Assembly: GCA_038087875.1 (NCBI GenBank)
Contig: CM075988.1
Span: 23,562,001 to 23,626,000, forward strand
Length of the DNA stretch: 64,000 nucleotides
Reading direction: 5' to 3'
DNA from: Malacoraja senta
Taxonomy: Eukaryota
Numbering within the stretch: position 1 is the stretch's first letter; each line of letters opens with the position of its first letter. The notes under the pieces are model-generated. The model did no database searches, was not told the DNA's origin, and saw nothing but the letters and a program-made list of their open reading frames with translations. Positions 1-64,000 of this stretch are shown one piece after another. The position numbers and the translations under genes are program-made.

Positions 1-350
1 AGCACCCGAGGAAAACCCACGCAGGTCACAGGGAGAATGTACAGACAGCACCCATAGTCAGGATCGAACCCGGGTCTCTGGAGTTGTAAGGCAACGACTC
101 TACCACTGCGCCACTGTGCCATGTTAAGGCAGTCTCCATTTTTATCTGTCCCTTCACCAGATATTTTATGATCGATAGGCAATGACTAGGCCAAGCAATG
201 GATCCCACTCAGACTTTCAATGCCTTTGTTCACCGGCATTTCCTCAATCAGCAGCTTCATAGAACATTCATCATAAACCCGAGAGAGGTAGAGAGAGACC
301 AGTGAATGTTTGACAGTGTCTCGTAACAGCTACAGTAAAACTGTAACAGT

Positions 351-356
351 TTTATT
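351..356 (-). terminator. Candidate polyadenylation signal of the IgSF gene
   Basis: AATAAA on the minus strand about 970 nt after the stop, followed by T/GT-rich sequence. Confidence 0.35.
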
Positions 357-826
357 CCTGTCCAGAGATTAACATGCAAAGTTTTCACAGACAGCAACAA
401 GTCCCACTGCCCTTCACCCACTCCAGTCCCCAACCCTGGGCAAGTTTAATCAGCGTTAATCCTTTCCACTTTCCTCTGGGGAAGGGAACATTTGCAATAG
501 CAGGGAGCGTTGGGGAGGGAGAAGGGGAGGAAGGAGGAGGGAGAGGGAATAGGAGAGCAGAAATCTAGGCCATTGGACTGGGGCTAATTCCAGCCCTTCC
601 CCGTCCTCCAAAGATTCCGTGGAATTGGTGAGATTCTTTCTTTAAACAACTGAAAGATTTCGCCCCTGGAGGATGGAGAGAGGGTGGAGACCTCTGCTCC
701 TGATGAGGGATGAGGGTGATGAAGGAGGCCGAGCCTGCTTGGACGCAGAGAGGATGATTCCACTAGTTGGAGAGTCTAGGACCAGAGGCCGTAGCCTCAG
801 AATAATCGGACATACCTTTAGAAATG

Positions 827-1040
827 TTTAAGAAAGAACTGCAGATGCTGGAAAAATCGAAGGTGGACAAAAATGCTGGAGAAACTCAGCGGGTGAGGCA
901 GCATCTATAGAGAGAAGAAATAGGCGACGTTTCGGGTCGAAACCCTTCTTCAGACTGGTCTTGACCCGAAACGTCGCCTATTCCTTCTCTCCATAGATGC
1001 TGCCTCACCCGCTGAGTTTCTCCAGCATTTTTGTCTACCT
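827..1040. mobile_element. Short Penelope-derived inverted-arm insertion
   Basis: Inverted arms; 14-bp TSD TACCTTTAGAAATG (813-826, 1041-1054); inserted into a CR1 remnant. Confidence 0.8.
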
Positions 1041-1327
1041 TACCTTTAGAAATGAGATGAGGAGGAATTTCTTTAGTCAGAGGGTGGTGAATCTGTGAAT
1101 TCTGCTCCTGTAACTTCTGAACCTATGCTTTTGGGGGAAACCCGTGCCTTTACACCCAATGTTTTCCATTCTATTGCTTGTTTCCTTCCCCAACAAAGCG
1201 CTTGTCAAGTTTCAGAAGATCAATCGGTTTGTCTGTATAAACTCACACTCCAACCTCTCCCCAGTCGGCCCTTCTCAGTGAACTGGTCGGAGGTGAAAGA
1301 GACAGCGTCGCTCAGTGTAGACGGGGA

Positions 1328-1447
1328 TCACGGCGGGGATCCGATTGTGCAGTACGTGGGATTAATGGTCTCTTGGTTGCCACAGCTATGGATGTGAAGC
1401 AGGCTGTGATACTGAGCATCCGTGGACACCTCCCCTACATCAGGCAC
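1328..1447 (-). CDS. IgSF receptor exon 6 (tail with YHSL and YCTI motifs, stop)
   Basis: Acceptor tattttgcag|; VPDVGEVSTDAQYHSLLHIHSCGNQETINPTYCTIGSPP*. Confidence 0.75.
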   Translation of the reverse strand: MPDVGEVSTDAQYHSLLHIHSCGNQETINPTYCTIGSPP

Positions 1448-4400
1448 CTGCAAAATAGAAACATAGAAACATAGAAAACAGGTGCAGGAGTAGGCCATTC
1501 GGCCCGTCGAGCCAGCACCGCCATTCAATATGATCATAGATACATAGATACATAGAAAATAGGTGCAGGAGTAGGCCATTCGGCCCTTCGAGCCTGCACC
1601 GCCATTCAATATGATCATGGCTGATCATCCAACTCAGTATCCCGTACCTGCCTTCTCTCCATACCCCCTGATCCCTTTAGCCACAAGGGCCACATCTAAC
1701 TCCCTCTTAAATGTAGCCAATGAACTGGCCTCAACTACCCTCTGTGGCAGAGAGTTCCAGAGATTCACCACTCTCTGTGTGAAAAAGTTTTTCCTCATCT
1801 CGGTCTTAAAGGATTTCCCCCTTATCCTTAAGCTGTGACCCCTTGTCCTGGACTTCCCCAACATCGGGAACAATCTTCCTGCATCTAGCCTGTCCAACCC
1901 CACAAGAATTTTGTACGTTTCTATAAGATCCCCTCTCAATCTCCTAAATTCTAGCGAGTATAAGCCAAGTCTATCCAGTCTTTCTTCATATGAAAGTCCT
2001 GACATCCCAGGAATCAGTCTGGTGAACCTTCTCTGCACTCCCTCTATGGCTATAATGTCCTTCCTCAGATTTGGAGACCAAAACTGTACGCAATACTCCA
2101 GGTGTGGTCTCACCAAGACCCTGTACAACTGCAGTAGAACCTCCCTGCTCCTATACTCAAATCCTCTTGCTATGAAGGCCAACATACCATTCGCTTTCTT
2201 CACTGCCTGCTGCACCTGCATGCCTACTTTCAATGACTGGTGTACCATGACACCCAGGTCTCGCTGCACCTCCCCATTTCCTAATCGGCCACCATTTAGA
2301 TAATAGTCTGCCTTCCCGTTTTTGCCACCAAAGTGGATAACCTCACATTTATCCACATTATACTGCATCTGCCAAACATTTGCCCACTCACCCAGCCTAT
2401 CCAAGTCACCTTGCAGTCTCCTAGCATCCTCCTCACAGCTAACACTGCCCCCCAGCTTAGTGTCATCCGCAAACTTGGAGATGTTGCTTTCAATTCCCTC
2501 GTCCAGATCATTAATATAAATTGTAAATAGCTGAGGTCCCAGCACTGAGCCTTGCGGTACCCCACTAGTCACTGCCTGCCATTGTGAAAAGGACCCGTTT
2601 ACTCCTACTCTTTGCTTCCTGTTTGCCAGCCAGTTCTCTATCCACATCAATACTGAACCCCCAATACCGTGTGATTTAAGTTTGTATCCTAATCTCTTAT
2701 GTGGTACCTTGTCGAAAGCCTTCTGAAAGTCCAGATACAACACATCCACTGGTTCTCCCCTATCCACTCTACTAGTTACATCCTCGAAAAATTCTATAAG
2801 ATTCGTCAGACACGATTTACCTTTCGTAAATCCATGCTGACTTTGTCCAATGATTTCACCACTTTCCAAATGTGCTGCTATCCCATCTTTAATAACTGAC
2901 TCTAGCAGTTTCCCCACTACCGATGTTAGACTAACTGGTCTGTAATTCCCCGTTTTCTCTCTCCCTCCCTTCTTAAAAAGTGGGGTTACGTTTGCTACCC
3001 GCCAATCCTCAGGAACTACTCCAGAATCTAAAGAATTTTGAAAAATTATCACTAATGCATCCACTATTTCTGGAGCTACTTCCTTAAGTACTCTGGGATG
3101 CAGCCTATCTGGCCCTGGTGATTTATCGGCCTTTAATCCATTCAATTTACCCAACACCACTTCCCAACTAACCTGTATTTCACTCAGTTCCTCCATCTCC
3201 TTTGACCCGCGGCCCCCTGCTATTTCCGGCAGATTATTTATGTCTTCCTTAGTGAAGACGGAACCAAAGTAGTTATTCAATTGGTCCGCCATATCCTTGT
3301 TCCCCATGATCAATTCACCTGTTTCTGACTGCAAGGGACCTACATTTGTTTTAACTAATCTCTTTCTCTTCACATATCTATAAAAACTTTTGCAGTCAGT
3401 TTTTATGTTCCCTGCCAGTTTCCTTTCATAATCTATTTTCCCTTTCCTAATTAAGCCCTTTGTCCTCCTCTGCTGGTCTCTGAATTTCTCCCAGTCCTCT
3501 GGTATGCTGCTTTTTCTGGCTAATTTGTACGCAACATCTTTTGCTTTGATACTATCCCTGATTTCCCTTGTTATCCACGGATGCACTACCTTCCCTGATT
3601 TATTCTTTTGCCAAACTGGGATGAACATTTTTTGTAGTTCATCCATGCAGTCTTTAAATGCCTTCCATTGCATATCCACCGTCAACCCTTTTAGAACTAA
3701 TTGCCAGTCAATCTTGGCCAATTCACGTCTCATACCCTCAAAGTTACCTTTCTTTAAGTTCAGAACCGTTGTTTCTGAATTAACAATGTCACTCTCCATC
3801 CTAATGAAGAACTCAACCATATTATGGTCACTCTTGCCCAAGGGGGCACGCACAACAAGTCCGCTAACTAACCCTTCCTCATTACTCAATACCCAGTCTA
3901 GAATAGCCTGCTCTCTCGTTGGTTCCACTACATGTTGGTTTAGATAACTATCCCTCATACATTCCAAGAAATCCTCTTCCTCAGCACCCCTGCCAATTTG
4001 ATTCACCCAATCTATATGTAGATTGAAGTCACCCATTATAACTGTTTTGCCTTTGTTGCACGCATTTCTAATTTCCTGTTTGATGCCATCCCCAACTTCA
4101 CTACTACTGCTAGGTGGCCTGTACACAACACCCACCAGCGTTTTCTGCCCCTTAGTGTTTCGTAGCTCTACCCATACCGATTCCACATCCTCCAAGCTAA
4201 TGTCCTTCCTTTCCACTGCGTTAATCTCCTCTCTAACCAGCAATGCTACCCCACCTCCTTTTCCTTTCTCTCTATCCCTCCTGAATATTGAATATCCCTG
4301 GATGTTCAGCTCCCAGCCTTGGTCACCCTCGAGCCATGTCTCCGTGATCCCAACTATATCATAATCATTAATTGCTATCTGCACGTTCAACTCATCCACC

Positions 4401-5974
4401 TTATTACGAATGCTCCTTGCATTGAGACACAAAGCCTTCAGGCTTGTTTTTACAACGCTCTTACCCCTTATACAATTATGTTGGAAAGTGGCTCTTTTTG
4501 ATTTTTGCCCTGGATTTGTCTGCCTGCCACTTTTACTTTTCACCTTGCTACCTATTGCTTCCGCCCGCATTTTGCACCCCTCTGTTTCTCTGCTCACCCA
4601 TTTAAGAACCCCACCACCTCTTATTCTCTGTTTATTATTGTTTTCTTCTTTCCCCCCTACATGTTGGGTCTGAGTGCTTTCCTTCTCTGCCTCCTGCCTC
4701 ACACACTGTCTAATAGCATTCTCTATTTGAGTCCCTCCCCCCAACCATTCTAGATTAAAGTCTCCCCAGTAGCCTTTGCAGATCTCCCCGCCAGGATATC
4801 GGTCCCCCTCAGGTTCAAGTGCAACCCATCCTTTTTGTACAGGTCGAACCTTCCACAAAAGAGGTCCCAATGATCCAGAAATTTGAATCCCTGCCTTCTG
4901 CACCAGTCCTTCAGCCACGCATTTATCCTCCACCTCGCTCCATTCCTACTCTCACTGTCGCGTGGCACAGGCAGTAATCCCGAGATTGTTACCTTTGCTG
5001 TCCTTCTCTTTAACTCCCCTCCTAACTCCCTGAATTCTCCTTTCAGGACCTCTTCTCTTTTTGTACCTATGTCATTGGTACCTATATGTACCACGACCTC
5101 GGGCTCCTCTCCCTGCCCTTTCAGGATATCTTGGACACGTTGAGACACATCACAGACCCTGGCACCAGGGAGGCAAACTACCATCCGGGTCTCCCGACTG
5201 CATCCACAGAATCGCCTGTCTGACCCCCTAACTATAGAGTCCCCTATTAGTATTGCCCTCCTCTTCTTTTCCTTACCTTCTGAGCAACAGGACCGGTCTC
5301 TATACCGGAGGCCCGGCCGCTGTCGCTACCCCCAGGTAGGCTGTCCACCCCAACAGTGCTCAAACAGGAGTACTTATTGTCAAGGTGTACAGCCACCGGG
5401 GTACTCTCTAGCCTGTGCCCCTTGCCTCTCCCAACCGTGATCCACTTGCTGATCATCCTACATCAGTACCCCGTTCCTGCTTTCTCACCATTAACTTTCG
5501 AACATTGAAGAAGAAGAGTTTCGGCCCGAAACGTTGCCTATTTCCTTCGCTCCATAGATGCTGCTGCACCCGCTGAGTTTCTCCAGCATTTTTGTCTACC
5601 TTCGATTTTCCAGCATCTGCAGTTCCTTCTTAAAAACGTTCTAACATTACTGACCGCACATCCAACCCCACTGGACCAGGGTTAATTTAAACATTCAACT
5701 ATAACTTCAACAAACATGATGGGATTAAACACTCAGATTTGACAGAAGCACGGATTTGAATGCTTATAATGCCTCAGTTCAGCACACAAACATGTAGAAT
5801 TAGTTCCGATTTAAAAATGTTCTCCACGAATAAAAAGATGAATTCCTACTCACGTTGGCTTGTCCTTGTTCGTCCTGGGCCTTGTCTTCTGCAAAATGAA
5901 AGGACAACATTTAGCCTCATTCCTGGAGAATAACAATTCCTAAAACAGATTTCAGTCTCATTCATCTCCACTCT

Positions 5975-6019
<45 letters not shown>

Positions 6020-9000
6020 TGAGGAACGTTGTGGTTGTAATTTTGTCTGAGTCGTGTGGTTGCGAGTTCACGATTCACGGAAGAATCTGAAGCATAAAAT
6101 CTAAACTGACACCCCATGCCTGACTGCGAGAGCGTTAATCAGTAGCTCAGTCATGGAGATTTGGAGGTGGTCATTTATCAGATGGGATTTTAACAAAGTT
6201 TGCCCGGTTTGGCCTTGCTGAACATGAAGTACCCGCGGCACCATCCAGAGATGTGGAAGCAGATCTCCTCGGTGTTCTGGTTACTATTTATTTCTCGACC
6301 AAGTTTTTAGTTTAGTTTAGGGATACAGCACGGAAACAGGCCCTAAGACCCGCCGAGCCCAATCCGACCAGCGATCCCCACACACTAACGCTATCCTACA
6401 CACACGAGGGACAATTAGCAATTATAGCAAGCCAATTAGACTACAAAGCTGTCTGAGAGGAAACCGGAGATCCCGGAGAAAACCCATGCAGGTCTCGTTG
6501 AGAACGTACAAACTCCGTACAGACAGCACCCGTCGTGAGGATTGAACCCAGGTCTCTGGAGCTGTGAGGCAGCAACTCTACTGCTGCGCCTCTGTTCCGT
6601 GTTCTGGCTACGACTTATTTCTTGACCAACATCATTGGAGGAATAGCACCTCATATTTTGCTTGGGCAGCTTACAACCCAACCCAATATTGATCTCTCTA
6701 ATTTCAAGTAACCCTTGCATTCCCTCTCCCTCCGTCCCTTCCATATCCTAGTCACCCTGCTAGTTTTACTGTGTGTTTCCCCTCATTATCACCTCCTCCA
6801 CAGCCAACACAGGACCATTGTGGGCTCTTTGGTCATCGGAGCCGGCTCTGATTTGTTCTGAACCTTTTCACGCCTCTAGTTTCCCTCTCCCCTGAATCTC
6901 AGTCTGAAAAAGAGTCTCGACACGAAATGTCACCTATTCCTTTTCTCCCGCGATGCTGCCTGACCCGCTGAGTTTATAAGTGATTGGAGCAGAATTAGGC
7001 CATTCGGCCCATCTATCTCCACCTCAAAAATATCCATTGACTTGGCCTCCATCACCATCTGTGGCAATGAATTCCTCTGACTAAAAGAATTCATTTCCAT
7101 CACTTTTCTAAAGGTACTCCAGCATCATGTGAACTGATGTTCTGGTCACCTTTACACTGCCTGTGTGGCTAGCCAGCAGCTAAAGCTTCCACCTTCTTCA
7201 GTAACTATGGTGGCACAGTGGTGCAGCAGTAGAGTTGCTAACTTACAGCCCTCACAGCGCCAGAGACCCGGGTTCGATCCTGACTACGGGTGCTGTCTGA
7301 ACGGAGTTTGTACGTTCTCCCCGTGACCGCAAGGGTTTTCTCCAGGTGCCCTGGTTTCCTCCCACACTCCAAAGACGTACAGGTTTGTAGGCTAATTGGC
7401 TTGTTATAAATGTAAATTGTCCCTAATGTGTGTAGGATTGTGTTAATGTGCGGAGATCGCTGGTCGGCGCGGACTGAGTGGGCCGAAGGGCCTGTTTCCG
7501 CGCTGTATCTCTAAACTAAACTAAATGACAGCAAAAGTAGCTCACTCATATTAAACACCCGAGTTTGTGAAATATTCTGTAACATGACCTGTTCTCCTTT
7601 CTCTCTGGCCTCAACCAGCACAGTGCAGGAGGGGTGACTACAGTGATCGCTCATCCCCAGGGCTTTCAATTACAAGGGTCATATGTGGACAGCACCATTG
7701 CCCGTAGACAAAGTAAGGCAGAGAAACAGAAACAAAACAAATTAAGAAGCAGCAAGTGAAACGAGTCCAAAGGCTCTGAAAAAAATGACATTTGGCTAGT
7801 CTGTAATTTCTTCTTGTGTCCCATTCATTAAGAAGCATACCCCATTAACGTCGAGACAAAAGAGACTGAAGATGCTGGAATGGAGAACAAAACGGAATGA
7901 TGGAAGAACTCAGCACATCAAGCTGCAATCGTGAGACAAAAGGTGGACAAAAGTGAACAATTGGGATTGCGACCTTGCACCTGCACAGGTGGAGAGAGGG
8001 CAGTGGGATGAAGGTGGGTCGGTGATAGGTGGTGCCAGACAAAGGGTCCCGACCCAAAATGTCACCTATCTATTTCGGGTGACATTTCAGGTGGGGACCT
8101 TTCTTCAGAGTCTTAATAAGATGTAATTCCGTATCGATGGCCATGACTGTTGCAAACACATCACCTGGACCACCAAGGAAGGTTATGGTCCACTTTTACC
8201 TGTGCTGGGTGACTGACTTCAGACCCACAGCAGTGTATTTGGCTCCAAAATATCAATCTAGCCACTCGGCTGCATTGGATCTGGTCTGCTTTCTCTGAGC
8301 GTGGCTGTGGAGGAGAACCTACATTCCACCCGGTGCCCGCCAGATAAGAGAGGACAATTCGAATCATGAGGGTGGTGGTAAGAGCATAGACAAGCATACA
8401 TCCTGCATTGAAGGGCAGCACGGTGGCGCAGTGGTAGAGTTGCTGCCTTACAGCGAATGCAGCGCCAGAGACCCGGGTTCGATCCCGACTACGGGTGCTG
8501 TCTGTACGGAGTTTGTACGTTCTCCCCGTGACCTGCGTGGGTTTTCTCCGAGATCTTCGGTTTCCTCCCACACTCCAAAGACGTAATTGGCTTGGTAGAT
8601 GTAGAAATTGTCCCTAGTGGGTGTAGGATAGTGTTAATGTGCGGGGATCGCTGGTCGGCGCGGACCCGGTGGGCCGAAAGGGCCTGTTTCCGCGCTGTAT
8701 CTCTAAACTAAACTCCTTCGTCTTATTTCTGCTTTGCAAGAGGTTTGACCGTTTGATGACTTCCACGGGCGATCTGTATGGGAGGCCAAACAAGGATGAG
8801 CAACCACGTTGGGACATTGACTGGAACTGGGGAGATCTTCTGCTGCAGCTGCTGGATCACTGGGTGGAGGAAGCTGCCAGCTCATTCATTGCTCCCTGAA
8901 GCTGCTGCTGCTGCTGCTGCAGTCTGCTGGGTTACTCTCGGGGACTCTCCTGGTCCAAGAACACTGATGCAATTATTAAGAAAGCACATCAGCGCCTCTA

Positions 9001-12000
9001 CTTCCTGAGAAGATTAAGGAGAGTCGGTTTGTCAAGGAGGACTCTCTCTAACAACTACAGGTGCACAGTAGAGAGCATGCTGACCGGTTGCATCGTGGCT
9101 TGGTTCGGCAACTTGAGCGCCCTGGAGAGGAAAAGACCACAAAAAGTAGTAAACACTGCCCAGTCCATCATCGTCTCTGACCTCCCTACCATCGAGGGGA
9201 TCTATCGCAGTCGCTGCCTCAAAAAGGCTGGCAGTATCATCAAGGACCCACACCATCCTGGCCACACACTCATCTCCCCGCTACCTTCAGGTAGAAGGTA
9301 CAGGAGCCTGAAAACTGCAACAACCAGGTTCAGAAACAGCTACTTCCCCACAGCCATCAGGCTATTACACTCAACTGAAACAAATCTCTGAACATTAATA
9401 GACCATTATCTGTTTATTTGCACTTTATCAGTTTATTTATTGATGTGTGTATATATTTATATAATGGTATATGGACACACTGATATGATCTGTAGTCATG
9501 CCTACTATATTCTGTTGTGCTGAAGCAAAGCAAGAATTTCATTGTCCTATCAGGGACACATGACAATAAACTCTCTTGAATTGACTCTTGACTGGCTTGT
9601 CACGCTTCGTGGCCTTACCCCTTTGTCGTCCTTTGTACTTGACTATGAAGATAGCCGCCAGGAATCCGACTGCGCAAAGTATTGCCAGGGTGCTGCCCAG
9701 AATGCAACCTGGTCCATGACATAATGGATGCCAACATTCCTGGAAATGTTCGTCTGGAAATTAGGAAACAAGCAAAATTACAAACTTTTAAACCCCTGTC
9801 CCACGGTACGAGTTCATTCCAAGAGCTCTCCCGAGTTTGCCCTGATTCGAACTCGGAGATTTACGGTAATGGCCGCTCGTCGGTACACGGGGCCCTCGTG
9901 TACATTTTTCATCATGTTAAAAAATCTTCACGAGTCTTCCCGTGCTTACCGCGTTTCCCGAGTACCTGCCGTTAGCGAGTCTTCCCGTGCTTACCTGCCT
10001 TTAGCGAGTCTTCCCGAGTACCTGCCGTTAGCGTTACGAGCCGCTAAGAGACGTCCCCGAGCTCCGACGTACCCGCTACGTTCATTCTCCGTGCTTGCCA
10101 CGAGTTTGATTTTTTTAAAACTCGGGAGAGCTCTTGGAATGAACTCGTACCGTGGGGCAGGGCTATTACCATGCTAAAACTCTGCACAAAGTAAATAGTT
10201 CAATTCCTTCTCTGCATCACTTGACTTCACTTCAAAACATGGACCCATAACTCCCAATGGCCTTGAACTGAGGAAAGTACACCACATAGGATCAGACGCA
10301 GTACAATACTGCCTGCATTAGAGAGCTTCAGCTACAGGGAGGGCTTGACTAGACTTGGATTTTATTTCTCTGGAAGGTCGGAGGTTTAGGGGAGGCTTGA
10401 AAAAGGCATGTAACATTATGAGAGGCAGAGAGAGGGTAGAGGGTCACTTATGAGAGGGTAGAGTGTCAGAACCTTCTTTCCCAGGGTGGGAGTGTCCAAC
10501 ACTAGAGGACACAGCGATAAGGTGAGAGGGGGAAAGTTGAATGAGATGTGCGGGGCAAGTTTTTTTACTTGGAGAGTAGTGTGGGCCTAGAACGCATTGC
10601 CAGAGGTAGTGGTGGAGTCAGATACGATAGTGGTGTTTAAGAGGCTTTTAGATAGGCACAGGGAAGTGCAGGGAATAGAGGGATATGGATCATGTAGAGA
10701 CAGATGAGATAACTTGGTATCCCCGTACACTAACACTATCCTATCCTACCCACTAGGGACAATTTACAATTTTTACTAAAGCCAATTAACCTACAATCCT
10801 GTAAGTCTTTGGCGTGTGGGAGGAAACCGGAGCACCCGGAGAAAACTCAAGCAGTCATGGGGAGAACGTACAAACTCCGCACAGACAGCACCCGTAGTCA
10901 GGATCGTACCCGGATCTCTGGTGATGTAAGGCAGCAACTCTACCGCTGCGCCACCGTGGCCACCCTAGGTGATAGAGTGATAGAGTGGAAGGTGCCCTGT
11001 AATAAAAAGGTATGATCTTCCTCCTTACCCGAGATCCATTGCTGTCTTTCCACACTGTTGACAGGGTTTTGGACGAGGCAGGTGTAAACACCGCAGGCTG
11101 AGCCGTTCAGGCTGGCGATCCTTAAACTCTGGCGGCCAGTTGACACGCGGATGTTGTCCTTTATCCAGGAGAACTGGGGGCCGGAGCCATTCTCCACTGT
11201 GCAGTTCATGGTCACAGTGGGATAGGGGTCGTTTTCGGTCTGTACTGTAATGCTGGGCTGTGAGACTGGAACTAAAGCAAGGGTACAGTCCACATGAGAC
11301 AGGGTTCACCAGCACCTTGTGAGTAGAGGCAGGGGGGGAAGCAGCTAACTGATGTGCCACAGGGCTCACATCTGTGGCGATTAGTTTTAGATGCCATCAT
11401 TTATGCCCAAATGAGTATGAAGAAGGGTCTCGACCCGAAACGTCACCCATCCTTTTTCTCCAGAGATGCTGCCTGACCCGCTGAGTTACTCCAGCACTTT
11501 GTATCTTTGACCAGGATCAGAAACCTATGTGTTGCTCGATGTGCTGGAGTAACTCATCCAGTCAGACCGCATCTCTGGAGAACATAGATAGGTGACATTT
11601 CGGGTCAGGACATTTCAGACTGAAGAAGGGTCCCGACCAGAAACATTACCTATCTATGCTCTCCAGAGATGCTGTCTGACCTGCTGAGAGATGTTGTGTT
11701 ACTCCAGCACATCGTGTCTTTTTTTGTAAACCAGCATCTGCAGTTCGTGTAAGAAAAAACTGCAGATTTAAATCGTAGGTCGACACAAAATGCTGGAGTA
11801 ACTCAGCGGGTGAGGCAGCATCTCTGGAGAGAATGAATGGGCAACGTTTTGGATCTCGACCCTTCTTCAGACTGTCTGGAGAAGTCTGAAGAAGGGTCTC
11901 GACCCGAAACGTCACCCATTCCTTCGCTCCAGAGATACTGCCTCACCCGCTGAGTTACTCCAGCATTTTGTGTCTATCATCTGCAGTTCCTTGTATTAAA

Positions 12001-14815
12001 GTAAGGAACCTATTATTCATTCTCCTGATTTTAACCATGGATCTTGGGAGAAAAAAAATCAATGAACATCATAGTAAATGGGGAAGACACAGAACGATGG
12101 CCTATCATGCTCGCACACACACACAGATACAAGCGCACAAAAAGTCCGAGACCTCTTTCCATTCACCGGGTGGGGAATCACTGACCAGATCTGGGCCCCA
12201 TCTCTCTGTTGGAAATCCAAATCCTTGGCCAGTTTCAGAGCAGAGAAACCAATCCCCCATCCATCTCAGTGGCACCCTCTCCCATTCTCGGGAAAGTGGG
12301 GATCAGTGAGGCTGCATTACCGTGAGCTGTTTTCAGGCCTGGAGACATGACCAAGTTTCAAAGGGAAAAGGAGTTTGCCTTGGTAAAGGTTTTATAGATC
12401 AATGTTACAGCACCACAAGAGGATTACAGAAAGCACAATGGGCGTCTGGGGTTGTGAACATTCCTTCTGAGATTAGATGTGGGATTGAAAGGCACAGAGA
12501 ATTTTAGTTCTTGTTATTGTAGCGGCACCTAGTGGTGGGCCTGGGAAGTCAGAACCCTCGTCATTGGTCGGCTCGGTCACGTGACCGCGGGGGTTCGTTC
12601 ACGGGCTTTTAGTTAGTAATTAGTGCTCCTCGCATCTGTTTGTGTTTTGTAAACAAAAACCATTTCGCTCAACCTGCCTGGTCTCACTACAGTGGTGACC
12701 CCGACGATTCGAACGTTATTCGGGTCCGAAATTGAACGCCGCCTGGTCTCACTACATTATCAAGGAAGATTAAACGCCAGTGCTAACTGGCTTCCCTCAC
12801 CTTCAACGAGCTAGACTGGCACACAAAATATTATTAACTGACCCAGCACTGTCAGGTTAATGTATGAACCGACTTCTGCTCCAGATTCGAATGACGTTAT
12901 CGAGATGTATTGGCCCTCGTCCTGCAGACTCAGTCGGTGAATGAGCAGCGAGTTGTTTTCCGCGATATAGGTCATGCGCTCCTTGAACATGGGGAAGACT
13001 TCTGCCGACAAGGATGACGTGTGTTCGACTATCACCTGCGCTCCTATCTTCCATCTAATGGTTTGCACTGAGCTTGAATCATTCACCTTCACTGCCAGGT
13101 AGATGGGTTGATGCAGGAAGCCAGTCACGAGCTGTGTGTTCCCAGACACCGAGAGGGAATTAACTGCATATTAAAGCACAAAAAAGCCAAGAATATGAGG
13201 GAATTGAGTCTGAAGAAGGGTCTTGACCCGAAACATCACCCATTCCTTCTGTTTATTCCATTCATACCCCACGCTGCCTCGGCAAGGCCAGCAGCACAAT
13301 CAAGGACGAGTCGCACCCTGGCCATTCCCTCTTCTCCCCTCGCCCATCGGGCAAAAGGTACAGAAGTGTGAAAACGCACACCTCCAGATTCAGGGACAGT
13401 TTCTTCCCAGCTGTTATCAGGCAACTGAATCACCCTACCACAACCAGAGAGCAGTGCTGAACTACTATCTACCTCTTTGATGACCCTCGGACTATCCTTG
13501 ATCGGACTTTGCTGGCTTTACCTTGTATTCCCTTATCATGTATCTATACACTGTAAATGGCTCGATTGTAATCATGTATTGTCTTTCCACTGACTGGTTT
13601 GCACGGAACAAGAGCTTTTCATTGTACCTCGGTACACGTGAGAATAAATTAAATGAAAGTAAATGAAATGAAACTATCCAGAGATGCTGCCTGTCCGGCT
13701 GAGTTACTCCGGTATTTTGCGTCTATCTTCTGAGGAAACTGATGCTGAGGTAAAAGTTCAGCCTGAATCTCATTGGATGTCAGAGCAGATATGAGGGGAC
13801 AAGTGGCCTTGCCCTGCCTCTACGTCCCATGTTTTCAGGGTTTGTATGGCTTAGTGTGTGAGTTCCAGACACGCTTCATCCCACCGCATGTTAGGACGTG
13901 CGATATTTGTCCAAGCCCATCCTGTACAAGAGTCCACAAACCCTACTTCTGGGAACTTACACTGCAGGCTCAGTTTTCACCAAACTTCATTCATTATTTG
14001 TGATGGCAAGGCTGGTATTTATTGCCCAGCCCAAAGCAGTCTTTACACGTTCATGCTGATAAATTCATAAGTTATAGAAGCAGGATTAGGCCATTCGGCC
14101 CATCAAGTCTACTCTGCCATTCAATCATGGCTGATCTATCTTTCCCTCTCAACCCCATTAGACAATAGACAATAGGTGCAGGAGTAGGCCATTCGGCCCT
14201 TCGAGCCAGCACCGCCATTCAATGTGATCATGGCTGATCATCCCCAATCAGTACCCCGTTCCTGCCTTCTCCCCATATCCCCTGACTCCACTATTTATAA
14301 GAGCCCTATCTAGCTCTCTCTTGAAAGTATCCAGAGAACTGGCCTCCACCGCCCTCTGAGGCAGAGAATTCCACAGATTCACAACTCAGTCTGAAGAAGG
14401 GTTTCGGCCTGAAACGTTGCCTATTTCCTTCGCTCCATAGATGCTGCTGCACCCGCTGAGTTTCTGCAGCACTTTTGTCTACCTTCTCTGTGTGAAAAAG
14501 TGTTTCCTCGTCTCCGTTCTAAATGGCTTACCCCTGCCTTCTCCCCATAGTGTGCGGGTGATCGTTGGTTGGCGTGGTCTCTGTGGGCCGAAGGGCCCGT
14601 TTCCACCCTGCATCTCTAAACTAAACGTATTCTTCCTCCATCACATTATAATCCTCATTGTCTGCAATCAGTGAACAAAATGGGGAAAATCTGTCCTACA
14701 AGGGATTGGAATGAATTGTGCTTAAAAGAACTCGGATGAAGTAGGCCTTACCTTTCTGCAGCAGACCAAATACCAGGAGTACGTATAAAGTCAAATATCC
14801 CTTTGAATACTGCAT
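1328..14815 (-). CDS. HEPACAM-like / CD2-SLAM-type Ig-superfamily receptor (signal peptide-IgV-IgC2-TM-cytoplasmic tail), 6 coding exons, 305 aa
   Basis: Exons 14752-14815, 12843-13163, 11029-11271, 9619-9753, 5854-5888 and 1328-1447 are all GT-AG with phases 1,1,1,1,0. They total 918 nt, open to TGA. Start context is GCCATG. The IgV lacks cysteines (IRWK...SLLIHRLSLQDEGQY...INLTVL) and the IgC2 (MNCTVENGSGPQFSWIKD...YTCLVQNPV) resembles HEPACAM/CD2-family domains as recalled. Orthology is not established, so no symbol is given. Confidence 0.85.
1456..5448 (-). mobile_element. CR1-clade LINE, 5'-truncated: damaged ORF1 esterase C-terminus + uninterrupted ORF2 (APE endonuclease + RT)
   Basis: ORF 1634-4933 has LNARSIRNK, GITETWL, MGDFN, SDHN, NYRPVSLTS, GVPQGSVLGP and FADD. 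The ORF1 piece VCLPGARV...VVHIGTND...DGLHLN is SGNH-esterase-like. The 3' tail is (ATAGAAAC)n on the plus strand and is duplicated. Confidence 0.95.
1634..4933 (-). CDS. CR1 ORF2 (endonuclease-reverse transcriptase); the true start is probably downstream of 4933
   Basis: 1099-codon open frame with complete APE and RT motifs. Confidence 0.8.
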   Translation of the reverse strand: MEDKCVAEGLVQKAGIQISGSLGPLLWKVRPVQKGWVALEPEGDRYPGGEICKGYWGDFNLEWLGGGTQIENAIRQCVRQEAEKESTQTQHVGGKEENNNKQRIRGGGVLKWVSRETEGCKMRAEAIGSKVKSKSGRQTNPGQKSKRATFQHNCIRGKSVVKTSLKALCLNARSIRNKVDELNVQIAINDYDIVGITETWLEGDQGWELNIQGYSIFRRDREKGKGGGVALLVREEINAVERKDISLEDVESVWVELRNTKGQKTLVGVVYRPPSSSSEVGDGIKQEIRNACNKGKTVIMGDFNLHIDWVNQIGRGAEEEDFLECMRDSYLNQHVVEPTREQAILDWVLSNEEGLVSGLVVRAPLGKSDHNMVEFFIRMESDIVNSETTVLNLKKGNFEGMRRELAKIDWQLVLKGLTVDMQWKAFKDCMDELQKMFIPVWQKNKSGKVVHPWITREIRDSIKAKDVAYKLARKSSIPEDWEKFRDQQRRTKGLIRKGKIDYERKLAGNIKTDCKSFYRYVKRKRLVKTNVGPLQSETGELIMGNKDMADQLNNYFGSVFTKEDINNLPEIAGGRGSKEMEELSEIQVSWEVVLGKLNGLKADKSPGPDRLHPRVLKEVAPEIVDALVIIFQNSLDSGVVPEDWRVANVTPLFKKGGREKTGNYRPVSLTSVVGKLLESVIKDGIAAHLESGEIIGQSQHGFTKGKSCLTNLIEFFEDVTSRVDRGEPVDVLYLDFQKAFDKVPHKRLGYKLKSHGIGGSVLMWIENWLANRKQRVGVNGSFSQWQAVTSGVPQGSVLGPQLFTIYINDLDEGIESNISKFADDTKLGGSVSCEEDARRLQGDLDRLGEWANVWQMQYNVDKCEVIHFGGKNGKADYYLNGGRLGNGEVQRDLGVMVHQSLKVGMQVQQAVKKANGMLAFIARGFEYRSREVLLQLYRVLVRPHLEYCVQFWSPNLRKDIIAIEGVQRRFTRLIPGMSGLSYEERLDRLGLYSLEFRRLRGDLIETYKILVGLDRLDAGRLFPMLGKSRTRGHSLRIRGKSFKTEMRKNFFTQRVVNLWNSLPQRVVEASSLATFKRELDVALVAKGIRGYGEKAGTGY
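5854..5888 (-). CDS. IgSF receptor exon 5 (35-nt cytoplasmic exon EDKAQDEQGQAN)
   Basis: Acceptor tcctttcattttgcag|, donor |GTGAGT; converts phase 1 to the phase 0 needed by the last exon. Confidence 0.75.
5979..6017. repeat. (GA)n microsatellite
   Basis: Perfect AG dinucleotide run. Confidence 0.95.
6305..6590 (-). mobile_element. V-SINE (HE1-like)
   Basis: Reverse-complement copy. Confidence 0.8.
6635..6975 (+). mobile_element. Penelope-like 3' fragment, degraded
   Basis: Similar to about 50530-51010. Confidence 0.7.
7209..7524 (+). mobile_element. V-SINE (HE1-like)
   Basis: Same structure as 8413-8714. Confidence 0.85.
8413..8714 (+). mobile_element. tRNA-derived V-SINE (HE1-like)
   Basis: A/B boxes (TGGCGCAGTGG, GGTTCGATCCC), V-core TGTCTGTACGGAGTTTGTACGTTCTCCCCGTG, CR1-type tail, (TAAAC)n end. 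Confidence 0.85.
8962..9590 (+). mobile_element. Rex1/Babar-type LINE 3' fragment
   Basis: KKAHQRLYFLRRL...YRCTVESMLTGCIVAWFG...LPSGRRYRSLKTATTRFRNSYFPTAIRLL. Confidence 0.8.
9619..9753 (-). CDS. IgSF receptor exon 4 (Cys-containing stalk + transmembrane helix)
   Basis: Acceptor tttccag|, donor G|GTAAGG, 135 nt: DEHFQECWHPLCHGPGCILGSTLAILCAVGFLAAIFIVKYKGRQR. Confidence 0.85.
9791..10165. mobile_element. PIF/Harbinger-type MITE
   Basis: Long TIRs (CCCTGTCCCACGGTACGAGTTCATTCCAAGAGCTCTCCCGAGTTT), TTA TSD, internal tandem repeats. Confidence 0.85.
10310..10715 (+). mobile_element. Degraded CR1 3' fragment
   Basis: Decayed similarity to the RT C-terminus/3' end of the CR1 copies. Confidence 0.7.
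10720..10962 (-). mobile_element. V-SINE (HE1-like), partial
   Basis: Reverse-complement copy. Confidence 0.75.
11029..11271 (-). CDS. IgSF receptor exon 3 (IgC2 domain)
   Basis: Acceptor ctttag|, donor G|GTAAGG, 243 nt, C...W...YTC Ig motif. Confidence 0.9.
12518..12756 (+). mobile_element. Internally deleted Gypsy-like LTR element
   Basis: LTR TGTAG...CTACA (12518-12691), PBS TGGTGACCCCGACG (12693-12706, tRNA-Trp type), last 16 bp of the 3' LTR (12741-12756), 4-bp TSD TTAT. Confidence 0.8.
12843..13163 (-). CDS. IgSF receptor exon 2 (IgV domain)
   Basis: Acceptor tgcag|, donor G|GTCAGT, 321 nt, DEGQY motif. Confidence 0.9.
13275..13675 (+). mobile_element. Rex1/Babar-type 3' fragment
   Basis: [11 protein letters not shown]...[12 protein letters not shown] remnant plus 3' UTR. 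Confidence 0.7.
14060..14530 (-). mobile_element. CR1 3'-tail fragments with a nested Penelope-derived repeat
   Basis: ggtgcaggagtaggccattcggccc tail motif; ctgaagaagggtttcgg insert at about 14387-14484. Confidence 0.75.
14752..14815 (-). CDS. IgSF receptor exon 1 (signal peptide MQYSKGYLTLYVLLVFGLLQK)
   Basis: GCCATG start, hydrophobic core, phase-1 donor G|GTAAGG. Confidence 0.8.
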
Positions 14816-15189
14816 GGCTCTGATGATTTCAGCAAGACTCCCCCAGGATAATTTGGACATCTAATAGGACAAATTCCTAATCAAACTGAGAAAACCTGTC
14901 AGAAGTGAATAAAAATCATAAATAAATAAGCAAAAAATAAATTAGTAAAAACATGCTGGAAATTCTGAGCTGGTTAGATATTGCGTGGAAAAAACAAGTT
15001 GACATTTAGCTCTCGTGAGAGCCATCTCACATTTCATGCACCTACAGAATTTTACTTTAGCAGCGGCGGTTTTGTCTTGAGTGGACGTCAACGTGTTTTT
15101 GTGGCGCACTGCATTCTCCATCAAATCTGGCTGCATGACAATATTCATGTCCAGGATAAGCAGGTTTTGACATTTGCCAGTCTTGGACA

Positions 15190-15783
15190 GACACGGACAC
15201 AGAGAGACACACACATGTACGTACACAAATACAGACAAAGAGAGAAGAACACACATACACGCACACACGTACAGGCACACACGCACATACACACACACGC
15301 ACATACACACACACGTGCGTGCACACACACAGATACCAGCGCACACAAACATATACAGACACACTCACACACACCTACATACACACGCACACACCTACAT
15401 ACACATGGCCACACACACCTAAATATACACACGCACACACATGCACACACCTACATACACACGCACCTACATACACACGCACACACACACCTACATACAC
15501 ACACACACCTACATACACACGCACGCACACACACCTACATACACACGCGCACACACACACCTACATACACACACACCTACATACACACACACACACGCAC
15601 ACCTACATACACATGCACACACACACCTACATACACACGCACACACACCTACATACACACGCGCACACACACACCTACATACACACACGCACACACACAC
15701 ATGCACACACCTACATACACACGCACACATACACACCTACATACACACATACACACACACACATACACACGCACACACACACA
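15190..15783. repeat. Compound (CA)n / CACACCTACATACAC minisatellite upstream of the IgSF gene
   Basis: About 600 bp of CA-rich degenerate units. Confidence 0.95.
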
Positions 15784-16417
15784 TTCTGTGTGCACTCCAA
15801 CAGGAGCAGAATACAAAACTATCAAACATGTATTTGACCACACAGATCATCAAAACACCAACATCAACCAGACAAATAACAAATTACAAAGAATAACAAG
15901 CCTTTGAAAGAAAATTGTTAGCCTCATCTCTGTCATATGTAGGCACATTCTTTGAAGCAAACAACAAATTGCTGGAGGCGTTTAGCAGGTCGGGCAGCAT
16001 TTGTGGAGGTAACAAGGCAGTCAATGTCTTGGGTCAAAACACTGCATCAGGACTGAGCTGGAAAATTCTAGACAGAGATAAAGAACTATTTTACACTCCA
16101 GCAATTCCGATCCTTCTTTTCTAAAACTATACAAAACATTACATTGAAATCGGTCTTAAAATACTTTCTCCCCATCTTTATTAATTCATGTTCATGAGTT
16201 CTAGGAGCAGAATTAAGCCATGTGGCTTATCATTCGGCCCATCAAGTCTACTCTGCCATTCAATCATGGCTGATCTATTTTTCCCTCTCAACCCCATTCT
16301 CCTGCCTTCTCTCCATAACCCCTGCTAACCCATACTAATCAAGAATCTATCTATCTCTGCCTTAAAAATATCCATTGATGGCCTCCACAGCCATCTGTGG
16401 CAATGAATTCCACACAT

Positions 16418-16760
16418 CAAAGACCCACACCATCCTGGCCACACACTCATCTCCCTGCTCCCTTCAGGTAGAAGCTACAGGAGCCTGAAGACTGCAACAA
16501 CCAGGTTCAGGAATATCTACTTCCCCACAGCCATCAGGCTATTAAACTTGGCTCGGACAAAACTCTGAACATTAATAGCCCATTATCTGTTATTTGCACT
16601 TTATCGGTTTATTTATTCATGTGTGTATATATTTATATAATGGTATATGGACACACTGATCTGTTCTGTAGTCAATGCCTACTATGTTCTGTTGTGCTGA
16701 AGCAAAGCAAGAATGTCATTGTCCTATCAGGGACACATGAATCTTGAATCTTGAATCTTG
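16418..16760 (+). mobile_element. Rex1/Babar-type 3' fragment
   Basis: Near-identical to about 9240-9580. Confidence 0.8.
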
Positions 16761-17169
16761 AGATTTACCACCCTGTGCAATATGGGTACCACCAACACAG
16801 TACAAAACATCCAAAGACGGTTAATTGGCTTGGTAAATGTAAAAATTGTCCCTCGTGGGGGTAGGATGGTGTTAATATGCGGGGATCGTTGGTCGGCACA
16901 GGCCCGGTGGGCTGATGGGCCTGTTTCCACAATCTATCTCTAAACTAAACTAAAGATTTATTGCTGATCCCCAAGTGATTTAAACTATGCAGCCTCTGAG
17001 CCATTTGAGAGAGAGCAGTTAAACCACAGCACAGAAACACACAAAACCCAGATTAAGGGCGAAGAGTGGGTTATCTTTCTTAAAGGTCATCGGCGAACCA
17101 GCAGGGTTTTGCTACTATCTGGAAATGTCACCGTCGCCATGACCAAAACTTGTCTCGTAATCCCAGACC

Positions 17170-17505
17170 ATGAGAGGAATAGATCGGATAGACCCACAGA
17201 TTCTCTTGCCCAGAGTAGGGGAATCAAGAACCAGAGGACGTAAGTTTAAGGTGAGGGGGGAAAGATTTGAGGGGGTGACTTTTTCACACAAAGGGTGGTG
17301 GGTGTATGGAACGAGCTGCCAGAGGAGGTAGTTGAGGCGGGTGCTATCGCAATGTTCAAGAAACATTTAGACACGTACATGGATAGGACAGGTTTAGAGG
17401 GATATGGACCAAACACAGGCAGGTGGGACATGTACAGATGGGACATGTTAGTCAGCATGGGCAAGTTGGACCGAAGGGCCTGTTTCCTCGCTGTAAGACT
17501 CTGAC
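17170..17505 (+). mobile_element. CR1 3' fragment
   Basis: VVGVWNELPEEVVEAG...GYGPNTGRWD remnant. Confidence 0.75.
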
Positions 17506-17585
17506 TATATTTAACTAAATGTTATTTTCCTGCTGTCATGCCAGGATCTGAGCTTATTTCTCTGGATCACCAGTCTAGCAAGTTA

Positions 17586-19440
17586 GAAACATAGAAACAT
17601 AGAAGTTAGGTGCAGGAGTAGGCCATTCGGCCCTTCGAGCCTGCCCCGCCATTCAATATGATCATGGCTGATCATCCAACTCAGTATCCCGTACCTGCCT
17701 TCTCTCCATACCCTCTGATCCCTTTAGCCACAAGGGCCACATCTAACTCCCTCTTAAATGTAGCCAATGAACTGGCCTCGACTACCCTCTGTGGCAGAGA
17801 GTTCCAGAGATTCACCACTCTCTGTGTGAAAAAAGTTCTTCTCATCTCGGTTTTAAAGGATTTCCCCCTTATCCTTAAGCTGTGACCCCTTGTCCTGGAC
17901 TTCCCCAACATCGGGAGCAATCTTCCTGCATCTAGCCTGCCCAACCCCTTAAGAATTTTGTAAGTTTCTATAAGATCCCCTCTCAATCTCCTAAATTCTA
18001 GAGAGTATAAATCAAGTCTATCCAGTCTTTCTTCATAAGACAGTCCTGACATCCCAGGAATCAGTCTGGTGAACCTTCTCTGCACTCCCTCTATGGCAAT
18101 AATGTCTTTCCTCAGATTTGGAGACCAAAACTGTACGCAATACTCCAGGTGTGGTCTCACCAAGACCCTGTACAACTGCAGTAGAACCTCCCTGCTCCTA
18201 TACTCAAATCCTTTTGCTATGAAAGCTAACATACCATTCGCTTTCTTCACTGCCTGCTGCACCTGCATGCCTACTTTCAATGACTGGTGTACCATGACAC
18301 CCAGGTCTCGCTGCATCTCCCCTTTTCCTAGTCGGCCACCATTTAGATAATAGTCTGCTTTCCTGTTTTTGCCACCAAAATGGATAACCTCACATTTATC
18401 CACATTATACTGCATCTGCCAAACATTTGCCCACTCACCCAGCCTATCCAAGTCACCTTGCAGTCTCCTAGCATCCTCCTCACAGCTAACACTGCCCCCC
18501 AGCTTAGTGTCATCCGCAAACTTGGAGATATTGCCTTCGATTCCCTCAACCAGATCATTAATATATATTGTAAATAGCTGGGGTCCCAGCACTGAGCCTT
18601 GCGGTACCCCACTAGTCACTGCCTGCCATTGTGAAAAGGACCCGTTTACTCCTACTCTTTGCTTCCTGTTTGCCAGCCAGTTCTCTATCCACATCAATAC
18701 TGAACCCCCAATGCCATGTGCTTTAAGTTTGTATACTAATCTCTTATGTGGGACCTTGTCGAAAGCCTTCTGGAAGTCCAGATACACCACATCCACTGGT
18801 TCTCCCCTATCCACGCTACTAGTTACATCCTCGAAAAATTCTATAAGATTCGTCAGACATGATTTACCTTTCGTAAATCCATGCTGACTTTGTCCAATGA
18901 TTTCACCACTTTCCAAATGTGCTGCTATCCCATCTTTAATAACTGACTCTACAAGTTTCCCCACTACCGACGTTAGACTAACTGGTCTGTAATTCCCCAT
19001 TTTCTCTCTCCCTCCCTTCTTAAAAAGTGGGGTTACGTTTGCTACCCGCCAATCCTCAGGAACTACTCCAGAATCTAAAGAGTTTTGAAAGATTATTACT
19101 AATGCATCCACTATTTCTGGAGCTACTTCCTTAAGTACTCTGTGATGCAGCCTATCTGGCCCTGGGGATTTATCGGCCTTTAATCCATTCAATTTACCCA
19201 ACACCACTTCCCGACTAACCTGGATTTCACCCAATTCCTCCAACTCCTTTGTCCCGCGGTCCCCTGCTATTTCCGGCAGATGATTTATGTCTTCCTTAGT
19301 GAAGACGGAACCAAAGTAGTTATTCAATTGGTCCGCCATATCCTTGTTCCCCATGATCAACTCACCTGTTTCTGACTGCAAGGGACCTACATTTGTTTTA
19401 ACTAATCTCTTTCTTTTCACATATCTTCTTTCTTTTCACA
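17586..19440 (-). mobile_element. CR1 LINE, 5'-truncated copy of the same young family (RT only)
   Basis: ORF 17681-19420 is near-identical to the C-terminal half of 1634-4933; flanked by the 7-bp duplication CAAGTTA (17579-17585, 19441-19447). Confidence 0.95.
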
Positions 19441-19468
19441 CAAGTTAACCCAATTCCTCTCCTGAAGA

Positions 19469-19900
19469 AGGTACACAAAAATGCTGGAGAAACTCAGCGG
19501 GTGCAGCAGCATCTATGGAGCGAAGGAAATAGGCAACGTTTCGGGCCGAAACCCTTCTTCAGACTGATAGGGGGTGGGGAGAAGAAAGGAAAAAAGGGAA
19601 AAGGCGGAGGAGGAGCCTGAGGGCTGGGGGAGGGGAGGAGACAACCAGAGGGCTGATGAAGGGGAGGGGACAGCAAGGGCTAGCTGGATTGGGAGAATTC
19701 AATGTTCAAGCCCCCAGGATGTAGACTGCCCAAGCGGAATATGAGGTGCATTTCCTCCAATTTATGGTGTTGCTCGCTGTGGCCATGGAGGAGACCCAGG
19801 ACAGAGAGGTCAGATACGGAATGGGAGGGGGAGTTGAAGTGCTGAGCCACCGGGAGGTCAAGTTGGTTAATGCGGACCGACCGGAGGTGTTCGGCGAAAC
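19469..19900 (-). mobile_element. Penelope-like element 3' fragment (GIY-YIG C-terminus + terminal repeat)
   Basis: FAEHLRSVR...LPVAQHFNSPSHS...[24 protein letters not shown]; 15-bp TSD TTCCTCTCCTGAAGA (19454-19468, 19901-19915). Confidence 0.85.
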
Positions 19901-20479
19901 TTCCTCTCCTGAAGAGACTGGCTCAAGCTCCATTAGTCCCCAGCTAAATATTACACAAATATTAGTCCAGACAGGGTACTTAACCACGGGTTGCATTACA
20001 GTTGAGGTCGATCCTCTTCTTATCCAGTCTCTTTCCCCTAAACAAATAGAGTCCTGATACAGGGTCTCGACCTGAAACATCACTTTGCCTCCACAGATGC
20101 TGCTTACCTGCTGAGTTCCTCCAGCAATTTGTGTTTTTTGCAGTGGATTCCAGCATCTATAGTTTCGTGTGTCAACTTTTTTTCAAAATGCAACCTGAGT
20201 TTTAGATTCTCTCCACTTTCAGACTGGCAAATGTCAGACCCAGCTTATCTTGGACATGAATATTGTCATGCAGCCAGATTTGATGGAGAACAAAAACACG
20301 CTGACGTCCACTCAAGACTAAACCGCTGCTGCAAACGCATAGAGTCCTCAGGATTTCATGTTTCAATCAAGGCTCCTCTCATTTTTTCCCATATTCACGT
20401 GGATACAAGCCTAGCTCGTCCAATCTTTCCATGGATTTCCACTAGTAAATCTTCTCTGAACTGCTTCCAATGCATTTGC

Positions 20480-21330
20480 ATCTTGCCTTACATAAGGAGA
20501 CCATACCCCTGATGTGTGCTCATCAACGGTTTATATAAATGGAGCATAACCTCCCTACTTTTGTGTCCAAGTTCCCCTTGTGTGAAAAGATAACATTGGT
20601 TTTCCTAATTATTTGGAGTACCTCTACACACCATATCATAAATTAGGCACTGGAATACCCAAACCCTCTTACATCTCAGAGTTTGCAATTTTTAACCATT
20701 TTGATAATAAGCTAGATTTTATTTTTACTGACATCACATCCACCCTCCTCCACACCATCCAACCACAGCTTCATATTCTATTGATCTAACGTTTCTTCAC
20801 TATCTAAATCACTTTTCAATTTGCTGATGTCTTCTTTGCAATTTACTTTCTTATCTACCTTTATGTTATCAGGAAAGTTAGCTAAAAATGTCTTGGATGC
20901 CTTCATCCATTTAAATTATTTATATAAATGATGAAAGTACAGATCACCACGGCACGCCATTTGTTATGTTTTGATAGGGAAAAAACATTTATGAATACTT
21001 GTATTTTGTTTTCCATTATCCAGTCAATTTTCCATTCAAAAATACCTGCTACACCATAAGCTTTAATTTTTTGTGATAACCTTTGACACAGCAAGTCTTT
21101 AATCATCGCTTTTAACAATATTCCCCTTGATGCGCACGGGTTTGGTCTCTCCTTCATTTTGTCAATAAAGAAATCACACATGCTATTTCTCAACCTTCCC
21201 CAAATCCAAGAAAGTTTGAAAAGATAAAATCAAGGCAAATAATTATCTCACTAGACACAACTTTGAAGATTCGGTGATGAAGTCTTTGGGACCCATAGAC
21301 TTGTCAGTCCACAGTTAATTCAGTGCCGCT
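20480..21330 (-). mobile_element. Old, highly degraded CR1-like RT fragment
   Basis: Remnant peptide RLSQKIKAYGVAG...FIIYINNL. Confidence 0.55.
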
Positions 21331-21979
21331 GTCCTGAGGAGAATAATTTTTCAGAGTTCCGACAGCCTTCCAATTCCTCATTTACAGCAGCTACTGGGAT
21401 GCTACACATACCCTCTGCAGTGTGTTTCACAAGGTGTCCAACACAATTTGATGCTAAGATTGCTGTATAAATTAGTTTCATCTCAAAAATAAATTCAACT
21501 TAGAAACAAAAGACTGTTTTAAGAACTAAAAGAACTATTTTAAACTCAGTAATTCCAAACCTTACTTTCTAAAATTGTACAAACGTAATACTGAAATCTC
21601 TCTTTAAACACACTCCATTTATAGTCAATGATGGACTGTGAAACAGTAAACATATATTGCCTATCCCTAATTGATTTAAACTAAGCAATCTGCTGAGACA
21701 TTTCGGAGAGTAGTTAAACCACGCAGTGGAGACACAAAAAACCCAGACGAAGATAAGGTGGTGGATTTTGTATCTTCATTTTGCCGTTACTAAAACTAGT
21801 CTTGTAATTCTAGACTATAATTAATTAAACATTATACAGGATTTCCCAGCTGTCATATTAGGATCTGAGCTTATTTCTCTAGATCATCAGTCTGGTAACT
21901 TAACCCATCGTTTCTCCACTGGCCCGCGCTCCATTAGTACTCAAGTAAGTATTAACACCATCTATATATATCTCTCGTA

Positions 21980-22179
21980 GACAAAATTGCTGGAGAAACT
22001 CAGTGGGTGCGGCAGCATCTATGGAGCGAAGGAAATAGGCAACTTTTCGGGCCTTAGAAGGGTTTCGGCCCGAAACGTTACCTATTTCCTTCGCTCCATA
22101 GATGCTGCCGCACCCGCTGAGTTTCTCCAGCAATTTTGTCTACCTTCGATTCTCCAGCATCTGCAGTTCCTTCTTGAAC
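21980..22179. mobile_element. Short Penelope-derived inverted-arm insertion
   Basis: 16-bp TSD ATATATATCTCTCGTA (21964-21979, 22180-22195). Confidence 0.8.
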
Positions 22180-24397
22180 ATATATATCTCTCGTATCCCT
22201 CTCCCGTGACTCTCAGTCTGAAGAAGGGTCTCTCGACCCGAAACGTCACCTATTCCTTTTCTGCAGAGATGCTGCCTGACCCGCTGAGTTACTCCAGCTT
22301 TTGGTGTCTATCTTACGTATTATTCAAACTGTTCTCTAGACAGGGTACTTTAACCATGGGTGGCATTGCAGCTGTGCTCGATCCTCTTCATATCCAAAGT
22401 ATACGAACATGTAATCTCTTGATAAAGGCATTATTAGTTGGTGGTCCATCACAGATTGTCCAATTCCAGCACCCCATCTTCTCAATTAACTCATGCATCT
22501 TGACCTTCAACTTCCCGCTCTATATGATATCACTAGTACACCATCTGAGTGGTGGCTTTGCTTACCGGCGGACCTTGCTTCATCTTCATTTCTTATTATC
22601 TCACCTTTTTTTCTGGCTCACCACATCTTGGCAGTCGATCTATTAGAGAAGATGCTGCTCACACGCTTTGCACAAAACCTTAATTAGTACATTCTGTGTT
22701 TTTAAACACATCCATGCACAGACCACCCTGCTTTATAGAGGCAAGAAAATTAAACTGCTAAGGTTATGTGTTTACATCCTGTCTCAAAGTGCCATTACGC
22801 GTTCAGGCTTCCAATCTGTGGTTTTACTTATTATGCCAAAATCAGCAATATGCTGAATAATCAAAAGCATGGAACTCTCACTAAACCCAATGCCTTTCAA
22901 TTGATTAACACTTACCTGACCTCTTCGTATTTCGCTCGCTGCTTTGTTCCTCGAATCCATCCACTCACCATGCTTTTCAATCACATACTCTCCGCATGTC
23001 TCAACTCCCCCACTGGCCCCATAGCAGAAGCGCCCACGGCTGGAAACTGGAAGTATCCTAATTCTGCTACCACCATCACCTATTGCTCCCACTGATTGTC
23101 GCCGGAAGCTTGCGCCTTTTTCTGGACGGACGATGACAGCGAGGTCAACATTTGTGACAAGACGGACACGAAAAGAAGAAGAAGAAATCCCCCACCCACC
23201 CTCCCTCCACATTTCTCAATCCACCCACCCACTCAAGCCTCTTGTCACTTACCAAAATTCTCAGTGCACCCTGCAAATCTCACCACACAGCGCAGCCATA
23301 GTTACCATCGCAGACCTGTCAACTACAACTCCACAGATGAAAAGTCACTGGGCTGCAACTTTACTCCAAGAGGCTGCCTGACCTACTTTCTAATCAATCT
23401 CGATTGTGATTTCAAGCTTCCAACTTTGCAATAATTTGTTTTCGGTCTCAGTATTTTTCATAAATATGGGGGATAAAAACTGCAATTTTTTTTTTTACCT
23501 CTCCTAACTCTTGTCGTGCAACTACCAATTTAAATGTGATTTCCTGAACAAGGGTGTGAACTGGGCAGAGAATGCGTGTATTTCTAGGGCAGAGGAGACA
23601 TTTCCTGTGGGTTCTGCAGAGATGCTGACAGACCCGCTATTCCAGATTTTTTGTGTCTATCTTAAGTATTAAATGCAAGTATTTTTCTACCTATTGCATC
23701 TTCTTTCTCATTATCTGGTTCCAATTTTCTTTCTTCCCATTCCTAACAATTTCCACACACAGGCAATTGCTCGACCATAAGATTTTTTATTTATTCAGAT
23801 GTTTAACAAATTCTTCAGCGATATGTACATAGAGTCATAGAGTGATACAGTGTGGAAACAGGTCCTTCAGCTCAACTTCCCCACACCGGCCAACATGTCC
23901 CAGCTACACTAGTCCCACCTGCCTGCGTTTGGTCCATCTCTCTCCAAACCTGTCCTATCCATGTACCTGTCTGTTTCTTAAACGTTGGGCAGCATCTATG
24001 GAGCAAAGGAAATTGGCGACGTTTCGGGTCAAGACCCTTCTTCAGACTCCAGCATCTGCAGTTCCTTCTTAAACATGGTGTCAGGGCTTCAATTCCATTT
24101 CTGTAGGTTTCGAGACGGCTAGGGTATGTTGTGAAGGTTACTGCAGACTCTGTCTACTGTTCGGGCAGGAGGAGCTTTAAAGCATGGATGAGTTGATCGT
24201 TTGGAAGTTACATTTTCACTTGCATTACCAAAACTTGGATTCTCCACTCCGAGTGGTCGCAAGTCATTCCGACCCATCAGAGAGGATGATACATAATTTC
24301 AAAGAATATTTAAGATACTTGAAGTGCTTTATGGAAATTTCATGCCACGATAGAACCTGGAGTGTTCTATTTCAGGGATATTAGGTCAGGCATGTAG

Positions 24398-24685
24398 ATA
24401 GAAACATAGAAAATAGGTGCAGGAGGAGGCCATTCGGCCCTTTGAGCCAGCACCGCCATTCATTGTGATCATGGCTGATCGTCCCCAATCAATAACCCGC
24501 GCCTGCCTTCTCCCCATATCCCTTGACTCCACTAGCCCCTAGAGCTCTATCTAACTCTCTCTTAAATCCATCCAGTGACTTGGCCTCCACTGCCCTCTGT
24601 GGTAGGGAATTCCACAAATTCACAACTCTCTGGGTAAAAAGGTTTTTTCTCACCTCAGTCTTAAATGGCTTCCCCTTTATTCTAA
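24398..24685 (-). mobile_element. CR1 3' fragment
   Basis: FTQRVVNLWNSLPQRAVEA...GYGEKAG plus tail. Confidence 0.85.
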
Positions 24686-25701
24686 TATAGATGATATAGT
24701 CTGCCCTTTGGCATGGGCTGAATGTAGTTTGAGCCAGATCAAAGTGCCAATTATACATTAGTTCACTTATTTTACCATGGATCTGCAGGAGTTTATCGGG
24801 GAGATAACGCTATAGGTAGTCCCTATCTCTGAAGAGGTTGGGTTCATTGCTGATCAGTAGAACTTCAAACACTCTTCTTCAGATGGCAAAAGGTGCTCTG
24901 GGAAAGGGCCTCCTCCTTATTTAAAGACTGATCCCTCGACCCTGACTCCTCCGTCAGGGGAAACATCCTCCTCATGCCTGTCTTGGATGTTTCAATGAGC
25001 TAACCTCTTATTCTTCTATAGGGAACAGAGGTCTAATCTGTTCAAACTCCTTCTCTAGCAGACCTGCTATCCCAGGAAAAAGTCTGGTGAATCCTTACTC
25101 CACTCCTCCTATTGAAGGAGCCCCTTTGTATCTCATCATTATATTATTCCCACCTAATTTTATGTCCTTGGTAAATTTGGAAATATGACATTTTGGCACC
25201 AGTTATTGCTCTAAAATCGCATTTACTATTGATAGACCCAAAATGCTGGAGTAACTCAGCGGGACAGGCAGCATCTCTGGAGAGAAGGATTGGGTGACGT
25301 TTCAGGTCAAGTCCCTTCTTCAAACTCATTAAGTGTCTCGACCCGAAACGTCACCCATTCCTTCTCTCTAGAGATGCCGTCTGTTCCGAAGAGTTACTCC
25401 AGCATTTTGTGTCTATCTTTGGTGTAAACCAGCACCAGCACTCCCTTCCTACTCATTTCCTATTGTTTGTTTCTGTCTGTTAAACCAAACTAGTGCAGGG
25501 TTCCTGCAAAGGAAGTGTTTCTCTACCTGCTTTAAATAAACATGTACAACATTTGTTTTTTTAAAGATAAATGTACATTCAGCCAAAGTCTGTTGACAAA
25601 CCTGGCAGTATATCATTTCTTTAACATAAATCTTGATTTTTGATTGATCCTGTTGCAAAAAGACGATACGTGAATTTTGAAAATTCTTGTTCAGAATAAT
25701 A

Positions 25702-25707
25702 TTTATT
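25702..25707 (-). terminator. Candidate IFT46 polyadenylation signal
   Basis: AATAAA on the minus strand about 110 nt after the stop. Confidence 0.5.
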
Positions 25708-25819
25708 GGAAAAATGTACAGAATAAATAGAAAAATAAACAACTCAGGATGTTTTTTTTTTAAAGAATTCAAAGAAGGCTTTAAAGGTTCCTCTGGAGTT
25801 AGTTGCCCAAAGCTGCTAT

Positions 25820-25912
25820 TTAGTCATATGTTATTGTGTCCACATCTGCGTTGTGAGATGGAGGCTCCTCAGAACTGCTCACCTTGTTCCCTTCTGCTAG
25901 AGCTTTGAAATG
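25820..25912 (-). CDS. IFT46: IFT46 last coding exon
   Basis: HFKALAEGNKVSSSEEPPSHNADVDTITYD*. Confidence 0.92.
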   Translation of the reverse strand, partial: HFKALAEGNKVSSSEEPPSHNADVDTITYD

Positions 25913-28900
25913 CTGCAAACAGAAGGGGACAACAAGTGAATAGCTATTAAGTGCTTGCAATAAAATCTCTCATCATTGTACCATTATGGATAGAAAAGCA
26001 TGTAAGAGGAAGTTATTACCTATAACCCAAAAATTAATTCAAGTCACTCCCAATGAGAGAATTATTTAAGTTTGAAAATGAATTGCTTCAGCAGTAAACA
26101 TTAATACAGTAAACATTTGCAAATAGGATTTAGCATTACATCAGGGTCAACGTGTGTAAACGCAATCAACCACTGAATTCTGTTTATGATCCAGAATAAA
26201 TCAAATCACAGTTTGAATTGGTGACTGTGATAAGCAACTTTATATAAATTCAGGCCCAGAGGATTTAAGGACTAAAATCAGAAATAAATTATTTTTTCAC
26301 ACAAGACGATCGTGATTATATGGAATGAGCTGCCAGAAGAGGCGGTAGAGGCTGGTTGAATTACAGCATTTAAGACGCATTTCGACAGGGATGTGGATAG
26401 AAAAGGAATACAAGAAAATGGGCAAAATGAAGGAAAATAAGATAAGTGTAGATAGGCATTTCAGTCAGCATGGATGATTTGGGCTGAAGGGCCTGTTTCC
26501 GTGTGTTACAATTGTACAACTCTAAACCACTTCCAATTGTATAGTGTAGAAACGAACTACAGAAGGAATTAGGCAACGTTTCGGCCCGAAACGTTGCCTA
26601 TTTCCTTTGCTCCATAGATGCTGCTGCACCCGCTGAGTTTCTCCAGCACTTTTGTCTACCTTCGATTTTCCAGCATCTGCAGTTCCTTCTTAAACAAACT
26701 ACAGAGGCTGGTTTAAACTGAAGATAAAAAAGTATTAAAGAAGGAACTGCAGATGCTGGAAAATCGAAGGTACACAAAAATGCTAGAGAAACTCAGCGGG
26801 TGCAGCAGCATCTATGAAGCGAAGGAAATAGGTAACGTTTCGGGCCGAAACCCTTCTTCAGACAGAAGTATAGATAGATAGATACAGACAGATAAAAAAG
26901 TATGGTGCCTGTTATGACCCGATATTTAATGCACTTTATGGCAAATAATATACTTCTGAAATATACTTACTATTGTAGGAAATGTAGCAGGCAATATATG
27001 CATGTGAAAAGTCAACTGCAGCAACTAAAACAATGACTAGATAATTAGCTTTGTTAAATTATAGAATAAACATTGGGCAGAAGACCAGGGAGAACGCCCT
27101 TGCTTTTCTGAAAAAACAATTGGCTGTGGAGACTTTCGCTTTACCCCGACAGAGCTTTGGTTTAACATCTCTTCTGAAGATTGCTACTCCATAGCTACAT
27201 TCCCCCTCTCGAAGCACCAGCCTGCATTTTGTGGTCGTCCATGATGTGGAATCTGAGCTCAGAACTGGCTGATCTAGAGGTGACAGAAGTGCCGGCAGAA
27301 CCAAAACTGACTTGCTTTCAGCGAGATAAAAGGGCCTATCATAACCATATAACCATAACAGCACGGAAACAGGCCATCTCGGCCCTTCAAGTCCGTGCCG
27401 AACATTTAATTATTTTTTTTAATTAAAAATAAAATACTTCCCCCTAGTCCCATCTACCTGCACTCAGACCATAACCCTCCATTCCTTTCCCGTCCATATA
27501 CCCATCCAATCTATTTTTAAAGGATAACATCGAACCTGCCTCCACCACTTCCACTGGAAGCTCATTCCACACAGCTACCACTCTCTGAGTAAAGAAGTTC
27601 CCCCTAATGTTCCCCCTAAACTTCTGTCCCTTAATTCTCAAGTCATGTCCCCTTGTTTGAATCTTCCCTACTCTCAATGGGAAAAGCTTATCCACGTCCA
27701 CTCTGTCTAACCCGCTCATAATTTTAAAGACCTCTATCAAGTCCCCTCTTAACCTTCTGCGCTCCAAAGAATAAAGACCTAACTTGTTCAACCTTTCTCT
27801 GTAACTTAGTTGCTGAAACCCAGGCAACATTCTAGTAAATCTCCTCTGTACTCTCTCTATTTTGTTGACATCCTTCCTATAATTAGGCGACCAAAATTGT
27901 ACTCCATACTCCAGAATTGGCCTCACCAATGCCTTGTACAATTTTAACATTACATCCCAACTTCTATATTCAATGCTCTGATTTATAAAGGCCAGCACAC
28001 CAAAAGCTTTCTTTACCACCCTATCTACATGAGATTCCACCTTCAGGGAACTATGCACAGTTATTCCTAGATCCCTCTGTTCAACTGCATTCCTCAATTC
28101 GCTACCATTTACCGTGTACGTCCTATTTTGATTTGTCCTGCCGAGATGTAGCACCTCACATTTGTCAGCATTAAACTCCATCTGCCATCTTTCAGCCCAC
28201 TCTTCCAAATGGCCTAAATCTCTCTGTAGACTTTGAAAATCTACTTCATTATCCACAACACCACCTATCTTAGTATCATCTGCATACTTACTAATCCAAT
28301 TTTCCACACCTTCATCCAGATCATTGATGTACATGACAAACAACAGTGGACCCAACACAGACCCCTGAGGCACCCCACTAGTCACCGGCCTCCAACCTGA
28401 CAAACAGCCATCCACCATTACTCTCTGGCATCTCCCATTCAGCCACTGTTGAATCCATCTTGCTACTCCACCATTAATACCCAACAGTTGAATCTTCTTA
28501 ACCAACCTTCCATGAGGAACCTTGTCAAAGGCCTTACTGAAGTCCATATAGACAACATCCACTGCTTTACCCTCATCAATTTCCCTAGTAACCTCTTTGA
28601 AAAATTCCAGAAGATTAGTCAAACATGACCTTCCAGGCACAAATCCATGTTGACTGTTCCTAATCAGACCCTGCTTATCCAGATGCTTATATATATTATC
28701 TTTAAGTATCCTTTCCATTAATTTGCCCACCACTGACGATGTTTTCGGCGACTGCCGTATCAGGTCACCGAAAAATTCGTGGCGTGATGACATTTGATGC
28801 GCGGTGTTTTTTCAAGTGTCGCAACATTTTTTTTGTCGCCGCTGGATTTTGAAATTTTCAAAATCTTTTGGCTGGCAGTCGACGAAAAAATCGCCAAGTG

Positions 28901-31900
28901 GGACAGGCCCTTTAAGGACCAAATCCTGCTTGGAGAAGAACGTCTGATAAAGGACGAATACAGGAACAACTACGAGAGTAAACAAACCACTTACAAAACT
29001 GCAACACTTATCGCTATAGACACAAAATGCTGGAGTAACTCAGCGGGACAGGCAGCATCTCTGGAGAGAAGGAATGGGTGACGTTTCAGGTCTGAAGAGG
29101 GGTCTCGACCCGAAACGTCACCCATTCCTTCTCTCCAGAGATGCTGCCTGTCCCGCTGAGTTACTCCAGCTTTTTGTGTCTATCTTCGGTGTAAACCAGC
29201 ATCTGCAGTTCCTTTTTACACACTTATTGCTGTGTGGAATGGGAATGGAATGAATGGAAAGCAACATTCTTGACAGATGTTGAGGCTTACTGTTCATTCT
29301 TGATCTTGGCATCTCTTACCTGTGAGTTTTTGAACTCTGAGTGTAGGGTGAACAGCACGTGCAAGGATTGGATACGGTCCTTGTATACAGGGATGTCCAG
29401 AATTGCTGAAAGGGGGGAGGGATGACGGGAGACAAAATATATATTTTTTAAAACAGTAGTTACTTGCAAAGACTTAGTATCAAACATCCGGGGGGGGGGG
29501 GGGGGACTGCAAATCAACCTTGTCATTTTCATGGAACCTACGCTAATGATCTCGTGAACAATCTTAATTAAATAGGTCTGACTGAAACAACTGACAATTG
29601 CCTGTCACTGCTATACTGTTTGCATCACAGCCTGGTCAAATGTCTTGCCAGCTGGCAGAGAAACTTGTGTGCCTGCTCTCCATAATATAATGGCAGTGAA
29701 TTGGACAAGTCTATAGCACAGGGGTTGGGGCACTGATGTAGCAGACTCGTAAATGAGCTGGTTTAGTTTAGGTTAGTTTGGAGATACAGCACGGAAACAG
29801 GCCCTTCAACCCACCGAGTCCACACCGACTAGCAATCCCCGCACATTAACATTATCCTACACACACTAGAGACAATTTACACACACACCAAGCCAATTAA
29901 CCTACATACCGAAACATCTTCGGAGTGTGGGAGGAAACTGAAGATCTCGGAGAAAACCCACGCGGTCACGGGGAGAACGTACAAACTCCATACGGACAGC
30001 ACCTATAGTCGGGATCGAACCTGGGTCTCTGGAGCTGCAAGAGCTGTGAGGCAGCAACTCTACCGCTGTGCCGCCGTGGCCGCCTACAGCTGGTATACAG
30101 GTTAATGATTCTTATTAATAACTTCTCATAGTAAGTTCCTAAATATGACAACTTGGAACAAAGCAGAAACCTTTTCTCCTCCTCTATTGTAAGCACCGTT
30201 TTCCAAGGTATACTTCCACTGGAACTGTTGTTTCACTGGTGGGTCTCTATCTGGTTGCAGTGACCAGTAAGTTGCAGCAAGCTGTTCATTCTGGGGAAAT
30301 ATCATTGCCACATTTGATGCTGAATGACGACTGCATGTTTGTCCTCTCTACTGGGGGAAATAGGACGCAATACACTAGTGACTATACCTCTCTCATACCT
30401 GGAGCCATGGAGCATCATTAAAATACGCCTTCAAACACTATGATTGAAGCAAAAATCTGAAATAAAACCAGTGTTGGAAATAGTCTGCAAATCAGGTGGC
30501 ATATGTGGTGAAAAAAAAGTTAACGAGGCATTGAACCTGATAGTGACTCATTTCTCCACGGATGCTGCAGGACCTGCTGAGTATTTCCTGCACTTTGTTT
30601 TTACTCCACTGGGGCGATGGGTGGAGTGAAAGATAAAGTCAAATAAATAAATGTTCATCTCTTTGTTCCAGATATCACTCATTTTCAAAAGGTAGATAGG
30701 GCAAAAAGCCAGCCTGTAACTGTACACATTGCCGTGAACTCCCTCCTGCATTCAATTAAAGCTACCATTTGGTGCTTACCACATATCATATCAATATACT
30801 GGGGCAGGTCACAGTTGGTTTCTGCTGTGGGCAGGCTCACCTAAGTTAAAAGAAAGATAATTTAGACACTGAGAGAAATGCTTCTCGCTGGCAGTACTGA
30901 TAAGCGATACCAGATTTACTGTTCTGATGGGGCTCACTCACCTTTCCCAGCAGCTCCTCAAACTCTGGTGGCCACTCCTGCATGAGCGAATCGATATCAG
31001 GCATGGGCCTAAGGAGGGAATAGAGTGCATCAGCTACAGCTACGAGATGTGATCAATTATCACATTTCAATTGCTGTCCAGTTCCACAGGTACTGTCCAG
31101 TAATGGTGAAGGAAAGGTGAAGCCCACAATGGGGACACACAAAGCGACAGACACAACTCACTTGGTGTAGTGAACATTAGCGGGTGGTTTGGAGCGGTGT
31201 AGCTCACTGATACTTTCCATCCAGTTGTCAAGAGCCTTGGGATTCTTTTCTACATTCTCCAGACTTTTCACCTTCAGCTGCTGTGGCGAAAGAAATAAAC
31301 ATTTTCTCAATCTTAAAGGTACTTTAAACCCAAGGGTGTGATTCCTCAACGTTGAACTAATTGCTACAGGTACAGTTAATAGATGTACTTTCTGTTAATT
31401 CTTTTCCTTCTGGTAAGTCCCTGATAAACATCTCAAATTAAAAACGCCTGACTTTGTGTTTGAATCAATCTTGTCCGTCTCCATCGCTATAGCTTTGTTA
31501 CTGGTAAACATCTCTGATTCTGACCGCATGCGTATCAATACGTACATCGCCCCACCACTGACAGCCATGTACTCAGCTGCGTAGAAATTAAGATTAGAAT
31601 TATTTTTTTAAACTTCTTTTCCAAGGAAACCCATCTGTATGTATAAATTGCTATTTACTTGCCAAACTCTCTCTTTAGGCAGCTCGGTGTCAAATTTTAT
31701 TAAATGATGTTCCCAGGAAGCATTTAAGAACATTTCTTTGTGTTAAAGATATATTGAGGTATTAGAATATTATAAGCCATATATAGTACCTCAGCCAAAT
31801 GACCACATTCAAGACTATGTAAATAGTGAAGTTGGTACACAATTAGATCTCTGTCAGATAATGTGCTCATCTGGCATGCATGTATGTGCTTCCCATTGAA

Positions 31901-34900
31901 GACACTGGATCATGTTGTTGCTGTCATTTCTCATGACTGTGGAATGCATTAATAAGACTCAATAAATATAATTGCATTTAAATTCCACCAACAGCATCAA
32001 ACAGATATCATGTCTTGATATTACTGTACTGATGGCAAGACCAAACAATATGATCTTGTTGCAGTGAAAAGCCTTGGATTTGTATTCTCTTGCTTGTCCC
32101 TAACAGGATATCCAAGACCACCTACTGTACGTTAAGAAACTGTTGCAATGCAGCCAACATGGTAGCCAGTCTGCACACAGGAGTTACATGATCAGAGGGA
32201 GAACACTCAAACTCTGCACAGTCAGTACCCGAGGTCAGGATGGAAACTGCGTCTCTGGCGCTGTGAGACAGCAGCTGTACCACTGCGCCATCCATTATAA
32301 TCATTTGTAAGCGATTTCTCTTGAGATATATTGTTTCACCACATTGAAGGGGAAGGGGCCATTAATTGGCTTCTGTAAAGTGCCCCTTTTGTGTAAGGAG
32401 TGGATAATATAGAACAAGTGTGAACGGATGATCGATGGTCTGTTTGGTCCCAGTGGGCTGAAGAGCCTGTTTCCATGATGTATCTATAAACCAAACTAAA
32501 CCTACAAAGTCACACATCTTTCGGACAAGGGAGGAAACTAGAGCACCCAGAGCAAATCACAGGGAGAACATGCAAACTCCACACAGACAGTACCTGAGGT
32601 CAGGATTGAACCCATGTCTCTGGTGCTGTGAGGCAGCAGCTCTACCAAATGCACCACTGTGCCACCCATTTTAAGAGATTCCTCTTTAGATATATTGCTT
32701 CACCACATTGAAGGGAGTAAATTAATAAACATTTTTATTTTTTGTGTGCTCTCAATTCATCCTTTCGCAGGAACAGGATAAGGTCATTAAGACTCTGGAG
32801 ATGGTTCAGTCTTTCAATTAAATCATGGCTGCTCTATGTCTTAGGTCTAGCCACCCACCTGAACTCAATCCTTAATCATAATGCCTCAAAAAATTGATCA
32901 GTTAGTTTTGATCAGAAATTTTCAGTGACGACCCCATGAATAGTTTTTGGGGCAGTTAAAAACTAAGTGAGACATGTGTAACCTTCAGTTTACCTTACTG
33001 TTAAAGCACACCCTCCAGATTTTTGTTTGATTAAAACTCTAGAATAATGTTACTTTTCACAGGTCAATTAGATGTTACAATTGATGACTTTATAGGGAGA
33101 ACACTGAACTGACTTTGATTGCTGGGCTGTTTAAGAAGGAACTGCAGATGCTGGAAAAATCTAAGGTGGACAAAAATGCTGGAGAAACTCAGTGGGTGAG
33201 GCAGCAACTATGGAGCGAAGGAATAGTTGGTGACGTTGGTCGAGACCCGAAACGTCACCTATTCCTTCGCTCCATAGATGCTGCCTCACCCGCTGAGTTT
33301 CTCCAGCATTTTTGTCTACATTTGATTGCTGGGCTAATCAGCAGTCCTGCTCCAGCTCAAGTTCGCAACTTAAAATGTGCCGAAGATAGACACAAAGTGC
33401 CTGTGTAACTCAGTGGGTCATCCAGCATGTCTGAAGAAAAAGGCTGGGTAACGTTTCAGTCTCAAACTAGTGTGCCCCTCTGCTTACCGTAACACTGTGC
33501 TGCTTTGAATTCTCCGTTAACCACAGTGACAGTACAGTTGGGTCCGACTGCTTTGCACAAGGTTCATCCAACGGGATCAGGCCGAGGTTGTCCGACTTCC
33601 CATCAGGACGAGGGACCTACAGGCCGCAAGGAAAATAACAGCAATCAACGTTCACAAACAACTTGTATCAATTGTCCAAATGTGTGCTGGTGAAGGGAAG
33701 TCTAGAAACAGTTTAATAATTAGTTCCCCCACTTAGCATCGGTTAACATGGTCAACTTTAACCAGATTTTATGACTATGTTAACCTGCCAACTAGTTTGT
33801 TAATAGTCCAATTTTTATTTTTTCAAAGTTGATCTCGGGTCTGTGTGGAGTTTGCATGTTCTCCCTGTGACCGCGTGGATTTCCTCCGGGTACTCCGGCT
33901 TCTTCCCACATCCCAAAGACGTGTGACTTTGGAGCTTTAGTTTGGTTTTGAGATACAGCATGAAAACAGGCCCTTCGGCCCAATGAGTTCATACTGGCCA
34001 TCAATCACCAGCTCTTTGTTATCGCACTTCTGCATCCTACGCGTGGGAGGAAACCGGAACACCCAGTTCAAATAGGTCATTCGATGTATTTCAGAACGAT
34101 TGAAATTTTAATTTCAGAGAAAGAAAATGGTTTGAATATATTAAAAGTCAAATGGTTATAACTAAATAAGTCATTTGAATACAATTAAAAGTACGTTTTC
34201 ACCTTCAAAAAAGCATCAATATCACCAACTGACGGAATGAAATCAGGAATGAATGGCTTCAGTTTGTGATCCAGCTCAATAGACTGTGGAGTATACCTGT
34301 CAAACATGAACAAACAAACTCAAACGTCACAACCACTTCGAAGGACTTTTTCTAACAGCAGATATGTATTTAACAGGAAGCTAGATAAATACTGTATGTA
34401 GCAGTATAGTCATAGTCAAAGGAAGCTAAGAAAAAACAAACATCATACATGTTTTTTAAAAATCATGTATTTTTATAGGCTCCAGAGAGATGCACGGCTT
34501 ATTCACTGATCACCATTCCCACTCCATGAAGGAAACAGTCTCCAATCAGTGCAAGTTTGAGAAGGTGAACAACTACTTGCACACAGCAAGTTCGGAACAT
34601 GCTACAAAGGTATACAACAGCCACATATACAGTGTGTAAGAAAGAACTGCAGATGCTGGTTTGGGGTCAAGGAAAGAGTGTTCACGTCACGGCCCTGTTT
34701 CCACCAATCTTTCCTCCACCACCACGCACAAGAAGCGACAGGACAGACACCATTGTATGCAGATGCCGAGAAGCGTGTTCAGCTCTGGCTGAACAACGTC
34801 TAATCTTGTGTGTGGACTCGATAAGAAGAAGATGCTGGTTTAAATCGAAGGTAGACACAAAATGCTGGAGTAACTCAACGGGTGAGGCAGCATCTCTGGA

Positions 34901-36240
34901 GAGAAGGAAATGGCGACGTTTCGGGTCAAGACCTGAAACGTCGCCCATTCCTTCTCTCCAGAGATGATTCCTCACCCGCTGAGTTGCTCCAGCATTTTGT
35001 GTCTAGCCACATATACAGAATATTATCAACATGTAATGAGAGTGAATAGGGAGGAACATGCTGGTGAGGTATACAGCAAATCAAGAACATGTACTGTTGG
35101 CACTTACTGAGTTAAATACAGTTTCGTATTTAACACTTCGGTAACGAGTCAGCATTTGTTGCTGCCCACTGTTATTATTAACATAAAACTGCCAAATTGA
35201 GTTTGCATTGGCAATTCAGTTTTACTTGGTATCAATTTCTGCCACAAACTTATCAACTCAATTTCTGCCTAACAGCAATAGACAATAGACAATAGGTGCA
35301 GGAGTAGGCCATTCGGCCCTTCGAGCCAGCACCGCCATTCAATGTGATCATGGCTGATCATCCCCAATCAGTACCCCGTTCCTGCCTTCTCCCCATATCC
35401 CCTGACTCTGCTATTTTTAAGAGCCCTATCTAGCTCTCTCTTGAAAGCATCCAGAGAACCTGCCCCCACTGCCCTCTGAGGCAGAGAATTCCACAGACTC
35501 ACCACTCTCTGTGAGAAAAAGTGTTTCCTCATCTCCGTTCTAAATGGCTTACTCCTTATTCTTAAACTGTGGCCCCTGGTTCTGGACTCCCCCAGCATCG
35601 GGAACATGTTTCCTGCCTCTAGCGTGTCCAAACCCTTAACAATCTTTCTAGCATGTCCAAACCCTTAACAATCTTAGCTGTAAAGATAGAAGGATGAGGG
35701 AGTGGAATACATACTATCAGTGAGACTATTATAAGATCCCTCTCAAAACCTGTGCAGATACAAAACTACCTCTAGCATCACAGACATCAAAATGAAATTA
35801 ATTATATGCAGACTGTTTACCGTGTGATGTACTGAAAGAGCTCCTTTATTTCCGTAGAAGTAGGAAGATGCTCATAATCTGCAGGATCATATGCACTGAA
35901 AGAAAAAATAAATCCACATTATAGACAATGACTCCACTTTCCGATTCGTTTAAGAAGGAACTGCAGATGCTGGAAAAATCGAAGATAGACAAAAATGCTG
36001 GAGAAACTCAGTGGGTGAGGCAGCATCTATGGAGCGAAGGAATAGGTGATGTTTCGGGTCTCGACCCTTAAGTCATTTCCCAATTAAGCAGGGACATTTT
36101 ACAAAGAGTCAAGAGTGTTTCATTGTCATATGTCCCAGATAAAACAATGAAATTCTTACTTGCTGCAGCACAACAGAATATGCAATCAGAATGAATAATA
36201 TAACAAAAACTCAGAAAAAAAGAACAAACAATAACAGTGC

Positions 36241-36277
<37 letters not shown>

Positions 36278-38071
36278 GTCTATTGTAGTTCATAGCTTAT
36301 GAGGTTGTAGTGTTTAATAGCCTGATGGCTGTGGTGAAGAAGCTGTTCCTGAACCTGGACGTTAAATCCATAGACTACAACTGAAACAATAAACAGCTTA
36401 TCACACCAAAAAACCCTCCACATCATACCATTTCTGGTTCCACCCTAACCCCAGTGCTTCCAATTTAAATTATTGTCTTCTGTCAATTAAATCTTGCAAT
36501 GACTGAACATCTACCATACCCAAGATTGACACAAAAAGCTGGAGTAACTCAGCGAGGTGACGTTTCGGGTCGAGACCTTTCTTCAGACTCAAATTCTGAA
36601 GAAGAGTCTTGAACCGAAACATCACCTATTCCTTTGGAGTCTGAAGAAGGGTCTCGACCCGACACATCACCTATTCATTTTCTCCAAAGATGCTGCCTGA
36701 CCTGCTGAGTTACTTCAGCCCTCTGGCCTATTTATGGTGTAAACCAGCATCTGCAGTTCCTTCGTCAACAACTACCATACCCATCTATCCGCTGACTACA
36801 ACCTCCTGTGTACTCTCCTCACTCTCCTCTTCATTCGTAGCAGAGCTTTTAGTCACTTTGGCTCATGCTCTGGAAATCCGATCTGAGATTCCTCCATTCT
36901 TGCTGAGTACTTTTTCGTGCTACATCTTTTTAATCCTCTTCCATAAATCTCATAAATTCCTCAAAATCTGTTTTGAAGAAAATCTATCTTACGTCAATAC
37001 TGATCAGCGAATTTATCTACAGACTTCTTAACTAGATGATAAGATACCAAGCAATGGAGTGAGCCACAATGTCATGAAGGAAACAACTTTGGTTTTCATT
37101 TCTGTTCAACTGCTGCCCGACTCACCCCTCTGGTGGTGCTCCATGTTCTTCATCATCTTCATCAGATTCTGTGTCGTCTGAATCTTCATCTTCCTCCTCA
37201 TCCTCATTTTCTACAAACCCCTGCTGCAGGGACTTTGAGCCCTTCTTTTTCTCCTGCTAAATATATAAATTCTGCACATTACGAAGAATAAATTACTCGG
37301 CTGATTACGTTGCTAAGTATTTAAGTTATACAGAAAATTGAGACAAACACAACTGTAGCCTCTCTGGAAACTCAAGAATTTGAGTTAAGCTGGCCGAGCT
37401 CCTCCTTATGTTTGGGGAGGAGGTGGCATAGGATCTTCTTTGTGCCAAGCCCACTAATGTTCCTCTACAGTAGCACATTATATTCTTAATAGATTCTACA
37501 CACCATGAAAAACAAAAATCTCTCCCTTTTCTTAGGATAGACTCAAAAAGCTGGAGTAACTTCAGACTCTATACACTGCTGACCCACCTTTTTCCACCGC
37601 TTGCTAATGTTCTACACTGGAGAAATTCAAATCTCATCTTATTTCAGCCTGATCATAACATAGATTTAACAACTGTTGCTTTTTGTTTACTCGTCTGAAA
37701 GTTAAGATTAAAATGGCCTATAAGTTGAACATGTTCCTAAAATGGCTGTAAATTTACAAACATCTTGATGCTGAATTTGGATCTGGATCTTCCCTGAGCA
37801 TCTTCATTTTTTAATTTCATGTCAATGTCCAGTGCCATCAAATGTGTAGAACTGATTGTGTACCAGAATAGTTTGCAAAAGCAATCTGTGCACAGATTTG
37901 AGCCCAGATAGTGTTATTTTACAATGGAGACATACATGCCACTGCATAATGTTTATGTGTAACTGCAGAATTAATGACAGTGAAATGATAATGTGCAATC
38001 ATGAATGTGTTTGTCACCTCTGATTTCTTACTGTTCTCCTCCTCGTACTCATCGCTGCTGTTATCTGCCAT
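25820..38071 (-). CDS. IFT46: Intraflagellar transport protein 46, 10 coding exons, 301 aa
   Basis: Exons 38018-38071, 37126-37253, 35821-35895, 34203-34296, 33488-33616, 31162-31280, 30942-31008, 30780-30840, 29320-29405 and 25820-25912 total 906 nt with all phases compatible. The peptide MADNSSDEYEEE...GAYDPADYEHLP...KPFIPDFIPSVGDIDAFLKVPRPDG...WMESISELHRSKPP...ILDIPVYKDRIQSLH is recognisably IFT46. Confidence 0.97.
27340..28737 (-). mobile_element. Second CR1 family (HER1-like) LINE, 5'-truncated, open RT frame
   Basis: ORF 27444-28793 has QHGFVPGRSCLTNL, GVPQGSVLGP and YADD. The 3' end has GGCCTGTTTCCGTGCTG, shared with the local V-SINE tails, and an (ATAACC)n tail. Confidence 0.92.
28738..28912. 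mobile_element. Half of a Harbinger-type MITE
   Basis: Ends in GTGGGACAGGCCCT|TTAA; the other TIR is not found. Confidence 0.55.
29320..29405 (-). CDS. IFT46: IFT46 exon
   Basis: AILDIPVYKDRIQSLHVLFTLHSEFKNSQ. Confidence 0.95.
29762..30083 (-). mobile_element. V-SINE (HE1-like)
   Basis: Reverse-complement copy. Confidence 0.8.
30780..30840 (-). CDS. IFT46: IFT46 exon
   Basis: VSLPTAETNCDLPQYIDMIC. Confidence 0.95.
30942..31008 (-). CDS. IFT46: IFT46 exon
   Basis: PMPDIDSLMQEWPPEFEELLGK. Confidence 0.95.
31162..31280 (-). CDS. IFT46: IFT46 exon
   Basis: QLKVKSLENVEKNPKALDNWMESISELHRSKPPANVHYTK; CAGCAG acceptor. Confidence 0.95.
33129..33320. mobile_element. Short Penelope-derived inverted-arm insertion
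   Basis: 15-bp TSD TTTGATTGCTGGGCT (33114-33128, 33321-33335). Confidence 0.8.
33488..33616 (-). CDS. IFT46: IFT46 exon
   Basis: VPRPDGKSDNLGLIPLDEPCAKQSDPTVLSLWLTENSKQHSVT. Confidence 0.95.
34203..34296 (-). CDS. IFT46: IFT46 exon
   Basis: YTPQSIELDHKLKPFIPDFIPSVGDIDAFLK. Confidence 0.95.
34633..35004. mobile_element. Penelope-derived inverted-arm insertion carrying a nested 167-bp insert
   Basis: 14-bp TSD AGCCACATATACAG (34619-34632, 35005-35018). Confidence 0.8.
35276..35672 (-). mobile_element. CR1 3' fragment
   Basis: ORF 35368-35631 RT C-terminus plus (ATAGACA)n tail. Confidence 0.85.
35821..35895 (-). CDS. IFT46: IFT46 exon
   Basis: AYDPADYEHLPTSTEIKELFQYITR. Confidence 0.95.
36241..36276. 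repeat. (AAT)n microsatellite within a Rex1-type tail
   Basis: 12 AAT units. Confidence 0.9.
37126..37253 (-). CDS. IFT46: IFT46 exon (acidic region)
   Basis: EKKKGSK...ENEDEEEDEDSDDTESDEDDEEHGAPPEG; TAGCAG acceptor. Confidence 0.92.
38018..38071 (-). CDS. IFT46: IFT46 first canonical coding exon (exon spans 38018-38106 including UTR)
   Basis: MADNSSDEYEEENSKKSE; acceptor ctcag| at 38106, donor |GTGACA. Confidence 0.9.
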
Positions 38072-40695
38072 GATTCTGGTTTGGGACCGGCTTATCCTGG
38101 GGCCAGCTGAGAGCAAACAGAAATACATATCAGAATCTTGAATTGCTGATAGACACAAAAAGCTGGAATAATTCAGCGGGACAGGAAGCATCTCTGGAGA
38201 GAAGGAATGGGGGACGTTTTGGGTCGAGACCCTTCTTCGTGAACTGCTGATTTATTTCTAACAAATGCATACCCACAGTAGTTTGGGGGATGGAGTTCCA
38301 GAATGTGGACCCATGATGAAGGACCAGTGATTTATTTCCAAATCAGAATGGTTTGTGACAAGGAGTGCAACTTACATGTGGTGGTGTTCCCATATCCCTG
38401 CTGCCCTTGTTTGACTTGATGATAGAGATCATGGGCTTGGTAGGCTGTTGCAGTAATCTGGACGAGTAGCTGCAGTACATTTTGTAGATAGTACCGAATG
38501 CAGTAACTGTTTGAGTTTAGTTTATTGTCACCTAAACCGAGGTACAGTGAAAAGCTTTTGTTGCGCACTGTGTAGTTGTGAAGGTGGGAATGAATGTTGT
38601 GGGTGGTTGGTGAGGTTCTCTTTCAACCTGCTTTGTCCTGGCTATTCAAGAGACTAAATTGTCCCTGCATACACTGAAAGGGAACAATGAAATTCTTACT
38701 TGCAGGCTTTTGGGTTTCTTGACAATTAATGGCACTGCATTCATTTAGATATGTGGAGAGTATTCCATCATAAACCTGACATATGGTTGCAGATAGTGAA
38801 AAGGCTTTGGAGTATCTGGAGGTAAAACACTCGACACAGGACATTCAGTCTCTGATCTACTCTTTGGCCCACCGAGTCCACGCCGACCAGTGATCGCCAC
38901 GTACACTAGCACTATCCTACACACTAGAGACAATTTGCAATTTTACCAAAACAATTAACCTACAAACCTGTGCGTCTTTGGAGTGTGGGAGGAAACTGGA
39001 GCACCTGGAGAAACCCCACATGGTCACATTGTAGCAGTGAATAAATCATTCAACACACATATCATGGATATCTGCCTTTGTGACCTCCTCAATGGCCATT
39101 TCTCACATCAATCACTGTTAGATGTATCATTTTATGTCACATAATACCCCTCATGTCACATATGGCCATACATATTTCCTAGTACGTGACACGATCTAGC
39201 CTTTTTGTCCTCCTTTACATATATACCCTTATATCTCAAGCTACCTGCACTTACCAGGCTGCCTTGGGGATGGGGTATAGATGCTTGCTACTTCTTCCGA
39301 ATCATTTACATCCAGACTTTCATCATATGGCTGGTTAGTAACAAGCTTTGTCTGAAAACAGATTTTAAAATGGCTTTAATGTAATGAATTGCATGGTTTC
39401 TTATGCTTAAGCAAATCATTTTGTGCTATATTTAACATAATAAACTTTTGGCTAAATGATTTAGGGAAATGGGAGTTGGAATTTAGTATTGGTATTTTAT
39501 TGTCATGTGTACCAAGATACAGTGAAAAGCTTTGTTTGATTGAAGAGAAGAATGAGGGGGGGACCTCATTGAAATGCAGAATAGTGAAAGACGTGGATAC
39601 AGTGGATGTGGAGAGGATGTTTCCACTAGTGGGAGAGTCTACGACTAGAGGTCATAGCCTCAGAATTAAAGGACATTCTTTTAGGAAGGAGATGAGGAGG
39701 AATTTCTTTAGTCAGAGGGTGATGAATCTGTAGAATTCTTTACCACGGTAGGCTGTGGAGGCCAAGTCAGTGGATATATTTAAGGCAGAGATAGATAATT
39801 GTAGATGGAGTCTATGGTGGGGAGACTGGTCTGTCGGTGGACTAAGCTACATCCACAACTCTCTGCAATTTATTACAGTCTTGGGCAGAGTTGTTCTCAG
39901 GCAAAGCTGTGATGCAATCCAATAGTATCCATTCTACGGTGTAGAGGTTGGTAAAAGTCGTTGGAAACATGCCAAGCTTCCCCAGTCTCCTGAGCAAGTA
40001 GAGGTGCTGGTGTGCTTTTTTGGCTAGAGCTTCAATGTGCTTGGCCCAAGATCAATTTGTTGGTGATATTTCCTGAATGCCATAGAAAGCATGTACTTAA
40101 GTGACAATGATCGTGTTTCTGTAATACCTGCACACCGGCAACGGCAAATTTTCTTTCATGACCATTGTCCTAAAAAGCTTCTTAACACAACACAATCTTT
40201 TCTGTTGGGACACCAGCACAGACCATAATATTATTAATCCCAATGTCCTTGGCCTATCTTCTGTCCAAAGCCAGCCTTTCATCTCACTGTGAGAAACAAG
40301 AGTAGGCAGATGCTGGAGTCTGGAGCAAAAGAAAATGCTGGAAAAAGTCTGTGAGTCATGCAGCATCTGTGGGGCAAAAGAAGAACAGCAGCTCATATCC
40401 ACCTGGGTAGTGTAGTTTAGTTTATTGTCATATATACCGAGGTACAGCTAAAAGCTTTTTGTTGCATGTTAACCAGTCAAAGCAGATTATACATCAATAC
40501 AAGCAAGCTGTCCACATAACACAGTTGTTGCCTGACCCGCCGAGTTCTTGAGGTCTGAAGAAGGGTTTCCGATCCAAAATGTCACCTGTCCTTTTTCCCC
40601 CAGAGATACTGCCTGACCCGCTGAGCTACTCCAGCGCTTTGTGTCTATCTTCGAGTTCCTCCAGTAGTTATTTATTGATCCATGTCGCTGTAAGC

Positions 40696-40773
40696 CAGGG
40701 GTCGGCAACCTTGTTCTGCAGACGGGCCAGGACACATGTCTGTCTGTGAGCGGATGGCGGGCCTCAACTATCA
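40696..40773 (+). mobile_element. hAT-like terminal fragment
   Basis: Starts CAGGGGTCGGCAACCT, typical of hAT/Charlie termini; partner end not found. Confidence 0.5.
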
Positions 40774-40958
40774 CATGAATCCCACCCCAATCCCGCTCCG
40801 GAAGGCAGGCATCAAATCACGTGTTCACATAGATCGTGCCCCTTCGAGGACACCACCCGGAGCACTGGCCCCTAGTTACGGGCGCTCACGGACATGGCGC
40901 ACCAATGGACCATTGCCTTGGCTCTGTCCTGAAGGTGGTGGCTCAAATACTCACTCAC

Positions 40959-41076
40959 TCATCCCCGGCCTATTGACAACCCCGACCCCGAGAGTGAAGC
41001 CCAGACACAGAAGGTGCGCGGCCGTGCCAGCGGCTTTGCGCAGGATGCAGTACAGCCAGAGCTCGGCGCTTGGCAC
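40959..41076 (-). pseudogene. CYB561D2: Orphan CYB561D2-like first coding exon copy
   Basis: VPSAELWLYCILRKAAGTAAHLLCLGFTLGVGVVNRPGM followed by phase-1 donor A|GTGAGT, compared with recalled CYB561D2 [31 protein letters not shown]. It begins at GTG right after an in-frame TGA and lies head-to-head with the NPRL2 exon. Confidence 0.75.
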
Positions 41077-41203
41077 TCAGCCGCGCACGGTACTTGGCCT
41101 CGCTCAGCGGTTCCGCCTTTGCGGCCGCCAGCGCAGTATTTCTTGCGTCACCGCGCCTGGGCGCCGCGGCTTCGGGAGGAGGAGCCCGGCCTCACGCAGG
41201 GCG
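41077..41203. promoter_or_regulatory. Duplicated bidirectional CpG promoter between the NPRL2-like and CYB561D2-like exons
   Basis: 127-bp GC/CpG-rich spacer between divergent coding starts, with CRE-like TGCGTCAC. Confidence 0.6.
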
Positions 41204-41275
41204 ATGGGCAGCAGGATTAAATGCGTCTTTTTCAGAGTGTTTCACCCGACCCTCGGTCCAAAAATTATCTTCCAG
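41204..41275 (+). pseudogene. NPRL2: Orphan NPRL2 exon-1 copy (GATOR1 subunit N-terminus)
   Basis: [24 protein letters not shown]|gtaccg matches the recalled NPRL2 start ([21 protein letters not shown]). No further NPRL2 exons were seen; it is followed by a Rex1-type RT fragment. Confidence 0.8.
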
Positions 41276-41307
41276 GTACCGGAGATGATGGAAGTCTGCG
41301 GGCCGGA

Positions 41308-41500
41308 TGCTGTAGTCTATAAACAACTGCCTGACGTAAGTCTTTTTATTGTCCAAGAGGTCCAGTGCGGAGTGGAGAGCCAGTGAGATCGCATCCTCCG
41401 TTGACCTGTTGTGACGGTAGGCAAACTGTAGTGGGTCGAGGTGCTTGTTGAGGTAGGAGTTGATAGCCACCATAACCAACCTCTCAAAGCACTTCATCAC
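41308..41500 (-). mobile_element. Rex1/Babar RT internal fragment
   Basis: MKCFERLV...[23 protein letters not shown]...[10 protein letters not shown]. Confidence 0.85.
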
Positions 41501-41512
41501 AGACACTCTGAG

Positions 41513-42546
41513 TAGGTATGTTACAATACTTACCTTCACCGGCGCTGTAATTCAGCCACTGGCCGTGTGCGTGATTTTGGCGCCTTTAAGGGGGAGGGGC
41601 GGGCTTAAAACACGGGTTTCTCCTACCTTGTCCTGAATTATATTTCGTTGGAGTACAAGCGTTTGTTGAAAAATCGTTACTAGGGGCGTTTTGTGAATTT
41701 TTTATTTTTATTATATCGACAATGTCAGCGCTGGAGTCACTTTAAAATCAGCTCCTGAAGCCGTCAACGCCGATAACGGGGACGGATTTCACGTACGGGA
41801 CAGGTAAACGAAAGTGGTTCATTTAAATGTATAAAGGTGCTTCTTAAGAAGCCTTTAATTCACATTTTTTCTTGCGAAACGGTGATTTTATTCCCCGAAC
41901 TAACGGCAGTATTTTTCATGCCAATACGGGGTTAAATTCACCGCAAATGAACGTTCCAAAAGATCGCGTTCCAGAAATCCTCACTCACAAGATGATTTAA
42001 ATGCCCATTAATTTACAGGTATTAAACATTCAATTCCTTCGATTTGGCCTGTAAATTCATGACAATGAGATTTAAAAATTATGTTATATTGTGAATTATT
42101 GTGTGAATGTTATTTGGACACTTGGGCTATTTAATAATGTTAATCTATTCTTAAGAAATTGATAGATGTTTAGATTTAGTAATTGAATTTTGTAATTAGC
42201 TACAATTAGGTAACTAACTAATTATATGCTTTAATTTCATGTCTTCTAAGTAAGATTGTTTCATATTTGTTTCAGAATGCTTCAATCTATAATAACTGAA
42301 AATTTCTTTCAGTTCTCTTAATTTTTAAGAAAGTTATGTGCTTTTAACTGTCCTCGATCACAGCTCAATGGGAAAGCAATAGGGAACAAGATGCTAATTT
42401 CCGAGTATGAAAATGGCCATAACCTTTTTAATACTGAAGATATGAAAGTGAATTAGGTGTCAAATTAAACTTCTTTTTATGCTTTATCTGATGGGATAAA
42501 TTGCAGACTTTATTTTTTAACATCTCAAAATTTTGTAACATTGCTA
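41513..42546. mobile_element. Non-autonomous TIR DNA transposon (about 1.03 kb)
   Basis: Imperfect TIRs TAGGTATGTTACAA / TTGTAACATTGCTA; flanking duplication CTCTGAG (7 bp) or ACTCTGAGT (9 bp); AT-rich interior with no long internal ORF. Confidence 0.8.
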
Positions 42547-42671
42547 CTCTGAGTTACAGTCCCTGAGTTACATACAGTCCCTGAGTTACACACAGTCCCT
42601 GAGTTGCACAGTCCCTAAGTTACACACAGTCCCTGAGTTACACACTGGCCCTTAGAGACAGTCCCTGAGTT
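42547..42671. repeat. 14-18-bp minisatellite (CCCTGAGTTACACACAGT)
   Basis: About 7-8 degenerate units; a related unit resumes at about 43230 after the CR1 insertion. Confidence 0.85.
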
Positions 42672-43227
42672 ATAGAAACATATAGAGAAACATAGAAAAT
42701 AGGTGCAGGAGTAGGCCATTCAACCTTTCGAGTCAGCACTGCCATTCAATATGATTCATGGCTGATCATCCAAAATCAGTTCCTGCCTTTCTCCCCATAT
42801 CCCTTGATTCCGTTAGCCCTAAGAGCTATATCTAACTCTCTCTTGAAAACATCCAGTGAATCCAGTCCACATTTTTAAGAAGGGGAGGTCATTTAAGACT
42901 GAGGTGAGAAAAAACTTTTTCAGCCAGAGAGTTGTGAATTTATGGAATTCCCTGCCACAGAGGGCAGTGGAGGCCAAGTCACTGGATGGGTTTAAGAGAG
43001 AGTTAGATAGAGCTCTAGGGGCTAGTGGAATCAAGGGATATGGGGAGAAGGCAGGCACGGGTTATTGATTGGGGATGATCAGCCATGATCACAATGAATG
43101 GCGGTGCTGGATTGAAGGGCCGAATAGCCTCCTCCTGCACCTATTGTCTATGCTTCTAATCGGCCTCCACTGTGGAAGAGAATTCCACAGATTCACAACT
43201 CTCTGGGTGAAAGCGTTTTTCCACATC
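42672..43227. mobile_element. Nested, oppositely oriented CR1 3' fragments
   Basis: A minus-strand tail (42672-42861, resuming 43159-43227) is interrupted by a plus-strand 3' fragment (about 42873-43158). Confidence 0.8.
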
Positions 43228-43239
43228 GAAGTTAGAGAC

Positions 43240-43570
43240 AGTCCCTGGGCCGGGCCGGGCCGGGCTACACCGGGCCAGGCTCGCTCCCGCTGCTGAGCCC
43301 CGGTGCCACTAAGGTCCAAGGTGCGGGACGAGATCTATAATCGATGGTTATGACCGCGGGGCGCCGCGTCCCCCCCAAACTAGGCCGCGTTGCCATGGTT
43401 ACCTTCGCTCCCTCAGAGTCCGACTCCGCCATGGGCGCCCCGCCGCTCACTGCGCCTGCGCCGGGTCCGCCCCGCCCAGCGCGGAGTGATCGCATGGACC
43501 GCGGGGGCGCAGCGCTCCGCCCCCTCCCGGTGGGGAACCGCGGTGCTGCGGCCGAAGGTGAGAGTCGGGC
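43240..43570 (-). promoter_or_regulatory. IFT46: CpG-island promoter and first exon of IFT46
   Basis: CpG-dense segment in an AT-rich background, with GC boxes (CCGCCC), NRF1-like TGCGCCTGCGC at 43451-43461 and a minus-strand donor AAG|GTAACC at 43403/43402. Confidence 0.75.
43389..43402. promoter_or_regulatory. RFX X-box (GTTGCCATGGTTAC)
   Basis: Near-palindromic match to the RFX X-box typical of ciliary-gene promoters, in the IFT46 CpG island. Confidence 0.75.
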
Positions 43571-44317
43571 CAGGCAGCATCTGTGGAGAGGTTTGCAGAG
43601 CTAATCCATTGTATCTCGGTACAATGGAGCTACCCACATTGTCCATGTTGCAATCAATAGCTACCTACATTGTTGCTGCAAAATCTTACAAAGGCAATGA
43701 AAAGAGAAGCAGACCATTGCAGATGTCCTCTCCCAGGCAAACATCACCAAAGCAGAAGCCCTAATTACACTGAGCTATTGAGCTGGCCAAGTTGCTTGTC
43801 AACAGACACCATCCCCGGCTTTGTCATGGGAAGGGATCAGCAGGTTGTCTGAGAGAAATATTTGAGGATGTGCTCAAGGTTTGCTTGAGAAAATGCAATA
43901 TCCCCCCTGAATCCTGAAAATCCCAAGCCCATTTCAAGGAAACTGGGTTTAGTATTGAACTTTTCAAGAATTAATAACTTCATTCGTGGTATTGCTTCAC
44001 TATTACGTTATTTAATTTCCTCATTGCACCGGACACTTGGTGTTCAGGATTGTTTTTGTCTTCAGTGAAGATGGACTCCTAAGTTTTGTTCAATCTTTTC
44101 TCTACCATTTATTTATTTCTCAGTTAAAATTCCCTTGCTTCTGTCTGTAAGGGACCTATTACCACTCGTGTGTCAGAAGGAACTGCAGATGCTGGTTTAA
44201 ACCAAAGCTGGAGTAACTCAGCGGGACAGGCAGCATCTCTGGACAGAAGGAATGGGTGACGTTTCGGGTCGAGACCCTTCTTCAGACTTCCCAATCCTTT
44301 TCCTTTTTACATACCTT

Positions 44318-44630
44318 GGGCAGAACAGTGTCGCAGCTGGTGGTGCTGCTGCCTCTCAGTGCCAGAGACCCGGGTTTGATCTGATTAGGGTGATGTCTAT
44401 GTGGAGTTTCCACCTCCTCCCTGTGTGAATGCGTGGGTTTCCTCCAGGTGCTCTGGTTTCCTCCCACATCCCAAAGACATGCAGGTTTGTAGGTTAATTG
44501 GCCTCTAAATTGCCCCTGGTGTGTAGGGAATGGGATAACATAGAACCAATGTGAACGGGATATCTATGGTCTGCGTGGTATTGGTGGGCTGAACAAGGGC
44601 CTATTTCAATGCTGTATCTCAAAACTGAAA
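44318..44630 (+). mobile_element. V-SINE (HE1-like), diverged
   Basis: tRNA-like head, V-core, tail. Confidence 0.75.
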
Positions 44631-45206
44631 TTCAAACCATGGTGAATGAGCTCCAACAGTGGAACTGATTAGAGAATTCCAGAAATTAAACACGACAATA
44701 ATATATTTCTAAGCTGGGACAGTATTTAGCTCACTCAGGTGAAAATTGCTGGAGTAACTCAGCGGGTCAGGCAGCCTTTCTGGAGAACATAGATAGGTGA
44801 CATTTCAGGTTAGGACTCATCTTCAGAACAAGGACGGTTATACCATTCATCATGTGAAGCTGACGACACTCAGATGATGCTAAATTTGCACGTCAATAGC
44901 CGGTAAAGCTGAAGTCTATCAAACCATTTTAAACAAACATACAAGATAACTGCAGTTTGTGAGAGAGGAAAAAGGAGAGGATTAATGCCAAACTTAGGAC
45001 AAATAAGGAAAATTAAAATTACATGGCAATAACAGTGAAAGTATTTTCTTTCGAAAACAAGCCAGCTATTTTTAGTAATAATAATCTTTATATTTATCAT
45101 TTGTTTACTGAGAAAAACAAAACACTGTATACAACTAGAGGAAACGACACATTACAACTAGGAACATGAGGTTTCAGAGACGGTAAATGTAGCTTATGTG
45201 ACATTG

Positions 45207-45212
45207 TTTATT
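45207..45212 (-). terminator. Candidate VPS11 polyadenylation signal
   Basis: AATAAA on the minus strand about 810 nt after the stop. Confidence 0.45.
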
Positions 45213-46025
45213 GACTGCTGAGCTCAGTGAGGTACACACAGAACAAACAGCATTTTGCTGTTGGCCATTTTGTACCTGGGCTACTCCAGAAGACAAATGC
45301 AGAAGAGAACACATGTAAACCACATCGCTGAGGTCAGTAGCCCTCTGTTTCAACATCGGCTTCTGGGCCTGGCAGCACATCCCAAAACTGGAGCTAATAT
45401 TTAGAAAAGTCAAACTCAAGGCTCGATGGATGCTACAATGAGGAAACAGTCTCAGTTAGGCCGCAGTAGTTGAGCAACGTGTTATGTAATTGTACTTTAC
45501 TCGGTCCTGAACTATATGATATAAGCAGTGCAAGTATGGAGGCTCAATGAATTTCTGAAGATGCAAGGCAGAGCAGAATTACTCTCTCCCGAGTCAAATT
45601 GCAGGCACTTCTGCTTGGTTATTTACATGCCCACTATCCAGTCGGATCCCACTCTGTGGCTCAACATCTGTCAGAGCCCAAGTTAATGAATCTCTGTTCA
45701 TCTCAGGTGAGCCAAAGGAAAAGCTGCTCTTGGTACCTCCATCCCATTGTGCTTAGAAGAGTAAAGCAATGACATGGCTGGATATTTCACTGCCTAAACC
45801 AGCAAGGATACAGGTTAACCTCAGGAATCTCACGCTCCAGCCCCTCTGGATACGGCCACAGCAATCGCACCGAAACTATCAACATGCACGGAACTGGCAC
45901 GAGCGCTCTGCAAGTCCATCTCATCTCTGCACCCGCTTGTCATGGAGTCAACTTATTGCAACTTTAATATAACAGCAGAAGTTAGATGCAAACAAAAGAA
46001 TTTGATGGTCGGTCTTCGGGTCCAT

Positions 46026-46193
46026 CTAAGCCGTACCCTTGGAGTGCATCAACAAGTCTCTCTGCAGTCCAGCATCAATGTTTGCAGTGGCAGCTCTCCC
46101 TGGAAACGGGTCTGTGATTAGCGTCAGCTTATTGAAGACTCCACGGCCAAAATATTCGGCGATGACCGAGAATCCATCCTTTGCACACTTCAA
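46026..46193 (-). CDS. VPS11: VPS11 exon 16 (last)
   Basis: [25 protein letters not shown]...LLMHSKGTA*. Confidence 0.95.
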   Translation of the reverse strand: MKCAKDGFSVIAEYFGRGVFNKLTLITDPFPGRAATANIDAGLQRDLLMHSKGTA

Positions 46194-49100
46194 CTGGGAA
46201 GCAAACACCAGAATGTTAGATTTCTTATAAATAGATGTAGGCAAAACAATGTAGACGGATCTGTCAAACACCATTGAGGGTAAAGGCTCCACCAGTGTAC
46301 TGTCACATATCCCGGCAAATGCTGGTTGGAGTCTGATTGCTGCGAAGTGGGTTGGGATGCAACACCAGCCCTAGGCTAGGAACGGAGCAGGAACCTAGGA
46401 AGCCAGTGTTCCAAAGCTTAATTACCAGAACCTGTGGCCCTGCACAGCTGGGTGTTAGACAAGACCAACATCTGGATAAACTGCAATGATTCCCCTGGTC
46501 AAACCCCTCCCCGAACCCGTTTCAATTATTCGGACCCGTTGCTTGCCCCCCCCTCACAATACAGATTTACTACCTGGAGATCTCAAAAAATGTTATCCCA
46601 TAAACTGTTATCCCCTTCTTCTGAAGAAGGGTCTCGACCCGAAACGTCACCTATTCCTTCGCTCCATAGATGCTGCCTCACCTGATGAGTTTCTCCAGCA
46701 CTTTCATCTACATCCCATTATACCAAGTCATCTTGTGTTTCATTCCTGCTCTCCACAAAATACATCCTTTCTTTTATGGCAAACATCAAGTGATATGTGT
46801 AGGAAGGAACTGCAAATGCTGATTTACACCGAAGATAGACACCAAATGCTGGAGTAACTCAGCTCGACAGGCCGCATCTGTGGCGAGAAAGAACGGGTGA
46901 CGTTTCGGGTCGAGATCCTTCTTCAGACTTCGAGCCGGAATTTCACCCATACCTTCCCTCCAGAGATGCTGCCTGTCTCGCTGAGTTACTCCAGCAATAG
47001 TAATGAGCTTTCGGATGGTAATTCAGACTGGAAAGTCTGAAGAAGGGTCTCGACCCACAATGTCTATTCTATATTTCCCTTCATCTCTAATCCCTTTGTC
47101 CTATTTTCACACCTTACATTTCCTTATCTATGTATCTCCCTCTCCCCTAACATCAGTCTGAAGAAGGGTCTCGACCCGAAATGTCACCCATTCCTTCGCT
47201 CCAGAGATGCTGCCTGTCCCGCTGTGTTACTCCAGCATTTTGTGTCTATCTTCCATCAAGTGATACATTCCTCTTACCTGGTGCTGGAACTTGTCATGAA
47301 GATCATGTTTCTGCTCTTGGGCTCGAATCATGTCCATGACTTTATGGTTTTCTGGCATGCAGGTCGGGCACTCCGAGTCATGTTCTGCGTAACTCTCGAA
47401 GCAATGCTGGTGGAAAGAATGGCCACACAGGAAGTGGACAGAGGGAAGTTCCAGGGGACTGTTGCACATGCTGCACTTGGATTTCTGGAAAGTCTTGGCA
47501 CTGTGAATGCAGAAAGATAAAGCCAGTGACTCCCACGCTCAGACAGAGTGTACTGCTGATAAAAACAAAAGCTTGAAGATTATATTGGTATGTGTTTAAA
47601 CAATGTATGGGGAAAGAAAAAGGCAGAACACGAAAGCAAGAGTGTACACAATCATTAGGTGCGCAAAAGCAGTGGAGAAGTGGAACTTTAATAGTTGGGG
47701 GAGGGAGGGTGTGGATCACCAACAAACATCTCTAATTTAGACAAAGGTATACAGTGGGATTAATGCACAACAGTCCGCAAAACAGCAATGCTAAATATTA
47801 GGGAATACGTTAAGGGCATATACATTGAGACGTTTGGATCTATTTAACTCCAATTTTGATTTGGTCAGATGCTCCATCATATACAGTTGAATGAACAAAT
47901 ATTTAGCCTTAAACATTGGAAAGGATGCAATGTTTCACATCTAAAATTTTCATTTACCTGGTCTCGAGATCCTCAATCTCCTCTCGGATCTTCTTGGTTT
48001 CCTCCCGGTACTGTTTGATCCTTCGCTCGTCCTCTGCGATATGGTCACTCTCCTGCTGCAGTTTGTTAACGAGGTAATCCTTAATGACTGAGAGCGTGGC
48101 TGTGGAGTTATGAGCCAGTGTCTGCACAACTGCACAAAAATAGCGAGGGGAATGTTTCAAACTAACGAACAGTCAAAACAGAATCTCTTGCACATAGGTG
48201 AAGCAGGATAGCTGGATGACGGCAGTGACACAGTGGTAGAGTTGCTACTTTACAGCGCAAGGGACCCGGGCTTGATCTTGACTATGGGTTCTCCCCGATC
48301 CTGCGTGTTTTCTCCGGGTGCTCCGGTTTCCTCCCACATTCCAAAGACATACAGGTTTATGGGTTAAGTGGCTTCGGTAAAATTGTACATTGTTCCTAGT
48401 GTGTGTAGGATAGTCCTAGGGTACGAGGTGATCGCTGGACAGCACGGACTCAGTGGGCCGAAGGGCCTGTTTCCGCACTGTATCCAAACTAAACTAAAAA
48501 GCTCTATAAAATAAAGTAGAAGGTAGACAAACATGCTGGAGAAACTCAGCGGGTGAGGCAGCATTTATGTCTACCTTAATAAAGTCTTATCTTATCTTAT
48601 CTTCGATTTTTCCAGCATCTGCAGTTCTTTCTTAAACATATAAAATGAAGTAGATGCATTTTGAAGAAAAAAAAGATTATGAGAAAATTGAAGGGGGATT
48701 GGGTCCAGAGCCATCTCCATTGAGTCAGCAAAGCAGCAATGGGCTGAATTGAAACCAAGCATTGTAGGCGTGAGAGCAGGTTGCGATGAAGTTTGTACTC
48801 AGCAGTAGGATAGAGACAGGTTGACTGAATGGACAATAATATGGAATTTAATGTGGGCAAGTGGGGAGAAGATTTACGAGGATGTTGCCAGGACTCGAGG
48901 GCCTGAGCTAAAGGGGGGGGGTGGGGAATAAGCAGGCTCAAACTCTATTCCTTGGAGCCCAGGAGGATGAGGGGTGATCTGGAAGAGATGTACAAAATCA
49001 TGTGAGAAATAGATTGTGTAAATGCAAAGAGTCTCTTGCCCGGAGCAGGGGAATCGAGAACCAGGTTTAAACTAAACAGGAGAACTAGGTTTAAGGTGAG

Positions 49101-52100
49101 GGGGGAAAGATTTCATAGGAATCTGAGGAGTAACTTTTTTTTTTACACAAAGGATGGTGGGTGTATGGAAAGAGCTACCGGAGGAGGTAGTTGACGCCGG
49201 TACTATTGCAGCTTTTAAGAAACATTTAGATAGGCACATGGATAGGACAGGTTTAGAGGAATGTGAGGTTTAGAGGAATAGATTAGACATGTTGGTCGGT
49301 GTGGGCATTTTTTAGCCTAAGGGCCTGTTTCCACGTTGTATCACTCCATGTGTGAGATAATGCACATTGTCGAGAGAAATCAAGAGGCATGTTATTATAT
49401 AAATGTTAAGGTGCGGGGATCGCTGGTCAGCGCGAACCCAGTGGGCCGAAAGGCCTGTTTACGTGCTGTATCTCTCAATTAAAACCAAAACCCTTACCCA
49501 GCAAAGGGGGCATGAGGTTGTTCCTGTCGATGTGTCTCAGCACGCTCATGATGTATTCTTTACAATCCTCCTCCTTTCGAGCAAAATAGCCAAGCGCTTG
49601 TTCCCACAGGCAGGCTTCCTGCTCACCGTACCGCTCACACGTCTCAATCACCTTGGCGTACTCGTTATTCTGCATGTGATAGTGCATGATCTGCTGGTAG
49701 CTGCAGCAGAGAACCGGCTTACAATGAGGAATGGGGAGGTGGTAAACTAACTAAAACACACACACACACAAACAATCAAAGTGCGTTTGGTAAAAGTAGG
49801 AAGCCTTTTGGAAATATAGCCACTACTAATATGAGGAAATAACTCTGAAGACCCCCACAAGGCAAAGAGGCATTTCCCAGACTGTCTGCTTTACTGATGT
49901 TGTCAATGATTGATGGACAAATATTGGCCAGGATTCATGAATGAACTCCATTCATAGATTATCTAACCGAGGTTATCTTCTAATCTAAAAGAACACCTCT
50001 CATTGCTCTATTTAAGCCTGCCAACCCAGACTTTATACTCTCAAGCCTGCAGTAACATGGGAATCTACAAGTTGAGAGATGAAATAGCTGAAACATTCAC
50101 TCATCCAAGACCCCATCAGTCTCACTCTCCAGGGATTTGGACTTTGGACTCTTTCTGGAGTTCCCACTCGTAATACTGAACATCCTCTGGTCCTCCAATT
50201 CTTAGAACCCTTAGCATCCTTGCATTCTTGTCCCTTTCCATTCCACACTGCCTGCACCTCCCGGTATTCCCCCTCAAAAAAACTCCACTTCTCTTCACTG
50301 TCACTGGTGGTCAAGCAATTTGCTGCCAGATACAAAACTCTGGATTTTTCACACAAAACATATCACCGGCCACCCAAGAGCAGAAGATCGTTTCACTGAA
50401 CACCACCACTCAGTCCACCTAAACCTACCTGATCTCCCGGTTGCTAAATACTTTAACCTCCCCCCCCCCCATTCCCACACTGACCTTTCTGTCCTGGGCC
50501 GCTTCCATTGTCAGAATGAGGCCCAGTGCAAATTGGAGGAACAACACCTCATATTTCGCTTGGGCAGCTTACACCCCAGCAGTATGAACGTTGACTTCTC
50601 TAACTTCAAGTAATCCTTGCTTTTCCTCTCTCTCCATCCCCTCCCCCTTCCCAGGTCTCCGACCAGTCTTACTGTCTCCGACTACATTTTATCTCTAAGA
50701 TAGACACAAAAAGCTGGAGCAACTCAGCGGGACAGGCAGCATCTTGGGGAGAAAGAACGGGTGACGTTTCAGGTCAAGACCCTTTTATCTCTGTTTGTTT
50801 TGTTGTTGTTATCTTCTCCCAGCTAACAATAATCTATTCTACATTACCCTTCATCTCCATTCCCTTTGTCCTATTTTTACACCTTAAAATTCCTTATCTA
50901 TGTATCTCCCTCTCCCCTGACATCAGTCTGAAGAAGGGTCTCGACCCGAAATGTCACCCATTCCTTCTCTCCGGAGATGCTGCCTGTCCCACTGAGTTAC
51001 TCCAGCATTTTGTCTACCCAAGAGCAGGGGCCTCTTAAATTATTATTTCTTATCTGTCTAAAACCTCCACAAATACTTGCTCCCAATCAGCCTCTACCGA
51101 CAATTGTACTGTATTAAAACAACGGAAAACTATTTCGTAATAAATTAGATGTCCCAGATATAAAACTGATCACATTAGGTATGTCAGAGGCCTGCTCTAA
51201 GCTAAAGATATTTCAAAGACGTTTCCTCAATTACGGCCTAATAACGGCCAAAAAATTAATACTTAAATTTTGGAAACAGACAACAGTCCCCACAGTGAAG
51301 ATGTGGATTACAGATATGTCCGAGACACTACATTTGGAAAACATTAGGCTTTCCAGATCAATTTCTTAAGACATGGTTACCTTTTACTGAATTTCTGCAA
51401 CAACAGAATGGTTAAATTAGATGTCAAATATTCAGAGCGAAGCAATTTCAATCTTTACTCACAGTCGTCCTTGCTCATAGAGGTACAGAACACCATCTTT
51501 GAAATTGTGCATCTGACACAGTACCAGAGCCTTGTCAAAAACAGTTTTAAATAATCCACTCTTCAACAGGCTCATCGCTTCTTCCTGCAGTTGTTTCTTT
51601 GCCTGATTAGGGAAGTATAATGAAATCAAAACCGAATAAGCATGACATTTAATACAGACTAAGAATGATGTCAAACAGAAGCAACTTTACAAATAGTGTG
51701 CACGTTCGCTATCGGTACTCTCTCTCCACCAACCGTATCATCCCTGGGACTGCTGCAATGATCCAAAACTGTACGTGGCATGATTACAAAAAAATTGCTG
51801 ATGAACTGGGCCATGGTTGGCAACCACGGAACCATCCACGTCAGCAATGATGGGACAAAGTTCATGAACACCAAATGAGGGGATAGAAAACAGGGTATGT
51901 CCCCCCAATCAATGGAAAGTTTCTACCTTCAGTTCCCAAGAAAATTATTGGTAGAAATGTAAAGACCTCTTGGAAGTGTTTTTTGGGGATGCACTGAGGT
52001 GAAGTTAGGTATTTTATTGGGGAAGGAATCAAGAGCAACCTATGCTGTGCATGTGGGTACAAGGAGAAGAAAGATGAATAGAAGAATCGCATTCTTTGCC

Positions 52101-55100
52101 AGCAAACAACAAAACGTGAATTTATATAAAGGGGAGCAGTTCTGACCTTGACGTTCTCCTCATGGGCCCAGTCTTGCAGCCTGAGTTCAAGCAATGTGTC
52201 GTACACTCCCTGTGGGGAGTTGTCCTGCACCTGGATCATGTGCTCCAGAAACAACTTCAGCTCACGAGAGTTGTTGGCAAAAATTGGAATAAACTCCTCC
52301 GAATTTGCCTGCAATAAAATAAGAAAAAGGAAGGCAAAGCGATTATACTAAACCCTTTAGAAAATAGGTTTAGATTTACAAATATACTAAAATCTTTAGA
52401 AATTAGAAATGGCCTCAGTGGGATTACAGTGACCAATTATGGACAGTACATTAGGAAGAACACCAAAATCTTGCAAGAATGCAGATGAGATAAAAAAGAC
52501 TAGGACTCTGATTATGAGATTTCCTAGCCTGGCACGAGAAGATTGGAGAAACTAGAGTTGTCTCTCAAGGCAGGAAAGGTTAGTGGGAATGAATACAAAG
52601 ATTTAATACAGAGCTGTCGTATTTTCATAAGTATAAATAGGGAGAAATTGCTTCCACTGACATATATCTCAGCCACTTGAGAATTGCAAAAGAACCAGAG
52701 TAGATGAAAATATTAGTTTTTCTCTTTACACAACGTTATGAATCAGAATACCTTCTGCAAAAGGACTGTGGAAGGAGATTCAATAGTAATTTTGAAAGAG
52801 AGATAAATTAATGTGCAAAGAGGAAAAAAGATGCAGGGTTATCAGGAAAGAGCAGGGGATAGGGATTGATTATACATTTTAAAGACTTGCCTTGGGTACG
52901 AGGGGCCAAATGAACGAGTGCATGATAGTATAAAAATGATGGATGGTGAGAGGAGACCGTCAGTGCCTTACCTTATACTCATATCGGCTGCCAGATTCTC
53001 TCTCTGGCAGGGGCTCATTGCTTGGTCGGTAGTCCGTGCAGAGAATCTTCAACAGCTCAGTGGTCTCATTTGGAACGTGATGCATCAGTGTTTTCCCATA
53101 CTTCTTCATGTTCCTTTCTGCTTGGTCAAAGGGCAGTTTTCCAATGTAATGGAGGGCTTGTTGGTAGTTCTGCAAAATACAGGTAACAAATCCAACTGGG
53201 ATTCAGATCTTCATGGAGATGAACACAGAGCACAAGGAAGGTGGAGCAACTCAGGATTTCAGATGCTAAGATAGAATTTATCAATGCATAGATTGCAAAT
53301 TTGGAGTAATGAAAAGATGAAGAACCAGGTGGTGTTTATAAATGAGAATTGGAGGAATTGATTAGGGGATTTTTCAAGGGAACACAAAATAACATGATGT
53401 GTAGGAAGAAACTGCTGATGCTGGTTTATACCCAAGATAGACACAAAGTGCTGGAGTAACTCAGCGGGTCAGGCAGCATCTCTGGATAAAGAGTAGGTGA
53501 CAAAATAACATGGATGGATGTGAAGCAAGACTAACCAGTGTGGGGTGAACGCAGAATGATAAGAGTATATAGTCTAACCCAAAAGAAGCCTGGTAAGTGA
53601 AGAAATGGCTAATTAATACAGTAAACAGCCAAAGGTTTATACCTCACAACTTGCAAAGCCCTAAAAGTTGTGTACATACTTCCTTCGTTACAATATTTTC
53701 AGAACTAATGTTTAGCCCCTGATTCCAGCCCAGTGACTCCTGCACGAAAACACTTGACAGCCCTCCGGAGTTAACATAGTGCCCTGCCTCTCACAGAGAG
53801 ATGTACGAGACTATAAAGAACACTAAACACACCCGAAACTACAGCCCAGCTCAGCATCGTCTCATTCCAATGTTGGGCATCAGATTAAACACACTGATTT
53901 TGGGAGACGACAGAAATAGCATCAAAGCATTAAGCGGAATTCACCAACAAAAATCACATTACTTCCCTTGAGCATTAGTTATTAGTCAGTCAGCTTCATT
54001 TTCAGGAAAAGCAGCTAAACATTGAGGAAGGGTTACCTTGATATCCTCCAGCTGGATTTTGAGGTACCACTCATGATGGAAGTGCTTATCGGCGAGATAG
54101 ACGGCATGATTGAAGTAACCAGCTTGACGCAGGACTTTGATGGCGGTTTCAATGTCAAAATGCACCTCACTCTCACTGGTCTGTCATGAATGGAGATTCA
54201 GAAAAGATCAACCATTAAAGGTCAATTCTCCCAATGCATTGCTTTCTAAAATTATAACTTTTCACAACTGCTAAAAATAGTATAAGACATTTAGTCCAAA
54301 TATTCAAAATTCACATGATTCAGGATTCCTACATTACCAGATCCATATATTTGGGAAATACAATAATTAAGTTATTAATGTTTTAATATTAATTAAATGT
54401 GCGAGAAGTGATGAGAATGCAAAGAGGCTTCATGAAGATATAGACCAGCTGAATGAGCGGACAACAACAGGGTAGAGAGAGCATAATGTGGAAAAATATG
54501 CACACTGGTAGGAAGAGGAAAATGAAGAGAACTTTTACAATGGTGAGAGATTGGGAAGTGTTAATGTTCAAGTGAGGATTGATGCCCTTATATGCTAGTC
54601 ACTGACAGTTAACATTTAGCTTCAGCTGGTAGTTAAAAACCAAAATGGCATGTTGGCCTTAATATTAAAACAATTTGAGTACGAGATTAAATAAGTTGTA
54701 TTATAATTATACTGGGCCTTGTTGAGATGAAGTTAGACAAAAATGCTGGAGAAACTCAGCGGGTGCGGCAGCATCTATGGAGCGAAGGAAATAGGCAACG
54801 TTTCGGCCCGAAACGTTGCCTATTTCCTTCGCTCCATAGATGCTGCCGCACCCGCTGAGTTTCTCCAGCATTTTTGTCTACCTTCGATTTTCCAGCATCT
54901 GCAGTTCCTTCTTGAACACTTGGTGAGATGAAACCTGGTTTACTATATTCATTTTCTGTCTCCTTACTTAAAAATAGATATATAAGGGAATGGTGATGAA
55001 GTTTTGCTGGACTAGTTCTTGTGGTAGTGGGTCTACAATGTGCTAAGCCCTAGACTGGTGCTTAAACCTTCAACTTACGTACAAGATTGCAACTTGATTT

Positions 55101-58100
55101 CATGACATTCTGACCATTTGAATGACACAATTATGGTAAATGGATTGCGAGATTCTGGCATGGGACGAGCAGGAATTGGGAAGGAGGAGGAGGAGGAAGG
55201 GGCGATGGTTACCTTAATGAACTCCTCAAGTTTGGAGCTATCCTTCAGCTTGGTGTAACAGTTAAGGAGAAGAGTTGTGTGGTCCTCGTTGGCCAGTGAC
55301 TGCCGGTGCAAGGCTTGCAGATACGCTGTTAGATTGTGGATTCGCTGTGCATCCAAAAACTTTCGTATCACATAGGATGGCTCCAATTTCCCTATAGTCC
55401 TGTGGACAATGAGAAGAGGTTTACTGTTGGAGCAGGCAATCTGAAACATAGTAGGTAGCTCATAACATATTAACGTGTAGTAGCTTGTTCATATCCTAAT
55501 AATGTGACTAATTGATGAAATATTTCCCCTTGAGGGCACAGGCAGAGTTGCATTTATCTGACAGTGGGGCCAAGGATGTGGTGAGGTGGAGCGGGAGATG
55601 GTAGCCTCAAATTAAGCAGGAAGAGATAGAGCTGGGAACCAAAGTGTACCGACTCTCTTGGTCCAAAGGCTGAACTGGGAACGTCATAGATCAAAACTGG
55701 GCAGACAGACTATTCCCACAAGCAAATTGGGACGCAGGTGATGAAATCTCACCAACCCAATGCTCCTAGAGCTGGAGTGCTTCTTCATATGTACTCTCTG
55801 CCCTGTAGCAACTTAACCAAGGGATGACCTCCTCCTACATTCGTCACGTGATTTAATTTCAAAAGATAGCTACCATCTACTGGCAACTCACATTGAAGAG
55901 CATCAAAACTGGTTTTGATCTTGCCTGAATCTCACAATTGCTTTATCAAGAACTACATGACAGTATTCAGGATGTGCCCAGAGTTCATTTCAAGCAAGAG
56001 TTCTTACTCATTTCGGCTCCAAAGGTTGTTTCTGGCTGGGAGTTGCTTCAGTAGTTTTGTGTCGATAATGGTTTAAATTTAAAGACTGTGACAAGGTGCT
56101 GCAGATCTACACCGTATTTGTGGATCACAAAGCAGCCCCCATCCTGCAAGGATTTGAAGAGTGCCAGATAATTCCCCAGAAAGCCCAGGCACATACCGGA
56201 TGTACTGCTGGATGGCCCCATCGTGATCTCCTTTGACATACAGGTGGTCACCATACTGTCGAAAGATCTCTGCCAATCCATCGCTATCCAAATGTTGGCT
56301 CTTTGCCAGGTTGATTGCCATAACAAACAGATTCTTCTTAAACAACATCTGTCAAACAGTAACGATTCATTATCAATTGTTAAACATAAAAATGAATGAA
56401 AAAGTTGCAAGGTAGGTGAATGGATTTTAGGAGAAAGGAAGCTTGATTAGAATGGGTGTCAGGGATTATGGGAAGAAGGCAGGAGAATGGGGTTGTGAGG
56501 GAAAGATAGATCAGACAGGATTGAAAGGCGGAGTAAACTTGATCGGCCGAATGGCCTAATTCTGATTCTAGAACTTATGAAACTGAAATGTCAGTGTGAG
56601 ATTCAGGATCAGTAGAACATCAGAGGGGAATGGATGTGCTTCCGTTTGAACACTACATTTTCCCATTATTCCCAATGACGTAATTTCAGTTACAGACATC
56701 CTCCAAGTATTTTATGCCTTTATGCTTTCTTCCAGAATTCCAAGCTTAGCATCCTCGATAAAAGCGTTATGCATATCAGAGGCTCAGTTTAATAGCACAA
56801 TCAACTCTGACAGTGCAGTATTGCAACCCCCAAATGCTGGCGGATGTTGAGATGATAACATTCTGCTCATCATTTCTGTTTGCCTGCCACTGACCACATG
56901 CAACTGTAACACAAGTACCTCCAGCTTTGTCTGTGTGTCCTTTTCCTGCAGGATACTGATCTTCCGATCGCTAGACAGCACATAGAGGGAGCCCCACTCT
57001 GCCAGTACGTCGACAATGTCATCGAATGCTGCCGTGTACGCAATGAACTTATTGTCCAGGTCGTAGATGGTCAGTATCTGCTTCTCTGAAGACTGCCCAT
57101 TACCAGAAACAAAATCTGTCCTAGAAAAGAAGCACTGGGCATTGTAAGACAGAAAGGGCAGTTTGGGATTCACGCCATCAAATAAACAGAGCAATTTCAC
57201 TTTAAAAGAGCACTTGCAATTAAAATCACGCTTCCTATTCGTTTGTAACAAGCTCAAATGATCGATTGAGGCTTGAACCCATGCCCTTAGTTAATCCACT
57301 CCCTGAATGTGAGCATTGGTGGACAAGGAAGCAATTATTCCCCAAGTATAGTTCTCCATCAAGAAGATTGTTGTTGCTCCTTTAAACTACTCCAGCTGTC
57401 TTAATCTGCCCAATAAGTTCCATAAAGATGTCTAATATGTTAAGGTACCACATCTAAAATTGAATTTCAAAGATTCAACAACTCTAACATTTTATTTAAA
57501 ACTGAAAAAATAACCTTCGGGCCTGAAACAACAACAATTGACTTGTGACCACAAGTTCTTGAGCAGCCCAGAGCAGGTACCTAGAAGGAGTGTTTCTCGG
57601 GGAACAGGACCTGCACTAAACAGAGAGAAAAATCGATGCCTAGAGAATATTTAAAACCCAAATCCATTTGGTGCATAGACACTGCATTATCAGACCATGG
57701 GTGTCGGAAGGAACTGCAGTTGCTGGTTTAAACCGAAGATAGACACAAAGAGCTGGAGTAACTCAGTGGGACAGGCAGCAGGGTTTAGAGATACAGACAC
57801 AGAAACAGGCCCGTCGGCCCACTGTCCACGCCGAACAGCAATCGCTGCACATTAACACTATCCTACACACACACACACACACTAGGGACAATTTACAATT
57901 TTGCCAAAGCCTACAAACCTGTACACCTTTAGAGTGTGGAAGGAAACCAGAGATCCTGGAGAAAACCCATGCGGTCACAGGAAGAATGTACAAACGTCAT
58001 ACAGACAAACACCCGTAGTCAGGATTGAACCCGGGTCTCTGGCGCTGTAAGGCAGCAACTCTCCTGCTGCCCCATCCTGCCGCCCATAAATTCTTAGGTT

Positions 58101-61100
58101 GGTTCTTAAGATAAGTTGATTTTTTTTTTAAAGTATATTGCTGACTGTATCCGGTCCAACAATAACCCCCAATATGAACACGAAACTACTTGCATACTTT
58201 GAAGATTTCTTGTCCTTTGAGACAATGATGAGATAGCCACGATACCAGTGAACAATCTGCTTCTGCCCCTCAAAGGCAAAGCAAGGCCCACGCTCATCAG
58301 GCTGGTAGAGATACACGCAGTCGTCCCCTGCAACTATCAGCTGGTTGTCCTGTGAAGGGTCGCACAGGGCAGAACAGTGCAGGCTGCAGCCATGGTTATC
58401 CAGCTCCATCGCAGGAAAATCTTTCACTGATACATTGTACGACTGAAAGTAAATACAGAGACAGACCATGTAACACTTGCTCTTCTACAATACTTTCACA
58501 ACCTCAGTTTGACCCAAAGCGTTCTAAATTTGCATTATAGGAAATGCAGCAGTTCATTATGGGCTATGGGGGGGAAGGCAGGAGAATGGGGTTGAGAGGG
58601 TAAGATAGATCAGCCATGATTGAATGGCGGAGAAGACGTGATGGGCCAAATGGCCTGATTTTGCTCCTAGAACTAATGAAACCAAACTGTCAGTGTGAGA
58701 TTCAGGATCAGCAGAACAGAGGGATAGAGGTGTGTTTCAGTTTGATTTCTACATAATAACATCCACAAGCTGCCAACTGATGACTGCTCACTCCTGACGA
58801 GTGCCTGGTGGGAAATACAATAGCAGCACAGCAGTGTCTGATCTGTCACACAAGATCTTTCCAGTGAAGATAAGACACAAAATGCTGGAATAACTCAGGT
58901 AGTATCCCTGGAGAGAAGGAATGGGTGACGTTTCGGGTCGTGACCCTTCTTGAGGTTGTGAGTCAGGGGTGAGGGGAGAGATCTTTCCAGTAATGGGGCC
59001 TAGGTAAATACTCGGTACAGAGACATCAATGAGCTCTTTGAAAGTCTAGTGATATCAATACCACACTAATGTTCTGGTGAACCTGACAAAAAAAAGGGAT
59101 CAATCTAAACCAGAATTCTTCCATGCCACATAATACATTCGTTAATTCATTCACCAATTTACATGTCAGTTCTTCTCATGGCACACAGTCATTTTGTTTG
59201 CATATATCTTACCAACCCATAGACCAGACTCATGTAGGATGATTGAAAACAGTTTCAATTGAGCTCTTATGTGTGGTGAAGTAGGAGGAAGGGACGCTCA
59301 TGTTCAGCAAAATAAACAGCAAATGCATTATTCTACATTTTTCATCTACACAACTGAAACAAACCAAATCTGACCTACCTTTACATTTTCTGTAGTAACC
59401 ACGAACAGATGGGTCTGTTTACCGGACTGTTGGAATCCCAGGCCAGTGATGGGATAAGTTCCTTCTGCTATAACGTCAGTCTTGCTGTGCCTGTCACGGG
59501 TGATGTCTCCTTTTTTCAGGACAACACTACCATCGGTGAATCCTGCAGAAAACAGAGTGGCAAAGTGGCAGTTCCCTAAATGCATCAATTGGGATTTGAG
59601 CAATAATGGTTCATATTGAGCGTAAACCCAAATATCAATCAGTTTGGCCAAATGGTCTGTTTGGGTGTGTAGGAAGGAACTGCAGATGCTGGTTTACACC
59701 AAAGAGAGACTCAAAATGCTGGAGTAACTCAACAAGTCAGGCACCATCCCTGCAAAGAAGGAATAGGTGATTTTTTGGGTCGAGGTCCTTCTTTGGACTG
59801 AGAGTCAGGGGAGAGGGAGACTAGAAATATGGAAATATTTGGGTGTTGTACATATGTGTCATCTTATGCAATAAGAACACATTGTGGCTTTAGAAAAGGC
59901 AAACCGAAAGAAATGTTCAAATTTGTAAGTGATATTGGTGGATAATGACAAGTGATGTCGGTGAGCAGATGGGCTCATAGGATTACATCCAATGTAATGC
60001 AGAACGTCACAGGTCAGTGTTAATTAGATGTCCTAGGCACAATAGGTCAATTCTGTTTCTGGTTATAATAATTACCAATTGCCATGTGGTTGAGGTTTTC
60101 ATGGACAGTGAGACACGAGACTTCTGTGGGCTTATTTCCTGGAATAGCGGAAAAGATCCTGGTGCACAGAGGATTTCCACTGCCATCTCGCTTCTCCAGA
60201 TTCCAAACCTTCACCTGCAGGGTAAAGAAACATAAAAGGAAACAGATGCAAGAACTACTGGTCAATTTACTAGTTATCAGCTCTAATTGGCAACCTTTGT
60301 AAATTCTAATTGTTTTGAAGAACATGAGCTCTCAAAGCACAAATACCATGAATCCAACTGTTACAGTTAGAACAACACATCTGCTGTATCAAGACTGTCC
60401 TCAGCCACTTAGGGTGAATTTGACAACTCGAGTCCCATTTCAGCCTGAGCTGATGCTTTGACTCCACATCTTCGAGAACTAAGAATGATTATAAACTTAA
60501 TGTTATACTTCCACCTTTCCACAGCCTATCTGCTTCTGAAACCCTTATCCATCAATCTTCCGGCATGTCCAGATTCGCCTATTATGAAGTTTTAATGATC
60601 GACATATCCATACATTTAATTTATCTTAAAGCCCTGTCCCACGGTACAAGTTCATTCAAAGAGCTCTCCCGAGTTTGCCCTGATTCGAACTCGGAGATTT
60701 ACGGTAATGGCCACTCGTCGGTACTCGGGGCTCTCGTGGACATTTTTCATCATGTTGAAAAATCTTCACGAGTCTTCCCGTGCTTACCTGCCGTTAACGA
60801 GTCTTCCCGAGTACCTGCCTTTGCCGCTAAGAGACGTCCCCGAGCTCCGACGTACCCGCTACGTTCATTCTCCGTGCTTACCACGAGTTGTTTTTTTTTT
60901 AAACTCGGGAGAGCTCTTGGAATGAACTCGTACCGCGGGACAGGGCTATTAGACTCTACAATCCGTTACCCTTTCGCCTTGCACAGTGGTCAAAGCCAAA
61001 CATCCCAATCTCTATAATCTCCCCATTTTTAACTACCCGTTTCTAAACTCTGCCTCACTGAATTCATCTTGATTTCCCCTCTTGCTCATCCCATCAATGG

Positions 61101-63100
61101 TTGGTTTTCCTTCAGTTACCTGGGACCCACTCACTAATATTTCCTTCCTAACTCCTCAAAACCCTATTTTCTTGAAATGAATCTGTGAACAAACTCTAAA
61201 TGACATGATCACATTTAACAGCTTTTTTCAAAAATAAAAAATGGGAAGTATGGGAAACGGCAAATCAGGCAGCATCTGTGGAAAGAGAAACAGTGACTAT
61301 TTCAGATCAAAGACCCTTCATCAGGATTGGGACGGCATGGAAATAAGTTGAAGTTCCAGAGATGGCGCCTGAGGAACTGATTGGAATAGAAGCACAATGA
61401 GTTGGAATCAGAGACATGTTCCTCGTTGAAGAAACATGGCTGTCCAAGTAAGATTTTGTCAATACCTTTTCAAAGCCCAGAAACTAAACAGAAACCATTG
61501 AGGTGAATAAGGCAAAAGACTCAAAACATAAACCTCATCAGAGGAGCAGTTTCAAAAGTAGCATTCCTGAAACAAGTTTCAATTCAACAGTAATTGAAAA
61601 TCAGAAAAACTGTGTATGTTGGAAATCTGAAATAAAAAGAGAAAATAAAAGGAGAAAATATTGGAAGCACACAAGTTAAGCATCATCTGTGAATGGCAGG
61701 TTGAAAAGTGTTTCCAGTGTCAACTGTTTTTGTTTTAGATTTCAAGCATGTGCAGTTTTTTTTATTTTCATTCACTTTTGTTGCTGTGTCCTTTAAAAAT
61801 ATATATCATTATGGAAAACATATTTTAAAGGACTATATAACTGGAATTCACTTTTAGATTACTATTCGTACCAGTACATTAGAGCCACAGTGCCTATGCT
61901 GAACCCTGATCCAATTAGTACATACTCGTGGACAATACCTCATGCTGCCTCGGTAACGCCATTATCAAGGACGAGTCACATCATGTCCACTCCCTTTTCT
62001 CCCCTCTCCCATCAGGCAAATGGTATAGAAGTGTGAAAACACACACCACCAGATTCAGGGACAGTTTCTTCCCAGCTGTTATCAGACAACTGAATCATCC
62101 TACCACAACCAGAGTGCAGTGCTGAACTATCTACCTCTTTGACGTCCCTAGGACTGTCCTTGACTGGACTTTGCTGGCTTTACCTTGTACTAAACGTGAT
62201 TCACTTATCATATATCTAGACACTGTAAAAGGATTGATTGTAATTAAGTCAAGTCAAGTTTATTCGTCACATACGCAAACGAGATGTGCAGTGAAATGAA
62301 AAATGGCAATGCTTGCGGATTGTGCAAAAAAACTACAAAACAGAATGGAACAGAATCAGTAATTACATATTTGTGGGTGAAAAAAAAAACAGCAATTAAA
62401 AAAAGACACCACACAACAGGAAATTGTACAGTAAGTTAGTCCCTGGTGAGATAGGAGTTTACAGTCCTAATGGCCTCTGGGAAGAAACTCCTTCTCATCC
62501 TCTCTGTTTTCACAGCATGGCAACGGAGGCATTTGTATTGTCTTTCTGCTGACTGGTTAGCAGGCAACAAAAAGCTTTTCACTGTACCTCTGTACACGTG
62601 ACAATAAACTAAACTGAACAATAAGGCAGCAAAACCTGATATTTCCTCACCTTGTGAACAACAGATCCAATCGTCTCGAGGGCAATTAGGAATAGACAAT
62701 AAATGTTGGGCTTACCAGTAACATCCACAATTTCAAAAATAGAATATTGGAAGAGGGCAAATTGAAAGGTGCAACAGAAAATGTTATAGGCTATATTTTA
62801 AACAGTTTATCAATAGTTTACTTTGAGGTACATTGAACCATTGTTTCATTTCCTTTACTCAAAGACTATTTTGAAACTTGCTTATATTACTTTCACAGGA
62901 GTAAGCCATTCAGTACCAGCCTTGTTGACTAACAAGATTTAAGTTACTTACCAGAGGGTTAATTCCTGGTTCATCCTCTCCCACGGACACAAGAATACTG
63001 TGCTGTTTAAGTTGAAACAAATGTGTAACTCGGAGTTTATAAGCCTGGAAGGAACTGAATTGCAAAGTCCGTGTCAGGAACCAAATATTCCCTTCGATAT
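46026..63100 (-). CDS. VPS11: Vacuolar protein sorting-associated protein 11 (HOPS/CORVET core subunit), exons 2-16; exon 1 is outside the window
   Basis: 15 exons: 62952-63100, 60076-60214, 59379-59542, 58198-58442, 56919-57120, 56197-56348, 55213-55399, 54037-54180, 52972-53169, 52147-52308, 51463-51602, 49498-49700, 47958-48129, 47278-47500, 46026-46193. They total 2648 nt with consistent phases. Recognisable motifs: [93 protein letters not shown]. Confidence 0.98.
47278..47500 (-). CDS. VPS11: VPS11 exon 15 (RING finger)
   Basis: [37 protein letters not shown]...CPTC...LHDKFQHQ. Confidence 0.96.
47958..48129 (-). CDS. VPS11: VPS11 exon 14
   Basis: [19 protein letters not shown]...[10 protein letters not shown]. 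Confidence 0.95.
48220..48498 (+). mobile_element. V-SINE (HE1-like)
   Basis: tRNA-like head, partial V-core, tail. Confidence 0.75.
48820..49350 (+). mobile_element. Degraded CR1 3' fragment
   Basis: Similarity to 17170-17505 and to the CR1 RT C-terminus. Confidence 0.7.
49498..49700 (-). CDS. VPS11: VPS11 exon 13
   Basis: [10 protein letters not shown]...[14 protein letters not shown]...LMPPLL. Confidence 0.95.
50384..51015 (+). mobile_element. Penelope-like element 3' fragment
   Basis: RFTEH...LPVAKYFN...[27 protein letters not shown] then CTGAAGAAGGGTCTCGACCCGAAA; 12-bp TSD ACCCAAGAGCAG (50372-50383, 51016-51027). Confidence 0.85.
51154..51412 (+). mobile_element. L1-clade ORF2 C-terminal fragment
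   Basis: [37 protein letters not shown] is typical of fish L1 C-termini; flanked by TAAATTAGATGTC (51141-51153, 51413-51425). Confidence 0.6.
51463..51602 (-). CDS. VPS11: VPS11 exon 12
   Basis: [16 protein letters not shown]...[12 protein letters not shown]. Confidence 0.95.
52147..52308 (-). CDS. VPS11: VPS11 exon 11
   Basis: [13 protein letters not shown]...[19 protein letters not shown]. Confidence 0.95.
52972..53169 (-). CDS. VPS11: VPS11 exon 10
   Basis: [18 protein letters not shown]...RYEYK. Confidence 0.93.
54037..54180 (-). CDS. VPS11: VPS11 exon 9
   Basis: [22 protein letters not shown]...[13 protein letters not shown]. Confidence 0.95.
54733..54919. mobile_element. Short Penelope-derived inverted-arm insertion
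   Basis: Hairpin centred on GTTTCGGCCCGAAAC; imperfect TSD CTTG(T/G)TGAGATGAA. Confidence 0.75.
55213..55399 (-). CDS. VPS11: VPS11 exon 8
   Basis: [19 protein letters not shown]...KLEEFIK. Confidence 0.95.
56197..56348 (-). CDS. VPS11: VPS11 exon 7
   Basis: [18 protein letters not shown]...GAIQQYIR. Confidence 0.95.
56919..57120 (-). CDS. VPS11: VPS11 exon 6
   Basis: TDFVSG...[16 protein letters not shown]...EKDTQTKLE. Confidence 0.95.
57783..58085 (-). mobile_element. V-SINE (HE1-like)
   Basis: Reverse-complement copy. Confidence 0.8.
58198..58442 (-). CDS. VPS11: VPS11 exon 5
   Basis: [10 protein letters not shown]...[22 protein letters not shown]. Confidence 0.93.
59379..59542 (-). 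CDS. VPS11: VPS11 exon 4
   Basis: [20 protein letters not shown]...[11 protein letters not shown]. Confidence 0.95.
60076..60214 (-). CDS. VPS11: VPS11 exon 3
   Basis: [11 protein letters not shown]...[13 protein letters not shown]. Confidence 0.95.
60629..60948. mobile_element. PIF/Harbinger-type MITE (same family as 9791-10165)
   Basis: Same TIRs, TTA TSD at 60626-60628 and 60949-60951. Confidence 0.85.
61935..62620. mobile_element. Nested Rex1/Babar-type 3' fragments (plus copy interrupted by a minus copy)
   Basis: [23 protein letters not shown] on +; [13 protein letters not shown] on -. Confidence 0.7.
62952..63100 (-). CDS. VPS11: VPS11 exon 2
   Basis: [50 protein letters not shown]; preceded by TCCTTAAC...AC (U12-type acceptor). 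Confidence 0.9.
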
Positions 63101-63118
63101 GTATTCTAATGTTAAGGA
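63101..63118 (-). other. VPS11: U12 (minor spliceosome) branch point and AC 3' splice site of VPS11 intron 1
   Basis: Minus strand reads TTCCTTAAC-attagaat-AC|ATATCGAAGGG, with no polypyrimidine tract; the AC junction restores the expected phase-1 Asp codon. Confidence 0.8.
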
Positions 63119-64000
63119 AGTAATTCATTCTCAGGAAAACTCATATGTCATGGGAAGGGAACATATGAAGGAGACAATTGTCACGAAGATAATATCAATA
63201 ATAAAAACTAATCCAACATGTGCCTGAAATTTTAATGCTGATACAGGAAAATAATATTTCCAAACTGGTCCAAACCAGCACCACAAAAATTATGAACACC
63301 AATTAAAATCACTGCTACTAAAACCCAAAAGCTATGCTTGTGATGTGAATATAATGCTTCATATAGCAGACTGAGTTGGTCGAGCATTAATGTTGAAGCA
63401 AAGATGGAGTGACACCGTCATGTTGTTTTTGGAGGGATGGTGTTGAAAGTATGGGAGAAGAAGCCAGGCGAATTAAATAAAAAGACACAAATAGTACTGA
63501 AATAACTCAGCGGGTCAGGCAACTTGTGTAGGAAAGAACTGCAGCTGCTGGTTTAAATCAAAGGTAGACCCTAAATGCTGAAGTAACTGAAGAAGCAGAA
63601 GAAGGGTCTCGATCTGAAACGTCACCCATTCATTTTCTCCAGAGATGCTGCCAGCCTGTCCCACTGAGTTACTCCAGCATTTTGGGTCAGGCAACATCTC
63701 TAGAGAACATGGATTGGCGTAGGTGCAGTGGAAAGCTGGAATAGAGGTGCAGGCCTAACAAGTGATAGGTTTGAAGAAGGATACTGACCCGAAATGTCAC
63801 CTATCCATGTTCGCCAGAGATGCTACCCGACCTGCTGAGTTACTCCACCACGTTATGTCCTTTTGCCTAAACTTGCACCTGCAGTTCCTACAAGCGAGGG
63901 GAGTTTGTATGTCAAAGGGACAGACAAAGTCCAGAGATGATTCAGAAAAAAGGCTGCGAAATAAGGCAAGAAGACTCATGAAATTTGACGCCAGAGAGAG

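Follow-up and report, generated by a model that had tools for sequence, protein, structure and literature searches.

A multicopy Pack-TIR family, probably of a Buster-type hAT transposon, carries NPRL2/CYB561D2 first exons in a skate genome

Capture of host gene sequence by terminal inverted repeat (TIR) transposons to high copy number is well known in plants, and in animals it has been described as rare and low-copy (PMC8277862). Four multicopy cases (1.4%) are given in the animal Pack-TIR survey, one example being Pack-hAT-N8_XT with three copies (Tan et al. 2021, PMC8277862). According to the same text the survey pipeline demanded a unique best hit; it therefore likely misses high-copy families, and part of the apparent rarity may reflect detection. 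The family described here resembles Pack-hAT-N8_XT (CAPSL 5' UTR), as portrayed there, in having hAT ends, host DNA inside from a GC-rich 5' gene region, a separate TIR-free donor on another chromosome, and distinct target site duplications (TSDs). It differs from that account in having about 1,000 copies, the coding exons of two genes, and a partner and intermediates in one genome. Plant Pack-MULEs are described as TIR elements with GC-rich host gene fragments, often multicopy (PMC8277862); they are alike in this and differ by superfamily and kingdom. The nearest analogue in the sources consulted is the bat Helitron HelibatN3, which amplified the NUBPL promoter, 5' UTR, exon 1, and part of intron 1 to about 1,000 copies (PMC4224331), and in both cases a promoter, a first exon, and an intron start were amplified in a vertebrate. 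HelibatN3, as described, is rolling-circle and took up a single gene, whereas the skate element is a hAT of the cut-and-paste class, has TIRs and 8-bp TSDs, and took up a head-to-head gene pair with two outward-facing splice donors. For hAT elements, a TIR length range of 5-27 bp is reported (PMC3517528), and the TSD consensus of the Buster family is given as nnnTAnnn (PMC3517528, PMC3499496). Buster hATs in these papers (TcBuster, SPIN, and the Mar MITE; PMC3499496, PMC3517528) share with the skate family the 8-bp nnnTAnnn TSD and the TIR start CAGGGG, and the partner transposase matches GTF2IRD2-like proteins and a Spin-doc zinc finger. The Mar MITE is described as an internal-deletion derivative, whereas the interior of the skate element has instead been replaced by host gene DNA.

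The stretch analyzed (the window) is 64,000 nucleotides of the Malacoraja senta genome (G000:C12:23562001-23626000), in which a transposon copy occupies 40696-41308 (Table 1). This copy is very probably a broken non-autonomous hAT with 490 bp of NPRL2/CYB561D2 cargo, captured once, spread by a partner transposase, and now decaying. Judged by sequence features, the family can be classed as a multicopy Pack-TIR of a probable Buster-type hAT: host DNA lies between both TIRs, the parent is without TIRs, the cargo is genomic, and the TSDs are distinct. The hAT assignment is based on the 8-bp TSD, the 16-bp TIR, and a partner encoding a hAT transposase, and the Buster label on TSD and TIR form together with homologue names.

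Table 1. Features of the transposon copy and its surroundings (positions in the window)
Feature	Position	Strand	Remarks
Presumed 8-bp target duplication, left half	40688..40695	+	Fits nnnTAnnn; 8-mer occurs once in window; right half lost
Terminal inverted repeat of hAT element, 16 bp	40696..40711	+	Both TIRs present in sister copies
Left transposon arm	40696..40772	+	88% identity to bases 1-73 of the 2,447-bp partner (L168:331-2777)
Tandem duplication at left capture junction	40773..40807	+	Arm end + donor start; probable boundary
Captured genomic segment	40808..41285	.	Homologous to donor locus G000:C4:64767427-64767916
CYB561D2 intron 1, first 151 bases	40808..40958	-	132/150 bases as in donor locus; GTGAGT splice donor at 40958
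Dead CYB561D2 coding exon 1	40959..41119	-	Start now AAG (41119-41117); frame shifted by 37-nt expansion
Spacer between the two start codons, 84 bp	41120..41203	.	Presumed to hold the bidirectional promoter plus 5' UTRs
NPRL2 coding exon 1 copy	41204..41275	+	ATG and CAG/GT splice donor intact; 7 base changes
NPRL2 intron 1, first 10 bases	41276..41285	+	Ends in AGA, the right-junction microhomology
Right transposon arm stub	41286..41308	+	Rest of arm and right TIR absent
LINE reverse-transcriptase fragment, internal	41309..41503	-	Abuts and truncates the element; outside the family
IFT46 first coding exon	38018..38106	-	ATG 38071; bounds from splice signals; downstream of copy in IFT46 direction
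Presumed IFT46 exon 1, 3' part	43403..43432	-	In own CpG island; probable intron 1 placement

A sequence-only reading of the window had proposed an orphan, genomic copy of the NPRL2/CYB561D2 head-to-head region, and both exons it named were recovered by protein searches (PDB, Pfam, and a named ray protein). The plus-strand NPRL2 exon 1 at 41204-41275 matched NPRL2 of the GATOR1 structures in the PDB (E 2e-6; aligned to human NPRL2 residues 4-26), and 65 of its 72 bases equal those of the real exon; the Pfam NPR2 match (E 4e-4) was under the cut-off. The minus-strand CYB561D2 piece, with its GTGAGT donor, shares 29 of 37 residues with the named ray CYB561D2. No additional exons of either gene had been noticed, and this agreed with the searches: CYB561D2 gave a single tblastn match in the window, and two NPRL2 exon peptides gave zero matches in the window plus 10 kb per side. 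The head-to-head pieces had been placed 127 bp apart, but the distance between the starts is 84 bp, against 125 bp in the donor locus, the homologue of the CYB561D2 start being 41119-41117. CYB561D2 exon 1 measures 161 nt here versus 124 nt in the donor locus, and the odd GTG/TGA seen where a start was expected arises from the 37-nt expansion within the exon. Coding decay had been suggested; it holds for the mutated CYB561D2 start and the frameshift, but the altered FFSEFH stretch was for the most part inherited (derived form in 9/93 classified copies, donor form in 5/93). A GC-rich short-repeat tract just past the CYB561D2 start (window 41070-41115) varies in nearly every copy, and copies L038, L039, and L040 show tandem expansion of a 31-bp intron unit. 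The bidirectional promoter role of 41120-41203 is suggested by the head-to-head layout.

The left border of the copy is the hAT TIR that had been noticed at 40696, and its left arm corresponds to the end that, in the full-length partner, lies downstream of the transposase gene. The reverse-transcriptase fragment on the other side is likewise present (Pfam RVT_1 E 6.7e-4, under the cut-off; contigs from four sequencing runs begin at 41309), but it is no designed border, as it replaces a right arm kept elsewhere in the family. The right arm and second TSD of this copy were not found elsewhere in the window. A separate element of about 1 kb, probably another DNA transposon, occupies window 41513-42544. 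Its inverted ends (13 bp, imperfect) are flanked on either side by a 9-bp direct repeat, and in L073 the arm is split by similar DNA.

Genome copies were searched by DNA similarity using 40900-41310 (1,261 first-look candidates, 40 of them scored) and counted by pattern matching. A CYB561D2 exon-1 25-mer, taken from the part retained in most copy classes, gave 1,003 genome matches at two mismatches, a 21-mer of the same exon gave 384 at one mismatch, and a left-arm pattern gave 1,201, with reversed-pattern controls of 0 in all three cases. The NPRL2 exon-1 pattern gave 30 matches (29 copies and the donor locus; reversed-pattern control 2). These counts are lower bounds, and some small-contig matches may be duplicated assembly. 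Among the first 30 exact arm matches on C1, a non-random sample, 21 contained donor sequence by BLAST, five were cargo-free siblings, and four were interrupted, in one case beyond a cargo-type junction. Deletion derivatives predominate: nine of the 21 cargo-bearing C1 copies retain spacer DNA, 11 only about 60-75 bp of the CYB561D2 exon, and one a scrap of intron. An abundant subfamily (L071, L076-L080, L082, L089, L092, L096) has only about 62-75 bp of the CYB561D2 exon left and holds a nested SINE-like piece, and its amplification postdates that insertion. Run contigs from three other organisms cover the element (four runs compared over 37950-43600, their contigs dominated by repeats), so the family is common to relatives. 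Literature searches, mostly at listing level, returned no description of the family, which may already be in a repeat library with its cargo unremarked.

For the analysis of element ends, 50 loci were reduced to 46 after dropping two without a core match, one duplicate, and the donor locus. Both 16-bp TIRs were present in 34/46 copies, and all 34 two-TIR copies had 8-bp TSDs within 2 mismatches (17 exact). The TSD consensus was nnnTAnnn, with the central T in 28/28 and the A in 26/28 of the best TSDs. Flanks were unrelated across copies (mean identity 0.28; three pair-sides >0.6). With about 1,000 relatives having paired TIRs and their own TSDs, the window copy is no orphan. Helitrons are not known to have TIRs or a TSD, and capture by a Helitron was rejected on the TIRs and 8-bp TSDs of the family.

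The donor locus (L006; C4:64767427-64767916) is a 490-bp segment without TIRs, in which both ATGs are intact and the reading is FFSEFH. The captured segment of the window copy is identical to it in 413/505 aligned columns (E 1e-138). On the minus strand, the final CYB561D2 exon is 6.5 kb away from the donor segment; on the plus strand, further NPRL2 exons follow the segment, and CYB561D2 of this genome is 95-98% identical to named skate CYB561D2. Since the cargo includes the start of each intron and the divergent exons of both genes, it is genomic and not retroposed, as the sequence-only reading had inferred. The donor 5' UTR (L006:1685-1712) has a short insertion missing from the aligned copies; its terminal motif also marks insertions in Pack copies L011, L075, L081, and L093, which suggests another small element or footprint. 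The last exons of cytochrome b561 at L031 and L032 (C5:39.90 and 39.95 Mb) are nearly identical and separated by 54 kb, either a tandem duplication or an assembly duplicate. The NCBI CYB561D2 models P0241 and P0249 (Leucoraja erinacea and Amblyraja radiata) are without the exon-1 residues that the models of other rays have, and these gaps in both skate models may have been caused by masking of this repeat family.

The full-length partner was found using as query a cargo-free sibling holding transposase remnants; a search via Pfam PF05699 had given 0/30 loci with family arms. It lies at C2:146038475-146040921 (L168:331-2777), is 2,447 bp long with TIRs and a TSD with 1 mismatch, and encodes an uninterrupted 598-aa transposase frame. 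With the donor locus, TIRs, TSDs, and an autonomous partner all located, the hAT capture that had been raised as a possibility is well founded. The Spin-doc zinc finger of the transposase was over the Pfam cut-off, and DUF4371 and Dimer_Tnp_hAT were under it; a PDB sequence search with the transposase gave no match. The top homologues are GTF2IRD2-like proteins (Amblyraja radiata 96%, Leucoraja erinacea 86%), several with PF05699. Motif patterns of hAT transposases were also found in the 598-aa frame. The intact 598-aa copy could be domesticated or recently active. Compared with one Pack copy, the partner shows 92% arm identity over 73 bp and 87% over 70 bp, which suggests that the partner transposase may have mobilized the Pack copies in trans. 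No partner-element sequence was found within 80 kb around the donor locus. A degraded, interrupted partner copy that holds no donor DNA (L181:438-5609; C4:64628938-64634109) lies 133 kb from it, the nearest one observed; the chance of a partner copy this near is about 1-2% given 40-151 partner candidates, an estimate made after the fact and a hint only.

Both capture junctions have 3 bp common to the donor locus and the partner, AGA at the right and ATC, then a short duplication, at the left; 3 bp is little for a microhomology, and the duplication makes the left junction hard to place. Among the 93 classified copies, the right arm was partner-type in five, taken as early intermediates, three of which have the donor-type NPRL2 allele. 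A duplicated right arm was combined with the donor NPRL2 allele in 2/93 and with the derived allele in 8/93, the window copy included, and 31/93 had lost 97 bp of the NPRL2 exon but kept its splice donor; the remainder are unclassified for these marks. The combinations are consistent with one capture event and stepwise change thereafter. A tree of 23 copies and the donor locus was a star with zero starred branches, the donor grouping weakly with two early-type copies, so the order and the single origin rest on the shared junctions and diagnostic indels. At non-CpG sites, copies diverged from the column majority by a median of 5.4%.

The most likely mechanism is template switching at a broken full-length element; gap-filling and FoSTeST models of capture are presented in PMC8277862. 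A break within such an element would have been repaired from the donor locus, likely once, with template switching at the 3-bp microhomologies of both junctions, and about 2.27 kb of transposase gene would have been replaced. The product, with both ends retained, would likely have been mobilized in trans, a related full-length element supplying the transposase. It may then have acquired the duplicated right arm, point changes, and deletions, the deleted forms amplifying most. One long-form copy would have inserted into IFT46 intron 1 and later lost its right end beside the LINE fragment, and it would now be in neutral decay as methylated DNA.

IFT46 is the host gene, on the minus strand (PF12317; exons read from sequence). 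The earlier placement of the copy within IFT46 stands, and intron 1 is the most likely position. The CpG island of IFT46 itself is at 43200-43600. In this island (43403-43560), a minus-strand ATG exon, a possible uORF, does not share the frame of the main IFT46 ATG, and a plus-strand splice donor at 43559 hints at a divergent transcript. No Pfam match to VPS11 was obtained among 124 of the plus-strand open frames of the window, a scan in which short exons could go undetected.

CpG decay was measured in the 52/93 copies that passed the cover filter, from which nine with >9% non-CpG divergence were then dropped. CpG transitions were 3.7x other C/G transitions in the 43 copies. By region, the excess was 3.3x in the spacer and 5.1x and 3.2x in the arms, and 30 SINE control copies showed 3.3x. 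CpG-decay positions numbered 16/118 in the window copy versus a family rate of 0.124, and 6/102 in the donor locus, which showed no CpG excess (0.040 vs 0.047). Decay of the window copy at the family rate means that the CpG richness was inherited and is decaying, and that its retention is not special. The CpGs had been noted as retained, a hint of function, but 13/58 are mutated in the window copy (rank 21/51 among sister copies), and retention as a sign of function was rejected since this copy loses CpGs at the family average. Decay among copies varies beyond binomial expectation (P 0.02), and a few copies may be protected. The CYB561D2 splice donor survives in 42/52 copies, and the parental ATG-to-donor phase is kept in three; together with the uneven decay and the intact donor and IFT46-frame ATG of the window copy, this tells against wholly neutral decay. 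It is doubtful that promoter function drove the amplification, the cargo being cut down to a short CYB561D2 exon piece in 11 of the 21 cargo-bearing C1 copies. A rather unlikely possibility is that the hAT dispersed hundreds of bidirectional CpG-island promoters with two outward splice donors across skate genomes, some of which start neighbour-gene transcripts; the IFT46 copy would be one candidate, by itself an improbable one.

The copy in the IFT46 intron is, from its sequence, most likely a dead member of the family. It could instead have been exapted as a second IFT46 promoter, with the CYB561D2-like exon spliced to the IFT46 first coding exon. The copy is on the IFT46 strand, 2.85 kb upstream of the acceptor, with the GTGAGT donor intact; it is a long form with the entire spacer; and the sole minus-strand ATG in 41203-40959 (at 40962) is in the IFT46 frame and would add 12 residues. 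This ATG, however, is a single C-to-T change at a CpG, the frame match is a 1-in-3 chance, and neither the family-average CpG loss nor a donor that survives in most copies is special. IFT46 already has a CpG island, and the 40959-38106 joint was absent among the 15 joints listed (a further 2,139 were recorded), from runs of other organisms. Exaptation is accordingly improbable. A one-off segmental or repair-derived duplication beside a hAT end would suit the window copy by itself, which is without a right TIR and second TSD, but with about 1,000 relatives sharing its arm-cargo junctions it is hardly credible. That the window is the real NPRL2/CYB561D2 locus or a misassembly, as the intact NPRL2 ATG and both splice donors might suggest, is likewise extremely improbable, because the true locus with its downstream exons is on C4 and the copy is 7-12% different from it at aligned bases and has family-specific changes.

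The finding is thus the transposon family, its scale unusual for a Pack-TIR, and the IFT46 copy is secondary. It parallels the promoter capture of the bat Helitron in a different transposon class. In practical terms, repeat masking would likely conceal real first exons. The donor locus, a partner with an intact frame, early intermediates, and about 1,000 descendants coexist in one genome, so both the capture mechanism and the fate of the transplanted promoter are directly testable.
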